From Chitinophagales bacterium (lineage in GTDB: Bacteria; Bacteroidota; Bacteroidia; Chitinophagales; JADJOU01): a stretch of DNA of 64,000 bases. The notes beneath the pieces were generated by a model. It did no database searches. It worked only from the letters and a program-made list of their open reading frames with translations, and was not told where the DNA came from. This document shows positions 1 through 64,000 of this stretch, piece after piece. Positions within the stretch are counted from its first letter, which is position 1. Every line of letters begins with the position of its first letter. The stretch spans positions 100,408 to 164,407 of the forward strand of contig JAEUUY010000021.1 in the NCBI GenBank assembly GCA_016787225.1, read 5' to 3'. A program made the translations under genes and the position numbers.

Positions 1-1383
1 GCATGGATTATCGGCTGGGCTTTAGTCATGGAATACAGTATAGGAAACATAGCCGTGGCTATCTCTTGGTCAGAATATTTTCAGTCCCTTTTAGGAAATT
101 TAGGTCTGAGTCTACCCGATTGGCTTGGAGTGGATTATCCTACAGCAAAGAAAGCTTTTCAAGCAGGACTATCTAATAAATATGCAGCAGCCTTCGCCTC
201 TGCCCCTAATTTGTTTGGGCTTAAAATTATAGTGAATCTCCCAGCTTTTATCATCAATATATTGATTACGGCTGTTGTATACATTGGGATAAAGGAGTCT
301 AAGAACTTCAGTAATTTCATGGTATTTTTGAAGGTAGCGGTTATTGTCTTAGTGATAACGGTAGGTTTTTTCTATGTGGATGGAGCCAACTGGAATCCCT
401 TTATGCCCAATGGGTTTACGGGTGTCATGGCTGGAGTGTCTTCGGTATTTTTTGCTTATATAGGCTTCGATGCTATCAGCACTACTGCGGAAGAGTGTCG
501 AAATCCGCATTCCGATTTGCCTAAAGGCATGTTTTATGCTTTACTCATTTGTACCATTTTATACATCTTATTGGCATTAGTATTGACAGGAATAGTACCA
601 TATCAGCTTTTGAATGTAAAAGATCCTTTGGCCTTCGTATTTTTTGAAAAGGGGATGCACTGGATAGGTGGTGTGGTGAGTGTGAGTGCTATCGTAGCCA
701 TGACCAGTGTTCTCCTGGTTTTTCAGATGGGGCAGCCACGCATCTGGATGTCTATGAGTAGAGATGGATTAATGCCTAAGAAGTTTTCAAAAATTCATCC
801 GAAATTTAAAACACCTAGCTATGCAACTATTATGACTGGTTTGGTAGTAGGGATTCCCATCTTATTCGTAGATTATGATTTGGTCATTGATTTTACCAGT
901 ATTTCCACTTTATTTGCTTTTGTTCTAGTATGTGGTGGTGTTTTATTATTGCCAGAAGAAGATAAAGACCCATCTAAATTTAGCTTGCCGAATATAAATG
1001 CCCGATTACCTTTGTTGCTTATTCTTGTCAGTCTAGTGTGTTGGGGGTTCTTTCATGATGCTGGCGCCACATATTTTAAATCCCTTTTACTCGATTATCA
1101 ATGTGATAAAACATTTTCACTTTTAGGTGTTTCATTTTTTGAATATGCCGATGCGAATGTAACCAATTATGCCTTGATACTATTTTATAGTCTCTTAGTT
1201 ATTTTTACAGGATTATCATTCCGAAAAAGATTTACTTTGATTCCCATATTAGGTTTGCTGAGTTGTGCTTATTTATTGACAAGTATGACTTTGATAAATT
1301 GGATTTATTTTTTGATATGGATGCTGATAGGCTTGGTAGTTTATTTTTTATACAGTCATAAGAATAGTAAACTCCATACCTAA
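1..1383 (+). CDS. amino acid permease (APC superfamily), 5' end cut by the window edge
   Basis: Frame 1 is open from base 1 (AWIIGWALVMEYSIGN...). It has many hydrophobic spans and an FAYIGFDAISTTAEE motif typical of APC/cationic amino-acid transporters. The ORF track (28..1383) starts only at the first Met. Confidence 0.8.
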   Translation, partial: AWIIGWALVMEYSIGNIAVAISWSEYFQSLLGNLGLSLPDWLGVDYPTAKKAFQAGLSNKYAAAFASAPNLFGLKIIVNLPAFIINILITAVVYIGIKESKNFSNFMVFLKVAVIVLVITVGFFYVDGANWNPFMPNGFTGVMAGVSSVFFAYIGFDAISTTAEECRNPHSDLPKGMFYALLICTILYILLALVLTGIVPYQLLNVKDPLAFVFFEKGMHWIGGVVSVSAIVAMTSVLLVFQMGQPRIWMSMSRDGLMPKKFSKIHPKFKTPSYATIMTGLVVGIPILFVDYDLVIDFTSISTLFAFVLVCGGVLLLPEEDKDPSKFSLPNINARLPLLLILVSLVCWGFFHDAGATYFKSLLLDYQCDKTFSLLGVSFFEYADANVTNYALILFYSLLVIFTGLSFRKRFTLIPILGLLSCAYLLTSMTLINWIYFLIWMLIGLVVYFLYSHKNSKLHT

Positions 1384-1387
1384 TACT

Positions 1388-3004
1388 TTGAAGTACCTTG
1401 TTCTCTTGCTATTCACTATTTTGTTATTCCTAAATAATGATAGCTTGGCATTATGGGAACAAGACGAGGCAGCTTATGCGGGGTTTGCCTATAATATGCT
1501 GGAAACGGGTAACTTTATCATTCCTGATTTTGAATGGAGCTGGCCTCATAGAAAGCCTCCATTTCATTTTTGGATGATAGCGGCATCATATTCTATTTTT
1601 GGTTATACTGAATTTGCTACAAGAATTCCCTCTGTCTTAGCCATATTATTTTCCTTGATTTTAGTATACTACTTTTCAAAAAGATTGTATTCTCAGAAGC
1701 TAGCTAACTGGGCATCGTTAGTTTTTATGGGAAGTCTTCTTTTGCCAGTTTATGGAAAGATAGGCATGACGGATGCTACTTTAGTTTTTTGCTTCATTGG
1801 CAGTTATTTCAGTGTATTATCATATCTGGAGTCTAAGAAAAATCAGTGGCTTTGGTGGTTATTATTTTTTACTTCTATTGGCGTGCTTACCAAAGGTCCA
1901 CCGATTTTAATCACCACATTGGGATCTTTGGGGCTTGCCTTTGTTTTAGGAAAGGAACGAAGAGAGTTTCTAAAGTTGCTGATTTTTTCTATAGTTAGTT
2001 TAATACCATTTATTATCTGGGCAGGACTTTCTTGGCATCAAGATGGTGGTGAGTTTCTCCTTTGGTGGGTGGATTGGTATATTTTGAAACGAACCACAGG
2101 TACGGTGAATAATCATACTGGTTTTATAGGCTATTATTTGCTAATTTTTATCCTCTGCTTCCTTCCTTGGATGCTTTTCTTACCACATGCATTGAAGCGA
2201 CTATTTCTTGATTTTATCAAACGCGAGAAGTCTAGCCAATTGTTGTTCCAATCGACTTGGTTAATTTCTGGATGGTTATTTTATGAAGTCTTGACGAGCA
2301 AGTTGCCATCCTACGCCTTTGCAGTCCTTCCTATATGGTTTATCTATATAGCACAATCCATCATTAATTTTAAAACCAATTCTTCTAAGTTTATACGCTA
2401 TTCTTCGCTAGCACTCGGTGTCTTTTTTATAATTGTCGGCTTCGGTATATTTGTTTTTAAAAACAAGATTCCATTTGATAATCTCGAGTTAACCTACCTA
2501 CTTGTGATTTGTTTGTTGTTTATTTTTGGGGTTCTCTATCTGATCCAAATTAAAATTCCATGGCTACAACATCGCTTACCGGAGATAGCATTTATTTTCG
2601 CCTTTGGACTTCATTTAATAGCTTGGGGCATAGCATTACCCGCCTTTGAATCCACTCGAAGATTCCCTAAAACTATTAGTGAGAAATTGGTGTCCTTAAA
2701 TTCTTCTCCGAAACATGTTTATTTTTCTGCGGACTATTCTATGTCAAGTTTGCCTGTCTATTTGGCTTGGAATGGATATCGATTTAATACTTCTCCTAGA
2801 GAAAATTACGACCAGCATACCATGGATACGCTTCGATATTCTCGTCACAAGCTCTTTATGCTTCAGCGTAGAAATCTTCATTGTTTAGATAGTATTCTGG
2901 ACTCCTTTAAACTAACTACTATATACGGATTTAAAAGTGATAAAGGCTTTGTAGATACTTTTTTTATAGCTGAGCGAAAAGGTCTCAAAGCTTCCCAGCC
3001 TTGA
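1388..3004 (+). CDS. ArnT/PMT-like (GT39/GT83-type) integral-membrane glycosyltransferase
   Basis: 538 aa and polytopic. The N-terminal loop motif WEQDEAAYAGFAYNML..GNFIIP...HRKPPFHFW matches the lipid-carrier-dependent glycosyltransferase signature. TTG start. Confidence 0.7.
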   Translation: MKYLVLLLFTILLFLNNDSLALWEQDEAAYAGFAYNMLETGNFIIPDFEWSWPHRKPPFHFWMIAASYSIFGYTEFATRIPSVLAILFSLILVYYFSKRLYSQKLANWASLVFMGSLLLPVYGKIGMTDATLVFCFIGSYFSVLSYLESKKNQWLWWLLFFTSIGVLTKGPPILITTLGSLGLAFVLGKERREFLKLLIFSIVSLIPFIIWAGLSWHQDGGEFLLWWVDWYILKRTTGTVNNHTGFIGYYLLIFILCFLPWMLFLPHALKRLFLDFIKREKSSQLLFQSTWLISGWLFYEVLTSKLPSYAFAVLPIWFIYIAQSIINFKTNSSKFIRYSSLALGVFFIIVGFGIFVFKNKIPFDNLELTYLLVICLLFIFGVLYLIQIKIPWLQHRLPEIAFIFAFGLHLIAWGIALPAFESTRRFPKTISEKLVSLNSSPKHVYFSADYSMSSLPVYLAWNGYRFNTSPRENYDQHTMDTLRYSRHKLFMLQRRNLHCLDSILDSFKLTTIYGFKSDKGFVDTFFIAERKGLKASQP

Positions 3005-4010
3005 CCTTAAATGGATTGATTGTATTTCGCATTAAATAAAATCCGAAAAGGGATGGAATTAATAGATTGATTATCCAGATCAAGTAATTAACTGCCATAA
3101 GCTGAGCAAAGTTCTTTGTATATAGACTGAATACGAACAAAACTAAATTAGCACGGATACCTACATCCAGAGCTCCCATAGAGGGTATGACAAACTGAGC
3201 TAAGAAATAAACACCGCAGAGAACATAAAATTCTAGTTGAGGGAAATCATTGAAGAAGATAAACATCAGTAACCAATACTGTGTCACGAAAATAAAAAAG
3301 CGAATAGAGCCTATTCCGATTAGCGTTAGTTTTGTAGCTAAATTATAATGTAAAAATTCCCCGATAGTTTCGAATATACTGCGCAGAGATTTTACTTTAG
3401 CGAGAAAGTTAATCATAATCTCTGGTTTGAGGTACATAAATAACCAAAATAGTACGTCTATGAGAGATATGAGAGATATGATACCTGCTATAGATAATCC
3501 GAAGGAAAAAATGTTTATTTTTTCTTGAGACAAGAATCCATGAAAATGAGCATAAGTTAGAAATATGAGCCCAACCAATGGGGATGCTACCTTTTGTACT
3601 ATACTGACATAATATGCAACTCCTGAACCATGTATCCGATTCTCTGATTTTAATACTAAAGGACGGCCAGTCAATTCACCTATACTGGCCGGGAAAATAA
3701 GATTTAAGGCATTACCATATAGGATACCGCGATAGGCTAACCAATAGCTAATTTTTTCAACACGCTGAACACAGAGATAAAACTTCAGTGTCTCGAATCC
3801 CCAATTGAAGAAAGTAAGAAATACAACAAAAAATAAATAGTATAATTTATCAGAAGCAAACTCGCGCTGAAATATTTCTAGGGTCTCCTGAAATCCTTTT
3901 TCGGAGAACTTTGAATACAAATTGTAGAATAGGAGAGCAGCTAAACCAAACTTTAAGATAATGACATTTATCTTCTTATGTTCTTTCCAAAAGGCTTTTA
4001 GTTTGTCCAA
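2985..4010 (-). CDS. flippase-like / lysylphosphatidylglycerol-synthase TM-region (UPF0104) family membrane protein
   Basis: 341 aa with about 8 TM segments. NALNLIFPASIGELTGRPLVL resembles the UPF0104 conserved loop. It is convergent with the ArnT-like gene and overlaps it by 20 nt. Confidence 0.45.
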   Translation of the reverse strand: MDKLKAFWKEHKKINVIILKFGLAALLFYNLYSKFSEKGFQETLEIFQREFASDKLYYLFFVVFLTFFNWGFETLKFYLCVQRVEKISYWLAYRGILYGNALNLIFPASIGELTGRPLVLKSENRIHGSGVAYYVSIVQKVASPLVGLIFLTYAHFHGFLSQEKINIFSFGLSIAGIISLISLIDVLFWLFMYLKPEIMINFLAKVKSLRSIFETIGEFLHYNLATKLTLIGIGSIRFFIFVTQYWLLMFIFFNDFPQLEFYVLCGVYFLAQFVIPSMGALDVGIRANLVLFVFSLYTKNFAQLMAVNYLIWIINLLIPSLFGFYLMRNTINPFKVKAGKL

Positions 4011-4036
4011 AGGATTTAGCTAGATGGCTTTTATTT

Positions 4037-5137
4037 TTAGACGTTGAAGCGGAAATGCATAATATCCCCATCCTTGACCAGATATTCTTTCCCTTCTACC
4101 CTCAATTTTCCTGCCTCTTTTACCTTTGCCTCACCTCCTAAACCTATAAAATCTTGATAGGCGATGACTTCAGCTCGTATAAACCCTTTTTCAAAATCGG
4201 TATGAATGACTCCAGCAGCCTGAGGAGCAGTGTCTCCTTCATGAATAGTCCACGCTCTAACTTCTTTGACACCTGCGGTGAAATATGTGATTAACTTCAA
4301 TAAAGAGTAAGATTTTTGAATCAATTGTTCTACCCCAGATTGTTCAAGACCTAAGTCTGCTAAAAATGCTTTTCTGTCTTCAAAATTTTCTAACTGAGCT
4401 ATATCAGCTTCTATAGCAGCACTGATAATGAGTACTTCTGCATTTTCGTCTTTCACGGATTTTTTCAATGCTTCTACATGTTCATTGCCAGTTTTAGCCG
4501 AAGCTTCATCCACATTGCACACATAGAGAATAGGTTTATTGGTCAATAAATTAAGTGTTTTAACGATCCATTCTTGATCATCTCTAAATGCAATTGTTCT
4601 AGCAGACTTTCCATCTTCTAGACAGGCTTTATATTGCTGGAGTAGTTCCATAGCTGCTATAGCTTGCTTGTCACTGCCTACCTTAGCCTGCTTCTCATAT
4701 TTTTGCATGGCTTTCGTAACCGTTTCTAAATCCTTTAACTGTAGCTCTATATCGATTACTTCTTTATCGCGAACAGGATTCACACTTCCATCGACATGGA
4801 TAACATTGGCATCTTCAAAACAGCGTATAACATGCAATATGGCATCGGTTTCTTTGATATTACCTAGAAATTGATTGCCTAGTCCTTCGCCCTTACTGGC
4901 TCCTTTGACCAGACCTGCTATATCTACGATTTCTACCGTTGTAGGCACAAGTTTTTCAGGTACTACAATTTCTGAAATTTTTGTCAATCTTTGATCTGGA
5001 ACGGTAATCACACCTACATTCGGCTCTATCGTGCAAAAAGGAAAATTGGCAGCTTGTGCTTTTGCATTCGTCAATGCATTGAAAATTGTTGATTTCCCTA
5101 CATTTGGCAATCCTACTATCCCACATTTTAATCCCAT
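4037..5137 (-). CDS. ychF: redox-regulated ATPase YchF (Obg-like GTPase family)
   Basis: The N-terminus MGLKCGIVGLPNVGKSTIFNALT, the 366-aa length and the C-terminal TGS-like end (DGDIMHFRFNV) fit YchF. Confidence 0.95.
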   Translation of the reverse strand: MGLKCGIVGLPNVGKSTIFNALTNAKAQAANFPFCTIEPNVGVITVPDQRLTKISEIVVPEKLVPTTVEIVDIAGLVKGASKGEGLGNQFLGNIKETDAILHVIRCFEDANVIHVDGSVNPVRDKEVIDIELQLKDLETVTKAMQKYEKQAKVGSDKQAIAAMELLQQYKACLEDGKSARTIAFRDDQEWIVKTLNLLTNKPILYVCNVDEASAKTGNEHVEALKKSVKDENAEVLIISAAIEADIAQLENFEDRKAFLADLGLEQSGVEQLIQKSYSLLKLITYFTAGVKEVRAWTIHEGDTAPQAAGVIHTDFEKGFIRAEVIAYQDFIGLGGEAKVKEAGKLRVEGKEYLVKDGDIMHFRFNV

Positions 5138-5275
5138 CTTACTTACTAACTTTTTTGAAATATTTAAAAGTACAAATGTAGATGAAAAAATTTATTTATT
5201 AATTCTCTCTAGTAATGCGACTTGAGGCGAAATTATTCTTAGTTGACTAGAGGCATGTGGTTAAACATAGTATTT

Positions 5276-6133
5276 CTAGGATTTTTGGTATTCCATGTAT
5301 AACTTTATGACCTCCTTAGCTTCTTGTACATCATGAACTCTCAGTATATTAGCTCCATTTCTCAATGCCTCAAAATGAAGGGCTGTAGTGCCATTTAAGG
5401 CTTCCTGTGGCGTATTTCCTAGACATTTATATATCATGCTTTTTCTGGATATACCTACTAAGATCGGACAGTTAAATTCTTGAAATATAGCTAGGTTCTT
5501 AAGAAGTGAGAAGTTATCCGTTTGACTTTTCCCGAATCCAAATCCGACATCCAATATAATATCGACGATACCTATTCTTCGCATCATGTGGAGTCGTTCA
5601 CTAAAAAAATACATGATTTCTTGTATTAAATTCTGATAATCAGGTTTAATTTGCATATTTTGAGGCATACCTTGCATATGCATTGCTATATAGGGAACAC
5701 CATACTTTTTTGCTACTTGCAAAATCTTTGGATCTTTCAGCCCTGCAGTGATATCATTAATGATACTTATTCCATTGTCTATTGCATATTCTGCTATTTC
5801 ACTTCTATAGGTATCGATGCTGAATATGGTCTTAGGAAAGTTTTTAATTAGTTCTGGCAAGATACTTCTGATTCTTGAGAGCTCTTCGTCTAAAGGCAAT
5901 TCTTTACTATAAGGCCGTGAACTCATAGCTCCAATATCGATGATATCAACACCATCCTTTATCATTTTTTCGGTTTGTAAAAGGATATTTTTCGTTGTCG
6001 AATAAAAGCCACCATCATAAAATGAGTCTGGTGTAAGATTTAGAATCCCCATGACTAAAGGTTGATCGATAGTGAAGAGAGAACCCTTTATATTTATATT
6101 GAAACTGTGCTGTATTGACCTATCTTTTTTCAT
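5276..6133 (-). CDS. folP: dihydropteroate synthase
   Basis: GILNLTPDSFYDGG, DIIDIGAMSSRP and the RVHDV motif are present. Confidence 0.92.
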   Translation of the reverse strand: MKKDRSIQHSFNINIKGSLFTIDQPLVMGILNLTPDSFYDGGFYSTTKNILLQTEKMIKDGVDIIDIGAMSSRPYSKELPLDEELSRIRSILPELIKNFPKTIFSIDTYRSEIAEYAIDNGISIINDITAGLKDPKILQVAKKYGVPYIAMHMQGMPQNMQIKPDYQNLIQEIMYFFSERLHMMRRIGIVDIILDVGFGFGKSQTDNFSLLKNLAIFQEFNCPILVGISRKSMIYKCLGNTPQEALNGTTALHFEALRNGANILRVHDVQEAKEVIKLYMEYQKS

Positions 6134-6195
6134 TAATCTATGTTGATTTCCTAGTTGACAAAAGTAAGGATTAATTTAGCTTTAACTTTTTCAAT

Positions 6196-6203
6196 TATAT
6201 TTG
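6196..6203 (+). promoter_or_regulatory. Bacteroidetes-type -7 promoter box TATATTTG
   Basis: TAnnTTTG lies 10 nt upstream of the ATG at 6214. Confidence 0.4.
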
Positions 6204-6213
6204 CAATTCAAAT

Positions 6214-6765
6214 ATGAAAAATTCAACAGAAATTTCTTTTAAAAAAATCATAGCTGACTGCAAGGATGTCTTTTTAAAGAAAAATCAAGATTATGGTATC
6301 TCTTGGACTATTATGCGCTTGAGTTCATTGACCGATCAAATTTTTATTAAGGCTAAGCGTATTCGCAATATTCAGGAGTCAAAGAAAAATGTCATAGGAG
6401 ATACACAAGAAGAAGAGTTTCACAGTATAATCAATTATTGTATTATGGCTATGATAATAGCTAGTCATGAAGAGCAAAGATTAAGTGCTATGTTGTTTGA
6501 AGACCTTAAAACGAGCTATGAAGAGATAGTGGATGATACTCTGAATTTATTGCAGCGAAAAAATACAGATTATGGTGAAGTTTGGCGAGATATGCGAGTT
6601 TCCTCTATGACGGATATTATCTTAGCTAAGCTCCTTAGAATAAAGCAAATCGAAGACAATCAAGGTCAAACCTCCATTTCAGAAGGAGCTTATTCCAATT
6701 ACCAGGATATATTAAATTACTCTATTTTTTGCATTATTAAACTCTCTGAAGAGAATCTGGGCTAG
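6214..6765 (+). CDS. DUF1599-like protein (two internal repeats)
   Basis: 183 aa with a duplicated module (KNQDYGISWTIMRLSSLTDQIFIKAKRI / KNTDYGEVWRDMRVSSMTDIILAKLLRI). As I remember it, this is the DUF1599 signature, and such genes commonly sit beside folP in Bacteroidetes. Confidence 0.55.
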   Translation: MKNSTEISFKKIIADCKDVFLKKNQDYGISWTIMRLSSLTDQIFIKAKRIRNIQESKKNVIGDTQEEEFHSIINYCIMAMIIASHEEQRLSAMLFEDLKTSYEEIVDDTLNLLQRKNTDYGEVWRDMRVSSMTDIILAKLLRIKQIEDNQGQTSISEGAYSNYQDILNYSIFCIIKLSEENLG

Positions 6766-6887
6766 TTAAAATTTGTCTTAAATTGCACATTTTATTAGGT
6801 AATTTTATTTTATTTAAAAAATGTAGCATTTTCTTTAGAAAAAATTAATTGTTGGAAAAAAAGTTATATTTTTGAGACTTTTAAAAA

Positions 6888-6895
6888 TATCTTTG
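6888..6895 (+). promoter_or_regulatory. -7 promoter box TATCTTTG
   Basis: TAnnTTTG lies 25 nt upstream of the ATG at 6921. Confidence 0.4.
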
Positions 6896-6920
6896 CGATA
6901 CACAAATTTAAACTAAAATT

Positions 6921-9674
6921 ATGAAGAAATTCAACTTAGTATTATTCTCATTTTGCTTTATAGCCTTGCTTGGATTCATAGCGAGTCGACCGATGAAAGG
7001 TTTTGAATACATGGCTTCGTATAAAAAATCTAAAAAGATGCCATTGGAAAGTAGAATTGAAGGTAGGGCAGTAGAGCGTGCTAATCAGCTTCGCAATGTA
7101 GTTACTGGCATAGTGGATGAAAATGATTGGTATAAAGCTTTAGCTGAAATCGAGGAACTTTCTAACAACAGATTATCTGCACGCGGTGAAGAACTAGAGT
7201 GGGAAGATCAAGGTCCAAGTCAAGTAGGTGGAAGAACACGTGGATTTGTTTTTGACAAAACTAAAGAAGGTAGAGTATATTGTGGTGGTGTTTCTGGTGG
7301 TATGTTCGTTTCTGAGAATCTCGGACATAATTGGAAACCAGTAAAAAATATGACAGATGTATTCAAGGTGATGCCCATCGGATGCATGACTCAATCAAAA
7401 GACGGAGACATTTATGCAGGTACAGGAGAGTTCTGGGGCAATAATCCTGCTGGTAGCTTTGGCTCTCAGTTCAATGGTAATGGTATCTATAAGAAAAAAT
7501 TCGATGAAGAAGAATTTGTGCACTTGACATCAACCATCAATGGTTCATTGACCAATCCTCAACCGGCTCAGTTTAAGCAAGTTTTGGATATTTCTTGCAA
7601 TCCCTTGGATAACGATATCGTTTTTGCAGCTACTGATAATGGTATGCAAGTTTCAAAAGACGCTGGTGCAACGTGGACGAAATCAACAGCTGTTCCTAAC
7701 GTAGTAATAGCACAAGTTGAGTTTTCACACGATGGCTCTGTTATTTACGCTGCTTGGGGTGGTAAGGTATATAAATCAACGAATGGCGGTACATCATTTG
7801 TTGATTTGATTGGCACTAGAACGCAGTTTACAGCTGAAGTTGCATATGGTAAACAGCATATAAGAATTGCCGTTTCATCTACGGATCCTAATAAGATATA
7901 TGCTTGTGGTATTAATTCTTCTCGAGGAGGTGATCTGAAATATGTTATTCTATCCGAAGATGGAGGTACTTCTTGGGAGTTAATAGGAAAATCAGATGCT
8001 AGCTTTAGTCCATTGTGTTCCACATTAGGTTGTCAAGGTTTTTATGATTTATGTTTGGCGGTTCATCCTCGTGATGATAATAAAATATTTCTAGGAGGTT
8101 CTGTAAAAGCCTACGGCTGGTCTAGAAATCAGGGATGGGTTCAGGCTTCCAATTGGAATTCACCGGCAATTCTTGGCTTGAATTTGGTTCATGCTGATAA
8201 TCATGAATTTGCTTTTCATCCTACCAGACCTGATACTATGGTTATTTGTACAGATGGGGGACCTTATATAACGTTCAATTCACTTTCTTCTTTTCCTAAT
8301 TCTACTTGGAAGCCAATATTTACTGGATTAAATATAACTCAGTTTTACGATATGGCAGTGAATAAGTATGGAGAGCTTGTGGGAGGAACACAGGATAATG
8401 GTACCCAGTTTATTACACTGACATCCAAAAACAATGTAGCATTAGAGATTAGTGGGGGTGATGGATTTGATTGTGCTATTTCCGCAGCTAATAATTATCA
8501 AACGGCCTACACCTCGGTTTATAATGGTTCTGTATCTAGAACTACTGACCTAACTACTACTCGCAAGGCATTGGCTGCTGGTTGTGTAGAAGAAGGTGGA
8601 AATTTTTCGAATGTAGGTTTTCATACTCGTTTAGGTTTAGTGGAGAAAGTTAAGGTGAGCCCAGGTGTTTTTGATGAGGTTGAAAAATCTTTCTTATTTA
8701 TTTTTAATGATAATGGACAATATACCATTTCAACCAATGCTCATATTCCTTCAAAACCTACAGCATTTACTAACTGGGAGTCTGGGGGAATTGGTGATAT
8801 CTTAGGTATACACAGTACCAAGGATATAAGCACAATTTATATCTACGGTACAGGTGGAGTGAGAAAAAACACCACACTGGCTAGTATAGACTCTTTTCCT
8901 GTAGATAATTCTACAACCAACCAACCTTGCCTAAGAAGACCAAATCTTATGTGGACTACTCTATCTGGAATTACAGGTCCTGTAGGTGGCTTGTACGTTC
9001 ACCAAACGAATGCTAATTATGTTGTAGCTACACAGATAGGCTTTGGTGGTACTACCAAGGTGTTTTTATCGACAAATGGTAGCAGCTTTGTAGGTAAGCA
9101 AGGCAACTTGCCGGTGATGCCAGTTTATACCTGTGCCATAGATCCAGATGATGAAAATCATGTGGTGGTAGGTACCGAATTTGGTATCTGGGAGACAGAG
9201 GATATCAGCGCTGCCTCACCTGTATGGCGTGAAGCTAACAAGAATATTGGTCGCGTACCAGTATTTAAACTTCGGGTAAATTATCTTAATGATGAAAACT
9301 GTACGGTACTATATGCAGGTAGTCATGGACGTGGATTCTGGAGAGTTCCATTTCCATTCAAATCTACATGTGACTATACGAGAAAAGTTCGCAGTGGTAT
9401 AGATTATATCAATAATATAAACATTAAATTTGATATTTATCCTAATCCTACCACTGATAAAATTAATATATCGTTTGAATCTAAGAAGGTAGACAATTAT
9501 ACCATAGCCATCTATGATATGGCAGGCAGAGTTGTGAAGAGAATGGCATATCGTGCGATATCAGGTGATAATATGATCAATACCGATGTGAGTAATCTAA
9601 ATAACGGTAAATACATAGTTCGAGTAGAAGATGGAAATAATATCGTAGGAGGAAAGATAATTGTCAAGAATTAA
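6921..9674 (+). CDS. secreted BNR/Asp-box beta-propeller (sortilin/VPS10- or GH74-like) protein with T9SS C-terminal sorting domain, paralog 1
   Basis: It has an N-terminal signal/anchor and several S/T-x-D-x-G-x-T/S-W Asp-boxes (SKDAGATWTKS, SEDGGTSWELI, STNGGTSF). The C-terminus DIYPNPTTDKINISF...GKYIVRV is typical of Por_Secre_tail. Confidence 0.75.
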   Translation: MKKFNLVLFSFCFIALLGFIASRPMKGFEYMASYKKSKKMPLESRIEGRAVERANQLRNVVTGIVDENDWYKALAEIEELSNNRLSARGEELEWEDQGPSQVGGRTRGFVFDKTKEGRVYCGGVSGGMFVSENLGHNWKPVKNMTDVFKVMPIGCMTQSKDGDIYAGTGEFWGNNPAGSFGSQFNGNGIYKKKFDEEEFVHLTSTINGSLTNPQPAQFKQVLDISCNPLDNDIVFAATDNGMQVSKDAGATWTKSTAVPNVVIAQVEFSHDGSVIYAAWGGKVYKSTNGGTSFVDLIGTRTQFTAEVAYGKQHIRIAVSSTDPNKIYACGINSSRGGDLKYVILSEDGGTSWELIGKSDASFSPLCSTLGCQGFYDLCLAVHPRDDNKIFLGGSVKAYGWSRNQGWVQASNWNSPAILGLNLVHADNHEFAFHPTRPDTMVICTDGGPYITFNSLSSFPNSTWKPIFTGLNITQFYDMAVNKYGELVGGTQDNGTQFITLTSKNNVALEISGGDGFDCAISAANNYQTAYTSVYNGSVSRTTDLTTTRKALAAGCVEEGGNFSNVGFHTRLGLVEKVKVSPGVFDEVEKSFLFIFNDNGQYTISTNAHIPSKPTAFTNWESGGIGDILGIHSTKDISTIYIYGTGGVRKNTTLASIDSFPVDNSTTNQPCLRRPNLMWTTLSGITGPVGGLYVHQTNANYVVATQIGFGGTTKVFLSTNGSSFVGKQGNLPVMPVYTCAIDPDDENHVVVGTEFGIWETEDISAASPVWREANKNIGRVPVFKLRVNYLNDENCTVLYAGSHGRGFWRVPFPFKSTCDYTRKVRSGIDYINNINIKFDIYPNPTTDKINISFESKKVDNYTIAIYDMAGRVVKRMAYRAISGDNMINTDVSNLNNGKYIVRVEDGNNIVGGKIIVKN

Positions 9675-9698
9675 ATAAATTTTCATTTTTTAAGCAAG

Positions 9699-9731
9699 AA
9701 GGCAGCCGTATTGGGCTGCCTTTTGTTTTTT
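9699..9731 (+). terminator. rho-independent terminator
   Basis: AAGGCAGCC-gtattg-GGCTGCCTT is followed by TTGTTTTTT, 25 nt after the stop codon. Confidence 0.7.
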
Positions 9732-9804
9732 ACTATCCGAATTTCTATTTTAAGTAGGCATTAAAAATTGAAAAGATTAGCGCAATGGTATTTGTATTAT
9801 TTTA

Positions 9805-9930
9805 TACCGTAAGCGTATTAGTAATAGTCCAATGTCGCATGGCTCATTGCACTAAACAAATACAGCTACGGCATTTACCATAGCAAGGTTTTAAAATGGG
9901 TTGGACCATTTTAAAACCGCTATTGGTATT
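9805..9930. repeat. 126-bp structured intergenic repeat, copy A
   Basis: It matches 21584..21709 at 123/126 positions. It contains a 13-bp perfect stem GGTTTTAAAATGG/CCATTTTAAAACC (9888-9919), extended by TACCATAGC/GCTATTGGTA. A second imperfect stem pairs 9805-9820 with 9866-9881. Confidence 0.85.
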
Positions 9931-9973
9931 ACATGGATATTATCACGAATTAAAAACTTCTACTGTATTTTTT

Positions 9974-10011
9974 TAGCAAAGTTTTACTATGGGTTTGACC
10001 ATATGAAGTTG
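9974..10011. repeat. degenerate partial copy of the hairpin domain of the 126-bp repeat
   Basis: TAGCAAAGTTTTACTATGGGTTTGACCATATGAAGTTG aligns with 9882-9920 (TAGCAAGGTTTTAAAATGGGTTGGACCATTTTAAAACCG). Confidence 0.5.
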
Positions 10012-10223
10012 TAGTAAATGTATGATTTTCAAGCTAAATTCGGACTTTTTTGTCAACTTTTTATTGCAGAAAATTAAGCAAATTTATATATATTAAGCAT
10101 TAAGCTGTTTATTTTTTTTTATTATCTAGTAAAATCAATTTAAAAATTTCGAGGTTGGAACAAAGTCATTTTTTTAAGTGTATTGACTAGAAATTAGCTA
10201 TCACCAAATTAAAAATTAAATTT

Positions 10224-12980
10224 ATGAAGAAACTCAACTTAGTATTATTTTCTATTTTATTTATTGCATTATTAGGTTTTTTAGCTAGTCGTCCAATGAA
10301 CAACTTTGAGTATATGGCTGGTTATAAAAAGTCAAAGAAGTTGCCGCTAGAGACTAGAATAGAAGGAAGGGCAGAAGAACGCGCCAATCAATTACGCAAT
10401 GTAATCACTGGACAAGTGGAAATACAGGATTGGTACAATGCTCTTGCTGAAATCGAAAAACTGTCAGGTAATAGATTGCCTGCTAGAGGTGAGGAATTAG
10501 AATGGGAAGAGCAAGGTCCTAATCAGCAGTCTGGTAGAACCCGTGGATTCATTTTCGATAAAACCAAAGAAGGTAGAGTATACTGTGGTGGTGTCTCTGG
10601 AGGAATGTTCGTATCTGAAGATTTAGGACATAATTGGAAACCCGTTAAGAATATGACGGATATTTTCAAAGTGATGCCGATAGGATGTATGACCCAATCA
10701 AAGGATGGCGACATATATGTAGGTACTGGGGAATACTGGGGAAATACTCCAAACGCAGCATTTGGCTCACAATTTAATGGACATGGAATATATAAAAAGA
10801 AAGCAGATGAGGAAGAATTTACCCATCTTACGTCTACGATTAATGGGTCTTTGACAAATCCTTTGCCTTCTCAGTTTAGACGCGTTTTAGACATAGCTTG
10901 CCATCCGTTAGATAATAATATTGTTTTTGCCGCAACAGATCAAGGTATGCAAGTTTCTAAAGATGGTGGAACTACATGGACTAAATCTACAGCGGTGCCT
11001 AGTTCAGCAGTGATAGCTCAAGTAGAATTTTCGCATGATGCTACTGTTATTTACGCTGCATGGAATGGTAGGGTACATAAATCAACAAATGGAGGGGTAT
11101 CTTTCACAGATTTGATCGGCAATAATAGACCAGAATGGACCGCAGAAGGCAATCAACATGTAAGAATAGCTGTCTCTGCTACTAATCCAGAAAAGATATA
11201 TGCATGTGGTATCACTGGAACTCGTGGAGGTGACCTCAAATACGTTATTCTATCCGAAGATGGAGGTGCTTCTTGGGAGTTGATAGGAAGGTCAGATGCT
11301 AGCCTCAGTCCACTTTGCTCCTCTATGGGCTGTCAAGGTTTTTATGATTTATGTCTGGCTGTTCATCCTCGTGATGATAGGAAAATTTTCCTTGGGGGGT
11401 CTATAAGATCATATTCATGGTCTAGGAGCACCGGTTGGGTACAGGCTACTAATTGGACATCTCCTGCTTCATTAGGATCCAATTTAGTTCATGCAGATAA
11501 GCATGAATTTGCTTTTCACCCTACAAGACCCGATACCTTTGTAGTTTGCACAGATGGGGGACCTTATATAACTTTTAACTCTTTTTCTTCATTCCCAACG
11601 CCTAGTTGGAAACCAATCACTACCGGTTTAAATATAACTCAGTTTTATGATATGGCTGTTAATAAGTATGGGGAACTTGTAGGAGGAACACAGGATAATG
11701 GAACACAATTTATTACCCTTACAAATAATAATAATATTGGATTACAGATACTAGGAGGGGATGGTTTTGACTGCGCTATTTCTGCAGCTAATAATTATCA
11801 AACAGCTTATACTTCTTTGTATTTTGGGTCTGTATTTAGGACAACAGATCTTACGTCTGCTAACAAGTCATTAGCGGCAGGTTGCGTTTCGGAGAGAGGA
11901 GCGTTTTCAAGAGTTGCATTTCATACAAGACTTGGATTAGTAGAAAGAATCAAGGAACAACCAGGATTATTTGATGAAGTAGATAAGTCATTTCTTTTTA
12001 TTTTCAATTCATCTGGTGAGTATACCATTTCATCGAACGCTCACATACCAACCCAACCCACGGCATTTACAAATTGGGAAAATGCTGGTTTAGGTATTAT
12101 ATATGGAATTCATAGTACAAAGGATATCGGGACCGTATATTTATATGGTGCTGGAGGAGTTAGAAAAAATACAACACTCAAAGATTTAGACTCTTTTGGA
12201 ATAGATTTATCGGTTAGAAATCAACCTTGCCTGAAAAGACCTAATTTGGCATGGACTACTCTATCTGGAATTACAGGTCCTGTAGGTGGCTTGTACGTTC
12301 ACCAAACGAATGGGAATTATGTAGTTGCTACACAAATTGGCTTCGGCGGTACAAATAAGGTTTTTTTATCGACAAATGGTAGCAGCTTTGTAGGTAAACA
12401 AGGAAACTTGCCGGTGATGCCAGTTTATACCTGTGCCATAGATCCAGAGGATGAAAAACATGTGGTGGTAGGTACCGAATTTGGTATCTGGGAGACAGAG
12501 GATATCAGCGCTGCCTCACCTGTATGGCGTGAAGCTAATAAAAATATAGGACGTGTTCCAGTATTTAAACTTCGGGTAAATCACCTCAATGATGAAAATT
12601 GTACGGTACTATATGCAGGTAGTCATGGAAGAGGATTTTGGAGAGTTCCATTTCCTAAAAAAGGTTCTTCTATTTGTACTTATGAAAAGAAGGTGCGAAG
12701 CGGAATAGATTATATCAATAATGTAAACATTAAATTTGATATTTATCCTAATCCTACCACAGATAAGATAAATATATCGTTTGAATCTAAGATGGGAGCG
12801 AATTATACGATAGCCATCTATGATATAGCAGGCAGAGTTGTGAAGAGAATGGCATATCGTGCGATATCAGGTGATAATATGATCAATACCGATGTGAGTA
12901 ATCTAAATAACGGTAAATACATAGTTCGAGTCGAAGATGGAAACAATATCGTAGGAGGAAAGATAATTGTCAAGCATTAA
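10224..12980 (+). CDS. secreted BNR/Asp-box beta-propeller protein with T9SS C-terminal sorting domain, paralog 2
   Basis: It is a full-length paralog of 6921..9674 (918 vs 917 aa). The last ~245 aa are nearly identical and the rest is clearly more diverged. Confidence 0.75.
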   Translation: MKKLNLVLFSILFIALLGFLASRPMNNFEYMAGYKKSKKLPLETRIEGRAEERANQLRNVITGQVEIQDWYNALAEIEKLSGNRLPARGEELEWEEQGPNQQSGRTRGFIFDKTKEGRVYCGGVSGGMFVSEDLGHNWKPVKNMTDIFKVMPIGCMTQSKDGDIYVGTGEYWGNTPNAAFGSQFNGHGIYKKKADEEEFTHLTSTINGSLTNPLPSQFRRVLDIACHPLDNNIVFAATDQGMQVSKDGGTTWTKSTAVPSSAVIAQVEFSHDATVIYAAWNGRVHKSTNGGVSFTDLIGNNRPEWTAEGNQHVRIAVSATNPEKIYACGITGTRGGDLKYVILSEDGGASWELIGRSDASLSPLCSSMGCQGFYDLCLAVHPRDDRKIFLGGSIRSYSWSRSTGWVQATNWTSPASLGSNLVHADKHEFAFHPTRPDTFVVCTDGGPYITFNSFSSFPTPSWKPITTGLNITQFYDMAVNKYGELVGGTQDNGTQFITLTNNNNIGLQILGGDGFDCAISAANNYQTAYTSLYFGSVFRTTDLTSANKSLAAGCVSERGAFSRVAFHTRLGLVERIKEQPGLFDEVDKSFLFIFNSSGEYTISSNAHIPTQPTAFTNWENAGLGIIYGIHSTKDIGTVYLYGAGGVRKNTTLKDLDSFGIDLSVRNQPCLKRPNLAWTTLSGITGPVGGLYVHQTNGNYVVATQIGFGGTNKVFLSTNGSSFVGKQGNLPVMPVYTCAIDPEDEKHVVVGTEFGIWETEDISAASPVWREANKNIGRVPVFKLRVNHLNDENCTVLYAGSHGRGFWRVPFPKKGSSICTYEKKVRSGIDYINNVNIKFDIYPNPTTDKINISFESKMGANYTIAIYDIAGRVVKRMAYRAISGDNMINTDVSNLNNGKYIVRVEDGNNIVGGKIIVKH

Positions 12981-13004
12981 ATAAATTTTCATTTTTTAAG
13001 CAAG

Positions 13005-13038
13005 AAGGCAGCCGTAATGAGCTGCCTTTTGTTTTTTT
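13005..13038 (+). terminator. rho-independent terminator (duplicate of the one at 9699)
   Basis: AAGGCAGC-cgtaatga-GCTGCCTT is followed by TTGTTTTTTT. Confidence 0.7.
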
Positions 13039-13064
13039 AACCCATATAAGAATTTTATTCGACT

Positions 13065-13072
13065 TAGCTTTG
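13065..13072 (+). promoter_or_regulatory. -7 promoter box TAGCTTTG
   Basis: It overlaps the TTG start proposed by the ORF track (13070), so the ATG at 13097 is the likelier start. Confidence 0.4.
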
Positions 13073-13096
13073 TTTTATAAATTCCTCACTTTTATA

Positions 13097-13750
13097 ATGA
13101 AAAAACTGTATTTAGCATTAGGATTGTTTTCTTATATTTCATTATCAAGTCAGAATCCTTCTGATTTAATTCAATTCTCAGGTAACACTTTGATATCATA
13201 TAATGACTCTGTAGAGCCAGTTGCTTTTGTGACTATCAAAAATAAATCGCGAAGGTCTAGTGCCTATTCAGGGCCAGATGGTTTTTTTTCATTGGTAGTG
13301 AAAGGAGGAGACACTGTTGAGTTTTCAGCTGTAGGATTTAAAAAAAGTGTATTAATAATACCTGAAAATATAAAGCGCGATCGTTTTTTTGCAACGCAAG
13401 CTATGATTCGTGATACGAATAGGCTCAATACCGTAGTTATAGTTCCATGGAAAAATGTAGATGAATTGAAAAGGGCAGTTTTGGATTTAGATATTAGTGA
13501 AGATGACCTCGTCATAGCTTATCAGAATCTTCAATATGAGCGGTGGACCCAGATTCGCGATGGTATGATGCCAAGTCTAGCGGAAAATAGAGCAGGTTAT
13601 TTACAACAGCATAATCAAGATAATCTGCGATTGAGTACTGGATTGATGCCTGCTAATAATATCGCGAATCCATTTGCATGGGCCGAATTCATTAACTTTT
13701 TAGGGAGAAATAAGAAGAAGAAAAAAACGGTAGATACGGAAAAGTATTAG
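13097..13750 (+). CDS. carboxypeptidase-regulatory-like (CarboxypepD_reg) domain protein with signal peptide
   Basis: The signal peptide is MKKLYLALGLFSYISLSSQ. The segment FVTIKNKSRRSSAYSGPDGFFSLVVKGGDTVEFSAVGFK matches the CarboxypepD_reg fold motif. The start was moved to ATG 13097. Confidence 0.55.
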   Translation: MKKLYLALGLFSYISLSSQNPSDLIQFSGNTLISYNDSVEPVAFVTIKNKSRRSSAYSGPDGFFSLVVKGGDTVEFSAVGFKKSVLIIPENIKRDRFFATQAMIRDTNRLNTVVIVPWKNVDELKRAVLDLDISEDDLVIAYQNLQYERWTQIRDGMMPSLAENRAGYLQQHNQDNLRLSTGLMPANNIANPFAWAEFINFLGRNKKKKKTVDTEKY

Positions 13751-13751
13751 A

Positions 13752-14471
13752 CTAGAAAATCTTATAATAGTCTTTAGTCATATTCTTATACTCCTCTGAA
13801 AACAGACCATTTTCACCCTTGATAGTGATTTCTTCTGCTTCATATTCCATGTGAGAATGTCCTTTTTTTATCTCTAATAAAACTCTTAAAGGTGATTTAT
13901 TGAAAATGGTTTTTAGTGTCATAATGCGGGATATAAAGCTTTGATTTTTTAAAGCTATCCCCTTTATGATATTTAAATCATTAAATGGAATTATAATTGC
14001 GAGTACCCCGTTTTCTTTAAGACGTGAAAGTCCTATTTCTAGTAGAGTTTCATAGTCAAGTGTATCCGTGTACTTGGAAAGAATATTTCTAGGTTTGGTT
14101 GATTTCCATTTTGTTTGAAAATATGGGGGATTGGAAATGATAAGATCAAAGGTTTTTGTTGGATTTTGAATATTAAAATCCTGTAAACTTATATTTAGAG
14201 CGGACACTTGAGCTGCTTTATTGATGGCTATGTTCTCCAAAGTTAAATCATAAGCATTTTTATCTATATCGATGGTGAGGATATGAGATGATTTATCAAT
14301 TCTTTGAATTAATCCAAGACTTATTACTCCTGAGCCAGAGCCAATTTCCAGTATTTCAATATTAGGTGTTATCGTTACCCAGACCGTAAGCAAAACTGCC
14401 TCTGTATTGACTTTAAATACAGAGGCAGCGTTTTGTTTTATTTGAAATTGCTTGAACTGAAAGATTTCCAA
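13752..14471 (-). CDS. tRNA1(Val) (adenine37-N6)-methyltransferase (YfiC/TrmN6-like)
   Basis: The N-terminus FQFKQFQIKQ...VNTEAVLL, the SAM motif EIGSGSGVISL and the ISNPPYF (NPPY) motif are present. Confidence 0.75.
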   Translation of the reverse strand: MEIFQFKQFQIKQNAASVFKVNTEAVLLTVWVTITPNIEILEIGSGSGVISLGLIQRIDKSSHILTIDIDKNAYDLTLENIAINKAAQVSALNISLQDFNIQNPTKTFDLIISNPPYFQTKWKSTKPRNILSKYTDTLDYETLLEIGLSRLKENGVLAIIIPFNDLNIIKGIALKNQSFISRIMTLKTIFNKSPLRVLLEIKKGHSHMEYEAEEITIKGENGLFSEEYKNMTKDYYKIF

Positions 14472-16367
14472 TTATAGCGTAGGTATTTTAATTTTCTCCC
14501 CTTTCTTCAAGGGCTCGTTTTCTCCTTTATTATTGAGACTTTTAAGAACTTCTACTGGAATATTTAGTTGAATACTTGCTGTAACTAAGGTGTCTCCTGG
14601 TTTTGCTTCATAATAAGTATAGTTTTTAAACTTTGGATTAGATTCTACATAAACATAAATTTCTTGATCTACTTTTACATCAGTAGATTTGAGGTTATTC
14701 CATTCTTTCAAATCATTAATTGAACAGTTATATAATCTAGTTAATTGCATTAGGGTTTCACCTCTTCTAATTTTGTGAACCAACACATTTTCGGTAACTG
14801 CACTGACGGCTTGATCATCGCTTTTTGTTTTTGAATCTAGGGCGAACTGCGGTTTTACGATTGTTTCTGTTTGTTCGACTTTCAATTTTTTCCCTACAAA
14901 CAGATTTGATTGACTGCTTATATCATTCCATTCTTTTAAATCCATTAAGCTTACACCATATTTATTAGCTATGGCAGTCAAGTTTTCTCCTTTTCTAACC
15001 TTATGATAGATTGTTTTTTTCTGTACATCCGTTACTTTTACAATTTTATAGTTTGGAGACGAAGCGGTTGATAGTTTTTTAGGTTCTTCCTCTTCATCAT
15101 TTGTTTCAGATTCAGTTACAGGATTGCTAGCAAATGCCTTAGGGTCTCTTCTTGACAGAGTCGTCGCGATTTCTGATAACGATAACTTTTTATCGTCAGA
15201 AGGTTTATTATAACTAACTATGTTTGCAGCAGTTGCTATTGAGTTAGGTTCTGGTATTGAATTATTCGCCAATAATTCTTCAGAAGTAACAGGAGGAGTG
15301 AATGAAGGATTATAAATATATGGATCTAGTGCAAGTAAGTTTCTTTTCTCATTGAATTTTAATGCAAGTTCTTTAGGCATAACCAGACCGTAGCCAACAT
15401 CAACCTTAGGAATAATTCCTTTTTTCAATGCTGGATTGTACTTGCATAAATGTTCTTCGGTACAGCCGATTAACTCTGAAATGTATTTAAGGGATTGTTT
15501 GTCATAAACTTTTTCAATCTTACAAGCTTGGAAATTCAATAAAGGCTTACCCGGACTCAGTTTATATTCTTTGGCATAATGCATAGCATAGGCAATAGCT
15601 ATAAATGAAGGGACATAGTTTTGAGTTTCTCTAGGTAACCTGTGTTTTATCGACCAGAAATCATAACCACCAGAATTTCGAATTGCTTTATTGACATTGC
15701 CAGGACCAGAATTATATGCAGCTAGTGCTAATAGCCAGTCTCCGTATATATTATACAATTTTTTTAAGTAAATGGCAGCATGTTCTGTTGATTTATAAAT
15801 ATCACTTCTTTCGTCCACTAAGGAATTGATTTCCATACCTTCATGCTTAGCCGTACCATGCATAAACTGCCATAAACCTGTAGCACCTACTCTCGAACGA
15901 GCTTGTGGATTCAAGGCACTTTCTACAATGGCCAAATATTTTAACTCTATTGGTAGATTGTGTTGATCTAAAACCTCTTCAAATATTGGGAAATATGTTT
16001 TAGAAGCTGTCAACATCCTAGTCATGTAATCACGCTTTTCGTATAGGAAATATCGTATGATTCTACCTACTTCTGGGTGAAATTTCATAGGTATCGTAGC
16101 AGGGATTGCCAAAATTTTCTTATGCATCTCTTCGTCTGTATAATAAGGCAATTGACCTTTATCAATAAATATTTGCTGTCTTAGGGCTTCTTCATCTACC
16201 ACAGACTTATCTTTTAAAAGAAACTTGGTCGTTAATTCTTCTAATTGTTCATAATTAATATAGTTTTTCGTGTTTTCATCATAGGTGAAATTTCTGCTAT
16301 CATATTGAGAATTAGCTTGTAGAGCATACAATATGCTTGAAAATAGGACTATGACTTTTAGATTCAT
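14472..16367 (-). CDS. membrane-bound lytic murein transglycosylase (MltD-like) with C-terminal LysM domains
   Basis: The SLT catalytic region is LAIVESALNPQARSRVGATGLWQFM...AAYNSGPGNV. There are at least two LysM repeats (YHKVRKGENLTAIANKYGVSLMDLKEWN; HKIRRGETLMQLTRLYNCSINDLKEWN). Confidence 0.85.
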   Translation of the reverse strand: MNLKVIVLFSSILYALQANSQYDSRNFTYDENTKNYINYEQLEELTTKFLLKDKSVVDEEALRQQIFIDKGQLPYYTDEEMHKKILAIPATIPMKFHPEVGRIIRYFLYEKRDYMTRMLTASKTYFPIFEEVLDQHNLPIELKYLAIVESALNPQARSRVGATGLWQFMHGTAKHEGMEINSLVDERSDIYKSTEHAAIYLKKLYNIYGDWLLALAAYNSGPGNVNKAIRNSGGYDFWSIKHRLPRETQNYVPSFIAIAYAMHYAKEYKLSPGKPLLNFQACKIEKVYDKQSLKYISELIGCTEEHLCKYNPALKKGIIPKVDVGYGLVMPKELALKFNEKRNLLALDPYIYNPSFTPPVTSEELLANNSIPEPNSIATAANIVSYNKPSDDKKLSLSEIATTLSRRDPKAFASNPVTESETNDEEEEPKKLSTASSPNYKIVKVTDVQKKTIYHKVRKGENLTAIANKYGVSLMDLKEWNDISSQSNLFVGKKLKVEQTETIVKPQFALDSKTKSDDQAVSAVTENVLVHKIRRGETLMQLTRLYNCSINDLKEWNNLKSTDVKVDQEIYVYVESNPKFKNYTYYEAKPGDTLVTASIQLNIPVEVLKSLNNKGENEPLKKGEKIKIPTL

Positions 16368-16540
16368 TATGGGTTGATTTTAAAATTACTTTAAATTCTT
16401 GACCTACAAACTTAGTGTAAGAAGTCTTTATATTTCCTTTTTACTTAATTGTTAATTAACAAATATATACATTACTAGACAGTTTGCAATAAAAAAATCA
16501 AAATTATCTTCTGAATTTCAAGTATTCATAAAATCTGGAT

Positions 16541-16548
16541 TAGATTTG
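16541..16548 (+). promoter_or_regulatory. -7 promoter box TAGATTTG
   Basis: TAnnTTTG lies just upstream of dapF. Confidence 0.4.
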
Positions 16549-16571
16549 GCGCCTATTTTATGCATCTAATT

Positions 16572-17351
16572 ATGCAATTACGGTTTTATAAATATCAGGG
16601 ATGTGGCAATGATTTTGTGCTCATAGATCAGCGTAAAGCCATAGCGCTACTGACCATAGATAAAATAAAGTACTTGTGCGATAGACGATTCGGTATCGGA
16701 GGCGATGGCCTCATGGAACTTATAGAAAGCGACCGAGGAGATTTTGAAATGCGGTATTATAATAGTAACGGTAAAGAAAGTAGTTTTTGTGGGAATGGAG
16801 GACGATGTATCGCTCAGTTTGCAAGGGATTTGGGAATCATTCAGAAAAATAGTACAAAGTTTATCTTTAAAGAGAAAGTCTATACAGCAGATTATTTAGA
16901 GAACGGTTTGATTTCTTTAAAGATGCAGGACGTAAAGGGCATTGCCGAAATGGGTGAAGACCTTTATTTTTGCACGGGGAGTCCTCATTATGTACATTTC
17001 TCGCAAGATGTAGAGACAATTGATTTAATACCATATGCCAGAAAAATTCGGTATTCAGAAAAATTTCCCAACGGTATCAATGTCAATATTGTAGAAAAAA
17101 TAAATGATACGACTATCAAGATGAGAACCTACGAACGGGGAGTAGAGGATGAAACCTATAGCTGTGGTACAGGAGTCACGGCAGCTGCTATTGCCCTTCA
17201 TTTTAAAAAACTATGCTCAGCCAATATAATATCTGTTCTCACCAAAGGGGGCAGTTTTAGTGTCGAATTCGTAGAACAAAATGGTCTTTATACCAATATT
17301 CATCTTATTGGCCCAGCAATGAAGGTTTTTGAAGGTAGCATAGAAGTATAA
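16572..17351 (+). CDS. dapF: diaminopimelate epimerase
   Basis: MQLRFYKYQGCGNDFVLID, the two catalytic-Cys contexts (SFCGNGGRC, YSCGTG) and the length all fit DapF. The ORF track starts 4 codons earlier (16560), and either start is possible. Confidence 0.9.
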   Translation: MQLRFYKYQGCGNDFVLIDQRKAIALLTIDKIKYLCDRRFGIGGDGLMELIESDRGDFEMRYYNSNGKESSFCGNGGRCIAQFARDLGIIQKNSTKFIFKEKVYTADYLENGLISLKMQDVKGIAEMGEDLYFCTGSPHYVHFSQDVETIDLIPYARKIRYSEKFPNGINVNIVEKINDTTIKMRTYERGVEDETYSCGTGVTAAAIALHFKKLCSANIISVLTKGGSFSVEFVEQNGLYTNIHLIGPAMKVFEGSIEV

Positions 17352-17411
17352 AATAGAATGCTTCAAACAACCTTTTATCCATTTTCCTATTCATTATTAT
17401 TGTTTTTAATA

Positions 17412-17419
17412 TACTTTTG
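17412..17419 (+). promoter_or_regulatory. -7 promoter box TACTTTTG
   Basis: TAnnTTTG lies 38 nt upstream of the GTG at 17458. Confidence 0.35.
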
Positions 17420-17457
17420 CTTATCCAAATTTTTCACACAGTAAATGGTCTCAGACA

Positions 17458-18408
17458 GTGATTACGATATATCAAACCATAGACAACAAGCTCACCGAGG
17501 TAGAGGAGATGAGCAGTGGATGCTGGGTAAATATTTATCCACCATTTGACTACACAGCTATCAATGAGATATCTGAAAAGTTAGGAGTTTATATCGAATA
17601 TTTTACGGACGCCTTAGATATCGATGAGCAGTCGAGATATGAAGAGGATGATGATACTAAATTTATATTGCTGAACATTCCTGTCAGAAATGAACAACTT
17701 GTTAGGGATAAGCGAGCCAGTTTTATCACGATTCCGATTTCAATAGTGATAAAAGATAATATAGTTATCACAACATCGCTACATAAAAATCCCATCATTG
17801 ATAGTATTATTACGAAGTCGATACGTAAAAATTTATTTCATGATATTCCCGATTTAGTTTTAAATATCTTCGATAGAAATACCGACTTCTTTCACTATTA
17901 TCTAAAGCAGATCAATATTCGCTTCAATGATATTGAGAAAATTTTAGATACACAAGCTACCAATAAGGATTTCGTATCCATTTTGCAATTACAGAAATCG
18001 CTCATTTATTTTGAGACCAATCTCCGCTCGAATAACTTGATGATGGTCAAAATGAAGCGCACGAATTTTCTAGAAACCAGAGACCATGAAGAATATGATG
18101 ATTTTTTCGATGAAGTTATCATAGAAAATCAACAAGCCATTGAAATGACAGAAGTATATTCTCGTATTCTAGATAGTTCTATGCACACCATATCTACTAT
18201 CATTTCCAATAATGTGAATACCATAGTGAAACGCCTTACGGGAGCCACCATAATTTTGATGTTACCGAGTATCATCTCCGGACTTTGGGGGATGAATGTA
18301 CCTGTACCTTTTGGCTCTCATCCTTTCGGTTTTACTTTCATTACTGCCTTTACAGCCTTATTGATCATAGGTACAGTTTATTTATTTTTCAAGAAAAAAT
18401 GGATTTAA
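17458..18408 (+). CDS. corA: CorA-family divalent-cation (Mg2+/Co2+) transporter
   Basis: 316 aa. A GMN motif (GLWGMNVPVPF) sits between two C-terminal TM helices. GTG start. Confidence 0.8.
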   Translation: MITIYQTIDNKLTEVEEMSSGCWVNIYPPFDYTAINEISEKLGVYIEYFTDALDIDEQSRYEEDDDTKFILLNIPVRNEQLVRDKRASFITIPISIVIKDNIVITTSLHKNPIIDSIITKSIRKNLFHDIPDLVLNIFDRNTDFFHYYLKQINIRFNDIEKILDTQATNKDFVSILQLQKSLIYFETNLRSNNLMMVKMKRTNFLETRDHEEYDDFFDEVIIENQQAIEMTEVYSRILDSSMHTISTIISNNVNTIVKRLTGATIILMLPSIISGLWGMNVPVPFGSHPFGFTFITAFTALLIIGTVYLFFKKKWI

Positions 18409-18437
18409 CCCATATAATTCTTGTATAAAATTTTAGA

Positions 18438-20009
18438 ATGCAAAGCAGTCGTTTTTACTTACTGGGATTAGTTTTTTTGGAGGGAGCGGTTGTCATGGCT
18501 GCAGAGCTAATGGGGGCTAAATTGGTAGGTACTATCTATGGTAGTTCCCTTTATGTTTGGGCATCTGTTTTATGCATTACCTTGTTTGCCCTGACTTTGG
18601 GATATTTTTTAGGAGGTCTTCTATCTTATAAATTCCAATCAAAAGTTTTACTTACTGCTTTGACCTGCTTATTGAGTGGCGGACTGTTCTTAGCTGCTAT
18701 GCCATGGTTAAGTTTGAAACTAATGATTGGACTGTTAGACGGTGGGATTATTCTAGGTGCTATAATATCGTTATTCGCATTTCTTATGCCAGTGCTATGT
18801 CTATTGGGAATGACCACACCTATGTTTATTCGATTAATCAATGATGAAACGAAAAAAGCTGGTAAAACTGCAGGTTCAATCTATGCTATTTCTACATTTG
18901 GAGGCATTTTATCGACCTATTTATTTGGTTTTTATATCATGCCTAAATATGGAATTACCTGGCCTTGCTTTTACCTAGGTTTGTTTCTTACCTTGGTCGC
19001 TTTGCTTGGTGTTATTCAGTTAAAAAAAATCCGATTTATCTTGTTATTATTGCCATTTGTTTATTTATACTTAAACTATTCTGCAAAAAATAATGTTGGT
19101 GGCGATACCGAATTGGTTTATGAATCAGAAGGTATCTTTGGTCAAATTAGGGTAATAGACGCCCCTTTTGAGACCTATCTAAGAGGCACCCATATGGGTA
19201 GAACTCTTCTGGTCAATAATGTAGGTCAATCAACTGCCTTTCGTGATAACTTAAAATTCGATATTTGGGATTGGTCTTATTTTTTTCCCACCGTAGCTAG
19301 TGTCATTCCCAAAGGCAGCGATGCGCTCATAATGGGATTAGGTGGTGGTACTATTTTACATCAGTTCGATAGATTAGGTATGAAGATAGAAGTGGTGGAG
19401 CTCGATGAAAGAATTAAAGAAACAGCGATTCAGTATTTTGGGGTATCTCCTCTAGCAGATATAAAAATAGATGATGCTCGCCATTTTATCAATACAAGCA
19501 AAAAAACTTATGATTTGATTACCTTTGACATGTTTCTGAATGAAACTCCTCCTGCCCAGGTATTAACTTTGGAAACGTTCTTAAAAGTAAAGAACATGTT
19601 GAGACCAGAAGGATTATGGATTATAAATTATTTTGGATATACCACTGGTACTAAAGGCAAATCTGCTCGATCGATACTCAAGACATTAAAAGCAGCAGGT
19701 ATGCAGGTAGAAATATTACTAACCCCTAGCGAAGATGAATCGAGTCGAAATGTTATTTTTTTAGCTTCACATAAGAAGTTAGATTTTTCAAAAACGAATT
19801 ATGAAGAACAGGGATTGCCTAAAATTTCGGATATTAGAAAGTATTTTTTGAATCTAGAAGATTTAGATATGAACGATGCCGAAATATTGACAGACGCTAG
19901 GCCGCGTTTTGACCATATGTATATCGAACCTTCGCTCGATTGGAGAAAAAGAACTATTGAATACCAAATAAAGTCTATTTTAGAATCTCAAATTAACTTG
20001 ATAAAATAA
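18438..20009 (+). CDS. fused polytopic-membrane / spermidine-synthase-like (class I SAM-MTase fold) protein, paralog 1
   Basis: The N-terminal ~200 aa contain about 7 TM segments. The C-terminal part has LIMGLGGGT...VVELDERI...DDARHFI...YDLITFD, the spermidine/spermine synthase family pattern. Confidence 0.7.
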   Translation: MQSSRFYLLGLVFLEGAVVMAAELMGAKLVGTIYGSSLYVWASVLCITLFALTLGYFLGGLLSYKFQSKVLLTALTCLLSGGLFLAAMPWLSLKLMIGLLDGGIILGAIISLFAFLMPVLCLLGMTTPMFIRLINDETKKAGKTAGSIYAISTFGGILSTYLFGFYIMPKYGITWPCFYLGLFLTLVALLGVIQLKKIRFILLLLPFVYLYLNYSAKNNVGGDTELVYESEGIFGQIRVIDAPFETYLRGTHMGRTLLVNNVGQSTAFRDNLKFDIWDWSYFFPTVASVIPKGSDALIMGLGGGTILHQFDRLGMKIEVVELDERIKETAIQYFGVSPLADIKIDDARHFINTSKKTYDLITFDMFLNETPPAQVLTLETFLKVKNMLRPEGLWIINYFGYTTGTKGKSARSILKTLKAAGMQVEILLTPSEDESSRNVIFLASHKKLDFSKTNYEEQGLPKISDIRKYFLNLEDLDMNDAEILTDARPRFDHMYIEPSLDWRKRTIEYQIKSILESQINLIK

Positions 20010-20015
20010 TTACCT

Positions 20016-21584
20016 ATGACGAAGTTGAAATTTCTCTTTTTACTTGCCTTTATAGAAGGCGCTAGTGTAATGGCTTGTGAATTATTAGGTGCTAGAATGA
20101 TTTATCCCTTTTTCGGTAGTTCTCTTTATGTATGGGCAGCCGTATTAGGGGTTACGCTATTCGGTTTGATGAGTGGTTATTATATCGGAGGTTATGTATC
20201 AGAAAAATATAAAACACCCGATTTGGTTTATTGGATTCTCATCTTAGCTGGAGTATTTCTTGCTATTATGCCTTATTCAAGTCAATGGATTATGACGAAA
20301 AATATTGACATGGATATCCGTTGGGGCTCTACTTTGTCTCTTTTGATTTTTATGTATCCACCGCTGTTATTCATGGGTATGACCTCACCTATTATCATAA
20401 ACATGATTAATTCTAAGGTCGATGAAACTGGAAAAAGTGCTGGTTCTGTTTATGCCATTTCTACTCTGGGGGGTATTGTAGCTACCTTCCTAGTAGGTTT
20501 TTACATGATGCAGGAGTTTGGTCTCACATGGCCTTGTTTTATTTTCGGCTCCTTATTAGCTCTATTTCCATTGATAGCTTTGGTCAAGGGAAAGACTTTT
20601 AAAGCCTTGGCTTTAATATTACCCTTTTTTTTTGTGCTGAAGTCAAATTTATCTAAGGATATTCATGATAGTGTCAATGTGACTTTACTCTCTGAATCAG
20701 AGGGGATTTATGGACAAGTGAGGGTTTTTGATTTTCCATTTTATACGGAGCAAAAAGGAGATAAGATGGCGAGGGGTTTAGTTGTAAATAATACACTACA
20801 ATCTATTCTCGACCGCGATAGTTTAGATTATAATCTTTGGGATTGGTCTGTATTGATGCCTAGTGCAGTGAGTATATACCCTAAGGGAAGTTCTATGCTA
20901 TTGATGGGCTTAGGTGGAGGTATGTTGTTTCACCAATTTCAGCGATTAGGTTTTAATATAGAGGTGGTCGAACTCGATCAGAGAATAAAAGATGCCGCTA
21001 TTCAGCATTTCTCAATACCAGCATCTACACCTATCATTGTAGATGATGCTAGGCATGTCATTAATACATCCCAGAAGAAATACGATGTGATAGTTCTGGA
21101 TTTATTTTTTAATGAAACTCCACCTAGTCAAGTACCTACGATAGAGTCATTTCATAAACTCAAAACCATGCTGAATCAAAATGGGATGGTCATGATGAAT
21201 TTTTATGGATTCACCAATGGAGAGAATGGTCGTGCGGCACGCTCCGTTATCAAGACTTTTGAAGCAGCAGGTTTTCAAACGACGATATTTCCTACTCCAG
21301 AACCTGAAGAAGGTAGAAATTTATTTATCTGTGCTAGCCTCCATAAACCAGATTGGTCTAAAATAAACTATTCTGAACCTACAAGATTTCAAATCACCCC
21401 AGAAAATATCCAGCAATTTATTCTCGACAAATCGCAGTTGGATATGCATGATGCAGAGATTCTCACCGATGAAAAACCCGTACTCGAAAAAATGTATGCC
21501 AATGCTGCTACGATATGGCGCCGCACACAAATCGAAATGTGGTTAAAGAATTTAATGCAGACAGATATTAATATGATGAAGTAA
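20016..21584 (+). CDS. fused polytopic-membrane / spermidine-synthase-like protein, paralog 2
   Basis: It is collinear with 18438..20009 over its full length (LLMGLGGGM...VVELDQRI...DDARHVI...YDVIVLD) and starts 6 nt after that gene. Confidence 0.7.
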   Translation: MTKLKFLFLLAFIEGASVMACELLGARMIYPFFGSSLYVWAAVLGVTLFGLMSGYYIGGYVSEKYKTPDLVYWILILAGVFLAIMPYSSQWIMTKNIDMDIRWGSTLSLLIFMYPPLLFMGMTSPIIINMINSKVDETGKSAGSVYAISTLGGIVATFLVGFYMMQEFGLTWPCFIFGSLLALFPLIALVKGKTFKALALILPFFFVLKSNLSKDIHDSVNVTLLSESEGIYGQVRVFDFPFYTEQKGDKMARGLVVNNTLQSILDRDSLDYNLWDWSVLMPSAVSIYPKGSSMLLMGLGGGMLFHQFQRLGFNIEVVELDQRIKDAAIQHFSIPASTPIIVDDARHVINTSQKKYDVIVLDLFFNETPPSQVPTIESFHKLKTMLNQNGMVMMNFYGFTNGENGRAARSVIKTFEAAGFQTTIFPTPEPEEGRNLFICASLHKPDWSKINYSEPTRFQITPENIQQFILDKSQLDMHDAEILTDEKPVLEKMYANAATIWRRTQIEMWLKNLMQTDINMMK

Positions 21585-21709
21585 TACCGTAAGCGTATCA
21601 GTAATAGTCCAATGTCGCATGGCTCATTGCACTTAACAAATACAGCTACGGCATTTACCATAGCAAGGTTTTAAAATGGGTTAGACCATTTTAAAACCGC
21701 TATTGGTAT
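21584..21709. repeat. 126-bp structured intergenic repeat, copy B
   Basis: It matches 9805..9930 at 123/126 positions. It starts on the last base of the upstream stop codon and ends 5 nt before the stop of the convergent pnuC-like gene. Confidence 0.85.
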
Positions 21710-21714
21710 AATAC

Positions 21715-22470
21715 CTATTTCGAAGCTATTCTTTCTTTCGCTTTTAATGCCTTAATATAAGTCCAGGTAATCCAACCCAGCAGGGCATTGAAAAAGTAGA
21801 ACGTATATTTTAGAAGCTGGGCGATGTTTCCCATTTGAATATTCTGTATAAATTTGATAATATTGTAAATCTGCCAAGTAAACCAGTTTTCCTTATAGCG
21901 CTTTGCGGTATTAAATTGTCCACTAAAGGTTAACCCTGCAATGATAACACTTGTTATAAATAAAGGTAGATTCAAGAGAGGCTGTGATAAAAATTGAGTA
22001 AAACCGATGTAATTAAGGACGAGTGAGATGGAAAATCCATATAAAAAATAAATAAAGAACCCTTTATCGACTCCTTTTGGAATGATTTCTTGATGCTGAC
22101 GCCATAAATGATAGGCATAAAAATTTCCGAAAAAAGAAACAGGATAGGTCAATATCGCAGCCTTATTTCCAAACATATAATCCACCATACAGGCACTGAT
22201 GGTTGTGAACAAGCTGATGAAATTACCCGTATTATTTCGGCGTGTGACCAATCTGGTAGCCATCATGGACATGGTGACCCCCAATACAGATTGAATACCT
22301 AAAGGGTAATTTTCTATAACATATCCAAAGATATTTAAAGGCTTGATAGTTTCGTGAAACTTTAGATATAGTGAACCGCCTAAAACGATAACAACACCAA
22401 TAAGATCTAGATAAATACTTTCTGTAAACGATTTGATTCGTTCGAGAATAGCGGTATTTTTATGTATCAT
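21715..22470 (-). CDS. pnuC: PnuC-family nicotinamide riboside (or related vitamin) transporter
   Basis: 251 aa and polytopic. AKRYKENWFTWQIYNII closely resembles the PnuC motif (K/R)KYxENWxxWxIxNxI. There are two W-rich half-repeats (GNFYAYHLW / NALLGWITW). Confidence 0.6.
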   Translation of the reverse strand: MIHKNTAILERIKSFTESIYLDLIGVVIVLGGSLYLKFHETIKPLNIFGYVIENYPLGIQSVLGVTMSMMATRLVTRRNNTGNFISLFTTISACMVDYMFGNKAAILTYPVSFFGNFYAYHLWRQHQEIIPKGVDKGFFIYFLYGFSISLVLNYIGFTQFLSQPLLNLPLFITSVIIAGLTFSGQFNTAKRYKENWFTWQIYNIIKFIQNIQMGNIAQLLKYTFYFFNALLGWITWTYIKALKAKERIASK

Positions 22471-22668
22471 TCATTTACAAATAGAAGGCAAAGTTAAGGA
22501 TTCTTGAGAAATCGCTCTTTTGGATTCCATAGTTGGTGTATAGAAATGCCGTAAAGTAAGAATTCTATTATCAGAAATCAAATAAACATAGACGAATAGT
22601 ATATTCTTACCCTTTTACAATTTTTGAGTAAAATACTTATAAAAACTGCCCAGAACGTTTAGATTATT

Positions 22669-22676
22669 TATATTTG
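22669..22676 (+). promoter_or_regulatory. -7 promoter box TATATTTG
   Basis: TAnnTTTG lies 31 nt upstream of the ATG at 22708. Confidence 0.4.
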
Positions 22677-22707
22677 CTAATCTCATACAATATCTCGAAT
22701 TAAGACT

Positions 22708-24636
22708 ATGTTTAGAATCATTTTATTAATTTATTTTTTTGGATTTACACGCCTAATGACTGCCCAAGAGCTCATGACTATAGGCAAAGAAAAGGTATCT
22801 GTAGAAGAGTTTCTCCGTATTTATCAAAAGAATAATCAATCGGCCTCTAGTTTTTCTGAAAAAGACATCAATGAATACCTGGACTTATTTACCCTCTTTA
22901 AAATGAAGCTTCAAGAGGCTAGGCGTTTAAGACTTGATACCTTGCCTGCTTTAAAAGAAGACTATCAAAAATACACTGAGCAGCTCGTACAAAATCATTT
23001 TGTAGATAAGAACTATATGGAAAACATATGGAAAGCCCAGTATGAGCATATGAAATACGACGTCAAAGTAGCTCATATCATGGTCAAATGTGCTCCTAAT
23101 GCTTTACCTGCCGATACTTTGATTGCCTATAATAAATTGAACTACCTCAGACAACAGGCGAATAAAGATAATTTTTCTAAGCTAGCCACTGAAAATAGTG
23201 AAGATCCTTCAAGTGCTCCTAAAGGAGGACTTCTGGGTTATATTACTGCCTTTATGACCTTTCCAGAATTTGAAGTGCCGTGTTTTGCTACCCCAGTGGG
23301 AGGAATCAGCCCCATCTTTAGAACCCAATATGGATATCACATTCTTCATGTATTGGATAAAAGGACTGCAAGAGGAAGAATAAAGGTGGCACATATTTTT
23401 CTTAAGAAATCTGATAAAAATGAAGAGGCTGAAAAGAAGATACAAGAGGCCTATAAGCTAGTGAGTACAAAAAAAATAAGTTTTGAAGATGCTGTATCTA
23501 AGTATTCAGAAGATGCATCCACCAAAGAGACCAAAGGAGAACTGCAAGAATTCGGAGTTAGTGAGATGGTCATCGATTTTGAAGAGCAGTGTTTCGCTCT
23601 TAAAAATCCGGGAGATATTTCAAAACCTTTTATGACCGATTATGGGTGGCATATGGTGAAACTCATCGAGAAAAAACCATTGAAAGACTATGAAGGCTCC
23701 AAAGAAACTATTATTCAAAGAATGGCGAGAGACCCCCGTGTCAATTATTTGAAAGACGTGGCTTATCGTAGAATGATAGAGAAGTATAAGTTATCAGAAA
23801 CGCCGCAAACCTTAGCAAATTTTTCAAATCCTTTGATAGATACTTTTTTCATGGTTAAAAATTGGGTGTTGAAGCCTTCCAAAACTATGGAGACTACTCC
23901 ATTATTTACTTTTGGAGGTAAAATATTTACATTAAAGGAGTTTACAGATTTTGCTAATCAAAATTATAAGACTGCAAGTTCCAGAACCAAGAAGGAGGCA
24001 CTAGACGTCATGTATAACGCATATAAAGAGAAAATGATCTGGGAAACTACTAAAACTAAATTGTCAGAAGAGGATAAACAGTTTGGTCATCTGGAAGCTG
24101 AATACATGAATGGCTTGCTCATATTTGAAATCATGGATAAAGAGGTATGGAAAAAAGCGGTTGCTGACACTATTGGGTCTAAGAAATTATATGAAGAGGT
24201 GAAAAATAACTATTGGTTTAAAGATAGGGTCTTTATTGAAGGAATCAAAATGACGAAACCGGACTTATTACAAAATTATACCAATAGACTCTCCACGACT
24301 TCTGCTAAAATACTTTTTGAATCTATTAAAAAATCAAAAGATTCTAATGATATTGTCTACTATGAAAAGACCATTGAAAAGGGAGAATATACCGAGGTAG
24401 ATAATGCCATAGATTCAAAAACGATGGTTTTTCAGTATATCGAAGACGATAAATCTACTGTACTTGCAAAGATTGTAAAGAATATACCTCCTTCAGTTAA
24501 GCCATATGCAGACATTAAGGGTAGAATTCAAAATCTGTATCAAAATAAATTAGAAAAAGAATGGGGTAGTAATTTACGTGCAAAATATCCTGTTAAGTTA
24601 AATCAATCTGAGCTCAATAAGCTTATAAAAAAATAA
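22708..24636 (+). CDS. parvulin-type peptidyl-prolyl isomerase (PpiD/SurA-like periplasmic chaperone)
   Basis: It has a signal peptide and PpiC-type rotamase motifs (SEDPSSAPKGGLLGY...TQYGYHILHVLDKR; TDYGWHMVKLIEK). Confidence 0.8.
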   Translation: MFRIILLIYFFGFTRLMTAQELMTIGKEKVSVEEFLRIYQKNNQSASSFSEKDINEYLDLFTLFKMKLQEARRLRLDTLPALKEDYQKYTEQLVQNHFVDKNYMENIWKAQYEHMKYDVKVAHIMVKCAPNALPADTLIAYNKLNYLRQQANKDNFSKLATENSEDPSSAPKGGLLGYITAFMTFPEFEVPCFATPVGGISPIFRTQYGYHILHVLDKRTARGRIKVAHIFLKKSDKNEEAEKKIQEAYKLVSTKKISFEDAVSKYSEDASTKETKGELQEFGVSEMVIDFEEQCFALKNPGDISKPFMTDYGWHMVKLIEKKPLKDYEGSKETIIQRMARDPRVNYLKDVAYRRMIEKYKLSETPQTLANFSNPLIDTFFMVKNWVLKPSKTMETTPLFTFGGKIFTLKEFTDFANQNYKTASSRTKKEALDVMYNAYKEKMIWETTKTKLSEEDKQFGHLEAEYMNGLLIFEIMDKEVWKKAVADTIGSKKLYEEVKNNYWFKDRVFIEGIKMTKPDLLQNYTNRLSTTSAKILFESIKKSKDSNDIVYYEKTIEKGEYTEVDNAIDSKTMVFQYIEDDKSTVLAKIVKNIPPSVKPYADIKGRIQNLYQNKLEKEWGSNLRAKYPVKLNQSELNKLIKK

Positions 24637-24653
24637 ATTAAGTATTCGAAGCT

Positions 24654-25988
24654 ATGCATAAAATTTTCTTTTTGTTTCTTTTAATATCTGGTTCTGCTTT
24701 TTCACAATCAAAGTCGATTGATAAAATAGTAGCTTTGGTCAATGACCAAATGGTATTAGAGTCCGATATTAATTTTTACAAATTAAAGGTATCGGATAGC
24801 AGTAATCAAGTGAATTGTAATATTTTGTATAAAATAATCCTCGATAAGTTGCTATACAGCAAGGCTTTGAAGGATAGTATTATTATCAATGATGAAGAGA
24901 TTGATGGTGAGCTAGAAAACAGACTTCAGTATTTCATCAATATGTTTGGCAATCAGGAGAAGTTTGAAAAATATTATAATAAAACGCTTTCTGAATTAAA
25001 AGTGGACTTCAGAGAAGATCTCAAACAGCAGATGTTAGCAGATAGGGCCAAGGGAAAATTGCTTTCAGGTATGAACCCTACACCTAGAGACGTTAAAGAT
25101 TATTTTGAATCGCTTCATAAAGATAGTATTCCTTATTACAATTCTGAAGTACAGTTGGCTCAGATTGTTTTCCTACCTAAAATTACACGCGATGCCAAGC
25201 GTGCGATGAAGAAAAAGGCCGAGAAAATTAGAACGGAATTAATAAATAAAGAATCAGGTTTTGCTACTCAGGCGATTTTATATTCAGATGATCCAGGTTC
25301 TGCTTCTAATGGTGGTGAGCTAGGCTGGGTAGAACCAGGTATGATGGTCCCTGAGTTTGAACAAGCGTCTTTCTCCTTACCTGTAGGTGAAGTATCGGAA
25401 TTAGTAGAAACGCAATATGGTATTCATATCATTGAAGTTTTAGAAAAGAAAAATGATAAGGTGAGAGTAAGACATATATTAATAGCAGCTAAACCTGACG
25501 CCGATGGTATAACCAAGGCAGGTAAGCTCGCAGATTCTATTCGAAATCAAATTCTAGCTAAAAAAATTAGTTTTCAAAAAGCGGTTGAGTTATACTCAGA
25601 CGATAAATTTTTCAAGTCTAATGGTGGAGTGCTGGTCAATATGAAATCTAAAACGAGGTCACCCATATTTGAAATAGGTGCTGTAGATGCAGATATAGTC
25701 AATCAAATTAGCAATATGAATCCGGGAGATATAACTACTGCTCAGCCTTATAAAACCCTTGATAATAAAGTAGGCTATCGTATCGTAACACTATTGTCCG
25801 AAACTCCTCCTCGCAAAGCTAGCTTGGAGACCGATTATAATAAAATAAAAGAAGTAGTGCATGATAGAATGCGAGACAAAGCTATGGATAATTGGGTCAA
25901 ATTCTATACGGGTTATGTTTTTGTCAAGCTAAGTCCAGAATACACAAATTGTGATAATTTGAATATCTTTAAAAACGAATTGAAATAA
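24654..25988 (+). CDS. SurA-like peptidyl-prolyl isomerase / chaperone
   Basis: It has a signal peptide, a SurA N-terminal-like region and a parvulin domain (SDDPGSASNGGELGWVEPGMMVPEFE...TQYGIHIIEVLEK). Confidence 0.8.
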   Translation: MHKIFFLFLLISGSAFSQSKSIDKIVALVNDQMVLESDINFYKLKVSDSSNQVNCNILYKIILDKLLYSKALKDSIIINDEEIDGELENRLQYFINMFGNQEKFEKYYNKTLSELKVDFREDLKQQMLADRAKGKLLSGMNPTPRDVKDYFESLHKDSIPYYNSEVQLAQIVFLPKITRDAKRAMKKKAEKIRTELINKESGFATQAILYSDDPGSASNGGELGWVEPGMMVPEFEQASFSLPVGEVSELVETQYGIHIIEVLEKKNDKVRVRHILIAAKPDADGITKAGKLADSIRNQILAKKISFQKAVELYSDDKFFKSNGGVLVNMKSKTRSPIFEIGAVDADIVNQISNMNPGDITTAQPYKTLDNKVGYRIVTLLSETPPRKASLETDYNKIKEVVHDRMRDKAMDNWVKFYTGYVFVKLSPEYTNCDNLNIFKNELK

Positions 25989-25995
25989 CGAACAT

Positions 25996-26949
25996 ATGAG
26001 CGATGTAAAAGCAGTAGACTTGTTTGCCCTGCAGTTTTCAAAATTAAAAAATGAAATAGGCAAAGTAATAATAGGTCAAAATGAAGTGGTAGATCAGGCT
26101 CTCATCTCACTCTTCTGTGGGGGTAATTGTTTACTGATAGGCGTACCTGGCTTGGCGAAAACTAAGTTGATTCAAAGCATATCGCAAGCATTGGATTTAT
26201 CATTTAAGCGTATTCAGTTTACTCCAGATTTGATGCCGTCGGATATAGTCGGTACTGAAATATTGGATTCCAATAAGCAGTTTATTTTTAATGAAGGACC
26301 AATATTTGCTAATTTAATTTTAGCAGATGAAATCAATCGTACGCCTCCCAAGACTCAATCTGCACTATTAGAAGCTATGCAAGAAAAAATAGTAACGGTT
26401 TCGGGAAAACCCTACAGACTTCCCAATCCGTTCTTTGTCATGGCTACTCAAAATCCTATAGAACAAGAAGGTACTTATCCACTCCCAGAGGCGCAGTTAG
26501 ATCGATTTATGTATAGCATAATGCTAGATTATCCAAATTTTGAAGAAGAAATTGAAATTGTAAAATCTACCACTGTAGATACTCAAGCTACTATTGAACC
26601 AATTTTAACTGCGAATGAAATCTTGGAAATTCATCATTTGGTCAGAAAAATTCCTGTAACGGATAATGTATATCAATATGCGGTAGGGCTTGTAGCTCGA
26701 ACTAGACCCAATAGTCCTCAAGCATCCGAACTCGCTAAAAAGTACATCGCCTGGGGTGCTGGTCCTAGAGCTTCTCAATATTTGATTTTAGCAGCGAAAT
26801 GCATAGCTATCAGTAAAGGGAAGTATTCGCCTGATATCGAAGATGTTCAGCAGGCAGCCTTTCCTGTATTAAATCATAGAATTTTTAAAAATTATCAGGC
26901 AGAGGCGGATGAGTTTAACACAGAAATGATTATTCAAAATATATTATAA
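25996..26949 (+). CDS. MoxR-family AAA+ ATPase
   Basis: GVPGLAKT (Walker A), ILADEINRTPPKTQSALLEAMQE and VMATQNPIEQEGTYPLPEAQLDRF are present. Confidence 0.9.
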   Translation: MSDVKAVDLFALQFSKLKNEIGKVIIGQNEVVDQALISLFCGGNCLLIGVPGLAKTKLIQSISQALDLSFKRIQFTPDLMPSDIVGTEILDSNKQFIFNEGPIFANLILADEINRTPPKTQSALLEAMQEKIVTVSGKPYRLPNPFFVMATQNPIEQEGTYPLPEAQLDRFMYSIMLDYPNFEEEIEIVKSTTVDTQATIEPILTANEILEIHHLVRKIPVTDNVYQYAVGLVARTRPNSPQASELAKKYIAWGAGPRASQYLILAAKCIAISKGKYSPDIEDVQQAAFPVLNHRIFKNYQAEADEFNTEMIIQNIL

Positions 26950-26951
26950 AT

Positions 26952-27608
26952 ATGCTCATTAAATTTCTAGCTAATTTTTCCATCCTTCTCGCAGTATCAA
27001 ACATCCAAGCTCAGGTAGAGGTTGTTGATGATAAACCTGCAGTAGCCGTATCAGAAAAAGAGAATTTATTGGACTTGTTTTCTACATGGCTCAAAGGAGA
27101 ATATAATTCATCTGCTCAAAACGCACAGGATACCAATTATTTCAATATATCGCTCATAATGTTTCCTATATGGGAAAAAGAGAGTGATGCTAAATATTTT
27201 TATGTGGAGCAAGCCATGGTGGGAAAAGAAGATAAGCCTTATCGACAAAGGGTATACAAGGTTTATCAAACTGGTCCTAATACGATAGTGAGTGCTATTT
27301 ATACCATAAAGAAGCAAGAAGACTTCGTCAAACTTCAAGAAAACACTAAAAAACAGAAGGCTTTGACCAAAGAGGATATTGAATACAAAGAGGGATGCGA
27401 TGTTTTTCTGGAGTTTGATGGTAATGTATTCAAAGGTGGTACTGATGGAAAAAAATGCGCTAGCAATTTACGAGGTGCAAAGTATACTACCACTGAAGTA
27501 CAGGTTTTTGATGGTAAACTGATTAGCTGGGATAGGGGTTTTACTGATATAGGATTGCAAGCCTGGGGTGCTACCGCTGGAGGATACGTATTTGATAAGG
27601 TAAAATAA
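26952..27608 (+). CDS. CpcT/CpeT-like (DUF1001) beta-barrel protein with signal peptide
   Basis: LFSTWLKGEYNSSAQ near the N-terminus and the ~200-aa size recall the CpcT/CpeT lyase-like family. This rests on memory of the motif only. Confidence 0.4.
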   Translation: MLIKFLANFSILLAVSNIQAQVEVVDDKPAVAVSEKENLLDLFSTWLKGEYNSSAQNAQDTNYFNISLIMFPIWEKESDAKYFYVEQAMVGKEDKPYRQRVYKVYQTGPNTIVSAIYTIKKQEDFVKLQENTKKQKALTKEDIEYKEGCDVFLEFDGNVFKGGTDGKKCASNLRGAKYTTTEVQVFDGKLISWDRGFTDIGLQAWGATAGGYVFDKVK

Positions 27609-27610
27609 TT

Positions 27611-27937
27611 ATGATATATATTTCCGAATTAGCAAGCCAAAGAGTTCAAGAAATTCTTCTATCGGAAGGAAAAGGTGCGGACTATTTTGTGCGCGTTTCT
27701 GTCAAAGGTGGAGGTTGTAGTGGTTTGAGCTACGATATTCAGTTTGACAACCAATCTCAGCCCGATGATCAATTTTTTGAAGATAAAGGAATCAAACTCT
27801 GCACAGATCTTATGAGTTTTCTCTACGTCTGCAATTCTACACTCGAATTCTCTGAAGGACTCAATGGCAAAGGTTTTCATTTCTCAAATCCTAATGCCGC
27901 TAGAACTTGTGCATGCGGAGAGAGTTTTGCTGTATAA
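27611..27937 (+). CDS. iron-sulfur cluster insertion/assembly protein (HesB/IscA/ErpA family)
   Basis: 108 aa with GGGCSGLSY and a C-terminal CACGESFAV. Confidence 0.85.
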   Translation: MIYISELASQRVQEILLSEGKGADYFVRVSVKGGGCSGLSYDIQFDNQSQPDDQFFEDKGIKLCTDLMSFLYVCNSTLEFSEGLNGKGFHFSNPNAARTCACGESFAV

Positions 27938-27940
27938 TTT

Positions 27941-29521
27941 TTACAGCTTAAACTCACTCGTCGTATGAAAAGTAATATCTGGATAGTCCTTGATAGCGAC
28001 GTCTAGTAACCAGCTACTTTCTGCCATGAATACTTTGTTTTCGTCTTTGTCATAAAAGACATTATTCGATTTGAATTTTATAAATTCTTCAATCTTTTTT
28101 TCATCACCTGTCATCCAGCAGGCTTTGAAATAATTGACGGGCGACATACGGCATTTAGCGCCGTACTCATGCTCGAGACGGTATTGTATGACTTCAAACT
28201 GGAGTTCGCCTACTGTACCTACTACCTGTCGGCTGCCATGATAGGAGCGGAAGAGCTGTGCTACGCCTTCATCGGTTAGTTGTTCCAGTCCTTTTTGAAG
28301 CTGCTTGGTCTTCATAGGATCTAGGTTGATGATTTCTTTGAATATCTCGGGAGAAAAATTAGGGATGCCTTTGAAGTAGAATTTTTCTCCTTCGGTCATA
28401 GTATCGCCTATTTTGAAATTTCCAGAATCATAGAGCCCCACTACATCACCGGGATAGGCTTCTTCAATAATGCTTTTCTGCGATGCCATAAACGTGGTAG
28501 GATTATTGAATCGCAATTCTTTATTCTGACGAACGTGATAGTAAAATTTATTTCGCTTAAACTCTCCACTGCATATACGCATAAAGGCGATTCTATCTCG
28601 GTGCTTAGGGTCAAGGTTGGCATGAATTTTAAATATAAATCCAGAAAACTTAGATTCTGTAGGAGCTACCTCTCGCTCGCTCGTAAGACGTGGACGAGGA
28701 TTGGGTGCTAACTGTACAAAGGTGTCGAGCAGTTCCTGCACACCGAAATTATTAACCGCTGAACCAAAATATACGGGTGCTATCTGGCCATGTAGATAGG
28801 CTTTTCGATCCAAATCAGGATAGACACCATGAATCAGTTCGAGGTCTTCCCGAAGTTGGTTGGCTTCTTGAGCGCCTACATGCTTATCGAGTTCCGCTGA
28901 TTGGAGATCCTCGATAGCGATATAGTCATCGGTCAATTTTTGCTGGCTAGGTGAGAAGAGGTTTATTTTTTTCTCAGGAATGTTATACACCCCTTTAAAG
29001 AAGGTTCCTTTTCCGATAGGCCAGCTCAAGGGTTGCACATTGATATTGAGTTTTTTTTCAAGTTCATCCAATAAGTCAAAAGGATCTTTTCCATCTCTAT
29101 CCATTTTATTGACAAAAACAATTACAGGTGTATCACGCATTCGGCAGACTTCCATCAATTTCTCTGTTTGTTCTTCGACTCCTTTGACGCAGTCCACGAC
29201 CAGAATGACGCTATCTACGGCAGTCAGGGTTCGGTAGGTATCTTCGGCAAAATCCTTGTGACCAGGCGTATCGAGAATATTAATCAATAAGTTTTTGTAT
29301 TCAAATGACATGACCGAAGTAGCGACTGATATCCCTCTTTGCTTTTCTATTTCCATAAAGTCCGAAGTAGTGGACTTCTTAATTTTATTGGATTTGACAG
29401 CACCTGCGGTCTGGATAGCCCCTCCAAAGAGGAGTAGCTTCTCGGTCAAGGTGGTCTTACCTGCATCGGGGTGTGCTATGACAGCAAATGTTTTTCTTTT
29501 TTCTATTTCTTGTTCGAACAT
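27941..29521 (-). CDS. prfC: peptide chain release factor 3
   Basis: [37 protein letters not shown] and NKMDR are present, and the length is 526 aa. Confidence 0.95.
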
Positions 29522-29596
29522 ATTTTAGTAGTCAGTCGTTAGTAGTCAGTCGCAGTGTATTTAAGGTATTAGTTATTCATTATTAACTATTAATTA

Positions 29597-30715
29597 TCAA
29601 TACATTTCGTATTTACAAAACTCACAATCCAGATTGGCATTGACTAGGTGGTAGCGGGTCGATGACTTCAATCCTATTTTCTTAAGAGCAGCTTTATTTG
29701 AGGAAATTATCCATACATCAAAGCCTGTATATTGCCTTTTGAGCATATCGCCTATATCTTTATAGAATAATTCCACATCTTTGATCTCCAAACGCTCATC
29801 GTAGGGTGGATTCAAAATGAGTATGCCTTTGGTCTGCGGAGTGATTTCAAAAAAATTGTCTCTCGAAAATTGTAATCGAGATGTGCTACATTTTAAATCA
29901 AAGAGATTCATTTTCGCTATATCAAAGGCTTCATTTGACTTTTCATTGACATAGAAATCTATATCGGGATTCGTTATCTTTTCTTTCAATTCCTTTTGAA
30001 GTTTTTTGAACTCCATCATAGAGAATCCTTCCAAATTGAAAAAAGGCCATTTTTCTCTATGAATATTGACGGGATAGTTGGACGCTATCATAAGAGCCTC
30101 GGCCGTCAATGTCCCTGAACCAGCCATCATATCGTAGAAATCTCTTTCACCTTTCCATCCTGTCATCAATACCAAACCTGCTGCCAGGCACTCATTGATA
30201 GAGGCTTCGGTTTGGCGTTTCTTGTATCCTCGCTTGTAAAGTGGCTCGCCAGTAGTGTCTATCGATACTACACAATTATGTGTTTTAGAAATATATACCT
30301 GAATACGAATATCAGGCCAGCGGACGTCCACATTAGGACGTTTTTTAAACTTGGCAAAGAAATAATCCACGATAGCATCTTTAGCCTTGAGGCTGATAAA
30401 GTGTGAATTTTTAACAGCTTTGGTTACTACCACATTCTCTATAGCAAATGTTTGCTCTATGCCTATATATTGATCCCATGGAAAAGCTTTTAGCGTATTA
30501 TACATTTGTACTTCGCTTTCAAACTCGAAATTGAACAATGGTTGATAAATTCGCAATCCTGTTCTTAAGCAGAGATTAGCATGCATCATGTCTTCAAAGC
30601 TAGCCTCGAAAAGCACACTTCGATTGAGTTTTTCTGTTTCAGTGATACCCAAAGAATGTAACTCGGATTCGAGAACTTCTTCTAAACCTTGAAATGTCTT
30701 GACTATATACTTCAC
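29597..30715 (-). CDS. THUMP-domain class I SAM-dependent RNA methyltransferase (RlmL/YpsC-like)
   Basis: It has an N-terminal THUMP-like region, MAGSGTL (SAM motif I) and LNPPYDERL (motif IV). Confidence 0.8.
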   Translation of the reverse strand: MKYIVKTFQGLEEVLESELHSLGITETEKLNRSVLFEASFEDMMHANLCLRTGLRIYQPLFNFEFESEVQMYNTLKAFPWDQYIGIEQTFAIENVVVTKAVKNSHFISLKAKDAIVDYFFAKFKKRPNVDVRWPDIRIQVYISKTHNCVVSIDTTGEPLYKRGYKKRQTEASINECLAAGLVLMTGWKGERDFYDMMAGSGTLTAEALMIASNYPVNIHREKWPFFNLEGFSMMEFKKLQKELKEKITNPDIDFYVNEKSNEAFDIAKMNLFDLKCSTSRLQFSRDNFFEITPQTKGILILNPPYDERLEIKDVELFYKDIGDMLKRQYTGFDVWIISSNKAALKKIGLKSSTRYHLVNANLDCEFCKYEMY

Positions 30716-30735
30716 GCTCTGTGGAAAATTGAGCG

Positions 30736-30743
30736 CAAATTTA
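30736..30743 (-). promoter_or_regulatory. -7 promoter box TAAATTTG (minus strand)
   Basis: TAnnTTTG lies 21 nt upstream of the start at 30715. Confidence 0.35.
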
Positions 30744-30803
30744 GCTTTTCCAATTTAGAGTATTGGAGAAAAAGAGGCGGTATATCCCTGAAAAGCTTGG
30801 AAA

Positions 30804-31571
30804 CTATCTGTTGTTGCCCAGTCCAGTAATCTTCTGAATAGATTTGGTAGTCATATTATCACCTAATTTGATTCGAAGGTAATAATAAGTAGCTGTTTCA
30901 TCTGATTTGGGAACGAAGGTGTAGTTTTTATTTCCTTCTGTCAAAGTGCTGTTCTCTATGACTTTGATGATTCTTCCTTGAATATCTACCACATCTACAT
31001 ACACGGGTTGAGTTTTATCGTTGTAAAAACTAATCTGAGTAGACTCTATAAATGGATTCGGATAAACAGAAATAGGTGAAGAATTTTCCTTGTCAGTAAT
31101 TTCTTTGACTTCTTTTTCTGTTAAGGCTGGGTTTTCCTTCGAAAGGCTAGTCACTCCTCCACTGCATTCAAAGCCATAAAGTTCCATAAATGAAGCGGTA
31201 GCACCTTTAATCTCAATTTTGCCATCTTGCTCTTCGATAGTCAATACTCCTTTCTTTAAACACCACAAGAAATTCTCATCTCTTGTTGCCTTCAAAACTT
31301 CATATTCTTCAAAATAAAATTGATTGCCCTCAACAAATCCTCTAACAGCTATTTCTGCATATTTGCCACCTTGAGATTGTATAAAAGCGGTTCCAGTTAC
31401 CTGACTGCCTTCCTGTTTCAAATTATACTTGTATGTAAATTCTGCTATATAACCGGTCTTGGTATCATTGTATTGATAGCGGGTGCCGTTCCATTCACCA
31501 GATATATCAATAGCAAAAAGGTTGAAAGCAAAAAAACTTAATGCAACTGTGGTAAGTATAGATAACTTCAT
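30804..31571 (-). CDS. T9SS C-terminal-target secreted protein of unknown function
   Basis: It has a signal peptide and a C-terminal sorting domain (ISVYPNPFIESTQISF...YYYLRIKLG). Confidence 0.6.
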   Translation of the reverse strand: MKLSILTTVALSFFAFNLFAIDISGEWNGTRYQYNDTKTGYIAEFTYKYNLKQEGSQVTGTAFIQSQGGKYAEIAVRGFVEGNQFYFEEYEVLKATRDENFLWCLKKGVLTIEEQDGKIEIKGATASFMELYGFECSGGVTSLSKENPALTEKEVKEITDKENSSPISVYPNPFIESTQISFYNDKTQPVYVDVVDIQGRIIKVIENSTLTEGNKNYTFVPKSDETATYYYLRIKLGDNMTTKSIQKITGLGNNR

Positions 31572-31640
31572 AATGTTAATTGTTTAATTTATCTCCACAA
31601 AGGTAAACTCATTTTTTGACAAATGCAAGATGATTATATG

Positions 31641-32201
31641 TTAAAAATTAACTTGGGAATCTAAATTATTTAAAAAATCATTTGCTGCAGAAGTTGATGT
31701 CAATCGAATCAACTGCCAATTTTTCGTATTCTTTTCAAACACTTTAGTATATCTTTTCTTCATATTGGGGTAGCTGGTCCACATCCAATATATAATTGAT
31801 TCTTTGGATAAAAATGATTTTTTAAACGACTCTCGATTATTAGTTCCCCATAGTGGTTTTCCATCAAATAATCTAGCGATACTCCTTTTAAGAACGCGAT
31901 AAAAAACTAAATGAAATGGATAATCTAGCCAGATGATGGTTTGTACATTTTTCCATTTTATTGGTTGGGTGCGATTATAGTTGCCATCAAGCAGCCATCG
32001 ATCACCTTTGGTGGCTAGTCGAACATTTTCCATAAGTTCTTCATCACTCGCAAACCTCCAATCATCCTTCCAAAAAAGAGAGTCCATTTCGATATAAGGT
32101 AAATTCAACTTACTAGCTAAGGTCTTGCTAAATGTTGATTTGCCGCTACCTGAAGTGCCGATGACATTGATGCGCTGGAGTTTCTGAATTTCATACTTCA
32201 T
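31641..32201 (-). CDS. P-loop NTPase / adenylate-kinase-like (topology-modulation FlaR-like) protein
   Basis: The Walker A is INVIGTSGSGKSTFSK, followed by LPYIEMDSLFW. The start was moved to the ATG at 32201 (MKYEIQ...), which overlaps the upstream TGA stop as ATGA. The ORF track has 32237. Confidence 0.6.
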   Translation of the reverse strand: MKYEIQKLQRINVIGTSGSGKSTFSKTLASKLNLPYIEMDSLFWKDDWRFASDEELMENVRLATKGDRWLLDGNYNRTQPIKWKNVQTIIWLDYPFHLVFYRVLKRSIARLFDGKPLWGTNNRESFKKSFLSKESIIYWMWTSYPNMKKRYTKVFEKNTKNWQLIRLTSTSAANDFLNNLDSQVNF

Positions 32202-32605
32202 ACTCTCCGATACGCTTTTAAATTCGAAGTATGACAATCTTCCATTCCCATACTTTCATAAAAGTTTTTCTGTTCTGGTTCACTATCCGTTAACTGAATA
32301 ATTTGTCTTACATCTTGATTCTTATCAAAAATGTGTTTCATAAGTTGACGACCTACCCCTTGGCGTTTATAATCTTTAAGAACGAGTATATCTTGAATAT
32401 AAATAATTGTTTCTTGATCACCGATAGTTCGAATTAAACCTACCAATTTTTCATCATCCCATGCAGATAAGACATCCAACGAATTAGCTATACCGCGCAT
32501 GAGCTTGGGCATATACTTGGTATAGTTCGTCCATCCAGCATCTGAGTACAAAGCTAAAACATTTGCAGGGTGTAGGTCTTTGTTTGTGTTATATTGAAAT
32601 GGCAT
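32198..32605 (-). CDS. GNAT-family N-acetyltransferase
   Basis: 135 aa with the acetyl-CoA binding motif VLKDYKRQGVGRQLM. Confidence 0.8.
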   Translation of the reverse strand: MPFQYNTNKDLHPANVLALYSDAGWTNYTKYMPKLMRGIANSLDVLSAWDDEKLVGLIRTIGDQETIIYIQDILVLKDYKRQGVGRQLMKHIFDKNQDVRQIIQLTDSEPEQKNFYESMGMEDCHTSNLKAYRRV

Positions 32606-32608
32606 TTA

Positions 32609-33068
32609 TTACTTTTTGAGTTTTTTTATTTCTCTATCAAAATCGCTTTCGTAATTTCTATCCTGTATAACTCTATAGTTTTCATACTCACTCTCTGCTT
32701 TGAGTTTTGCTTTCAACATAGATACTTTACCCTTGTTGGTCAATATTGGATAGTTCGATAATTCTAAAAAGCTATCTAAGAATTTAACCCAGTTTTCCAT
32801 TGTATAAGCTATACCTCGCTTTGCAATTAATTTTTCTATTTACTTTTCGACTACCTTCCATCTAAACTATTTCCATTTTGGAAATAGTTGCGTCCTGATT
32901 TAATTCTTTCGTTTCATAAATATGAGTTAAATGTTTATTGATGGCAGGTATTTCTACACCAAAAAGTGTGCTCATAGCCCTTTGACTTAACCAAAAACTA
33001 CCCTCTGAGTATGTCACTTCTACTTTGACATTTCCATCAACTGAGGTATATAAGATGAGTTCTTTCAT
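32609..33068 (-). pseudogene. RhuM-family (virulence protein RhuM-like) gene remnant with a large internal deletion
   Basis: The 68-aa ORF 33068..32862 (ILYTSVDGNVKVEVTYSEGSFWLSQRAMSTLFGVEIPAINKHLTHIYETKEL) matches a RhuM N-terminus. The 63-aa ORF 32800..32609 (...NKGKVSMLKAKLKAESEYENYR...ESDFDREIKKL) matches a RhuM C-terminus. Only 61 nt lie between them, where intact proteins have about 200 aa. Confidence 0.65.
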
Positions 33069-33148
33069 TTCCTATTATTTAGGTTTTTGTTTAGCTAATT
33101 ATCAATCTCAAAACTTTCAACTTTCAACTTGTCACTTTAAACTTTCAA

Positions 33149-35740
33149 CTATATTCTACTCTTCCACTCATTCAATTTCATCAACGCTTCCATCGGAGTA
33201 AGGGCATTGATGTCCATTTTTTCTAGCTCATCGCGCAGCACAATCAATCGCGGGTCAGTTTGATCAAATATACTCAACTGATAAGTAGATTTATCAGCAA
33301 TTTGTTTCATTTTCTTCTTTATGCTTTCTTCGGCAAGTGATTTTTGTTCGAGTTCATGCATGATATTCTCTGCACGCTTGACTATATCATGTGGCATCCC
33401 TGCTAGCTTGGCTACATGTATCCCGAAGCTGTGTTCGCTTCCGCCTTCGACTAATTTTCGAAGGAAAATAATATGCCCATCGACTTCTTTCGTCTTGATG
33501 TGAAAATTTTTGATTCGCTCATGTTTTGTTGCTAATTCATTCAATTCATGGTAGTGAGTTGCAAAAAGTGTCTTGGGTTTTTCTTTTGAAAAGTAAAGGT
33601 ATTCCGCTAGACTCCATGCAATAGATATGCCATCGTAAGTACTTGTCCCACGACCAATTTCATCTAACAGTATCAAACTTCTTTCTGAAAAATTATTGAC
33701 AATGCTTGCTGTCTCATTCATCTCTACCATAAAGGTAGATTCACCCATACTCAGGTTATCATTGGCACCTACGCGTGTAAATAACTTATCGATGTATCCT
33801 ATATGCGCAGATTTTGCTGGAACGAAAGAGCCCATTTGTGCCATCAAAACGATAAGGGCAGTTTGACGCAGTAGAGCCGATTTTCCACTCATGTTAGGCC
33901 CGGTGAGCATGATGAGTTGTTGTTCTGAATTGTTGAGGTAAATATCATTGGGAACATAGGCCTCTCCAACAGGAAGTTGCTTTTCAATAACTGGATGGCG
34001 CCCACCTTTGATATCTATAATCAATGAATCGTTAACCGACGGTTTGGTATAATCATTTTGTATAGCTATGATAGCAAATGAAAGCAAGCAGTCTATCTCC
34101 GCTATGGTGTGCGCATTGCGTTGAATGGGTTCTATGTATTCTAGCGCTTCTTGCATCAATTCTGTCCACAAGACTTCTTGAATTTGATTCAATTTTTCTT
34201 CAGCTCCTAGAATTTTAGATTCATATTCTTTCAGTTCAGGTGTGATATATCGCTCCGCATTAGTTAGAGTTTGTTTACGAATCCAGTTTTCGGGTACTTT
34301 ATCTTTATGCGTATTGGTCACTTCGAGATAGTAGCCAAATACGTTGTTAAAACCAATTTTTAAACTTGAAATTTGAGTGGCTTGTTGCTCTCTGGTTTGA
34401 ATGTCGATGAGATATTGTTTACCATCCGTGACGAGAGACAAATATTCATCGAGTTCGCTGTGAAAGCCACGTTTGAATGCGATGCCTTTGGTCAATAGTG
34501 CGGGTGGCTCATCCAAAAGTTTTCGCTCAATGATGTCCACTAAACTATGACATGGTTGAAGAAAGTCGATATATTTTTTATAATCTGTAGAATCTGTTGT
34601 TTGGATCAGCGCAATCAATTCTTTGATTTTTAAAAGCGAGCGCTTAATCTGTACCATATCTCTCGGCTGGGCTTTGAGCATAGATACTTTAGAAATCAAA
34701 CGTTCGAGATCTCCTATCTGATAGATGATATTTTTTAAATCGTCTTTAAAGACATCTTTTTTCGTTAGGTATTCAACGAGTGAAAGTCTTCGTTCAATTT
34801 TTTCAATTGATACTAATGGGTGTAAAATCCATCGCTGTAGCATCCTCGAACCCATGCTGCTCTGCGTTTGATTGAGAATATCGAAAAGCGAAACAGCTTG
34901 TGCATGCTGACCTTGTACCAATTCTAAATTTCGTATAGAAAAATTATCTAACCATACCACCTCCGCGGGTTTTAGAATGGTTATTTTTTGAATATGGTCA
35001 AGTTTGTGTTGCTCATTGCTATGCAAATAATGTAGTATGGTGGAAGCTGCAATAGTTCCTTCATCATAGTCTTCAATACCAAATCCTTTAAGTGAATTTG
35101 TTTGAAACTTTTTTAATAAGGTCTCTTTCGAGAAGTCTTCACCATAGACCCAGTCTTCCATAGCATAGGTATAGAAATGTTGACTAATCCGTTTGAGATA
35201 TAGAGATTTGTTCTGTTTTGGGATGAGAACCTCAGATGGTCGATAGGAATGCAATAGTTTATCAATATAGGATTCGTCTCCATTTGTGATATAAAACTCA
35301 CCAGTGCTAATATCAATAAAGGCGATGCCTATTTTTTTCGCACCAAGAAAAATAGAAGCGAGGTAATTATTTTTTTTAGAATCTAAAATATTATCTTGAC
35401 TAGCGATTCCAGGGGTAATAATCTCCGTTACCCCCCTTTTGACAATTGTTTTAGTCATTTTAGGGTCTTCCAATTGTTCGCATATAGCTACGCGATAGCC
35501 TGCTTTGACCAATTTAGGCAGATAATTGTCTAAGGCATGAAATGGGATTCCAGCAAGTGGTATTTCTCCCGCAGCACCATTTCCGCGTTTGGTGAGCGTA
35601 ATACCGAGGCAGGAAGAGGCTTTGACGGCATCTTCTCCGAAGGTTTCGTAAAAGTCTCCTACACGAAAAAGTAAAATCGCATCAGGGTACTTTGCCTTGA
35701 TTTGATTAAATTGCTTCATTAATGGAGTTTCCTGAGCCAC
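33149..35740 (-). CDS. mutS: DNA mismatch repair protein MutS
   Basis: TPLMKQFNQIKAKYPDAILLFRVGDFYETF, the Walker A GPNMSGKS, DEIGRGTSTYDG and the 863-aa length all fit MutS. Confidence 0.97.
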   Translation of the reverse strand: MAQETPLMKQFNQIKAKYPDAILLFRVGDFYETFGEDAVKASSCLGITLTKRGNGAAGEIPLAGIPFHALDNYLPKLVKAGYRVAICEQLEDPKMTKTIVKRGVTEIITPGIASQDNILDSKKNNYLASIFLGAKKIGIAFIDISTGEFYITNGDESYIDKLLHSYRPSEVLIPKQNKSLYLKRISQHFYTYAMEDWVYGEDFSKETLLKKFQTNSLKGFGIEDYDEGTIAASTILHYLHSNEQHKLDHIQKITILKPAEVVWLDNFSIRNLELVQGQHAQAVSLFDILNQTQSSMGSRMLQRWILHPLVSIEKIERRLSLVEYLTKKDVFKDDLKNIIYQIGDLERLISKVSMLKAQPRDMVQIKRSLLKIKELIALIQTTDSTDYKKYIDFLQPCHSLVDIIERKLLDEPPALLTKGIAFKRGFHSELDEYLSLVTDGKQYLIDIQTREQQATQISSLKIGFNNVFGYYLEVTNTHKDKVPENWIRKQTLTNAERYITPELKEYESKILGAEEKLNQIQEVLWTELMQEALEYIEPIQRNAHTIAEIDCLLSFAIIAIQNDYTKPSVNDSLIIDIKGGRHPVIEKQLPVGEAYVPNDIYLNNSEQQLIMLTGPNMSGKSALLRQTALIVLMAQMGSFVPAKSAHIGYIDKLFTRVGANDNLSMGESTFMVEMNETASIVNNFSERSLILLDEIGRGTSTYDGISIAWSLAEYLYFSKEKPKTLFATHYHELNELATKHERIKNFHIKTKEVDGHIIFLRKLVEGGSEHSFGIHVAKLAGMPHDIVKRAENIMHELEQKSLAEESIKKKMKQIADKSTYQLSIFDQTDPRLIVLRDELEKMDINALTPMEALMKLNEWKSRI

Positions 35741-35901
35741 AGTTTCTAATTAACATGCTAAGATAAGTTTCTTTTATTGACTGTGCCTATCTTGGTTTAA
35801 ACAAAGCCTCTCATTTGTGGAAAAATCAAATTCCACGAATCCTTAACATTGGAATGAATATTTTTCATATAATATTGCTTTGAATTTAAAATGGAAAGTA
35901 T

Positions 35902-36873
35902 ATGATATATGGCCGTCAGCGATTTGAAATGCAGTTAGAAGAAATTGAAGTCTTGTTATCGGAATCCAAGGGACAAGAAAATAGAGTCTTTTGGTTATAT
36001 CACAATAATTTTAGAACCTATTTTTTTATGTTGCAAGGTTTAGCGAGATTATATGCAAAAGCTCATAATAAAAAGTTATTTACCAAAATAAGGGATAAGG
36101 CCAAGGAGGTAGAAGATGCGTTTGGGTGGTTAGATTTTTATAATCATTATACGTATAGCTTTGTGCGAAGTAAATCCATTTCTGTAGAAGTTAAATCTTT
36201 TTTTAAGGAGAAATTGGAGCAAAGAACAGAAGCATGTCATAAAATTCTTAAGAAAGAAGGCTGGTATAATGGCGATAGGATAAAAAAAATCAGAAAACAA
36301 CTGAAAGAGGCAGATTGGAAAGATGAAAATGTGGAAGCCGAATTATTCACTGAGATATATAAAATAGAGGCAAAAGAAATCCTACAATTTTTGCGCGACC
36401 ACGAATTTCAATTTGTTGATATGGAGCATGATGTCCATGAATTGAGAAGAAAACTAAGATGGCTGAGTATATATCCTCAAGCCTTGCAAGGAGCAGTAAA
36501 GCTGGTAGCTAATGCGAAGGATAAATTGACTTTAGACAAATATCACACAGATGAAATAATTAACTCTCATTTTAATCAGTTCAAGCCATCGAGAAACCTA
36601 GCAACTCACCTCAAATTAGCCAAACCTCAATTCTTAGCCTTGAGTTGGATTATTGCTGAATTAGGAGACCTCAAAGATAAAGGACAACGTATCGAAGTTT
36701 TGACCTATGCCTTAATGAAAGTTGAAGGCCTAACGAAGGAGAAAGCCATAGAAAAAACCTACACACTTTTAGCTAAGAACTATCCTAAAGAGGAAGTTTT
36801 GCTTAAAAAAGCCTCCGAAATATCTCAAGAATTAGCTAGCTTAGCTGTGCTAGAAAATTTAGTCATTGATTGA
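35902..36873 (+). CDS. hypothetical all-helical protein (weak CHAD-like motif)
   Basis: 323 aa with no signal peptide or TM segment. VHELRRKLRWLSIY recalls the CHAD-domain H-x-x-R-x-x-x-K/R-x-L-R pattern. No confident family assignment is possible. Confidence 0.5.
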   Translation: MIYGRQRFEMQLEEIEVLLSESKGQENRVFWLYHNNFRTYFFMLQGLARLYAKAHNKKLFTKIRDKAKEVEDAFGWLDFYNHYTYSFVRSKSISVEVKSFFKEKLEQRTEACHKILKKEGWYNGDRIKKIRKQLKEADWKDENVEAELFTEIYKIEAKEILQFLRDHEFQFVDMEHDVHELRRKLRWLSIYPQALQGAVKLVANAKDKLTLDKYHTDEIINSHFNQFKPSRNLATHLKLAKPQFLALSWIIAELGDLKDKGQRIEVLTYALMKVEGLTKEKAIEKTYTLLAKNYPKEEVLLKKASEISQELASLAVLENLVID

Positions 36874-37100
36874 TTTTTAATAAAGAAATTTTAGTAGAAT
36901 CGCTAGTTTATCCTATGCCCTTTGGTAAGTATAAAAATGTGAAGGTATGCGATTTGCCAGTTTTCTACCTCGAATGGTTTCTAAATAAAGATGGTTTCCC
37001 CAAGGGAAAGCTTGGAGATATGATGGCGCTGATTTATCAAATCAAACTGAATGGGCTGGAGGAAATGATTGAGCAATTGAAAAAAGAATCTAAAAGCTAA
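36870..37100 (+). CDS. DUF3820-family protein
   Basis: MPFGKYKNVKVCDLPVFYLEWFLNKDGFPKGKLGDMMALIYQIKLNGL matches the DUF3820 signature (PFGKYKG..L.DLP..YL.WF...GFP.G.LG). The TTG start overlaps the upstream TGA. An internal ATG at 36915 is an alternative start. Confidence 0.65.
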   Translation: MIFNKEILVESLVYPMPFGKYKNVKVCDLPVFYLEWFLNKDGFPKGKLGDMMALIYQIKLNGLEEMIEQLKKESKS

Positions 37101-37145
37101 AATGCCGACCTTGAAAAGTCGGCATTCTGGGTGGGCGCTGAGGGA
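37099..37145. repeat. 47-bp direct repeat (hairpin plus tRNA-Val 3' end), left copy
   Basis: AAAATGCCGACCTTGAAAAGTCGGCATTCTGGGTGGGCGCTGAGGGA matches 37474..37520 at 45/47 positions. Confidence 0.8.
37101..37126 (-). terminator. hairpin AATGCCGAC/GTCGGCATT (T-run on the minus strand)
   Basis: It has a 9-bp stem. On the minus strand it is followed by TTTTAGCTTTT. It abuts the DUF3820 stop on the plus strand, so it may work in both directions. Confidence 0.5.
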
Positions 37146-37220
37146 TGCTGACGAAGCTTTGCTTGTCAGCATGCTGCACTCCCGATAATTATCGGGACGT
37201 CAGCATTCGAACTCAAGACC
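37132..37220 (-). pseudogene. tRNA-Val-like 3' remnant (T-arm plus acceptor 3' strand) interrupted by a 60-bp insert
   Basis: With 37145-37204 removed, the plus strand reads TGGGCGCTGAGGG|ATTCGAAC..GACC. This aligns with the intact tRNA at 37507-37535. Confidence 0.55.
37145..37204. repeat. 60-bp palindromic mini-element, copy 1 (inserted in the T-loop of the tRNA remnant)
   Basis: ATGCTGACG...CGTCAGC(AT) forms 7-9-bp terminal inverted repeats. Inside are a hairpin ATGCTGAC/GTCAGCAT and an 18-nt perfect palindrome TCCCGATAATTATCGGGA. It matches 37625..37684 at 56/60 positions. Confidence 0.75.
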
Positions 37221-37467
37221 TATCACAATATTTCGCAATAAAAATTTGGAGTCGTTCTCTAGATAAATTCTTTAATTTTTTCTCTAAAACAACTGCTTCT
37301 GCTCTTGTTGGTTTAGTAATAAATCCAACAAGAATCCAAGGAATATATTTGGATGTATAGTTTTCTAAGCCATTATTGTGCCTTTCAATTCTTGCTTTGA
37401 CATCATTGGTCTGACCAATATAATATTTGTCGTGCTTTTCTGAATAAAGAATATAAACGTAATACAT
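37213..37467 (-). CDS. small GIY-YIG nuclease-family protein (UPF0213/COG2827 type)
   Basis: 84 aa. MYYVYILYSEKHDKYYIGQTNDVKARIERHN contains the GIY...YIG motifs and the conserved R and N. Confidence 0.85.
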   Translation of the reverse strand: MYYVYILYSEKHDKYYIGQTNDVKARIERHNNGLENYTSKYIPWILVGFITKPTRAEAVVLEKKLKNLSRERLQIFIAKYCDRS

Positions 37468-37473
37468 AAATAA

Positions 37474-37520
37474 AAAATGCCGACCTTAAAAAGTCGGCAT
37501 TCTCGGTGGGCGCTGAGGGA
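37474..37520. repeat. 47-bp direct repeat (hairpin plus tRNA-Val 3' end), right copy
   Basis: It is the partner of 37099..37145. Confidence 0.8.
37476..37501 (-). terminator. intrinsic terminator after tRNA-Val
   Basis: On the minus strand AATGCCGAC-ttttttaag-GTCGGCATT is followed by TTTTATTT. Confidence 0.65.
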
Positions 37521-37581
37521 TTCGAACCCCCGACCCCCTCGGTGTAAACGAGATGCTCTGAACCAGCTGAGCTAAGCACCC
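37507..37581 (-). tRNA. tRNA-Val (anticodon TAC)
   Basis: A hand-folded cloverleaf works. The acceptor is GGGTGCT/AGCGCCC, the D-arm GCTC-AGCTGGTTCA-GAGC, and the anticodon arm TCTCG-TTTACAC-CGAGG. The variable loop is GGGTC and the T-arm GGGGG-TTCGAAT-CCCTC. The discriminator is A and no CCA is encoded. Confidence 0.9.
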
Positions 37582-37601
37582 TTTTTTTGTGCATCAAAGT
37601 T

Positions 37602-37708
37602 CTTCGTGTAAACGAGTTGCTCTGATGCTGACGAAACTTTGCTTTTCAGCATGCCGCACTCCCGATAATTATCGGGACGTCGGCAACCAGCTTTGAAGCT
37701 AAGCACCC
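37602..37708 (-). pseudogene. tRNA-Val-like 5' half (acceptor 5' strand, D-arm, anticodon arm) interrupted by a 60-bp insert
   Basis: The minus strand reads GGGTGCTTAGCT(tcaa)AGCTGGTT|insert|CAGAGCAACTCGTTTACACGAAG. This aligns with the first ~43 nt of the intact tRNA, including the TAC anticodon loop. No T-arm follows. Confidence 0.6.
37625..37684. repeat. 60-bp palindromic mini-element, copy 2 (inserted in the D-loop of the tRNA remnant)
   Basis: It matches copy 1 at 56/60 positions in the same orientation, 480 bp away. Confidence 0.75.
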
Positions 37709-37799
37709 TTTGAATTCGTTCGACCTTCGGACAAAGTCCGTAGCCTTTTTCAAAAGCGAGTGCAAATATAAAGATATTTTATAAATGCACAAGACTTTT

Positions 37800-38129
37800 T
37801 TAAATTAATTCTCTCACCTCGATTTTATCGCCAATCGAGAATGTAGGGCATTGTTTGCCTATCTCCAGTGCCGCTTCAAAACTCTCTGCCTGAATGACAT
37901 ATAAGCCTCCAAAAGCAATTTCTGGATAGGGTATTTCTTTCGTTACTATTTCTCCATCGATCATTTCTAATAGGCAACCTTCGCCATTTAACCCGTAACC
38001 ATTGATAAATATACCTTTTGAAGCGAGCTCTTGTGCCCATTGGATATGTAATTGAATGATTTCTTTTAATTCGTTGTCTGGTCGTGAGGTGCGAATATCT
38101 TCACGAATGATGAGGATGTATTTCTTCAT
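37800..38129 (-). CDS. YciI-family (YCII/DGPF domain) protein
   Basis: 109 aa. The pattern ...GGLYVIQAESFEAALEIGKQCP....IEVRELI fits the YCII domain C-terminal signature. Confidence 0.6.
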   Translation of the reverse strand: MKKYILIIREDIRTSRPDNELKEIIQLHIQWAQELASKGIFINGYGLNGEGCLLEMIDGEIVTKEIPYPEIAFGGLYVIQAESFEAALEIGKQCPTFSIGDKIEVRELI

Positions 38130-38697
38130 TTTCGTCTAAATAGGGTTTATGGTAAATCAGTTCGTAAATTTTCTCAAAATCCCAGCTGTATAAGTGTTTG
38201 CCAAAACTAAAACGGTCTCCTTCATATTCAAACACTATACTATCATCCCGGTGAGAGTGTTGTATGATTTTATCATTGGCGCCGAAACCAAAGTAATCGA
38301 TAGATTTTCCCTTAAGTGGATGATCTACTGTAGGTTCAGCTTGGTATTTATAGCGAAGATTTTGAATTCTATGAATGTCAAAACTTTGATGTGAGGTATT
38401 TTGAAGGTCTTTTTTTTCAATTACAATTTTTCCTTCTCCAATAGCTATTGTCTCGTAGGATACTATTTGCTTTAAAAAAGTGTATGAAATAAAAAAATAA
38501 GCACCTGATATAACGAGAAGAATGAGTGAGCCTATGATGTTTTGAAAGCTCAAATTTGGCAATACAAATGTCCAAAAGAAAAAGGCTGTCATTACGAAGT
38601 ATAGAAGAAATAAGCCTAAAAAAAGTAATTTCCTTTTCTTATAAGTATTCTCTTTGAGATGTAGAATAGTTAAATTCCCCTTTTTTTCAATTTTCAT
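38101..38697 (-). CDS. hypothetical membrane protein (2 TM plus soluble C-terminal domain)
   Basis: 198 aa with two N-terminal hydrophobic helices and no recognisable motif. It overlaps the downstream YciI-like gene by 29 nt. Confidence 0.45.
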   Translation of the reverse strand: MKIEKKGNLTILHLKENTYKKRKLLFLGLFLLYFVMTAFFFWTFVLPNLSFQNIIGSLILLVISGAYFFISYTFLKQIVSYETIAIGEGKIVIEKKDLQNTSHQSFDIHRIQNLRYKYQAEPTVDHPLKGKSIDYFGFGANDKIIQHSHRDDSIVFEYEGDRFSFGKHLYSWDFEKIYELIYHKPYLDENEEIHPHHS

Positions 38698-38707
38698 ATT
38701 CTTTTTT

Positions 38708-39787
38708 TTAAAGCAGAGCTAAAAACTCATCAAACAAATACCCACTATCGTGCGGTCCTGGGGAACTCTCGGGGTGATATTGCACAGAGAATGCTTTTTT
38801 GTCTTTGATGCGAATGCCTTCGATGGTTTCATCATTGAGATTAATATGAGTCACTTCCACATTGGATAGTGATTTTAAAGAATCTCCATCCACTCCGAAA
38901 CCATGGTTTTGGGAAGTGATTTCACTGGTATTGTTGATTATGTTTTTCACTGGATGATTCAATCCTCTATGTCCATAATGCAGTTTATACGTCTTGGCCC
39001 CTGCTGCGAGAGCCAATATCTGCTGACCTAGACAAATGCCGAATACAGGTATATTTTTTTCGAGAATCTCTTTGGTCGTAACCACCGCATAATCCATAGA
39101 TGCAGGATCCCCAGGACCATTGGATAGAAATATTCCTTGCGGATTCCATGCTAATACTTCACTGAGAGGAGTCTTGGCAGGGAAGACTTTGAGGAAACAA
39201 TCGCGCTGAACGAAATTGTTTAGGATATTGGTCTTAATCCCATAATCATAAACGGCTATTCTATATTTTCCTTGTGGGTTGCCAAGTTCATAAGTTTCCG
39301 AGGTGCAAACTTTACTAGAGAGCTCTTGCCCCTTCATTTTAGGTGCTGCAGCTAATTGTTTTTTGAGTTCTTCTATATTATCGGTTTCAGAGGAAATAAT
39401 CGCATTCATCGCGCCTTGTTTGCGGATAATCTGAACCAGCTTTCTTGTATCTACTCCTTTTATTGCAGGAACATTATGCGCTGTGAAATAATCATGCAGC
39501 GACATAGTGGATTTGTATCTCGATGGTTTATCCGCAAACTCACGACAAATCATTCCGAAGATAGATGTCTTTTTATTTTCTTCATCAGCTTCAAGAGTTC
39601 CATAATTTCCTATATGGTTGGAAGTCATCACGAGCATTTGACCATAATAACTAGGATCAGTAAATAACTCCTGATAGCCTGTCATACCTGTATTGAAGCA
39701 GAGTTCGCCTACACGAGTCGTGTTCGCACCTACCGATACGCCTTCGAATACATCGCCGTTTTCTAAAACTAAAATTCCCTTATTCAA
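38708..39787 (-). CDS. carA: carbamoyl-phosphate synthase small (glutamine amidotransferase) subunit
   Basis: The N-terminus LVLENGDVFEG, the GATase triad context GICLGQQ and the QYHPES motif are present. Confidence 0.93.
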   Translation of the reverse strand: MNKGILVLENGDVFEGVSVGANTTRVGELCFNTGMTGYQELFTDPSYYGQMLVMTSNHIGNYGTLEADEENKKTSIFGMICREFADKPSRYKSTMSLHDYFTAHNVPAIKGVDTRKLVQIIRKQGAMNAIISSETDNIEELKKQLAAAPKMKGQELSSKVCTSETYELGNPQGKYRIAVYDYGIKTNILNNFVQRDCFLKVFPAKTPLSEVLAWNPQGIFLSNGPGDPASMDYAVVTTKEILEKNIPVFGICLGQQILALAAGAKTYKLHYGHRGLNHPVKNIINNTSEITSQNHGFGVDGDSLKSLSNVEVTHINLNDETIEGIRIKDKKAFSVQYHPESSPGPHDSGYLFDEFLALL

Positions 39788-39863
39788 TTTAATTAGTTTG
39801 TTTAGTTAATACAGTTTAATTCGCTCATCAACCAATCTTCATATCGTCAAATCATCACATTAA

Positions 39864-41042
39864 TTACATCTTCTCAAACACCACTGCTGTAGCGCCACCG
39901 CCACCATTACAGATACCGGCTACTCCATATTTCCCATTTTTATTTTTCAATACAGAAAGTAAGGTACAGGCGATTCTAGCTCCTGAGCCACCAATTGGGT
40001 GACCAAGTGCTACTGCTCCTCCATACACATTGACTTTGCTAGCATCGAGTTTTAATTCCTGTAAATTAGCTAGAGCAACTACAGAGAATGCCTCATTAAT
40101 CTCATAATAATCTATCTGCTCTACTGTCAATCCTGCTTTCTTAATCGCAGCTGGTATAGCTACAGATGGAGAGGTAGTAAACCAATCTGGGTCTTGTTCG
40201 CTATCGGCATATCCTACTACTTTTGCTATTGGCTTTAATCCTAAACTTTCCATTTTTGCTTTGCTCATCAGGATCATCACTGCTGCTCCGTCGTTGATTT
40301 TAGAAGCGTTGACGGCAGTGACCGTTCCATTTTTATCAAAAGCAGGCTTGACAGTTGTTACTTTATCCCATTTTACATTTTTGTATTCATCATCTTCGGT
40401 GACTAGTTTAGGTTCGCCACCTCTTTGTGGGATAGCAACAGGTATCAACTCATCTGCAAAAGCATTTTCGGCATAAGCTGCTTGGGCGCGCTTGTATGAT
40501 TCTATTGCATAAGCATCCTGATGCTCTCTTGTGATTTCATATTTCGCTGCACAAAGTTCAGCGATATTACCCATCATCCCTTTTTTAAAAGGATCTTGTA
40601 AGCCGTCTCGAACAATAGCATCGACGATTTCACCATTACCATAGCGATAACCACCTCTTCCGTTCGGGATATAATAAGGCGCATTGGTCATAGACTCAAA
40701 ACCACCTACTAAAACGACATCGTAGTTTCCTAGTTGGATAGATTGTGCTCCTAAAGCAATAGATTTCAAACCGGAAGCACATACTTTATTGATGGTCGTG
40801 CAGGCCGTTTGGTGAGTCAATCCCGCACCTAAAGCAGCCTGACGCGCTGGCGCTTGTCCATTATTGGCTTGAAGTACATTCCCTAAAATAACCTCTTGGA
40901 TTTCTTTGGCTTGAATGCAAGACTTTTCCAAAACTCCCTTTATAGCATCAATTCCTAATTCAACACCTGTCTTAGCAGCCAAAGAACCACTAAAAGCACC
41001 TATTGGCGTGCGACCATAGGCTACTACATATACTTCGTTCAT
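39864..41042 (-). CDS. acetyl-CoA C-acetyltransferase (thiolase II)
   Basis: NKVCASGLKS (active-site Cys), NEAFS and the GICNGGGGA C-terminal motif are present. The start was moved to MNEVYVV (41042) because a -7 box lies inside the longer ORF-track extension. Confidence 0.9.
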   Translation of the reverse strand: MNEVYVVAYGRTPIGAFSGSLAAKTGVELGIDAIKGVLEKSCIQAKEIQEVILGNVLQANNGQAPARQAALGAGLTHQTACTTINKVCASGLKSIALGAQSIQLGNYDVVLVGGFESMTNAPYYIPNGRGGYRYGNGEIVDAIVRDGLQDPFKKGMMGNIAELCAAKYEITREHQDAYAIESYKRAQAAYAENAFADELIPVAIPQRGGEPKLVTEDDEYKNVKWDKVTTVKPAFDKNGTVTAVNASKINDGAAVMILMSKAKMESLGLKPIAKVVGYADSEQDPDWFTTSPSVAIPAAIKKAGLTVEQIDYYEINEAFSVVALANLQELKLDASKVNVYGGAVALGHPIGGSGARIACTLLSVLKNKNGKYGVAGICNGGGGATAVVFEKM

Positions 41043-41072
41043 ATAAAATGGTTTATTAATTTTTTTGTGGCA

Positions 41073-41080
41073 CAAATGTA
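41073..41080 (-). promoter_or_regulatory. -7 promoter box TACATTTG (minus strand)
   Basis: It lies within the ORF-track N-terminal extension of the thiolase gene, about 30 nt upstream of ATG 41042. Confidence 0.4.
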
Positions 41081-41285
41081 CATTAAAATTTTTATCCGAA
41101 TATTTTCATAGAGAGGATTAAAATTTTAATGGGAATGCAACCATGCTGCTTAAGTAATTCATAATTAAATGGTTAAAGATAGCTAGATAGGTTCAAGTCC
41201 TTGGGGCAATTATTAAGATTGTGGATAAGTTTTAGTTCCTTATTTTTCAATCAAATAAGCGCCATTTTTTGGCAATGTGGATTTT

Positions 41286-41293
41286 TATATTTG
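41286..41293 (+). promoter_or_regulatory. -7 promoter box TATATTTG
   Basis: TAnnTTTG lies 72 nt upstream of the dinB ATG. Confidence 0.35.
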
Positions 41294-41364
41294 TCCCAAG
41301 TCAAAATAATGAACTACTTTAGTATTAGATTTTTTACACCACTTATTTTTCGCGACTTATAGAT

Positions 41365-42543
41365 ATGCAGCGCACGATTGCACACATGGATTTAGACACC
41401 TTTTTCGTCTCGGTAGAGCGGAAAAATCAGCCGCAGCTGATAGGGAAGCCTGTGCTGGTAGGTGGCACGAGTGACCGCGGTGTGGTGGCATCCTGTAGCT
41501 ACGAAGCGCGCAGTTATGGCATACATTCGGGCATGTCTATGAAGCTCGCTCGCCAGCTCTGTCCAGAAGCTATGATCGTGCGTGGAGATCACGAGCAGTA
41601 CAGTTATTACTCCAATATCATTACGGATATCATCCGCGAGCGCGTACCGCTCTACGAAAAGACTTCGATCGATGAATTTTATATAGACCTCACGGGGATG
41701 GACCGCTTTTTTGGTTGTTTCAAATATGCGACCGAACTCCGCTCTACCATTATGAAAGAAACGGCTCTCCCCATATCCCTAGCTATGTCGTGCAATAAGA
41801 CGGTGGCTAAGATAGGCACGGGACAGGCCAAACCCAATGGTCAGCTAGAGATAGCCGTGGGCAATGAAAAAGAATTTTTAGCCCCTCTGTCTATTCGTAA
41901 AATACCTATGGTGGGTGAGAAGACCTATAGTCTGCTTCGCAATATGGGTATAGAGAAAATCAAGACAATTCAGGAAATGCCGCTGGAAATCATGCAGCGT
42001 GTCTTGGGAGAAAATGGTGCGGCGATATGGCGAAAAGCCAATGGTATAGACCATTCGCCGCTAGTACCCTACAGTGAAAATAAATCTATATCGACGGAGA
42101 CGACCTTTGATAAAGATACCATAGATGTGCACTACCTCCAGCAGGTCCTAACCAATATGACAGAGAGTCTCGCTTACCAGCTGCGAAGCAAGAAAAAACT
42201 AACCGCCTGCGTCACCATCAAAATTCGCTATTCGGACTTCAATACCTATACCATGCAGTGCAAGGTTCCCTATACGGCGATGGATCACGTGCTCATAGAC
42301 AAGGTCAAGACCTTGTTTCATAAATTATTTCAAAAGCGACTCTTGATACGATTGATTGGGATTCGATTTAGCCACTTGGTGCAGGGTTCGTATCAGTTTG
42401 ACCTCTTCGATGATATGACCGAAAAAGTGATGCTCTATAGTGCTATGGACAAGCTCCGCGACCGCTTCGGAGAAAATATCATCCAACGCGCTTCGATAGT
42501 AGGAATGAAAAAACGAGAGTTTTTAAATCCGTTTAAGGGGTAG
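41365..42543 (+). CDS. dinB: Y-family DNA polymerase IV
   Basis: IAHMDLDTFFVSVE, GGTSDRGVVASCSYEARSYGIHSGM and SIDEFYIDLTG are present, and the length is 392 aa. Confidence 0.9.
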   Translation: MQRTIAHMDLDTFFVSVERKNQPQLIGKPVLVGGTSDRGVVASCSYEARSYGIHSGMSMKLARQLCPEAMIVRGDHEQYSYYSNIITDIIRERVPLYEKTSIDEFYIDLTGMDRFFGCFKYATELRSTIMKETALPISLAMSCNKTVAKIGTGQAKPNGQLEIAVGNEKEFLAPLSIRKIPMVGEKTYSLLRNMGIEKIKTIQEMPLEIMQRVLGENGAAIWRKANGIDHSPLVPYSENKSISTETTFDKDTIDVHYLQQVLTNMTESLAYQLRSKKKLTACVTIKIRYSDFNTYTMQCKVPYTAMDHVLIDKVKTLFHKLFQKRLLIRLIGIRFSHLVQGSYQFDLFDDMTEKVMLYSAMDKLRDRFGENIIQRASIVGMKKREFLNPFKG

Positions 42544-42593
42544 AAATAGTGGGAAGTTGAAAGTAGAAAGTGGTCGGTAGTTGTGGGTAGAGA

Positions 42594-42617
42594 GTTTTGA
42601 ATGGTTTTAACCGCTAG
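42594..42617. repeat. possible relic of the 126-bp repeat hairpin domain
   Basis: GTTTTGAATGG-TTTTAACCGCTAG resembles GGTTTTAAAATGG[...]TTTTAAAACCGCTAT with the loop half deleted. It lies in a convergent intergenic spacer. Confidence 0.3.
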
Positions 42618-42644
42618 ATTTTATTTAATCAAAGTATGTGTTTA

Positions 42645-43304
42645 TTAAGTGTTTTGTATAAAGTAACAGGCAACTTTTGAGGTTGGTTCAAAAAATACTT
42701 TTAGATTTCCGTCACACCAGAAGTTTAAGTTTTTAAATATATTTTCATAGTAATCATCGTCACTTTTAAAGTTTTTTTCCTTTGCAGTTATAGGTGCATT
42801 ACTCATTAGTTGGCAAATGAATCTCATCTTCTTTTTAGATTTTGGACAAGTAGGAACGTCTGAAGATTGTGTCCAATGAGGTTTCCCTGTAATAGCTATA
42901 ACCTCAAATTCGTTCTCATCATTTATTCCGTTAAATGGTTTTAATGAGAAGTTTGCTCTATTGTAAACCACATACGACTCTTTAGTTAGTTCATCGTAAG
43001 CACTTGTAACTGCTGCTGAGTTTGTTGGATAAATCAGTTCGGGTTCATTTGATTTTTCGTAGTCTAAGAAAATGTAGTCAAAGTCTGTAAATATTGGACA
43101 AATTAAATGTAATGGAAATGGTAACCATTCAAATTGTCTGTCTGCATTGTTAATTATCCCTAAATACTGAAATCCACCTAAAAATTGGTTATTAGGAATT
43201 TTGAATCCTGATGGTATTTCTCCGCCAATCTGGTGCAATCCTTTATTGTCTTGAACAAATTCAAATTGCTGGGTCTTATTAAATAGTTTTTTGATAAAAT
43301 CCAC
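42645..43304 (-). CDS. hypothetical cytoplasmic protein (YwqG/DUF1963-like layout, unconfirmed)
   Basis: 219 aa. IGGEIPSGFKIP near the N-terminus and GKPHWTQSSDVPTCPKSKKKMRFICQL near the C-terminus loosely recall DUF1963-type proteins. Confidence 0.4.
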   Translation of the reverse strand: MDFIKKLFNKTQQFEFVQDNKGLHQIGGEIPSGFKIPNNQFLGGFQYLGIINNADRQFEWLPFPLHLICPIFTDFDYIFLDYEKSNEPELIYPTNSAAVTSAYDELTKESYVVYNRANFSLKPFNGINDENEFEVIAITGKPHWTQSSDVPTCPKSKKKMRFICQLMSNAPITAKEKNFKSDDDYYENIFKNLNFWCDGNLKVFFEPTSKVACYFIQNT

Positions 43305-43379
43305 TTTTTTATTTTATGTAGTATACCTTATAAAGGTTCACTACAAATATACAAAACAATCTAGAATTTTTGAAACTAC

Positions 43380-44018
43380 TTAGTTTTCAATATACGATTT
43401 AAAAAACGTTCTCTTCTTTACTGAGATGGCCTCACTTACTACTGCTATTTTTAAATGCTCTTGGTCTTTTTCATTCGCATAGTGAAGTTGAAATAAATCG
43501 TAGACAGAGAGACCTTGCTGTGGTCTATCCATTAAGGAGAATTCGTCACCGACTTCTACGGAACCTTCTTCTAAAATACTCAAGTAACTCCCTGCGAAAC
43601 CGCGCTCGATAAATTGTTTGATGATAGCTTGGGTTCCGAATTTATGTCCGAGTTTATAACAAGGCTCTCGTGAATGAGATATTTGACCCAAGGCATTCCC
43701 GATTCTATAAATGTCTCCGAGATATACTTTTCTTTCATCAAAATCTGATAGCGTTAGATTTTCCCCAAACATCCCCCAGTTCCAATTTAGGTTTGGATAC
43801 AAACCCTTCCAATATGGATATTGTTCTTTTGAAAAAATATAACAAGCTTTAAAATGTCCTCCATGATGCACTCGGTCCGAAATTTCATCATTTAAGACAT
43901 CGGTTTTGGACAGAAATATGGGCTCATCACTGGGTAATTTATAAATACCGGTGACTACTTCTTTCTCATTCCATAAAAAGGTGGTGGGTTTGGCTAAGTT
44001 GGTGGAGACTATTTTCAT
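43380..44018 (-). CDS. MOSC-domain protein (YiiM-like)
   Basis: 212 aa. The pattern GIYK.P...PIFLSKT.VLNDEISDRVHHGG..KA...FS.E.Y.YW, followed by GENLT and a 3-alpha-like C-terminus, fits a MOSC domain. Confidence 0.75.
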   Translation of the reverse strand: MKIVSTNLAKPTTFLWNEKEVVTGIYKLPSDEPIFLSKTDVLNDEISDRVHHGGHFKACYIFSKEQYPYWKGLYPNLNWNWGMFGENLTLSDFDERKVYLGDIYRIGNALGQISHSREPCYKLGHKFGTQAIIKQFIERGFAGSYLSILEEGSVEVGDEFSLMDRPQQGLSVYDLFQLHYANEKDQEHLKIAVVSEAISVKKRTFFKSYIEN

Positions 44019-44062
44019 TTAGGGTTGTTATTAATAGGACAACGATTTTTTTTTATTAGTTT

Positions 44063-45307
44063 TTATTGAATGATTTTGAGAATCCATTGAATACAATCAT
44101 TCGGTTCTACTATACTCCACGAATGCGGATGTCGATTCCCTTCGAGGCGATAACCCTTTTGATAGGCATTAATAAATTCTGCTCGCTTATTTCCGTTGTC
44201 CCTGAGCCATTGTATCATAGCTGTTTGATCTAGAGCATTGAGGTCATACATATCGACGTTTCGATTTTCCATCCACCAGTTAGGGTCTACATCTCCATAA
44301 ATTCTCAATGGTGTTTTTAAAAGATATTTTGCATTGCCGCCATCGGATGAGAAACTTGTAAAAGGCGAATAATATTCATATCTATTTTTAGCGGTTTCAG
44401 GTGTGCCTTGACAATACTTTTCCAATTCTCTCATTCCGTATGCGGGTTCATTTTGGCTCGGGTTTTTATTGAGTTTACGCTTAAAATTGGCATAGACATT
44501 TTTCAAATCACACGGGCCATCGCAGTTAAAAATGGCTACTGGTTTTATTACCGTTTTACTTGAATCTTGATTGGAAAATTCGGCATATCGCATACTGAAA
44601 ATACCACCCATGGACCAACCTCCTAGAACAAATTTTTCTCGTGGTAAATCGTATTCTTGAATAGCTTTGGTTATCATGGTATTCATTATACTCAATGCCT
44701 CATCGGTTAAAGTCAGTCTTTGGTTGATGGAAAGTGCTATCACCGCTAGATGATTCTGGTGGGCTAACTCGCAGAATAGACTCATGCTGCTGAAAATGTA
44801 TTCTGTAGTTGTCCAAGTGCCAGGCAATAATACGATAACTCCTTGAATACTGTCTGCTGGAATTATGGCATCATAGAAAAGATTTTGTTGATTGTTATCA
44901 CCGACATAGATGTTTGTAGAGTCTCCAGTTGATACTATCGTTCGTTTCCATAGTTTTAATAATTGGTTATTGAGAAATAGGGGCTCTCCGTACCTAAAAT
45001 TTCCTGATAGTTTTCTATCTTTCCAGAAAGTGAAACTGCCCTGTCCATGTGGCTTACCATCTTTCATTTCACCGATATATTTACTTGTTTCTTTACCTGC
45101 GGTGAAACCAATCATAGTGCCTAATCCCGAAGCCAAGCCATTCGTACATCCTCCAGACCAGGAAACACTATCTTCGGAAAATGTGTGTTTAAACCATACG
45201 GTACATTTAGAGCGAGGGTCTTGTATAAAATTACCTTCCGTTTCTTGACTGTGAGCGGATACACAAAGAATGATGGTTGTTATTGTCAAAGAATATCTCA
45301 ATCTCAT
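44063..45307 (-). CDS. secreted MORN-repeat / alpha-beta hydrolase fusion protein
   Basis: It has a signal peptide and MORN-like repeats (GGCTNGLASGLGTM...YIGEMKDGKPHGQGSFTF). A serine-hydrolase nucleophile elbow GGWSMGG follows. Confidence 0.6.
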   Translation of the reverse strand: MRLRYSLTITTIILCVSAHSQETEGNFIQDPRSKCTVWFKHTFSEDSVSWSGGCTNGLASGLGTMIGFTAGKETSKYIGEMKDGKPHGQGSFTFWKDRKLSGNFRYGEPLFLNNQLLKLWKRTIVSTGDSTNIYVGDNNQQNLFYDAIIPADSIQGVIVLLPGTWTTTEYIFSSMSLFCELAHQNHLAVIALSINQRLTLTDEALSIMNTMITKAIQEYDLPREKFVLGGWSMGGIFSMRYAEFSNQDSSKTVIKPVAIFNCDGPCDLKNVYANFKRKLNKNPSQNEPAYGMRELEKYCQGTPETAKNRYEYYSPFTSFSSDGGNAKYLLKTPLRIYGDVDPNWWMENRNVDMYDLNALDQTAMIQWLRDNGNKRAEFINAYQKGYRLEGNRHPHSWSIVEPNDCIQWILKIIQ

Positions 45308-45321
45308 TTGAGGTTGTTTTA

Positions 45322-45867
45322 TTAGGGTTTAATCTCTATGTTAGCGCCAATTTTTACAGCTTTGTATAATTCATCCATTTCATCATTCGTAACTCGAATG
45401 CAGCCATCCGTATAGAACCAAGTGTGAAATATATCGAAAGGACCTAGTTCTGTTCCTGTTCCGTGAATCTTAATATCACCACCAGTGCTTTTACCTAGTT
45501 TTTTAGCATTTGCTCTATCATCAGCATTTGGATAGGATATACCTAGGTTTTTATGATACCGACTGTGCGGGTTTTTATTGAATATCATATAGTGTCCTTC
45601 TGGGGTTTTCTGATCTCCCTCTGTTTCTTTTTTGCCAAGGGTATTTTTACCTATGGCTATAGAATAGGTTTTTAAAAGATATTCTTTTGAGAATACGTGC
45701 ATTGTTCTATCTGATTTATCCACTATTATTCTATCTATTTTTGAATCTGGAGGAATCGGAAAATGAGTTACTGATCTGTAGATAATCAGTGTCATAATCA
45801 TTGTAAAGGCAATCAATAATACTCGTATAAAATGTTTCAAAAGTCTTATATGAATTTTTTCATTCAA
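45322..45867 (-). CDS. L,D-transpeptidase (YkuD) family protein
   Basis: The catalytic region IKIHGTG......TDGCIRVTNDEMDELY carries the His and Cys of YkuD. There is an N-terminal TM anchor. Confidence 0.8.
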   Translation of the reverse strand: MNEKIHIRLLKHFIRVLLIAFTMIMTLIIYRSVTHFPIPPDSKIDRIIVDKSDRTMHVFSKEYLLKTYSIAIGKNTLGKKETEGDQKTPEGHYMIFNKNPHSRYHKNLGISYPNADDRANAKKLGKSTGGDIKIHGTGTELGPFDIFHTWFYTDGCIRVTNDEMDELYKAVKIGANIEIKP

Positions 45868-45874
45868 AACTAAC

Positions 45875-45882
45875 TAAATTTG
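45875..45882 (+). promoter_or_regulatory. -7 promoter box TAAATTTG
   Basis: TAnnTTTG lies 66 nt upstream of the SRAP ATG. Confidence 0.35.
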
Positions 45883-45948
45883 AACTGAAATATAAAAAAA
45901 AACTGATTAAACACTGACTACCGACGGCTAACTACTGACTTCTGAATT

Positions 45949-46557
45949 ATGTGTTATACCATTAAGCAAACTGCCAACGAACGCCTCTTAGAAGGGAGAT
46001 TTCGCGCACGGGTTAAGTATCCACCTCAGCTGGAGCAGATAGAAAAGTCTTCTGGCTTTGCTTTTCCTTTAGTGCCTATTATCACAAACAAAGAAACAGA
46101 GAGTATTCAATTATTTCATTGGGGATTGATACCTCACTGGGCTAAGGATAAGGAGATACGTAAAAACACCTTGAATGCTCGAATAGAAACTATCGAAGAA
46201 AAACCTAGTTTTCGTTCCTATACAACAAATCGTTGTCTGGTGTTAATTGACGGCTTCTACGAATATCAATGGCAAGACCCGAAAGGGAAGGTCAAAAAAC
46301 TTTTTCTCATGACCATGCCTGATGGAGAACCATTTGCCCTAGGCGGTTTGTATAGCGTCTGGACTGATACCACTACAGGAGAGCTTATTCCTAGCTTTAC
46401 CATTCTGACTATGGAAGCGAATGAGCAGATGGCAGTCATACACAATACCAAGAAACGAATGCCGTTGATATTGACAAAAGAGAATGAAATGGATTGGCTG
46501 GAGGGGAAGTTAGATGATACCTTATTTAATGGGAATTTAATCACAACAGAACTTTAA
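45949..46557 (+). CDS. yedK: SOS-response-associated peptidase (SRAP/YedK, abasic-site processing protein)
   Basis: It starts MC (catalytic Cys2). HWGLIPHWAKD, the NARIET motif and the ~200-aa size fit SRAP. Confidence 0.88.
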   Translation: MCYTIKQTANERLLEGRFRARVKYPPQLEQIEKSSGFAFPLVPIITNKETESIQLFHWGLIPHWAKDKEIRKNTLNARIETIEEKPSFRSYTTNRCLVLIDGFYEYQWQDPKGKVKKLFLMTMPDGEPFALGGLYSVWTDTTTGELIPSFTILTMEANEQMAVIHNTKKRMPLILTKENEMDWLEGKLDDTLFNGNLITTEL

Positions 46558-46562
46558 CTGAT

Positions 46563-47213
46563 ATGTTGAGAGGATATTTATTAGGATACGTTTTATTATG
46601 TTTTTCTTGTCACGAAAGCAGACCTATTGAATATGTTGAATTTACTTCACCTCAGCCGCAAGGTAAAAAAGATTTGGCCACTATTCCGAAAAGGCTTCAA
46701 GGTTATTATTCAAATTTGACTGATTATATTGATCTTGAGATTACGAGTTATCATGTTATCAAACACCATATAGGAAAAGATACTATTGATTTACGAGATA
46801 GTATATTTGAATTGGCAGAGATAATTGGTGACACGTTGTATGATAAAGAGTCATCTATGAAATTTAAATTTAGGCGGCTGGGAGATAGCTTTATATCAGA
46901 TTTTCACTATATTTATATTGACACAATTTTTGATTTAAATAAAGGAGACAAACTTAGAAAGATGAAAGGTTATTTTTTTTTGAATCAAAAATATGGCGAT
47001 AGTTCTTGGGGTGTGAGAAAATTGTCCTTAAAGAAAGGTTTATTAAACATAAGTCAAATAAGCAGCGAAGAGGAGATTAACTTATTGCAGACTATCACCG
47101 AGACTAAACAAGATTTCATTCGACCCTTTAAAGCCAACCCAAGTAAAAAACAGTTTAGAGAATTCATTAAGAAAAATGAATTTGCCAAAGGAGAGAGTTA
47201 TATAAAGAAATAG
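46563..47213 (+). CDS. hypothetical protein (possible lipoprotein, LLCFSC)
   Basis: 216 aa with a hydrophobic N-terminus containing Cys and no recognised motif. Confidence 0.4.
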   Translation: MLRGYLLGYVLLCFSCHESRPIEYVEFTSPQPQGKKDLATIPKRLQGYYSNLTDYIDLEITSYHVIKHHIGKDTIDLRDSIFELAEIIGDTLYDKESSMKFKFRRLGDSFISDFHYIYIDTIFDLNKGDKLRKMKGYFFLNQKYGDSSWGVRKLSLKKGLLNISQISSEEEINLLQTITETKQDFIRPFKANPSKKQFREFIKKNEFAKGESYIKK

Positions 47214-47257
47214 TTAATTTATTATTTTGATTCTCGATTGAAATAAAATTATGGCTA

Positions 47258-47890
47258 TCATTCCCCATAAAATTTATCCTTGTTCCAATTGAGAGGATTG
47301 GTGCGAATGTAATTTTGAATATTTATAAAAGATGTATAATCTCGAATTACGTGGTCGTGAAATCGCGATTGCCATCCAAATTCAATACCCAGTCTTTTGC
47401 AGTGTTTGGTTACAGCAGATTTGTAGGAACCTATAACAGATGATATTGTGTTTTTACCCTGATTTTGAAATCGTTTTTTGCCAGGGGATAAATCATCCCC
47501 ATGCGGTAGAGACAAGGCATGCCTTGTCTCATTGTTTTGTTGATCAGACAGGGTATGCCCCGTCTGTGCATTTTGTTCATTAGACAAGGCGTGCCTTGTC
47601 TCTACCGTATTGGTATCATTGCCGTGCAATATCAATATCCCATGAATGTGATTTGGCATGACCACAAATTCGTCTATTTCTATATTCTGTGCATGATTTT
47701 TTATTTCGTACCATAGAATATTGGCAATAATTCCAATATTGGATAAAACCATTTGATCGTCTATTATTTCGCCAAAATAATGGGCACGATTGCGGGTACA
47801 AATTGTTATGAAATACGCCCCATCCCATGCATAATCCCAATTTTGCCATCGAGCAGAAGGGATTCTATATTTGTCTTGGTATTTTTCCAC
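47258..47890 (-). CDS. IS200/RayT-like HUH (Y1) transposase-family protein
   Basis: The HUH motif is VVMPNHIHGILIL. The conserved C-terminus is FQNQGKNTISSVIGSYKSAVTKH...WQSRFHDHVIRD...YIRTNPLNW. A repeat insert (ETRHALS...) lies between the two halves. Confidence 0.8.
   Translation of the reverse strand: MEKYQDKYRIPSARWQNWDYAWDGAYFITICTRNRAHYFGEIIDDQMVLSNIGIIANILWYEIKNHAQNIEIDEFVVMPNHIHGILILHGNDTNTVETRHALSNEQNAQTGHTLSDQQNNETRHALSLPHGDDLSPGKKRFQNQGKNTISSVIGSYKSAVTKHCKRLGIEFGWQSRFHDHVIRDYTSFINIQNYIRTNPLNWNKDKFYGE
47509..47602. repeat. three tandem 36-bp units, each carrying a GAGAC..GTCTC-type palindrome, inside the RayT-like ORF
   Basis: GAGACAAGGCATGCCTTGTCTC (47509-47530) is a perfect 22-nt palindrome. 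CAGACAGGGTATGCCCCGTCTG (47545-47566) and AGACAAGGCGTGCCTTGTCT (47582-47601) are imperfect copies. They encode ETRHALS / TGHTLS / ETRHALS. Confidence 0.8.
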
Positions 47891-47944
47891 AGTGATTTAT
47901 AGTCTTAATCTTAAACCAAATATAGCTAAAAATTAATTTCCTTA

Positions 47945-50887
47945 TTATACATTATCCCTATTCACCGTTTCCAATCGTTGCATTTCCTTTACATCAATAT
48001 AAATAAAATCAAATTCTATGACAACCTTTCCGCGTAGTCGATAACAGCCATTGCCCCGAAATGGAAATGCAGCAGCGGATGGTGGGAAGTGAACGGTGTC
48101 TATCCAGTCGCCATCTTGGTCGATAAAGGTTCCGAAATACATTTTATTGCCTTGGTGTGTGCTACTGCGTTTCACAGCAGCCAGATAACCTATAATGACA
48201 ACTTCTTTATGTAAATAGTTCTTTAAATCTCGCGCCAAGAAATTATCCTGCAGTGGATTTTTTAGCAACTGAAAAGGTGAACAAAGAGGAAACCCTAATA
48301 GCTCTATTTCATCCAAGGCATCGTCCAGCCAATGATGCTCTAGCTTGGGGAATTGATAGTCTATAACTTCTTTTTTAAATAACTCATTGGAGTGTATCTC
48401 TTGTTTGGGATTAATTTCTAAATGCGCCTGCCAGAGCAGTTCTTTTTTATTTTTTCCAGAAAATCGGAAGGCACCTATTCGAATGAGAAGTATAATCTGT
48501 TCTAGCGAAATTTTTACTCGAGCGATAAAGTCTGTCAAATTTTCAAAGTCCGCTTTTTTTCTTTCTTCTAAAATTGAACGCACCGTATTGGCTTCGAGGT
48601 TTTGAATCATTTGGAATCCAAGAAAGATATTCTTGCCATGAATAGTGGTCATCACATGGCTTTGATTGATACAGGGTGCTTCAATATGACCACCATGCAT
48701 GCGAGCCTCATGCACATAAATCTCTGTCCGATAGTAGCCTCCGCCATTATTGAGGGTAGCTACCATATATTCTAGAGGATAATAAGCTTTGAGGTAGAGG
48801 GCTTGAAAACTCTCCACGGCATAGCTGGCGGAGTGTGCTTTAGAAAAAGCATAATTCGCAAAACTTTCTATCTGAAACCAAATGTCTTGTATCGTTTTCT
48901 GTTGATAGCCTTTTTGTATACAATTATGGAAGAAATTTTCTTTAACTTTATGAAATTCATTTCGCTGTTTAAACTTCCAACTCATGCCTCTGCGGAGATA
49001 ATCAGCTTCAGCTAGAGTCAATCCTGCAAAATAATGTGCGACTTTGATAACATCCTCTTGGTAAACCATAACTCCATAGGTTTCTTCTAAGATTTCATAG
49101 AGATGTGGAATCGCTTTCTTTGCCTTCTCCCTTTTTACGGGGTCTCTAAAGCGCTGAATATATTCTGCCATCATTCCGCTCTTACTTACTCCTGGACGTA
49201 TGATAGAACTCGCAGCTACTAACCTCAAATAATCATCCGCTTGGAGCTTGGTAAGGAGCATGCGCATAGCAGGAGATTCGATATAAAAGCAACCTATGCA
49301 TTTTCCTTGTCGGAGTAAATCCTTGACGAGTTCATCTTCTTTATATTTCGCTACCTGATGTATGTCGATGTCTATACCCCTAGTCATAGCCAATATATCG
49401 ACAGTTTCTTTGATTTTTGCGAGTCCTCGCTGACTGAGAATGTCAAATTTTGCCAAACCAATATCCTCAGCTTCTAACATGCTGAAGTGTGTGGTAGGAT
49501 AACCCTTAGGGGGCATAAATGTAGCCGTAAAGCTATGGATAGGTTCTTCAGATATGATGATACCACTAGCATGAATACTAAGATGGCTTGGGAATCCTGC
49601 TATCAGCTGACTATATTGAAGCACCAATTGACTCATAGAATCCAGTTGCTGTATGTCTTTCTCACGTTGAAGTTTATCAATTTCATGTGCTGGTAAACCA
49701 AAAACCTTTCCCAATTCACGTATGACGGCATCTTTCTGAAAGGTATTATAGCTGCCGAGTAAAGCGGTATGTTCGTATCCAAATCGATGGAAGATATATT
49801 CTGTCATATCATCTCGATCTGTCCATGAAAAGTCGATGTCAAAGTCTGGTGGGTTATTCCGAAAGGGATTGATAAATCGCTCGAAGTATAAATCGAGTTC
49901 GATAGGATCTACATCCGTTATCCGCAAAAGATAAGCCACCAGACTATTGGCTCCACTGCCTCTACCCACGTAGAAATAATCCTTGGACCTCGCATAGCTT
50001 ACAATATCCCAGTTGATAAGGAAATAGGATGCAAACTTCATGGTTTGAATGACAGACAATTCCTTTTCCATTCGTTGCGTGATTTCATCCGTGACCTCTG
50101 AATAGCGGTAGGGAAGACCTTCTATACATAATTGTCGAAGCATTTGATTATCTTCATCATAGCTGGTTGTGTAGAATCGTTTGTTTTTAAAACTCATCTT
50201 GCCCATTTCGATTTCAACCTTTGATTCGTTCAGCAGATTCAACGTATTTTCTATAATAATGGGATAGTCTTTAAAAATTTCTTTGAGTACGGATACTTTT
50301 AAGATTAATTCTTCTATGCTGGCTTGATCATGAGGTTCCAAGCGACTTAAAAGCATGTTTTTATCGATAGCACGCAATAAACGATGGGCATTAAAGTCTC
50401 TTTTTTGTAAAAAACTCAGCGGCTGCAAAATGATGCATTTCTCTATATTTAAACTTTTGTATAAAAAAGGAAGTTTTGATACTTCTTTTGCCGAAATGCC
50501 AATATATTCATAGTCTTTCAGCTTATGACCTAAATACTTACTTAAAGGATAAATTACATTGACATGCTTAAAATTTGGAGCTATTTTTGGAAACTCTTGG
50601 TCTTTGTGTAAAAATTCTGACAAATGTCGATTGAGTTCGAGATACCCCATATTATTTTTAGCTATTCCTATATAACACTGCTCTATACCATTTCGAAAAT
50701 CGATACCAAGGCTAAGTTGAATACCTAATTCCTCAGCTAATCGAATAGAATCTATGGACGCAGATGTATTATTGATATCCGTTAAGGCAATCGACTCATA
50801 TCCGTTTTGTTTTGCAGCCTCTAACAACTGACTTGGCGATAGTGTGCCATAACCAAGACTAAAATAGGTATGAGTGCAGAGAAGCAT
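47945..50887 (-). CDS. dnaE2: DNA polymerase III alpha subunit, short DnaE2-like (error-prone) type
   Basis: It has an N-terminal PHP domain (HTYFSLGYGTLSPSQLLEAAKQNGYESIALTDINNTS), a Pol III alpha core (FDIDFS, SIHASGIIIS, FSKAHSASYA) and a C-terminal OB-like end. At 980 aa it is much shorter than replicative DnaE. The DnaE2 assignment is an inference from size and architecture. Confidence 0.75.
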   Translation of the reverse strand: MLLCTHTYFSLGYGTLSPSQLLEAAKQNGYESIALTDINNTSASIDSIRLAEELGIQLSLGIDFRNGIEQCYIGIAKNNMGYLELNRHLSEFLHKDQEFPKIAPNFKHVNVIYPLSKYLGHKLKDYEYIGISAKEVSKLPFLYKSLNIEKCIILQPLSFLQKRDFNAHRLLRAIDKNMLLSRLEPHDQASIEELILKVSVLKEIFKDYPIIIENTLNLLNESKVEIEMGKMSFKNKRFYTTSYDEDNQMLRQLCIEGLPYRYSEVTDEITQRMEKELSVIQTMKFASYFLINWDIVSYARSKDYFYVGRGSGANSLVAYLLRITDVDPIELDLYFERFINPFRNNPPDFDIDFSWTDRDDMTEYIFHRFGYEHTALLGSYNTFQKDAVIRELGKVFGLPAHEIDKLQREKDIQQLDSMSQLVLQYSQLIAGFPSHLSIHASGIIISEEPIHSFTATFMPPKGYPTTHFSMLEAEDIGLAKFDILSQRGLAKIKETVDILAMTRGIDIDIHQVAKYKEDELVKDLLRQGKCIGCFYIESPAMRMLLTKLQADDYLRLVAASSIIRPGVSKSGMMAEYIQRFRDPVKREKAKKAIPHLYEILEETYGVMVYQEDVIKVAHYFAGLTLAEADYLRRGMSWKFKQRNEFHKVKENFFHNCIQKGYQQKTIQDIWFQIESFANYAFSKAHSASYAVESFQALYLKAYYPLEYMVATLNNGGGYYRTEIYVHEARMHGGHIEAPCINQSHVMTTIHGKNIFLGFQMIQNLEANTVRSILEERKKADFENLTDFIARVKISLEQIILLIRIGAFRFSGKNKKELLWQAHLEINPKQEIHSNELFKKEVIDYQFPKLEHHWLDDALDEIELLGFPLCSPFQLLKNPLQDNFLARDLKNYLHKEVVIIGYLAAVKRSSTHQGNKMYFGTFIDQDGDWIDTVHFPPSAAAFPFRGNGCYRLRGKVVIEFDFIYIDVKEMQRLETVNRDNV

Positions 50888-50953
50888 GAAGTAAACAATG
50901 AATTTTGGATATGAAAAGCGGATGAATTATCTTTGTAAATATAAACAAAGATT

Positions 50954-51331
50954 ATGATAAAACGACTGACATTATACTTGTTTCTTATTAGTCTAATAGC
51001 TTGCGGTAAAGAAGAAGACAATTGTTCTTATTCATCTGAATTCTGTAATTCTATAGAATATGCTGATTATGCAACCGCTTCAACTTATATGAACAATTTT
51101 TTAGTGACTTTAGACGCTAATCTATCAGATGAAGCTAAAATAAATTTACTCGAAAACTGGCTCAAATGCAAGCCTTGTGTGAGGCTTATAGAAAATCCAT
51201 GTATTTCTTGTATGTTTTCAAATCCCCCACAAAGTTATATAGAAATAAATGTTTTAGTCAAGGGACAGATTGTTAAGAATACAATTTATATATTAATGAG
51301 CAAAACTCCAATTGGCAGAATTAGCGAATGA
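50954..51331 (+). CDS. hypothetical lipoprotein
   Basis: The lipobox-like signal is LFLISLIACGKEE. 125 aa and Cys-rich. Confidence 0.4.
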   Translation: MIKRLTLYLFLISLIACGKEEDNCSYSSEFCNSIEYADYATASTYMNNFLVTLDANLSDEAKINLLENWLKCKPCVRLIENPCISCMFSNPPQSYIEINVLVKGQIVKNTIYILMSKTPIGRISE

Positions 51332-51392
51332 TACAAAAAAATCCCCTTACTTTCGTAAGGGGATTCTAAAAATCAATAAAATACTTGGAGAA

Positions 51393-51587
51393 TTATCCTT
51401 CTAAGCTCTTTAAATATGATTGAGTATACGCAGCTTTGAGTCGCTGATTTCTAGAAGCAACAGACTTTTTTGTAAAATGTTGTCTAGCACGCAATTTTTT
51501 TACAGTTCCGGTTTGGTCGAACTTTTTCTTGTACTTTTTAAGCAACTTATCTATTGAGTCTGCTTCTCTTGAATCTATGATTAACAT
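51393..51587 (-). CDS. rpsU: 30S ribosomal protein S21
   Basis: 64 aa. The pattern MLII....ADSIDKLLKKYKKKFDQTGTVKKLRARQHFTKKSV is typical of bS21. Confidence 0.9.
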   Translation of the reverse strand: MLIIDSREADSIDKLLKKYKKKFDQTGTVKKLRARQHFTKKSVASRNQRLKAAYTQSYLKSLEG

Positions 51588-51596
51588 ATATAATTA

Positions 51597-51601
51597 CCTC
51601 C
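51597..51601 (-). promoter_or_regulatory. Shine-Dalgarno-like GAGGT upstream of rpsU
   Basis: The minus strand reads AAAAAAGAGGTAATTATATATG, with spacing of about 8-9 nt. Other genes in the window lack such a purine box. Coordinates are +/-1. Confidence 0.45.
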
Positions 51602-51617
51602 TTTTTTTATAAGCCTG

Positions 51618-51625
51618 CAAATATA
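51618..51625 (-). promoter_or_regulatory. -7 promoter box TATATTTG (minus strand) for rpsU
   Basis: TAnnTTTG lies about 30 nt upstream of the rpsU ATG. Confidence 0.4.
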
Positions 51626-51735
51626 AGAAGTTTTTAGTTTTCAGTTAAAAGTTTTTTAAAAAGTCACAGTAGTCAGGCACAGTAATAATCTCGAAATTTA
51701 TACTGCGACTTATTACTGCATTCTGCGCACTCAAT

Positions 51736-52875
51736 TTATTTAAGTAATTCTCTAGCGATAACCAATTTTTGAATTTCAGAAGTTCCTTCTCCTATCGTAC
51801 AGAGCTTAATATCTCTGTAATGTTTCTCAACAGGAAATTCTTTGATATAACCATATCCACCAAATATTTGCACTGCTTCATTACAAACCTTGCATCCAAT
51901 CTCACTCGCGTAGTATTTCGCTATAGCAGATTCTTTGGTAATTTTCAGTCCACGGGCTTTCATGTCTGCACATTGATAAATTAAGAGTTCCGCCGCTTCT
52001 ATCTGTGTAGCCATATCAGCTAATTTAAAGGCTATTGCTTGGTTCTGTGCGATAGGCTTGCCGAATTGCTGTCTTTCTTTACTGTATTTCACAGAGGCTT
52101 CAAATGCTCCTTTAGCAATACCTAAAGCAAGAGAAGCAATAGAAATACGCCCTCCATCTAAGATTTTCATGGCTTGGATAAATCCTTCTCCTACTTTTCC
52201 TAATACGGCATCTTTTGATACAATACAGTTATCAAATATAACCTCTCCAGTCTCTGAAGCACGCATCCCCAGCTTATCCTCTTTTTTGCCACATTTTAAG
52301 CCAGGATTGCCACGTTCTACGATAAATGCAGTCATGCCATGACTATCTAAAAGCTCTCCAGTTCTGACGATGACTACCATCACATCACCTGTCAAGCCAT
52401 GAGTGATAAAGGTTTTAGTGCCATTGATAATCCAATTGTCACCGTCTTGTTTAGCTGTACATAGCATACGCATAGCATCAGAGCCCGTATTTGGTTCAGT
52501 CAAGCCCCATGCACCTATGAACTCACCACTGGCTAGTTTGGGGCTGTATTTTCTTCGTTGCTCTTCATTTCCAAATTGAAATAAGTGCATAGAACACAGA
52601 GAGTTGTGCGCGGCATAGGATAGACCCACAGAACCACAAACCTTAGAAAGTTCCTCAATAGCTACAATATATTCTTCATATCCCATACCAGCTCCACCAT
52701 ATTCTTCTGGGATCAGTATGCCCATAAAGCCTAGTTCTCCCAATTTTTTAAATACATGTGTAGGGAATTCCTGAGTTTCATCCCACTCTTTGTAGAATGG
52801 TAAAACTTCCTTTTTGGCAAACTCAGCAATGGTCGATCGTACTAAATTTTGATTTTCTGAATGACTAAAATTCAT
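51736..52875 (-). CDS. acyl-CoA dehydrogenase (short/branched-chain type)
   Basis: 379 aa with GAWGLTEPNTGSDA, the catalytic-base context YRDIKLCTIGEGTSEIQ and FGGYGY. Confidence 0.9.
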   Translation of the reverse strand: MNFSHSENQNLVRSTIAEFAKKEVLPFYKEWDETQEFPTHVFKKLGELGFMGILIPEEYGGAGMGYEEYIVAIEELSKVCGSVGLSYAAHNSLCSMHLFQFGNEEQRRKYSPKLASGEFIGAWGLTEPNTGSDAMRMLCTAKQDGDNWIINGTKTFITHGLTGDVMVVIVRTGELLDSHGMTAFIVERGNPGLKCGKKEDKLGMRASETGEVIFDNCIVSKDAVLGKVGEGFIQAMKILDGGRISIASLALGIAKGAFEASVKYSKERQQFGKPIAQNQAIAFKLADMATQIEAAELLIYQCADMKARGLKITKESAIAKYYASEIGCKVCNEAVQIFGGYGYIKEFPVEKHYRDIKLCTIGEGTSEIQKLVIARELLK

Positions 52876-52904
52876 AACTATATTTATTTACTATTAATAA
52901 TTTA

Positions 52905-53693
52905 CTAAGATTCAGTTCTTTCAAGGCTGCCTCTCTGAGCTCTGGCCACTACCAATACACTAATTTCAAATAAAATAAAAAGTGGAATAGCTACCATGAT
53001 TTGACTAAAAATATCGGGTGAAGGCGTAATGGCTGCTGCAGCCACCAATATTGCTATATATAAATGCTTGCGATAGGTATGCATGAAATCGGTTGTTAAT
53101 ATTCCCATTTTAGATAAAAAATAAGCTATAATAGGCAGTTCAAACATAATTCCTGTCCATAAGACCGTATCGGATAAATTTTCAAAATAGTTGGAAATAT
53201 TAGGCATATTGACAATATCATTACTCACCGTATACCCTGTTAAAAAGATAAGCGTAATAGGAAAAATGATAAAATAACCGAAGGCTGAACCTAGCAAAAA
53301 TAATAAAAACCCAAACCCTAACAACACCTGTGCATAGTTGCGTTCAGATTTATGTAGAGCAGGTAAGATAAACAACCATATTTCCCAAAGGAAATAAGGA
53401 ACGGAAGCCATGACACCTAGCATAAAAGCCGTTTTGATATGTAGGAAAAACTGTCCTGCTATTTCAGTATTGATAAGTTTTACAGGGATTTCAGTTACAC
53501 AAAAATCTTTAGCTAATTTACATAAGACTTTGTAAGACCAAAAGTTAACATCTAAAGGACCAAAAATTATATCCTCAAATACAAACTTACTAAAGACAAA
53601 GATAAGTATGGTGACGATAAGTAAGAAAATAACGGAACGAAGAATATGAAATCGCAATTCTTCAATGTGTTCGAAAAAATTCATTTCCTTCAC
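52905..53693 (-). CDS. tatC: twin-arginine translocase subunit TatC
   Basis: FFEHIEELRFHILRS is at the N-terminus, with 6 TM segments and 262 aa. Confidence 0.9.
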   Translation of the reverse strand: MKEMNFFEHIEELRFHILRSVIFLLIVTILIFVFSKFVFEDIIFGPLDVNFWSYKVLCKLAKDFCVTEIPVKLINTEIAGQFFLHIKTAFMLGVMASVPYFLWEIWLFILPALHKSERNYAQVLLGFGFLLFLLGSAFGYFIIFPITLIFLTGYTVSNDIVNMPNISNYFENLSDTVLWTGIMFELPIIAYFLSKMGILTTDFMHTYRKHLYIAILVAAAAITPSPDIFSQIMVAIPLFILFEISVLVVARAQRGSLERTES

Positions 53694-53715
53694 CCCTCGC
53701 GATGATTTTATAGGT

Positions 53716-54258
53716 TTATTGACAGACTTGATTAAGATTTTCTAGACCTTTTCCAAAATCCTTACCTAGAAAGAATTTCATCATGGTATATCTATAACCA
53801 TCAAGAAACTTCGCTGCAATAGGATTGTTAACTCCAGTAACCTCTATTGTCCACGTTACAGCAGTTCCATTTTCTACAGGTATAAAGCGAAAAGAGCCTT
53901 TAGCTGGTAACTGATTTTCATAATTTAGTAGGGTTTCAATTTCGCTATTAGCTTCATAATCTGTAATCGTTAATTTGCCATATCCCACCCTTTTGTTACC
54001 TTCCCAGCTATACCAGGCATTCTTACCTTGTGTATTCTCGCTATAAATCATTTTTATATTTGGGTCATATGCTCTCCAAGGACTCCATTGTTCCCAATTT
54101 TTTAAATCAATCACCATTGAAAATACCTTTTCTGGATTCGCTGAAATTGTTTTGGTAACAGAAAATTCACTTTCTCTCGGTAAAAAGAACCCAACAGTAA
54201 TCATTCCAAGCAAAAAAATTCCTAATAAGGAAACAAAGGATTTAAATACACTTCCCAT
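53716..54258 (-). CDS. SRPBCC (START/polyketide-cyclase-like) superfamily protein with N-terminal TM anchor
   Basis: After one TM helix comes a ~150-aa domain (FSVTKTISANPEKVFSMVIDLKNWEQWSPW...) typical of SRPBCC ligand-binding folds. The start was moved to ATG 54258 because a -7 box lies inside the ORF-track extension. Confidence 0.55.
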   Translation of the reverse strand: MGSVFKSFVSLLGIFLLGMITVGFFLPRESEFSVTKTISANPEKVFSMVIDLKNWEQWSPWRAYDPNIKMIYSENTQGKNAWYSWEGNKRVGYGKLTITDYEANSEIETLLNYENQLPAKGSFRFIPVENGTAVTWTIEVTGVNNPIAAKFLDGYRYTMMKFFLGKDFGKGLENLNQVCQ

Positions 54259-54276
54259 TTGTAATAAGAGTTTGGG

Positions 54277-54284
54277 CAAATGTA
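54277..54284 (-). promoter_or_regulatory. -7 promoter box TACATTTG (minus strand)
   Basis: TAnnTTTG lies 19 nt upstream of ATG 54258. Confidence 0.4.
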
Positions 54285-54416
54285 CAATTGTTTTATTAAA
54301 TAAAACCAAGCCAAAACTTAAAATTAGTAAAGACCACTATGCGAGATATTTAAACCAATTTACTAAAATAAATGTCTTAAAATTGAGTTTTAAATTTCAG
54401 TTTTATATAAAAATCT

Positions 54417-54424
54417 TATATTTG
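54417..54424 (+). promoter_or_regulatory. -7 promoter box TATATTTG
   Basis: TAnnTTTG lies 31 nt upstream of ATG 54455. Confidence 0.4.
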
Positions 54425-54454
54425 TCCAAAAGATATCACTTAAATAACTACAAT

Positions 54455-55834
54455 ATGTTAAGAATTATTTTGTGTGTATTGTTTTTCACTGGTTTAGCAA
54501 TGCCTTCGTATTCTCAAAAAGGAAAAACAAGCCCTGCCAATGCCCCTCAACTCGACCAGAAAAAATTAGCCAAAGCTAATGCACTTATCGGTCAGGCGAT
54601 GAAAGAAAAAGATAAAGGAAAGCAAGGAGAAATGCTCAATAGTGCTCTAGAACTCTATCGTGAGATGAAAATGCAGAAAGAGGGCAATCTGGCTATAGGA
54701 GATGCCTTTTATAATAAGGGAGATTTGAAAGCTGCTGACAGATATTATGCAAAGGGCGGCAAGGAGAATAAAACGGAAACCAAGGATAAAGTGGGGAAAG
54801 CATATCTAGAAGAAGCATTTAAAGAAACGGATCCTAAACTGCAGAAGAAAGCATTTGATAATGCTTTTAAAGCACTTTCTAAAGCATATAATCCTGCAGA
54901 AGCCAATAGACTAATAGGGAATGAATTTTTTGATTTAGGGATGGATTATTATCCACAAGCTTTAGATTACTATCAAAAAGCAGGCTACAATGAAGGTATC
55001 TTTCTTATTGGAGATTTGTACGCTGCTAAACCAGAAAATATTGAGCAAGCCGCAGCTACCTATATAATAACTAAGCAAAGAGACGGCTATAAAAAAGCAG
55101 GTGATTTGTATTACAATAAAGGTGATTTGGTAAAAGCTATGGAGTATTACGCTACAGGTGGAGTTATCGAAGGGTATCAAAAATTTGCAGTTGAGTTAAA
55201 AAAAGCAGATAAAATTAAAGAGTACAATCAGGTAGTGGAAATTATTACCGATACCCTCAAAAAGCGCAATGACAATGACGCAGTTAGTGAATACGCAGTA
55301 CAAGCAGAAAGGGATAACAATTATGTCTTAGCTTCTAGTTTATATGGTAAATTAGGAAATACTAAGCTAGAGAAGCAATATGCTGCTTATAATCACATGA
55401 TGGGATTAGAAGTAATCCCAGCTAAAGAGATTTTCAAAGCGAATGGCAATGAAGATATTGCAGAAGATATAGACAAAAATATAAAAGCGTTGACTGATAT
55501 GCAGCAAAGCTTATTTGTGTTAAGAGAATTGGAAAAAAATGTTCCCAAAGTGGCCTCTAAAATTAATCCGCATAGTGGTGAGTTAGAGTTTGATAAAAAT
55601 GACTTAAAATTAAGGTCTCAACATTATGGTAATCCTTCCACTCAAAAATCTATAGCGGACGTAGTCTATGGTGTGAGTGCAAATTACGCTAAATTGAAAG
55701 GGAATGCCAAACTACTAGGACTGGTCAGAGAAGCTATGTTGAAGTTTAAACCAGTTAAAAATATATTAGATAATTATGATTTTACTAAAAAAATCATACC
55801 TATAAATATTACCCCAGCTGCAGTAACATTCTAG
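54455..55834 (+). CDS. secreted helical-repeat (TPR/Sel1-like) protein of unknown function
   Basis: The signal peptide is MLRIILCVLFFTGLAMPSYSQ. The motif GDxxYNKGDLxKAxxYYAxGG recurs (GDAFYNKGDLKAADRYYAKGG, GDLYYNKGDLVKAMEYYATGG). The ORF track start (54152) is an antisense-overlapping extension. Confidence 0.55.
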   Translation: MLRIILCVLFFTGLAMPSYSQKGKTSPANAPQLDQKKLAKANALIGQAMKEKDKGKQGEMLNSALELYREMKMQKEGNLAIGDAFYNKGDLKAADRYYAKGGKENKTETKDKVGKAYLEEAFKETDPKLQKKAFDNAFKALSKAYNPAEANRLIGNEFFDLGMDYYPQALDYYQKAGYNEGIFLIGDLYAAKPENIEQAAATYIITKQRDGYKKAGDLYYNKGDLVKAMEYYATGGVIEGYQKFAVELKKADKIKEYNQVVEIITDTLKKRNDNDAVSEYAVQAERDNNYVLASSLYGKLGNTKLEKQYAAYNHMMGLEVIPAKEIFKANGNEDIAEDIDKNIKALTDMQQSLFVLRELEKNVPKVASKINPHSGELEFDKNDLKLRSQHYGNPSTQKSIADVVYGVSANYAKLKGNAKLLGLVREAMLKFKPVKNILDNYDFTKKIIPINITPAAVTF

Positions 55835-55853
55835 GGAAGATATTATTTTTGAG

Positions 55854-58800
55854 GTGGATATTTGGGATTTTCTAGCTCGAAATACTACCAGTTCAAAATT
55901 GCAATTTAAAAAATGGCTCGATATTACATCGGGTCATTTTTCATTTAAGGACTCAACTCATAGTGAAATAAGTCAGGTAAAGCGCATAGTAAGAAGTGCT
56001 CAAGAAGTCTATAGTGAATCAGGAAGAATATTAATATTGCTATCGAGTCATCAATATTTTAGCAATGAATTAGACCAATATATACCGCTTTTCTTATCTC
56101 CGGTCCATTTGGAATGGAGAAAAAAGGAGCAAGAACTGCATTGGGAACAAATAGGTACTTATTTTATAAATCCTAGTTTATATTCTGGTTATATAGAATT
56201 AACAATCCATGAGTTAGATAGCTGGATAAATAGTCAAACACATATAGATCCATCGAAAATTATTAGCGGAGTATCAGCTTTATACTTTGATTTAAATCAT
56301 AAGGCTTACCTACAAAAAGATTTGGAATTAGTACAGTCAAATCGATTGACAAGTAGAGCCTTGCAAGACTTGTTCAATGATGAGATTTACAAATTTAATT
56401 CGGCCCCATCACCGGACTTTTTATCTATTATTCATGGTTTACCAATTGATAATAGTCAGGCTAAGGCTATGACATTGGCACACAATAATTCTTGTCATAT
56501 TTCAGGACCGCCTGGCACAGGTAAAAGCCAAACTATACTCAATCTTGCCATTCAAGAAGTGTTGGCTGGTAAACGTGTTGCCATTTTATCTCAAAAGAAG
56601 GCAGCTCTTGATGTTCTTCTACAAAGATTTGATAGATTAGATTTGAATAGTTTGGTGTTAAATTTATTGGATGATACAAATATTCATAGTTTTTATCGGA
56701 GTATAGAAACAAGATTAGAAAAGCTATTGACAAAGGGTGATCATAGTTCTAACGAAAATTTTAATTATACTTATTTCAAACATTGTGTTCGAACTATAGA
56801 GGATTACTTCACCGCAGTTCAACAATTGAGAAAAAAAGAGAATAAAAAGATAAATGATTATGAGCTTGAAAACGATATTCATTCTTATGCGTTGTTAAAT
56901 GTATTTTTTCCTAGACAAGACTTCATTCAAATTTCTCCAAAGGATATTATTCAGAAAGTGATTCAAACTCAGGAATTATTAAAAGGTCTAAATCTCTTGC
57001 TAGACCATACTCTCGGTTTACTAGCCACATTAGAACAACCTTTAAATATAGTTACGCAGTTCAATTTCGACATATTAAGAAAACTGGTTAAGCATAAAAA
57101 ACTACCCAAGAAAGTGGCGCAGATGGAGCTTAAAATCAAAAGGCATTTGGCGTCTAAACCAAGAGAAAATTTCTTGGTAAAAATTCAGAAAGATAAATTA
57201 AGCTACTATCTTGAACATCTAAAGGAAGATAGGTTTTGGAAAAATTGGTTTAAGCCAAAAGCAAAAGAAATTGAAGGTGAAATTTTAAAAATCAACAAAG
57301 ATTGGCATGCGCTCAAAATATGGAATAAAATAGAATACGTAACGTCGGCATTAGAGTACATAGCATGGGAAGAAGAATACCAAAGACTCAATTTAGAAGA
57401 TCGAAATCAAAGACAAGAAACTTTGGCAGGCAGCGAAAGTGAAAACTTGAAATATGTTTTAAATAAACTTAATGCAAATTTACCGTCTTGGTCATTTGTA
57501 TCAGCAAACTGGTTAAGCAAAAATGATTTTCAAGAGAAAAAATGGAGAGAGCTGATTCAGAATGTAAAATGGATACTTCAAAAAAATCCTAATCTTACCT
57601 CTTGGAGTGTACAACAGTTTTTAGAACTGGATTGGAGTTCTGAAAGACCTATGGAGAATTATTTATGGGAGAAATTATGTAGCCTGGATTTTAAAAATTT
57701 GAGAGAATGGGAACAATTCAGGTATAATACGAAGGAATCTCCACAGCAATATCCAGTGCTTAAGAATTATAATGTCAGAGAACTTATTCGAATGCGAAAC
57801 TTTGTTCGAAGCAATTACACTAATTTTATGAATTATCAGCTAGTATCTGCTTTGGAAGGCTATCAACGAGAAAATGAAGAGTACTTTCACTCTGTATTGA
57901 ATACAAGAAAAAAAGAGACAAAGATAAAACGTGATACCTGGAAAAAATCCATTCAATTTATACAAAAGAAATGGTCTAGCAAGCGAATGAAGCCAACTCT
58001 GTTTCAAGCTATATCTAAATTAGATATCGATTTTTTACTGTGGTTAAAACCAATAACCATATCAAGTTTAGATAAAATGTCTAAGTTTTTTCCTTTAAGA
58101 CCAGAGTTGTTTGATGTTGTTATCATGGACGAGGCTAGTCAAATTGAATTATTAGATAGTATTCCTGCTTTAATTCGAGCCAAAAAGGTGATAGTTGTTG
58201 GTGACGGTCAGCAACTGACCCCGACAAGATTTTTTAAGTACCACAATTACAGTTTAGAATCTCCACATGAGAGTTTATTGGAATTAGCTGAAGAAAAGTT
58301 GCCTTCCATCCAACTAAATTATCAATATAGAGCTAAGTATCGAGAGTTGATTTATTTTTCAAATTATCATTTTTATTCTAATTTATTAAATACAACAAAT
58401 TCTTCTTCAAATCAAGCTGTACAGCGAATTTATCTTTCAGATGGAATCTACAAAAATCGCAAAAACGATCAGGAGGCTGAGAAAATCGTTGAGAGTATAA
58501 TGGAACAAATGATATCCTTCGGGAATTCTAAATCCATTGGTGTCATTACCTTTTCAATACAGCAGAAAGAAGCTATTCTTTCAAAAATAGAAGAGAAAAT
58601 AGTTTCAAGTCCTCAATTTAATAAACTCATTCTAGATTTAGATAGAACCTTAGAACCATTCTTTGTGAAAAGTATAGAACAGGTTCAGGGAGACGAGCGA
58701 GATATCATTCTTATAAGTTCAGGCTATGGAAAAAACGAAAATGGCAAAATTTATCATTTCTTTGGACCTATTTTAATGCATAAAGGAGAGAATAGACTAA

Positions 58801-59009
58801 ATGTACTTATGTCTAGAGCTCGTGAAAAAATAGTGTTCGTCACATCGCTGATGAGTTCAGATATAACCTTAAGTAATACTTCAAATCATGGATTAAGGCT
58901 ATTTAGAGAACTGCTTACTTATATTGAAAATCCCATTATAAGCTATACTCCTAGAATGAAAAATGATAAAAATTATTGGGAGTATCTTATCAATCCGTTT
59001 AGGAAATAG
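55854..59009 (+). CDS. DUF4011-like Upf1/DNA2-type superfamily-1 helicase (AAA_11/AAA_12), no nuclease domain
   Basis: Motif I is ISGPPGTGKSQT and motif II VIMDEASQIE. The other motifs are VVGDGQQLTPT, YQYRAKYRELIYFSNYHFY, VQGDERDIILIS and NRLNVLMSRAREKIVFV. The N-terminal ~110 aa (RIVRSAQEVYSESGRILILL....IPLFLSPVHLEW) recall DUF4011. About 540 aa separate motifs I and II. The start is uncertain (GTG 55854 or TTG 55899). Confidence 0.85.
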   Translation: MDIWDFLARNTTSSKLQFKKWLDITSGHFSFKDSTHSEISQVKRIVRSAQEVYSESGRILILLSSHQYFSNELDQYIPLFLSPVHLEWRKKEQELHWEQIGTYFINPSLYSGYIELTIHELDSWINSQTHIDPSKIISGVSALYFDLNHKAYLQKDLELVQSNRLTSRALQDLFNDEIYKFNSAPSPDFLSIIHGLPIDNSQAKAMTLAHNNSCHISGPPGTGKSQTILNLAIQEVLAGKRVAILSQKKAALDVLLQRFDRLDLNSLVLNLLDDTNIHSFYRSIETRLEKLLTKGDHSSNENFNYTYFKHCVRTIEDYFTAVQQLRKKENKKINDYELENDIHSYALLNVFFPRQDFIQISPKDIIQKVIQTQELLKGLNLLLDHTLGLLATLEQPLNIVTQFNFDILRKLVKHKKLPKKVAQMELKIKRHLASKPRENFLVKIQKDKLSYYLEHLKEDRFWKNWFKPKAKEIEGEILKINKDWHALKIWNKIEYVTSALEYIAWEEEYQRLNLEDRNQRQETLAGSESENLKYVLNKLNANLPSWSFVSANWLSKNDFQEKKWRELIQNVKWILQKNPNLTSWSVQQFLELDWSSERPMENYLWEKLCSLDFKNLREWEQFRYNTKESPQQYPVLKNYNVRELIRMRNFVRSNYTNFMNYQLVSALEGYQRENEEYFHSVLNTRKKETKIKRDTWKKSIQFIQKKWSSKRMKPTLFQAISKLDIDFLLWLKPITISSLDKMSKFFPLRPELFDVVIMDEASQIELLDSIPALIRAKKVIVVGDGQQLTPTRFFKYHNYSLESPHESLLELAEEKLPSIQLNYQYRAKYRELIYFSNYHFYSNLLNTTNSSSNQAVQRIYLSDGIYKNRKNDQEAEKIVESIMEQMISFGNSKSIGVITFSIQQKEAILSKIEEKIVSSPQFNKLILDLDRTLEPFFVKSIEQVQGDERDIILISSGYGKNENGKIYHFFGPILMHKGENRLNVLMSRAREKIVFVTSLMSSDITLSNTSNHGLRLFRELLTYIENPIISYTPRMKNDKNYWEYLINPFRK

Positions 59010-59010
59010 C

Positions 59011-59271
59011 TAATTTAGGTCTTGCTGAATAACGTAAAAATAGTTGAATGATATAGATTTATAAAGTAAAACTCTGAATTTAAGTGCAAGGACTATTAAC
59101 GATTTTACTAGGGTTTGACCAGAATAAGTATGCATTTTAACCAAAAAATATTTGACTACTCAGAAACGCACCAACTACTTCGCCATCTGCACCTCGCAGT
59201 ATTATTATACAGCGTCAGCTTGATGGCTCGTATTTGGCACATTTCTGAGTTATTCAGCAAGCCCTAATTTC
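59011..59271. repeat. ~260-bp segment bounded by 23-bp imperfect inverted repeats (MITE-like or long-range RNA stem)
   Basis: TAATTTAGGTCTTGCTGAATAAC (59011-59033) pairs with the reverse complement of 59249-59271 (GAAATTAGGGCTTGCTGAATAAC) at 20/23 positions. Inside, at 59101-59142, is a degenerate copy of the 126-bp-repeat hairpin domain. Confidence 0.35.
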
Positions 59272-59435
59272 CGTTGAACCCGAATCTTGCAGTTCAAAGT
59301 TATTGAACTGCAGACCGACGAAGAAAATCTAAACATCTAAGTAGTATGATATGGAAGATTTTCTTGTTGGGGTTAACCCTGACATCCTGACGAGTATCTG
59401 TCAGGATCGTCAGCCCTCCGGGCAGATTTTGCATT

Positions 59436-60020
59436 TCAAGTGCAAAATCTGGGTTGAAGATATTTTCCTATAAGATCAAACTCAATATTGACTTTGTTTC
59501 CAATAAGCCATGTATGGGCATTCGTATGTTCCCAGGTATATGGTATTATGGAAACCATAAGTCTATTTTCTGTAAGACTATGACAGGTGAGACTAATGCC
59601 ATCAATAGTGATAGATCCTTTTTCTATAACCAGTGGCATAAATTCTATGGGATATGAAAAACATATATCATAGCTACCTTTTTTTTCTGTGATGGACTCG
59701 CAAATTCCTGTGGTATCCACGTGGCCTTGTACCATATGACCATCCAACCGATCTCCTAATCGTAAACATAATTCTAAATTCACTAAATCATTTGGTTTCC
59801 ATTGTCCAATAGTTGTTTTTTGAATCGTTTCCTGAATAGCTGTTACCCGATATTGATTATCTTTTTTGGTATCGACGGTCAAACAAATTCCATTGTGGGC
59901 TATACTTTGATCTATGTTAATTTCATCGTGTAAATGAGAAGTCAACCATATATGAAGGTTGCCAGCATCTATTTCTACGTTTTCAATTTTTCCTAAGTCT
60001 TTGACAATTCCTGTAAACAT
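59436..60020 (-). CDS. ribE: riboflavin synthase
   Basis: MFTGIVKDLGKI, a duplicated lumazine-binding barrel (NGICLTV / DGISLTC) and the 194-aa length fit ribE. Confidence 0.9.
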   Translation of the reverse strand: MFTGIVKDLGKIENVEIDAGNLHIWLTSHLHDEINIDQSIAHNGICLTVDTKKDNQYRVTAIQETIQKTTIGQWKPNDLVNLELCLRLGDRLDGHMVQGHVDTTGICESITEKKGSYDICFSYPIEFMPLVIEKGSITIDGISLTCHSLTENRLMVSIIPYTWEHTNAHTWLIGNKVNIEFDLIGKYLQPRFCT

Positions 60021-60040
60021 GGATTCATTTAATCTTGGAG

Positions 60041-60048
60041 CAAATTTA
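60041..60048 (-). promoter_or_regulatory. -7 promoter box TAAATTTG (minus strand) for ribE
   Basis: TAnnTTTG lies 21 nt upstream of the ribE ATG. Confidence 0.4.
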
Positions 60049-60136
60049 GTTTTATTTAGCCACAGGTTCTTAATAATTCATATTTAGGAGCGGGAATCTA
60101 ATTAAATTTCTTTTCTATTTTTAATCTATTGATACG

Positions 60137-60144
60137 TAACTTTG
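60137..60144 (+). promoter_or_regulatory. -7 promoter box TAACTTTG only 4 nt before the rluB-type ATG
   Basis: The sequence TAACTTTGcagaATG puts the predicted transcription start at or next to the A of the start codon. Confidence 0.35.
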
Positions 60145-60148
60145 CAGA

Positions 60149-60934
60149 ATGCGATTAAACCAATACATAGCCCATTCTGGTATCTGCAGCCGTAGAGAAG
60201 CAGATAAATTAATCAAAGCTGGGCAAGTAACTGTGAATGATAAACCAGTAGAGAACATAGCCCGACCTCTTGAGGAAGGCGATAAAGTCAAGGTTAATGG
60301 CAAGTTAATTCGACCAGAGAAAAAGATTTATATTTTACTAAATAAGCCAAAAGATTTTATCACTACAACTGATGATGAGAAAGAACGAAAAACAGTGTTA
60401 GATCTTGTAAAATCAGCGCTTAAAAATCCAGCCTATAAGGATTTGAGGATATATCCTGTAGGACGCTTAGATAGAAATACTTCGGGCTTATTACTTTTAA
60501 CGAATGATGGAGAACTGACCCAACAATTAACCCATCCTAAGTATAATGTAGAAAAAATATATATTGCTACACTAGATCGAAAGCTTAGCACCAAAGATGA
60601 AGAGCAGATTATCAAAGGAATAGAACTTGAAGATGGGATTATGAAAGTAGATGAATTAGCTTTTCCAGAACCTATGAATCGCTTCAAGGTGGGTATAACA
60701 ATTCATAGCGGTAAAAATAGAATCGTTCGTCGCATTTTTGAAAAGCTAGAGTATGAAGTAAAGCAATTAGATCGAATAGTTTATGCAGGTCTTACTAAAA
60801 AGGATTTAGCTAGAGGGAAGTGGCGCATGTTAAAACCACATGAGGTTTCTATGTTGCAAAACAAAGGAAAAAAAACACCATATACTGCCTTTAAGGAAAA
60901 CCAGAGGGAATCAAAAAATAAAAAGAGAAGATAG
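60149..60934 (+). CDS. rluB: RsuA/RluB-family 23S/16S rRNA pseudouridine synthase
   Basis: It has an S4 domain (MRLNQYIAHSGICSRREADKLIKAGQVTVN), the catalytic motif GRLDRNTSGLLLLTNDG and a basic C-terminal tail. Confidence 0.85.
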   Translation: MRLNQYIAHSGICSRREADKLIKAGQVTVNDKPVENIARPLEEGDKVKVNGKLIRPEKKIYILLNKPKDFITTTDDEKERKTVLDLVKSALKNPAYKDLRIYPVGRLDRNTSGLLLLTNDGELTQQLTHPKYNVEKIYIATLDRKLSTKDEEQIIKGIELEDGIMKVDELAFPEPMNRFKVGITIHSGKNRIVRRIFEKLEYEVKQLDRIVYAGLTKKDLARGKWRMLKPHEVSMLQNKGKKTPYTAFKENQRESKNKKRR

Positions 60935-60935
60935 A

Positions 60936-61394
60936 ATGAAAGTACTGATGGTCTGTTTAGGAAATATATGTAGATCTCCATTAGCAGAGGGAATTTTGAA
61001 GCATAAATTAGATCAGCGAAATATCGAAGCCTTCGTAGATAGTGCGGGTACAGGTGGATATCATATAGGTAGTCTTCCAGATCAACGTTCGATAGATATT
61101 GCAGAAAAATATGGTATAAATATTTCTGATCAGCGAGCCAGAAAAATCAGAAGTGTAGATTTTGAAGAATTTGATCTTATTTTTGCTATGGATACCTATA
61201 ACTATCAAGATTTGCGAGCTATGGCTAAAGAGGCTGAACTAGGAAAAATTAAAATGATTCTCAATGAGTCTAACCAAAGGAAAAATATGAGTGTTCCTGA
61301 TCCATATTATGGTGGTCAAGATGGTTTCGAAAATGTATTTCAAATGCTAGACTTAGCATGTGAAAATATCGTTAATAATTACTTCAAAAAATAA
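60936..61394 (+). CDS. low-molecular-weight protein-tyrosine phosphatase
   Basis: MKVLMVCLGNICRSPLAEG contains the CX5R(S) P-loop and DPYYG the Asp loop. The real start is ATG 60936, and the ORF track's 60840 overlaps rluB. Confidence 0.88.
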   Translation: MKVLMVCLGNICRSPLAEGILKHKLDQRNIEAFVDSAGTGGYHIGSLPDQRSIDIAEKYGINISDQRARKIRSVDFEEFDLIFAMDTYNYQDLRAMAKEAELGKIKMILNESNQRKNMSVPDPYYGGQDGFENVFQMLDLACENIVNNYFKK

Positions 61395-61399
61395 ACATA

Positions 61400-61849
61400 A
61401 TGAATAAACTAGTCTGTGTAATTCTTATATTTATCCTTAATGTCAGTGCCTCGAAAAAACTGGGACGTAAGCTTTCTGGCAATTTTTCTTGGCAATATAC
61501 TATGACGGAAGATGAATTAATGCTCATAAGAAATACTAATTCAGATAATAGGTTTCAGCCTTATGTGAAATTCAATGCAAATTATACGTTTACAGATACT
61601 AGGTCGGCTAGTTGTGGTAATGACATTATCTACAATAAGAAAGGTCGATATTTTTTATCGAGTAAGCAGTTGATTATGAATTATACCGGAGGGACTTTTT
61701 CGGATAATGTCGGCGGAAATTCTAAACAAGTTTATGTATTGGGAAAAGTGATTTATAAGGTGAACAGAATAACAACCGACACTTTATTTCTAACTAGACT
61801 GCAAGGCAATAGCGAAAAAAGGGTAAGTTTGACAGAAGATAAAAATTAG
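61400..61849 (+). CDS. hypothetical secreted protein
   Basis: 149 aa with an N-terminal signal-like hydrophobic segment and no recognised motif. Confidence 0.4.
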   Translation: MNKLVCVILIFILNVSASKKLGRKLSGNFSWQYTMTEDELMLIRNTNSDNRFQPYVKFNANYTFTDTRSASCGNDIIYNKKGRYFLSSKQLIMNYTGGTFSDNVGGNSKQVYVLGKVIYKVNRITTDTLFLTRLQGNSEKRVSLTEDKN

Positions 61850-61928
61850 AGCATATAAAGTTTAAAAGGATTATAATAACTCCATATTAGTTTTATATCC
61901 TAAAACTTTTCACTTTAAACTAATTAAA

Positions 61929-62507
61929 ATGAATATTATAAAAAAACGATTTGAAGAAAGTATAGCCACAAAGCAAGCAGTATTAAATGATGAATCCTTA
62001 CTTGTAAAAATTGAAGAGATTGCTAATTGCTGTATTACAGCATTGAGAAATGGTGGAAAGATAATTTTCTGTGGTAATGGCGGCAGCGCTGTCGATAGTA
62101 TGCATTTGGCTGCCGAACTCTCAGGTAGATATTATGTAGATAGACCTCCACTAAATGCCGAATCTTTGAGTGCAGATAATGCTTTTCTGACCGCCGTAGC
62201 CAATGATTATGGTTATGAGTTTGTGTTTTCACGATTATTAAAGGCCAAAGGAAAAAAAGGAGATGTTTTGATAGGCATGTCTACCTCTGGCAATTCTAAG
62301 AATATCATAGAAGCTTTTAAAGTAGCTAAAGACTTGGGCGTGACATCTATAGGTTGGACTGGGTCAAAGCCATGCTTAATGGATGATTGCGATATGTTGC
62401 TAAAAGTACCGAGTTCAGATACCCCGCGTATCCAAGAAACTCAAATGCTGATTGGACATATTATTTGTGAAATCATAGAAAAGCATTTCATCGAAAGACC
62501 TTTATGA
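61929..62507 (+). CDS. gmhA: D-sedoheptulose-7-phosphate isomerase (SIS domain)
   Basis: FCGNGGSAVDSMHLAAELSGRY, GMSTSGNSKN and the 192-aa length fit GmhA. Confidence 0.82.
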   Translation: MNIIKKRFEESIATKQAVLNDESLLVKIEEIANCCITALRNGGKIIFCGNGGSAVDSMHLAAELSGRYYVDRPPLNAESLSADNAFLTAVANDYGYEFVFSRLLKAKGKKGDVLIGMSTSGNSKNIIEAFKVAKDLGVTSIGWTGSKPCLMDDCDMLLKVPSSDTPRIQETQMLIGHIICEIIEKHFIERPL

Positions 62508-63718
62508 TTACAAAAGCTGTCATTCTTGCAGGAGGCAAGGGCACCAGACTAGCATCCGTCGTGCAGGATAAGCCAAAGCCTATGGCGGATATCTCAGGCT
62601 TGCCTTTTCTTCATTATATGATTTTAGATTTGAAGAAAAAAGGCATTAATGAAGTAGTTTTGCTAGTAGGTCATTTAAGAGAAGTCATAATAAATCATTT
62701 CAAAGATTCTTATTACGGAGTAAGTATTCATTATGAGATAGAGTTAGAGCCTCGAGGTACGGGTGGTCTGATTTATGAATTAGCTAAGAAATGGAAAGAA
62801 TCTATTCTTTTGATTAATGGAGACACTTATTTTGATGTTGATATACAAGCATTGGTAAAATCATCAAAAGAAGGAGAAGTCGTTCTGGCTGTTAAGAAAA
62901 TTTCGAACTCGGATAGATATGGTGCATTAACCATAGTAGATGATAAAATTGTTGATTTTCAGGAAAAATCTTGGATTGACACTGGTTATATCAATGGAGG
63001 CATATATTTTTTACCTCAAGGTTGTTTCGATTTAATTGATTTACCTTTTTCATTTTCCTTAGAGAAAGATTTTTTTGAAGCTAATAAGGATCTTCTTCAT
63101 CTAAAGCCATTTTATAGTGATGGATATTTCATAGACATAGGTATTCCAGAAGATTATACGCTAGCTCAGACTTCGATACCCCGTCAATTTATTCCAAGAA
63201 TCGATAAATCCTGGACACTATTTCTTGACCGAGATGGTGTCCTCAATGAGCATAGACCAGAAGATTATGTGAAAAATGAGTCCGAGTTTGTATGGATAGA
63301 TGGCAGTAGAGAAGCAATTCGGGATTTATCTAAAATATTTGGACGAGTGCTGGTGGTCACAAATCAACAAGGAATAGGCAAAGGATTGATGAGTGAATAT
63401 GACTTGGAAAAAATTCACTGGAAAATGCAACATGAAGTTGAGGAAATAGGCGGAAAAATAGATCGTGTTTATCATTGTCCTCACTTAGCTCAGGTAAAAC
63501 CAAAATGCCGTAAACCTGAAACGGGAATGGGAGAGCAGGCTAAAGCTGATTTTCCTGAAATAGATTTCGATAAATCTATAATGATAGGCGACTCAGGTAC
63601 GGATATTGAATTTGGTAATCGACTAGGTATGATAACAATAAAAGTAGGAATGGATGACAAGTATAATGGAGAAATATTGAAAGTGAGGTCTTTAGGGGAT
63701 TTTATGAGACTAATTTAA
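62504..63718 (+). CDS. bifunctional sugar-1-phosphate nucleotidyltransferase (HddC-like) / D,D-heptose-1,7-bisphosphate phosphatase (GmhB-like, HAD-IIIA)
   Basis: The N-terminal half has AVILAGGKGTRL...KPM (NTP_transferase). The C-terminal half has LFLDRDGVLNE, VVTNQQGIGKG, CxxxxxxxCRKPETGM and MIGDSGTDIE. The start overlaps the gmhA stop (ATGA). Confidence 0.75.
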   Translation: MITKAVILAGGKGTRLASVVQDKPKPMADISGLPFLHYMILDLKKKGINEVVLLVGHLREVIINHFKDSYYGVSIHYEIELEPRGTGGLIYELAKKWKESILLINGDTYFDVDIQALVKSSKEGEVVLAVKKISNSDRYGALTIVDDKIVDFQEKSWIDTGYINGGIYFLPQGCFDLIDLPFSFSLEKDFFEANKDLLHLKPFYSDGYFIDIGIPEDYTLAQTSIPRQFIPRIDKSWTLFLDRDGVLNEHRPEDYVKNESEFVWIDGSREAIRDLSKIFGRVLVVTNQQGIGKGLMSEYDLEKIHWKMQHEVEEIGGKIDRVYHCPHLAQVKPKCRKPETGMGEQAKADFPEIDFDKSIMIGDSGTDIEFGNRLGMITIKVGMDDKYNGEILKVRSLGDFMRLI

Positions 63719-63914
63719 GGTAGTTTTAAAATATTTTTACTGTAAACTAGAATCAACCGCCTTGACTTTTTTTGAAATGCAGGAAACTATGCCATAACCA
63801 GAAGTTTCATAGGTTTTGAGTTTATATTAGCTATGTAATTGATGGTTTGTCTAGTTTCAAGGTCGATTCCATAATCAGCAATTAAAATAAATTTCTGTTT
63901 TTTTTAAAAATTAA

Positions 63915-63922
63915 TATATTTG
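63915..63922 (+). promoter_or_regulatory. -7 promoter box TATATTTG
   Basis: TAnnTTTG lies 21 nt upstream of ATG 63944. Confidence 0.4.
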
Positions 63923-63943
63923 CGAATAAATTTAATCAAACGA

Positions 63944-64000
63944 ATGAAAAATTTCTCTTATTTAGTTGTTTTATTATTGTCAATGACGTTAGCTGGTTGT
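63944..64000 (+). CDS. start of a lipoprotein gene (cut by the window end)
   Basis: MKNFSYLVVLLLSMTLAGC is a lipoprotein signal with an L-A-G-C lipobox. Only 19 codons are visible. Confidence 0.4.
   Translation, partial: MKNFSYLVVLLLSMTLAGC

Follow-up and report, generated by a model that had tools for sequence, protein, structure and literature searches.

Genomic islands and prophages of the integrase type integrate at the 3' ends of tRNA genes, where they are flanked by repeats of the tRNA 3' end and regenerate the tRNA gene. In integron cassettes (an ORF plus attC), REP/RAYT systems and IS200/IS605 elements, palindromes act as cis elements that co-evolve with an enzyme. Among the GIY-YIG nucleases, SLX1 cuts branched and hairpin DNA without sequence preference, while for the UPF0213 proteins, to our knowledge, neither a function nor a genomic association has been established. 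The mORFs of fungal mitochondria carry a replacement 3' end, as described for atp6 of Allomyces and for atp6, atp9, cox2 and nad3 of Glomus (PMC3630166). The free-standing GIY-YIG homing endonuclease SegB, encoded in the tRNA gene cluster of T-even phages, cleaves within tRNA-containing sequence and drives the tandem amplification of tRNA and segB (PMC13096335). The GUCCY-hairpin motif (Weinberg et al., 2010), a short hairpin that recurs in Bacteroidetes and Proteobacteria, is not in Rfam, and the supplementary text notes for it a 'possible overrepresentation' of COG2827 (URI/GIY-YIG) genes nearby; its description gives no link to tRNA genes, duplications or mobility (PMC2864571). It is the only earlier hint found that may link hairpins to small GIY-YIG genes, and no description of a tRNA-linked small GIY-YIG arrangement was found in the literature on GIY-YIG/UPF0213/YhbQ/COG2827 proteins and Bacteroidetes tRNA genes.

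The locus described here occupies the 3' part of a resident tRNA-Val(TAC) gene on the minus strand of a Chitinophagales contig, within a window of 64,000 nucleotides (the whole stretch of DNA analysed). In the direction of transcription it comprises the following features:

37763..37770, minus strand: Bacteroidota-type -7 promoter box (TAtaTTTG) of the tRNA-Val transcription unit, read from the sequence
37762..37709, minus strand: conserved leader after the promoter box (sequence and comparison across loci)
37602..37708, minus strand: upstream remnant R1 (direct repeats D3 and D4 with the intact tRNA)
37708..37686, minus strand: R1 part 1, tRNA-Val acceptor 5' strand and 5' part of the D-arm
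37626..37685, minus strand: X1, double-hairpin module in the R1 D-loop (match to RNA model R1, fold z-score, repeat D1)
37625..37602, minus strand: R1 part 2, D-stem 3' strand and decayed anticodon arm, after X1
37582..37601, minus strand: 20-nt spacer from R1 to the intact tRNA (sequence; conserved in L001 and L093)
37505..37581, minus strand: intact tRNA-Val(TAC) (ARAGORN, Rfam tRNA, repeat D2)
37473..37504, minus strand: term1, cassette-borne terminator-like hairpin and T-run (terminator scan)
37213..37467, minus strand: GIY-YIG nuclease ORF of 84 aa, UPF0213/YhbQ/SLX1-like clade, catalytic domain only (Pfam PF01541)
37205..37220, minus strand: t', copy of part of the variable loop, T-stem 5' strand and T-loop, GGTCTTGAGTTCGAAT (sequence)
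37145..37204, minus strand: X2, double-hairpin module splitting the displaced T-arm after the T-loop (match to RNA model R1, fold z-score, covariation)
37129..37144, minus strand: displaced tRNA 3' end, with T-stem 3' strand, acceptor 3' strand and ACC(C) (repeat D2)
37099..37128, minus strand: second copy of the term1 hairpin (repeat D2, ORF table, comparison with L093 and L001)

The cassette itself (~375 bp in the window, 356 bp in the related locus L001) consists, in order, of a tRNA 3'-end copy, a terminator-like hairpin, the GIY-YIG ORF, a partial T-arm copy and the double hairpin X, with the displaced native 3' end just past X. The left copy of its bounding direct repeat is the final 16 nt of the intact tRNA-Val, CCCTCAGCGCCCACC(G), and the right copy is the displaced 3' end; the tRNA-Val gene remains intact because the cassette supplies a 3' end. 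ARAGORN places the intact gene at 37581..37505, and the Rfam tRNA model at 37581..37507 (64.3 bits, E=2e-13). The term1 hairpin carries an X-like core (TGCCGAC...GTCGGCA) followed by a T-run that ends a few nt before the GIY-YIG ATG, while at the other end of the ORF the last codons and the stop codon (37215..37213) overlap the T-arm copy t', counterparts of which (cognate T-arm pieces) are present at other loci. The second term1 copy abuts the stop codon (37098-37100) of the convergent QSregVF_b gene, and compared with L093 and L001 the window lacks the native term2 and ~100 nt of spacer here. Promoter and leader are kept in L001, L005, L006 and L093. The -7 box was named after TAnnTTTG, which we take to be the promoter consensus of Bacteroidota; no such box was read between the tRNA and the GIY-YIG ATG, and the top match of a sigma-70 scan, which is unsuited to Bacteroidota, was rejected as a promoter of the ORF, lying on the opposite strand within it. 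The initial annotation had likewise given the ORF no promoter box, and its proposal that the ORF is expressed by read-through of the tRNA terminator fits the family, many members of which have only 5-30 nt, without a hairpin, from tRNA to ORF.

All seven elements which that annotation had set out (a 5' tRNA half, a spacer, the intact tRNA, a hairpin, the ORF, a 3' tRNA part and a second hairpin) were found on the minus strand at those positions by sequence, ARAGORN, Rfam and Pfam. The 47-bp direct repeat it had reported (45/47 identical) is real and measures 48 nt at 96% identity (D2, 37099-37146 and 37474-37521, corresponding to the tRNA 3' end plus hairpin). Both tRNA pieces that it had described are also present; what it overlooked is that one and the same 60-nt double hairpin, X, interrupts them both, in the D-loop upstream and in the T-loop downstream, and that the 'halves' are 107 and 89 nt long because of it. 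X1 (37685..37626) is inserted in the D-loop at GGTT^CAGAGC and X2 (37204..37145) after the T-loop at GTTCGAAT^CCCTC. The annotation had made its reading depend on covariance models recognising the remnants as tRNA-derived, and the Rfam tRNA model reports neither, even at E<=10 for the window locus; the remnants escape it because they are truncated and split by X, which makes the test too strict. The probable tRNA origin of both is drawn from direct repeats shared with the intact gene, which besides D2 include a 20-nt repeat at 95% (R1 D-stem 3' strand plus anticodon arm) and a 15-nt repeat at 100% (acceptor 5' strand).

X1 and X2 form a 62-nt direct repeat (D1) of 94% identity with a spacing of 480 nt, and a 26-nt core of X occurs twice in identical form in the window, where chance would give 0.00 copies. 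A covariance model of X (RNA model R1, distinct from the upstream remnant R1) matches X1 with 37.6 bits (E=3e-8) and X2 at 37146-37205 with 41-43 bits (E ~1e-9); the fold z-scores are -4.6 and -7.0 respectively, and hairpin 1 of X1 contains a nested 18-nt palindrome, TCCCGATAATTATCGGGA. Across the family X measures 40-66 nt, 97.4% of the cells of its alignment are paired, compensatory changes occur in 13 of 18 pairs and the covariation score is 0.526 vs 0.147 in shuffles. It folds equally well on both strands, and G-U pairs make up only ~1-2%, a scarcity that makes X unlikely to be an RNA element. Its position differs by lineage (53/54, 60/61, after the T-stem, in the variable loop or in the D-loop). 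Searches at E<=10 for the window locus and at E<=1 for 12 related loci assigned no Rfam family to X or the remnants, tRNA being the only family returned and this on intact genes. An independent high-copy MITE was rejected, with only two copies of X in the 64-kb window and with X standing, in 83 loci, almost only beside GIY-YIG ORFs or tRNA remnants. An archaeal-type BHB intron, a split tRNA and a group I intron were discarded for a bacterial host and a module of 40-66 nt without intron features, which also stands outside a tRNA context as the end module of a cassette. The Pedo-repair motif, published as a junction of three stems that precedes radC operons in a single strain of Pedobacter, and the GUCCY-hairpin, COG2827-associated but of a different sequence pattern, were not accepted as X either.

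The 'empty' tRNA-Val site that the initial annotation had proposed to seek in relatives is found in a related contig, L093, where YCII, promoter, leader, R1, tRNA-Val, CCCACCC, term2 and QSregVF_b follow one another without a GIY-YIG gene. Term1 follows the tRNA in L001, L005 and L006, whereas L093 has a different hairpin there, term2, which is native to the empty site and in L001 and L005 comes after the downstream remnant. As the nuclease gene is missing from the same site in L093, the cassette represents an insertion/deletion polymorphism of ~356-375 bp whose edges are the 16-nt tRNA 3' end, and only that 3' end is replaced or duplicated by it. Presence or absence at a conserved site with precise boundaries, as expected of homing endonucleases, is thus seen between L093 on the one hand and L001, L005 and the window on the other, and native term2 beyond the downstream remnant in L001 and L005 is what a 3'-end replacement of the mORF type should leave. 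A search with the neighbouring QSregVF_b protein for further empty or filled alleles returned only contigs ending within the locus. These alleles do not agree with a unit of replacement tRNA, terminator and nuclease landing between the halves of an older tRNA, as first suggested, because L093, which has no nuclease, already possesses remnant, tRNA and terminator. Nor do the two remnants add up to one tRNA, since the upstream remnant and the cassette each occur alone: R1 is found in L001 and in the cassette-free L093, and it is absent from the filled allele L005. The upstream remnant goes back to an earlier, separate event of this family and survives as a scar in what is now the pre-tRNA leader, and R1-like 5' fragments with a D-loop hairpin also occur at L084 and L067. 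The alternative of the initial annotation, in which the nuclease colonised a tandem array in decay, may apply to this remnant and to nothing beyond it.

Horizontal movement of the cassette is seen both between diverged genomes and from one tRNA gene to another. In the comparison of the window with L001, the flanking genes are strongly diverged (dS 1.0 for QSregVF_b and 2.75 for a 323-aa gene) and promoter plus leader share 78% identity, whereas R1 (96%), term1 (97%) and the GIY-YIG ORF (97.2%, dS 0.083) are nearly the same; a dS of 0.08 in the segment from R1 to GIY-YIG against flanking values of at least 1 indicates recent horizontal exchange. The control pair L001/L005 is concordant, with dS 0.24-0.25 for the flanks and 0.27 for the GIY-YIG gene. 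The upstream remnant, though separate, was therefore co-transferred with the cassette between two lineages. The loci L028 and L029 have the same cassette at tRNA-Leu(CAG) and tRNA-Leu(CAA); identity is 89-95% within the cassette but only 35-39% in the flanks and 18% in the anticodon arm. Both pairs (window/L001 and L028/L029) display the discordant divergence that horizontal spread of a homing endonuclease gene with co-conversion of its flanks would produce.

The arrangement recurs in 82 non-redundant Bacteroidota loci with a homologous GIY-YIG ORF of 81-95 aa. In 66 of the 82, the first GIY-YIG copy is preceded on the same strand by a tRNA gene whose end lies no more than 200 nt away, with nine specificities represented (Val, Ser, Leu, Pro, His, Lys, Asp, Arg and Gly), and model R1 matches X directly after the ORF in ~63. 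At most loci a cognate T-arm remnant is split by an X of 40-66 nt, often in tandem arrays (for example, four copies in L008 and L072 and three in L065), some of which end in truncated copies, and the T-arm piece and 3' end beside X always match the local tRNA. Several cassettes of different clades can share one genome, as do L065 and L071 on contigs of one MAG. The survey that the initial annotation had recommended thus places small GIY-YIG genes directly downstream of tRNA genes and upstream of a copy of the 3' end of that same tRNA, so that its idea of a homing-like, tRNA-associated cassette does not describe a one-off. No tyrosine or serine integrase is present between the repeats, where GIY-YIG is the only ORF, or in the neighbouring gene tables examined; the arrays have no integrase beside them and every unit encodes GIY-YIG, which is not the composition of an integron. 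Among 2.9 million viral contigs only two distant relatives (36-38% identity) were found, and a phage origin was rejected accordingly. The cassette is a widespread, probably selfish mini-element of Bacteroidota, apparently undescribed.

The 84-aa product (ORF 37467..37213) matches the Pfam GIY-YIG family PF01541 with E=2.8e-14, and it has the motifs, the conserved Arg, the metal-binding Glu, the Asn and the beta-beta-alpha-beta-alpha fold of the superfamily, with Y5, Y16/G18, R26, E62 and N67 invariant in 22 homologues. The AlphaFold2 model (pLDDT 93.6) has the secondary-structure order E-E-H-E-H-H. Profile searches against the PDB (1ZG2 E=1.4e-10, 1YWL E=1e-7, SLX1 E=1e-3, I-TevI E=0.1) and Foldseek TM scores (0.63-0.71 for 1ZG2 and Slx1 vs 0.52 for UvrC and 0.49 for I-TevI) place it in the UPF0213/YhbQ/SLX1-like clade, closer there than to UvrC or I-TevI. 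It is not an SLX1 ortholog by domain content, as it stops right after the nuclease domain without a zinc-finger/RING, and throughout the family (81-95 aa) only the catalytic domain is present, with no separate DNA-binding domain of the I-TevI or Seg type. The ORF is under purifying selection (dN/dS ~0.1). In one protein clade R/K is replaced by T/S at position 70 and by D at position 72 (D72 in 9/9 members vs 0/73 others), and the hairpin core reads GAG/CTC instead of GAC/GTC in all six scorable members. The core triplet of X thus changes together with nuclease residues 70 and 72, and the pairing of R70/R72 with GAC/GTC vs T70/D72 with GAG/CTC is a directly testable rule of protein–DNA recognition.

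The locus is probably a selfish homing-type mini-cassette built on an SLX1/YhbQ-type GIY-YIG nuclease, whose cutting mode we infer. The ORF would be transcribed by read-through from the strong tRNA promoter, and the nuclease would nick or break, in or near the T-arm, a tRNA gene without a cassette. Repair from a cassette-bearing copy would then use the tRNA sequence as the left homology arm and the tRNA 3'-end copy as the right one, and since both arms derive from the tRNA the process should be independent of genomic context. Flanking sequence (here the upstream remnant) would be co-converted, and tandem arrays would arise by out-of-register repair. X may be the cis-acting DNA partner of the nuclease, whether as binding site, cleavage site or block, and because it splits the duplicated T-arm, the displaced copy would no longer be a target, a pseudo-tRNA or a long recombination substrate. 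Several points weigh against homing. The regenerated intact tRNA still has the presumed target, which leaves immunity of the occupied allele without an explanation; the constant match to the local tRNA needs either tRNA-specific element lineages or gene conversion that often acts locally; X does not keep one position across lineages; a gene useful to the host would likewise be near-ubiquitous in Bacteroidota and under strong purifying selection; and the empty site may be a precise deletion between the 16-nt repeats instead of a site never occupied. Moreover, an 84-aa catalytic domain that lacks a DNA-binding domain could hardly cleave a tRNA gene sequence-specifically unless a partner or a structural cue guided it. 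More tentatively, mobile elements of a new class may be at work: a minimal SLX1-like nuclease without a DNA-binding domain would find its targets via DNA structure, the cues being the co-evolving X (as cruciform or single strand) and the cloverleaf-like displaced strand of transcribed tRNA genes. Such an element would use the tRNA promoter and could also amplify host tRNA genes. This proposal, doubtful as it is, would account for the colonisation of any tRNA identity, for hairpin insertions in the two loops (D and T) that come together at the tRNA elbow and for the avoidance of G-U pairs by the hairpins.

Purifying selection at dN/dS ~0.1 on invariant catalytic residues, the SLX1-like fold typical of structure-specific nucleases and a near-universal association with tRNA promoters, with probable co-transcription, would also be expected of a domesticated host factor. 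Such a nuclease would serve highly transcribed tRNA genes (R-loops, cruciforms, transcription-replication conflicts, tRNA-gene amplification) or act on RNA, with T-arm, X and 3' end as a cis-regulatory or 3'-processing element and the duplications as by-products; SegB is a precedent for adaptive nuclease-driven tRNA amplification (PMC13096335). This is unlikely, given that close relatives differ in presence or absence of the cassette, that horizontal exchange is confined to the cassette tract, that arrays end in truncated copies, that L065 and L071 combine different clades in one genome and that the scarcity of G-U pairs contradicts an RNA role for X. It is quite improbable that the unit is a small circular or single-stranded cassette put into tRNA 3' ends in trans by a tyrosine integrase, an Xer-type or an integron-like enzyme, which would use folded hairpins as at attC, with X as the recombination site and GIY-YIG as cargo or helper. 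The tRNA 3'-end repeats on both sides do recall attL/attR of tRNA-integrating elements, and promoterless ORF-plus-hairpin units in same-orientation arrays behind an upstream promoter, with strict Watson-Crick hairpins on both strands, would suit it too; but no recombinase gene lies beside any examined locus (gene tables, window ORFs), the arrays hold GIY-YIG ORFs only, and the hairpin core co-varies with the GIY-YIG protein and with no other. A locus without mobility, that is, a decayed tandem tRNA-Val array shaped by local duplications and hairpin slippage beside a chance small nuclease gene, can be dismissed as extremely improbable, for although the upstream remnant resembles a decayed tRNA copy and unequal crossing-over can yield direct repeats, this architecture recurs in many families, at tRNA genes that cover nine specificities, L028 and L029 share the cassette but have unrelated flanks, cassette and flank dS are discordant, and X is conserved and covarying.

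A homing-type cassette would explain thousands of Bacteroidota genes labelled only 'GIY-YIG nuclease family protein', the many pseudo-tRNA fragments and hairpins that accompany these genes and the assembly breaks often met at tRNA loci, and would make the tRNA genes of these bacteria recombination hot spots of variable copy number. The mitochondrial '3'-end replacement' elements and phage SegB would gain an analogue on bacterial chromosomes, whose nuclease would be the smallest yet connected with behaviour of this kind, and a compact nuclease directed by DNA structure or hairpins could interest technology.

Compared with integrase-type islands, the cassette is also flanked by tRNA 3'-end direct repeats and regenerates the tRNA gene from its own sequence, but it has no integrase, measures only ~0.36 kb and has a duplicated T-arm broken by hairpins. 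As in integron cassettes, promoterless ORF-plus-palindrome units are arrayed behind one promoter; unlike integrons, REP/RAYT and IS200/IS605, there is no tyrosine recombinase or HUH transposase, and each unit encodes the same nuclease and is tied to tRNA ends. The best sequence and fold matches are UPF0213/YhbQ (PDB 1ZG2, 1YWL) and the nuclease domain of SLX1; SLX1 has a C-terminal zinc-finger/RING domain and needs SLX4, both of which are missing here. With SegB the cassette shares a GIY-YIG nuclease gene among tRNA genes and tandem units of tRNA plus nuclease gene, whereas SegB is phage-borne, has no hairpin module or split T-arm remnant and, at ~220 aa with a DNA-binding region, is much larger than the 84-aa nuclease. 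The GUCCY-hairpin is a single hairpin of ~10 bp with 5' GUC and 3' CY (published sequences GUC...CUA; PMC2864571), while X has GAC/GTC inside two adjacent stems. Like the mORFs, the cassette combines a free-standing endonuclease ORF (GIY-YIG in atp9) that lies close to the 3' end of an essential gene, a 3'-end copy whose insertion preserves gene function, the native 3' end as a remnant downstream of the ORF, evidence of horizontal origin and co-transcription of gene and ORF, which is presumed here (PMC3630166). It differs from them in that the host gene is a bacterial chromosomal tRNA gene and not a mitochondrial protein-coding gene, that the nuclease has 84 aa, belongs to the SLX1/YhbQ clade and has no DNA-binding domain, and that a conserved double hairpin splits the displaced remnant and tandem arrays are common.

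The tRNA-Val locus of the window, read on the minus strand, is organised as follows.

37770 to 37763, minus strand: TAtaTTTG, a -7 box of the Bacteroidota type; the leader downstream of it measures about 55 nt
37708 to 37602, minus strand: R1, the upstream tRNA-Val fragment
37685 to 37626, minus strand: X1, the first copy of a double-hairpin module (X), in the D-loop of R1 at GGTT^CAGAGC
Minus strand: 20-nt spacer between R1 and the intact tRNA
37581 to 37505, minus strand: intact tRNA-Val(TAC) (ARAGORN; Rfam tRNA, 64.3 bits)
37504 to 37473, minus strand: term1, a hairpin with a T-run (terminator scan)
37467 to 37213, minus strand: 84-aa ORF (Pfam GIY-YIG, E=2.8e-14)
Minus strand: T-arm copy GGTCTTGAGTTCGAAT, which includes the stop codon of the ORF
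37204 to 37145, minus strand: X2, 3' of the T-loop at GTTCGAAT^CCCTC
37144 to 37129, minus strand: tRNA 3' end CCCTCAGCGCCCACCC
37128 to 37099, minus strand: second hairpin copy, abutting the stop codon of the convergent QSregVF_b gene

The layout described in the initial annotation was confirmed, and it is extended by X, since the same 60-nt module breaks up both tRNA remnants. The repeat finder returned the tRNA 3' end plus hairpin as a 48-nt direct repeat (96% identity), X1 and X2 as a 62-nt direct repeat (94% identity), and repeats of 20 and 15 nt linking R1 with the intact tRNA gene. A 26-nt core of X has two exact copies in the window against 0.00 expected by chance, and the fold of X is a pair of neighbouring hairpins (z-score -4.6 for X1 and -7.0 for X2). 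The QSregVF_b stop codon (37098-37100) directly touches the foot of the second hairpin copy, which may act as a bidirectional terminator. Two contigs with the window's own QSregVF_b protein (L091 and L092) are independent assemblies of the same organism that break less than about 85 nt from the GIY-YIG ORF, as expected if the repeats of the locus defeat short-read assembly.

Close homologues of the GIY-YIG protein occur in Chitinophagales metagenome-assembled genomes, among them the related loci L001 (96% protein identity) and L005 (90%), which have the carA...mutS neighbourhood in common. L001 shows the order R1, intact tRNA, term1, GIY-YIG, T-arm copy, X and 3' end, followed by a different terminator, term2 (GTCATCTCTTTTGAGGTGAC plus T-run), and L005 carries the cassette and lacks R1. 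An empty site, L093, was retrieved from metagenomes with promoter and leader, both conserved, as query; its order is YCII, promoter, leader, R1, intact tRNA-Val, CCCACCC, term2 and QSregVF_b, and the GIY-YIG gene is absent. Comparison of these three layouts establishes that the cassette (356 bp in L001; repeat spacing of 375 bp in the window) is an indel bounded by the 16-nt tRNA 3' end, and that the native terminator of the site is the one 3' of the downstream remnant. The initial annotation had proposed a homing-like cassette and had read the two remnants as halves of one older tRNA; the first part is supported and the second is contradicted, since R1 occurs without the cassette in L093 and the cassette without R1 in L005, so that the two occur independently. 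The window lacks term2 and a spacer of about 100 nt and has a second copy of term1 in their place, which suggests that an array of two units once stood here and was later shortened by a deletion. The surroundings of the window tRNA-Val gene are an indel hot spot. L001 and L005 have two flanking genes, a Band_7 gene ahead of the tRNA promoter and, on the downstream side, a DUF2007-like gene, that are missing from the window (37700-37800 and 37060-37130) and from L093.

R1 has parallels elsewhere: an upstream pseudo-tRNA-Ser with X in its D-loop (L084), upstream pseudo-tRNAs with X in the T-arm (L081, L035 and L067), and, also in L067, 5' fragments of tRNA-Leu in tandem whose D-loop holds an 18-nt palindrome. 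R1 therefore represents a recurrent type of scar at GIY-YIG loci, and today it is a mere part of the pre-tRNA leader.

Evidence for movement comes from the divergence of the segments along the locus.

Divergence between window and L001, and between L001 and L005, by segment
QSregVF_b gene: window/L001, dS 1.0, 81% nucleotide identity; L001/L005, dS 0.24
323-aa gene: window/L001, dS 2.75, 77% nucleotide identity; L001/L005, dS 0.25
Promoter and leader: window/L001, 78% identity; L001/L005, 100% identity
R1: window/L001, 96% identity; absent from L005
term1: window/L001, 97% identity; L001/L005, 100% identity
GIY-YIG ORF: window/L001, 97.2% nucleotide identity, dS 0.083; L001/L005, dS 0.27

Cassette and flank divergence are concordant in the control pair L001/L005 and discordant between the window and L001, and thus two well-diverged genomes have recently exchanged the tract that begins at R1 and extends through the ORF, a pattern expected for homing with co-conversion of flanks. 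The tract probably passed from the lineage of the window to that of L001, because L093, which is free of the cassette, has an R1 that has diverged on its own (80% identity to the window R1), and L005, the close relative of L001, has none. Additionally, one cassette is found in two species at two different tRNA genes, tRNA-Leu(CAG) and tRNA-Leu(CAA) (L028 and L029). The two copies share 95% identity over term1 and ORF, 89% over T-arm copy, X and 3' end, and 94% over the 3' part of the tRNA, while the anticodon arms (18%) and both flanks (35-39%) are identical at random level only.

When one genome per species was scanned, at least 463 relatives came up, of which the best 80 were retrieved; the set analysed comprises 82 non-redundant loci, the window included. 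In 66 of the 82, the first GIY-YIG copy has a same-strand tRNA gene upstream whose end lies no more than 200 nt away, usually 30-50 nt, and the remaining loci lie mostly at contig ends or behind a pseudo-tRNA. The associated tRNAs comprise Val, Ser (three anticodons), Leu (three), Pro, His, Lys, Asp, Arg and Gly. What follows the ORF in most loci is sequence of the cognate tRNA in two pieces: 7-18 nt from the 5' strand of the T-stem and, beyond an insert of 40-66 nt, 13-23 nt that take in T-loop, T-stem 3' strand and acceptor 3' strand. The remnants agree in every case with the tRNA of their own locus. The insert most often lies at 53/54, the boundary between T-stem 5' strand and T-loop, but after the T-loop in the lineage of the window, and a few lineages have it 3' of the T-stem or within the variable loop. 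The protein neighbor-joining tree, of low resolution given some 80 residues, clusters partially by tRNA type, and Val, His, Ser and Lys each appear at several places in it, so that tRNA targets switch over evolutionary time. In several members the gap between tRNA and ORF is just 5-24 nt and free of a hairpin, which supports co-transcription of the ORF with the tRNA. A search of viral contigs found the family essentially missing from them. Some loci have another order, with the GIY-YIG ORF followed by an intact tRNA gene, mainly in an Arg-associated protein clade termed 'NTEDL' (L037 2004-2343; L063 1995-2357) and also in L035 (2001-2389); the hairpins lie 3' of that tRNA in L037 and within the upstream pseudo-tRNA in L035. 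Another locus, L089, from a Sphingobacteriaceae MAG, matches the Rhizobiales sRNA family Atu_At1 of Rfam at 3540-3646 (65.5 bits against a gathering threshold of 60), an unexpected taxon for it.

Tandem arrays of the cassette are frequent: L008 has four complete units that repeat every 360 bp and a fifth that is truncated, L072 has four units, L065 three and a truncated copy, and L010 and L016 each two and a truncated copy. The arrays typically end in a GIY-YIG copy truncated on its 3' side, which keeps the first 30-60 codons before unrelated sequence (L008 3361-3462; L010 3750-3896; L016 2735-2920; L065 2395-2613; L073 2762-2881), and this polarity is left unaccounted for by the homing model.

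The two helices of X are supported by an alignment of 28 copies from seven tRNA types, in which 97.4% of cells are paired (75% in shuffles; 25-48% with partners slid), 13 of 18 pairs show compensatory changes and the covariation score is 0.526 (0.147 in shuffles). Each stem closes at its inner end with invariant triplets, GAC...GTC. G-U pairs are nearly lacking (4 of 491 alignment cells; 2.2% of predicted pairs) and both strands fold equally well (-28.2 and -28.3 kcal/mol), and this fits X as a DNA structure, hairpin or cruciform, better than X as an RNA element. In the window, a covariance model made from the same alignment detects X1, X2 and, besides them, one weak orphan at 59.4 kb; it places a copy directly 3' of the GIY-YIG ORF in about 63 of the 82 loci; no Rfam family matched X in the window locus (E<=10) or in twelve related loci (E<=1). 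The orphan, at 59379-59413, is an intergenic nested hairpin with CTGAC...GTCAG cores (15 bits, E=0.03). It is flanked by GGGGTTAA and CCCTCC, which together look similar to a T-arm that has been split, and it may be a solo remnant that has decayed. A perfect 18-nt palindrome, TCCCGATAATTATCGGGA, lies inside hairpin 1 of both window copies (37180-37197 and 37660-37677) and recurs in L005 (3272-3287), in the anticodon region of the L081 pseudo-tRNA (1779-1794) and in the D-loop of the L067 pseudo-tRNA fragment (1609-1624), the latter two being unrelated Bacteroidota MAGs; it is missing from L093 and from the downstream X of L001. It looks like a second, still smaller insertable palindrome.

The loci without a match to the X model belong largely to one protein clade, in which the hairpin core is GAG...CTC (six of six scorable loci) and the protein motif LKNLS(R/K)E(R/K)L is changed to LKNLN(T/S)EDL, D72 being present in 9/9 members and 0/73 others. 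The change of motif and hairpin core is one evolutionary event, and it points to a core that may be recognised directly by the C-terminal helix of the protein.

The window protein consists of the catalytic domain alone, and Y5, Y16, R26, E62 and N67 are invariant among its homologues. For its gene, dN/dS is about 0.1 when lineages are compared, and about 0.8 for copies of one array. The closest solved structures to its AlphaFold2 model (pLDDT 93.6) are UPF0213 BH0048 (1ZG2) and the Slx1 nuclease domain, with TM scores of 0.67-0.71 and rmsd of 1.4-2.2 A, and UvrC and I-TevI rank behind them. Slx1 is a structure-specific nuclease that acts on branched DNA.

The cassette is thus an indel that moves horizontally and between tRNA genes, forms arrays, and has changed nuclease and hairpin jointly; it is best supported as a homing-type selfish element, a free-standing homing endonuclease cassette with unusual features. 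The ORF would be expressed by read-through and its product would break unoccupied tRNA genes at the T-arm; an occupied copy would then serve for the repair, with tRNA sequence providing both homology arms. X would be the cis partner of the nuclease and a spacer that inactivates the displaced T-arm.

A description of the arrangement of tRNA, GIY-YIG gene and X was not found in the journals that the literature search covered, and its novelty is provisional. The sole earlier hint found of a link between a hairpin and COG2827 genes is a remark on a 'GUCCY hairpin' (PMC2864571 supplement), a motif that differs from X. The closest systems to the cassette are the fungal mitochondrial endonuclease ORFs that come with an inserted gene 3' end (PMC3630166) and the phage endonuclease SegB (PMC13096335).

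What the first reader, a model, noticed from the sequence alone, without database searches (positions are those of the whole stretch)
37145..37684. A 60-bp palindromic mini-element inserted into the loops of both tRNA-Val remnants
Two copies (37145-37204 and 37625-37684) match at 56/60 positions, lie in the same orientation and are 480 bp apart. One interrupts the T-loop of the 3' remnant, the other the D-loop of the 5' remnant. Removing them restores colinearity with the intact tRNA.

The element has terminal inverted repeats (ATGCTGACG...CGTCAGCAT in copy 1). Inside are a hairpin ATGCTGAC/GTCAGCAT and an 18-nt perfect palindrome TCCCGATAATTATCGGGA. In copy 1 the junction is ambiguous by the dinucleotide AT, which is compatible with a 2-bp target duplication.

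It is far too small to encode anything. It could be a very small MITE or REP-like element that prefers tRNA-loop DNA. It could also be the recognition or recombination site of the neighbouring GIY-YIG nuclease. The two copies also form direct repeats bracketing the unit 'GIY-YIG + terminator + intact tRNA'.

A looser look-alike sits at 59384-59416 (ATCCTGACG..GTCAGGAT-CGTCAGC).
Basis: seen in the sequence. Interest (0 to 1): 0.65.

Follow-up and report, generated by a model that had tools for sequence, protein, structure and literature searches.

The report
Hairpin plugs in tRNA-gene remnants
The two 60-base palindromic inserts are real, but they are not a stand-alone mini-transposon: they are double-hairpin modules that recur in the loops of leftover tRNA-gene pieces next to a tiny nuclease gene that invades tRNA genes in many bacteria, a system I found described in no paper.

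Summary
Observation confirmed. Two 60-nt copies (37145-37204, 37625-37684; 56/60 identical) interrupt the T-loop of a 3' tRNA-Val remnant and the D-loop of a 5' remnant. Each folds into two adjacent hairpins, one holding the 18-nt palindrome.

The setting is general. Of 59 loci encoding relatives of the neighbouring 84-aa GIY-YIG nuclease with enough flank, 55 have an intact same-strand tRNA within 200 nt, across at least 14 amino-acid identities. Of 39 downstream tRNA 3' remnants, 35 carry a non-tRNA perfect hairpin, at T-loop, D-loop or anticodon-arm positions.

Stems are almost purely Watson-Crick and equally stable on both strands. They show compensatory changes and an invariant GA/TC next to the loop. 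In four related lineages of this same tRNA-Val locus the modules are different combinations of a few hairpin units.

The cassette is 92-97% identical between genomes whose flanking genes are 77-85% identical, which indicates recent transfer.

The 18-mer family (especially TCCCGATAGCTATCGGGA) is also scattered through intergenic DNA of Bacteroidota.

Best reading: these are DNA-level hairpin modules tied to a tRNA-gene-homing nuclease cassette of the Slx1/UPF0213 type. How they are inserted is not resolved. No Rfam family matched and no paper was found.

The parts
37101..37126 (-). Outer terminator-like hairpin AATGCCGAC..GTCGGCATT after the 3' remnant. It is a near-duplicate of the inner terminator.
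   Evidence: (D2, I9). The stem ATGCCGAC/GTCGGCAT belongs to the same family as the module hairpins of L001 and L002.
37130..37144 (-). 3' remnant of tRNA-Val: T-stem 3' strand plus acceptor 3' strand (CCCTCAGCGCCCACC), identical to the intact gene.
   Evidence: (D2).
37145..37204 (-). Double-hairpin module in the T-loop of the 3' remnant. In tRNA sense it reads GCTGACG[TCCCGATAATTATCGGGA]GTGCAGC-AT-GCTGACAAGCAAAGCTTCGTCAGC-AT.
37180..37197 (.). 18-nt perfect palindrome nested in the loop of the first hairpin (copy 1). A second copy lies at 37660-37677.
   Evidence: It belongs to the TCCCGAT-loop-ATCGGGA family.
37205..37220 (-). T-loop and T-stem 5' mimic (GGTCTTGAGTTCGAAT). It overlaps the last codons and the TGA stop of the GIY-YIG ORF.
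   Evidence: (D7), (L003 equivalent).
37213..37467 (-). GIY-YIG nuclease ORF, 84 aa, a stand-alone UPF0213/Slx1-like domain.
   Evidence: Pfam PF01541, E 2.8e-14. PDB 1zg2 UPF0213, E 9e-7. Y5, Y16, G18, R26, H30, E62 and K66 conserved in 98-100% of 91 relatives.
37473..37504 (-). Inner intrinsic-terminator-like hairpin between the intact tRNA and the ORF.
37505..37581 (-). Intact tRNA-Val (anticodon TAC).
   Evidence: Rfam tRNA, 64.3 bits.
37582..37605 (-). 24-nt spacer between the 5' remnant and the intact tRNA. It is possibly what is left of a deleted upstream cassette.
   Evidence: The same layout occurs in L001, L330/L331 and L262. That it is a deletion relic is inference.
37606..37624 (-). 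5' remnant, distal part: D-stem 3' strand, anticodon-stem 5' strand and anticodon loop (CAGAGCAACTCGTTTACAC).
   Evidence: (D3).
37625..37684 (-). Double-hairpin module in the D-loop of the 5' remnant.
37685..37708 (-). 5' remnant, proximal part: acceptor 5' strand plus D-stem and D-loop start. It has 3 extra bases relative to the intact gene.
   Evidence: (D6).
37763..37770 (-). TATATTTG, which matches the Bacteroidota -7 promoter box TAnnTTTG, upstream of the 5' remnant. It is the likely native tRNA promoter.
   Evidence: Sequence. The consensus is from my own knowledge, so this is inference. Similar boxes lie directly upstream of the tRNAs.
59378..59413 (.). Orphan nested hairpin of the same stem family: CTGAC[ATCCTGACGAGTATCTGTCAGGAT]CGTCAG. 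It lies in intergenic DNA between a helicase-like ORF and a riboflavin-synthase-like ORF.
   Evidence: z -4.9.

Best explanation
**What it is.** The 60-mers are double-hairpin modules. They belong to a widespread selfish cassette built around a minimal (about 80-90 aa) stand-alone GIY-YIG nuclease of the UPF0213/Slx1-like kind that lives in tRNA genes.

**How the cassette sits in a tRNA gene.** The cassette enters a tRNA gene and brings its own replacement for the part it displaces.
- In one layout it supplies the tRNA 3' part plus a terminator.
- In the mirror layout it supplies a promoter plus the 5' part.
- The tRNA therefore stays intact, and the displaced resident piece survives as a remnant.
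- Those remnants almost always carry one or two perfect hairpins at positions that are loops in the cloverleaf: T-loop, D-loop or anticodon arm.

**The window.** It holds one complete cassette on the 3' side: intact tRNA, terminator, ORF, then a T-loop module and the 3' tail. On the 5' side it holds a relic without an ORF: a 5' remnant with a D-loop module and a 24-nt spacer.

**What is shown.** The architecture, its generality, conservation of the stems as structure, the shuffling of hairpin units, and that the cassette is younger than its flanks.

**What is inferred.**
- The hairpins act as DNA, either extruded or single-stranded, and not as RNA.
- They mark where a structure-selective nuclease acts on stem-loop DNA.
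- By interrupting the remnant they destroy that copy as a target and break its homology with the intact gene. This would protect the cassette from deletion between the direct repeats.
- The near-identity of the two window copies comes from local replacement or conversion of one module by the other.
For: **Link between the nuclease gene and tRNA genes**
- 55 of 59 loci with enough flank have an intact same-strand tRNA within 200 nt: 46 upstream and 11 downstream, two loci with both. ARAGORN gave 16 labels; at least 14 are distinct amino-acid identities.
- The exact 14-nt tRNA tail recurs after the ORF in most loci.

**Hairpins in the remnants**
- 35 of 39 3' remnants carry a perfect non-tRNA hairpin of at least 6 bp.
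- The insert positions are T-loop, D-loop or anticodon arm.
- Mirror-image 5' remnants with D-loop hairpins occur in L035, L041, L053, L061 and L063.
- Candidate-phyla (CPR) loci have the same architecture with different hairpin sequences.

**DNA-level character**
- The hairpin inserts fold equally well on both strands: sums of -584.9 and -584.8 kcal/mol, with only 13 and 24 G-U pairs in all.
- The window copies are likewise symmetric.

**Selection on the stem**
- 146 of 160 stem cells are Watson-Crick. Compensatory changes occur at four stem positions. GA/TC next to the loop is invariant in 20 of 20.

**Cassette mobility**
- The ORF is 97% and 92% identical in nucleotides to L001 and L002, against 77-85% for the flanking genes.
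- L002 lacks the 5' remnant and carries an extra, older 3' remnant with another hairpin.
- Tandem arrays with a 375-bp period occur in L037 and L041.

**Turnover of hairpin units at this same locus**
- The window, L001, L002 and L330/L331 combine four hairpin types differently, and one type occurs in both orientations.

**Nuclease**
- The catalytic residues are conserved across 91 relatives.
- The family is classed with Slx1 (PMC1564403).
Against: - The intact tRNA next to the ORF keeps unbroken loops. If the loops are the target, the cassette-bearing allele is not immune. No recognition site has been defined.
- In several loci (L035, and the pseudo-tRNAs) the hairpins are not at the junction between cassette and remnant. 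In those pseudo-tRNAs the anticodon stem is substituted rather than interrupted. A simple 'insert at the cut site' model does not predict either.
- Most copies of the 18-mer family (119 of 140 sampled) have neither a GIY-YIG gene nor a tRNA nearby. The hairpins therefore also exist independently of cassettes.
- No allele of this tRNA-Val locus without the cassette was found.
- No nuclease activity, cut site or transcript strand is known.
- Many loci come from metagenome-assembled genomes.
Confidence: 0.55

Rival explanations
1. REP/RAYT-like reading. The hairpins are tiny non-autonomous palindromic elements in their own right. They are mobilised in trans, perhaps by the GIY-YIG nuclease, and insert into single-stranded loops of any stem-loop DNA. 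tRNA remnants beside the nuclease gene are simply the nearest harmless loop-rich targets.
For: - The 18-mer family is dispersed. Of these 38, 34 lie outside long ORFs.
- Orphan double-hairpin modules occur away from tRNA genes: L215, L222, L235 and L255.
- Hairpins are nested inside the loops of other hairpins: the window module, L005, L015, L026 and 59378-59413. Nine of 140 palindromes are extended outward by at least 5 bp.
- An identical 28-nt hairpin occurs in a Maribacter tRNA-Asn remnant that has no ORF nearby.
- Hairpin units are shuffled among close relatives.
- 14 of 140 copies lie within 400 nt of a GIY-YIG ORF. I estimate this as a strong enrichment, but I did not calibrate it.
Against: - There is no consistent target duplication: only 4 of 140 show one.
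- Only one orphan of the family lies in 64 kb of this genome.
- The hairpin-2 pattern outside Bacteroidota looks like chance.
- GIY-YIG enzymes are not known to rejoin DNA, so an insertion chemistry is missing.
- This reading does not by itself explain the partial tRNA duplications.
- It is compatible with, and may complement, the best explanation.
Confidence: 0.3
2. RNA-level reading. The hairpins work in the transcript. They would stabilise or process the nuclease mRNA, or form a tRNA-like untranslated region that controls expression.
For: - The ORF is expressed only by read-through from the tRNA, since a terminator lies between them.
- In many loci the stop codon lies inside the CTGAC stem.
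- Contigs of a metatranscriptome run cover both modules.
- The stems show compensatory changes.
Against: - There are almost no G-U pairs, and the two strands are equally stable.
- The hairpins occur 5' or 3' of the ORF, and in relics with no ORF at all.
- The same palindromes sit in unrelated intergenic DNA.
- No Rfam family matches.
- The RNA contigs give no strand and may include DNA.
Confidence: 0.1
3. One local duplication or chance. The two 60-mers are part of a single duplicated block and have no wider meaning.
For: - The window's T-loop module matches its D-loop module much better than in relative L001, which suggests local copying.
- The 48-nt block of terminator plus tRNA tail is also duplicated (D2).
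Against: - The sequence between the copies is not part of one repeat unit, and the two copies sit in different tRNA loops.
- The same architecture recurs in dozens of unrelated loci and in several phyla.
- The chance expectation is about 0.
Confidence: 0.03

Closest known systems
Free-standing GIY-YIG homing endonucleases of T4-like phages, for example SegB in the T4 tRNA gene cluster (PMC2330249)
   Same: A GIY-YIG nuclease gene sits among or next to tRNA genes and spreads with its flanking DNA. Expression is low and depends on read-through.
   Different: - SegB is a larger protein with DNA-binding parts; here there is only the 84-aa catalytic core.
- The host is a bacterial chromosome, not a phage.
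- The target gene is partly duplicated, and the remnant carries hairpin modules.
- No cleavage data exist for this family.
Mobile endonuclease ORFs of fungal mitochondria that duplicate the 3' end of the invaded gene, together with 'double-hairpin elements' (DHEs) of Allomyces and other mtDNAs. This is from my own knowledge (Paquin, Laforest and Lang). DHEs are cited in papers listed, which I did not read.
   Same: - An endonuclease ORF brings a replacement gene end and leaves the old end as a pseudo-copy.
- Short elements made of two adjacent hairpins occur in the same genomes and next to such insertions.
   Different: - Different genomes, targets (protein-coding genes versus tRNA genes) and sequences.
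- I tested no homology.
- The loop-of-cloverleaf placement is specific to the case here.
REP elements and their RAYT transposases (REPINs)
   Same: Short intergenic palindromes are dispersed in the genome and concentrated around the gene of a small nuclease. The stems covary.
   Different: - RAYTs are HUH/Y1 enzymes that cut and rejoin single-stranded DNA; here the nuclease is GIY-YIG.
- Copy density in the window is low.
- The association with tRNA-gene remnants is not a REP feature.
Integrative elements that target the 3' end of tRNA genes with tyrosine integrases
   Same: Insertion into a tRNA gene restores the gene from element-borne sequence and leaves a direct repeat of the tRNA 3' end.
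   Different: - There is no integrase.
- The unit is about 375 bp.
- The remnants are interrupted by hairpins.
- A 5'-side mirror form exists.
Prokaryotic stand-alone Slx1-like GIY-YIG proteins (UPF0213; PDB 1zg2 and 1ywl; PMC1564403)
   Same: Same domain, same size and the same conserved residues.
   Different: The 2006 survey mentions no link to tRNA genes or to hairpins. The function of the family is still open.

Membership tests
GIY-YIG nuclease superfamily, stand-alone Slx1/UPF0213-like group | GIY-YIG domain with the conserved Tyr, Tyr-x-Gly, Arg, His and Glu residues | tested here: met
   PF01541, E 2.8e-14, covering residues 1-71; 1zg2, E 9e-7. Y5, Y16, G18, R26, H30 and E62 conserved in 98-100% of 91 relatives.
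GIY-YIG nuclease superfamily, stand-alone Slx1/UPF0213-like group | No additional domains (minimal variant) | tested here: met
   The ORF is 84 aa and the domain covers nearly all of it.
GIY-YIG nuclease superfamily, stand-alone Slx1/UPF0213-like group | Nuclease activity | not testable with these tools
   Needs biochemistry.
Homing endonuclease gene cassette | The cassette is less diverged than its chromosomal flanks, and its distribution is sporadic | tested here: met
   92-97% against 77-85% nucleotide identity; at least 14 different tRNA identities; tandem arrays.
Homing endonuclease gene cassette | An allele without the cassette exists and is cleaved by the encoded enzyme | not tested
   All four relatives of this tRNA-Val locus carry the cassette. 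L002 lacks only the 5' relic. Cleavage cannot be tested here.
MITE | Terminal inverted repeats | tested here: met
   ATGCTGACG...CGTCAGCAT in copy 1. They arise because both hairpins use the same stem family.
MITE | Target-site duplication of fixed length | tested here: not met
   Copy 1 is ambiguous by AT and copy 2 only by A. Among copies of the 18-mer family, 4 of 140 have flanking direct repeats.
MITE | Many dispersed copies of the whole element in the genome | tested here: not met
   There is no further copy in 64 kb. The junction of the two hairpins was found only at the same tRNA-Val locus in public contigs. Only 64 kb of this genome could be read.
REP/RAYT system | Short palindromes dispersed in intergenic DNA | tested here: met
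   For the 18-mer family across Bacteroidota. Density within one genome was not measured.
REP/RAYT system | Associated HUH/Y1 (RAYT) transposase | tested here: not met
   The associated gene is GIY-YIG.
tRNA-targeting integrative element | Tyrosine or serine integrase next to the duplicated tRNA end | tested here: not met
   The only ORFs in the unit are the GIY-YIG gene and short overlapping ORFs.
Any Rfam RNA family | Covariance-model match to the hairpin modules | tested here: not met
   only chance-level hits, E 0.5-0.9; only tRNAs in 20 loci.

The most novel reading that the evidence does not exclude
A minimal Slx1-like GIY-YIG nuclease recognises the loops of extruded or single-stranded stem-loop DNA, both the cloverleaf arms of tRNA genes and palindromes. 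This would drive two things at once. One is its own copy-in into tRNA genes with partial gene duplication. The other is the spread of a family of very short palindromes (16-30 nt) into hairpin loops, including the Bacteroidota-wide TCCCGAT-N4-ATCGGGA. That would be a GIY-YIG counterpart of the REP/RAYT partnership and a new class of bacterial mobile element that targets structure rather than sequence.
Probability: 0.3. Interest if true: 0.85.

Novelty: new variant of a known kind. Interest (0 to 1): 0.68.

Why it matters
- Stand-alone GIY-YIG proteins of the UPF0213/Slx1 type are very common in bacteria and have no agreed function. A consistent link to tRNA genes, tRNA remnants and conserved hairpins gives them a testable role as selfish tRNA-gene invaders.
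- It would add a bacterial chromosomal case to the 'endonuclease ORF plus duplicated gene end' pattern known from organelles.
- It explains a class of tRNA-gene fragments and odd pseudo-tRNAs that confuse annotation. ARAGORN called some of them tRNA-Cys or tRNA-Ser.
- Loop-specific placement implies recognition of folded DNA. That is of interest for structure-selective nucleases.
- The exact 18-mer palindrome shared across orders of Bacteroidota is unexplained in its own right.

Tried and rejected
- **Hammerhead or other ribozyme.** I considered this because of the CUGANGA-like CTGACGA. The required GAAA and stem layout are absent, and Rfam finds nothing.
- **Exact 26-mer in genome contigs.** No hits. 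The pattern was too strict, since L002 differs by one base.
- **Palindromic repair scar made from flanking sequence.** The stems are unrelated to the adjacent tRNA sequence (read).
- **CRISPR-like origin.** L193 has 5 copies of the 18-mer family spaced 61-62 nt apart. I could not read beyond the locus end and did not pursue it.
- **The same protein at other loci.** The exact 84-aa protein was found only at this locus, in 6 contigs. This gives no evidence of a recent jump.
- **Metagenome scan for the junction of the two hairpins.** It gave 5 hits: 3 chance matches in unrelated coding DNA and 2 further relatives of the same locus.
- **Target duplication around the 18-mer.** Only 4 of 140 cases show one.
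- **Literature.** Eight searches gave no paper on a link between GIY-YIG genes, tRNA remnants and hairpins, and none holding the 18-mer core. The library is incomplete, so this is not proof of novelty.
- **Structure prediction.** Skipped, because the fold assignment was already clear.
Full report
**1.
The window has one tRNA, tRNA-Val(TAC), at 37505-37581 on the minus strand. Read in tRNA sense, the locus is, in order:
- a 5' remnant (37708 down to 37606) whose D-loop is interrupted by a 60-nt insert (37684-37625);
- a 24-nt spacer;
- the intact tRNA;
- a terminator-like hairpin;
- an 84-aa GIY-YIG ORF (37467-37213), whose stop codon TGA directly abuts GTTCGAAT;
- a second 60-nt insert (37204-37145);
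- the tRNA 3' tail CCCTCAGCGCCCACC;
- a second copy of the terminator hairpin.

The two inserts are 94% identical and are unique in the window (expected about 0). Removing exactly 60 nt restores the tRNA sequence at both sites. Each insert folds as two adjacent hairpins, equally well on either strand, with z-scores of -5 to -7. Two of the four differences between the copies form a compensatory pair. The AT ambiguity exists only at copy 1, so a 2-bp target duplication is not supported.

**2. The neighbouring gene.**
The ORF is a stand-alone GIY-YIG domain. It matches Pfam with E 2.8e-14, and the closest solved structures are the UPF0213 proteins 1zg2 and 1ywl. The 2006 survey of the superfamily places such minimal prokaryotic proteins with Slx1 and reports no link to tRNA genes (PMC1564403). 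In an alignment of 91 relatives, Y5, Y16, G18, R26, H30, E62 and K66 are 98-100% conserved. The nuclease core is therefore under selection.

**3. The architecture is general.**
A scan of one genome per species found 184 stretches encoding close relatives, of which 80 loci were fetched.
- Of 59 loci with at least 300 nt on both sides, 55 have an intact same-strand tRNA within 200 nt: 46 upstream and 11 downstream, two loci with both.
- These tRNAs cover at least 14 amino-acid identities.
- In most loci the exact last 14 nt of that tRNA recur shortly after the ORF.

Aligning the intact tRNA to the downstream region and reading the upstream regions shows three layouts:
- **(A)** tRNA, terminator, ORF, T-stem mimic, one or two hairpins in the T-loop, then the 3' tail. 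This is the window's layout, shared with its closest relatives.
- **(B)** The ORF is followed by a nearly complete pseudo-tRNA. Its anticodon stem is replaced by CCCGA/TCGGG, and sometimes there is also a T-loop hairpin.
- **(C)** The mirror form: a 5' remnant with hairpins in the D-loop or anticodon arm, then the ORF, a duplicated promoter and the intact tRNA.

Of 39 3' remnants, 35 hold a perfect non-tRNA hairpin of at least 6 bp. Loci from candidate-phyla (CPR) bacteria have the same layout but use other hairpins, GCGCCCWAGGCGC plus ACCCGCCTYGGGCGGG. Tandem arrays with a 375-bp period occur in L037 (6 units) and L041 (4 units).

The window's 5' structure has an exact structural parallel at a tRNA-Asn locus in a Maribacter genome (L262). 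That locus has no ORF at all. One of its two D-loop hairpins is 28/28 identical to the window's.

**4. What the hairpins look like.**
- Across the inserts the stems are almost entirely Watson-Crick.
- The summed folding energy is the same on both strands (-584.9 against -584.8 kcal/mol), and G-U pairs are rare, 13 and 24 in all.
- For the hairpin that abuts the T-loop, 146 of 160 stem cells are Watson-Crick. Four stem positions show compensatory double changes. The two pairs next to the loop (GA/TC) are invariant in 20 of 20.
- The CCCGAT type shares this GAY...RTC top.
- Hairpins are often nested in the loops of other hairpins. Examples are the window's 18-mer inside its first hairpin, and L005, L015 and L026.

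This pattern fits selection on a DNA structure with a sequence-specific top. It does not fit an RNA fold well.

**5. Dynamics at this very locus.**
- The ORF is 97% and 92% identical in nucleotides to those of two relatives, whose neighbouring chromosomal genes are only 77-85% identical. The cassette is therefore younger than its surroundings.
- L002 lacks the 5' remnant. It has a further, older 3' remnant without an ORF and with a different T-loop hairpin.
- Across the window, L001, L002 and L330/L331, the T-loop and D-loop modules are different pairings of four hairpin units. One unit occurs in both orientations, and another shows a compensatory GAC/GTC to GAT/ATC change.
- In L001 the two modules differ from each other, while in the window they are nearly the same.

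**6. Beyond the cassettes.**
- Of 140 occurrences, 14 lie within 400 nt of a GIY-YIG ORF, 16 lie within 500 nt of a tRNA, and 119 have neither.
- 38 are the exact TCCCGATAGCTATCGGGA, and 34 of those lie outside long ORFs.
- Flanking direct repeats are present in only 4 of 140.
- The window's exact 18-mer also occurs as a terminator-like hairpin in another genome, L202.

A scan for ATGCTGAC-N4-14-GTCAGCAT returned mostly chance-like hits from many phyla. Its Bacteroidota hits, however, are double-hairpin modules. Several sit beside T-loop remnants or GIY-YIG ORFs, and some are orphans. In the window, hairpins with this core are confined to the tRNA locus, except for one orphan of the family at 59384 and one unrelated hairpin at 61124 (7 found against 0.5 expected).

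**7. Interpretation.**
Shown:
- The 60-mers are members of a hairpin-module family.
- That family is tightly linked to tRNA-gene remnants created by a mobile GIY-YIG cassette.
- The modules sit at cloverleaf loop positions.
- They evolve by exchange of units and by compensatory change.

Inferred:
- Loops have meaning only in folded nucleic acid, and the stems look DNA-like. The process that places or keeps the hairpins therefore probably acts on extruded or single-stranded DNA. This fits a structure-selective, Slx1-like nuclease.
- An interrupted remnant is a poorer target and a poorer recombination partner of the intact gene. That would stabilise the cassette.

Unresolved:
- how a hairpin is inserted;
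- why the intact tRNA is spared;
- why some pseudo-tRNAs have substituted rather than interrupted stems;
- what spreads the 18-mer.

The REP/RAYT-like rival accounts better for the orphans and the nesting, and it may be the other half of the same story. The RNA-level rival is weak. Metatranscriptome contigs do cover both modules, but without strand information.

**8. Known or new.**
Rfam has no matching family. Eight searches found no paper on this link and none holding the 18-mer core. The library is incomplete, so novelty is provisional.

The closest known things are:
- free-standing GIY-YIG homing genes such as T4 segB (PMC2330249);
- organellar endonuclease ORFs that duplicate a gene end, together with double-hairpin elements (my own knowledge);
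- REP/RAYT;
- integrase elements that target tRNA genes.

Each shares part of the logic and none shares all of it. I file the finding as a new variant of a known kind.

**9. Limits.**
- Only 64 kb of the source genome was readable.
- Many comparison loci are metagenome-assembled.
- The enrichment of the 18-mer near GIY-YIG genes is my own rough estimate.
- GIY-YIG detection used an HMM built from this family and may miss distant members.

Noticed in passing
L083-L202 (for example L087 198 and 2060; L125 3112 and 4825; L139 1178; L090 4247): The exact 18-nt palindrome TCCCGATAGCTATCGGGA recurs in unrelated intergenic places in many orders of Bacteroidota. It accounts for 38 of 140 sampled hits of the family. 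It sometimes sits at the tip of a longer hairpin and sometimes has 11-13-nt direct repeats on both sides. Nothing in Rfam or in the searched papers explains it.
   Followed up: partly
window 59378-59413: An orphan nested hairpin with the same CTGAC/GTCAG stems lies between a 1051-aa helicase-like ORF and a riboflavin-synthase-like ORF. No tRNA or GIY-YIG gene is nearby.
   Followed up: partly
window 37397-37424 (+ strand): A perfect 12/12 sigma-70 consensus (TTGACA, 16 nt, TATAAT) lies antisense inside the GIY-YIG ORF, over the codons for YYIGQTNDVK. It may be a by-product of the conserved coding sequence. Bacteroidota promoters are of another type (my own knowledge).
   Followed up: no
window 37101-37126 and 37476-37501: The hairpin of the cassette's own terminator (ATGCCGAC..GTCGGCAT) has the same stem as one of the module hairpins in L001, L002 and L330. 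The terminator may itself be a member of the hairpin family.
   Followed up: partly
L193 2233-2497: Five copies of TCCCGATAGGTATCGGGA (one reads GGGT) lie at 61-62-nt spacing near a contig end. This is an array of unknown nature, either CRISPR-like or a tandem repeat.
   Followed up: no
L037 1936-4237; L041 748-2325: Tandem arrays of the GIY-YIG unit with a 375-bp period: six units after tRNA-Lys (L037) and four units before tRNA-Pro (L041). In L041 the ORF reads into the tRNA 5' part and stops in the D-loop.
   Followed up: partly
window 37652 joined back to 37178 (run X5): A metagenome contig joins the D-loop module back to the T-loop module, with ACTG in between. This would fit a tandem copy, an excised circle or a strain variant, but it may be an assembly artefact at a repeat.
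   Followed up: no
L212 1053, L275 3712 and L294 3575: An identical repeat, tgcaATGCTGACGGTACTGTCAGCATtgcataat, occurs on two contigs of one Cytophagales genome (L212, L275) and, with its loop inverted, in L294. It may be the end of another repeated element.
   Followed up: no
L050 2227-2303; L055 2235-2315: Pseudo-tRNAs downstream of GIY-YIG ORFs are called real genes by ARAGORN (tRNA-Cys, tRNA-Ser), and one reaches the Rfam threshold (32.5 bits). These are a likely source of tRNA mis-annotation.
   Followed up: partly
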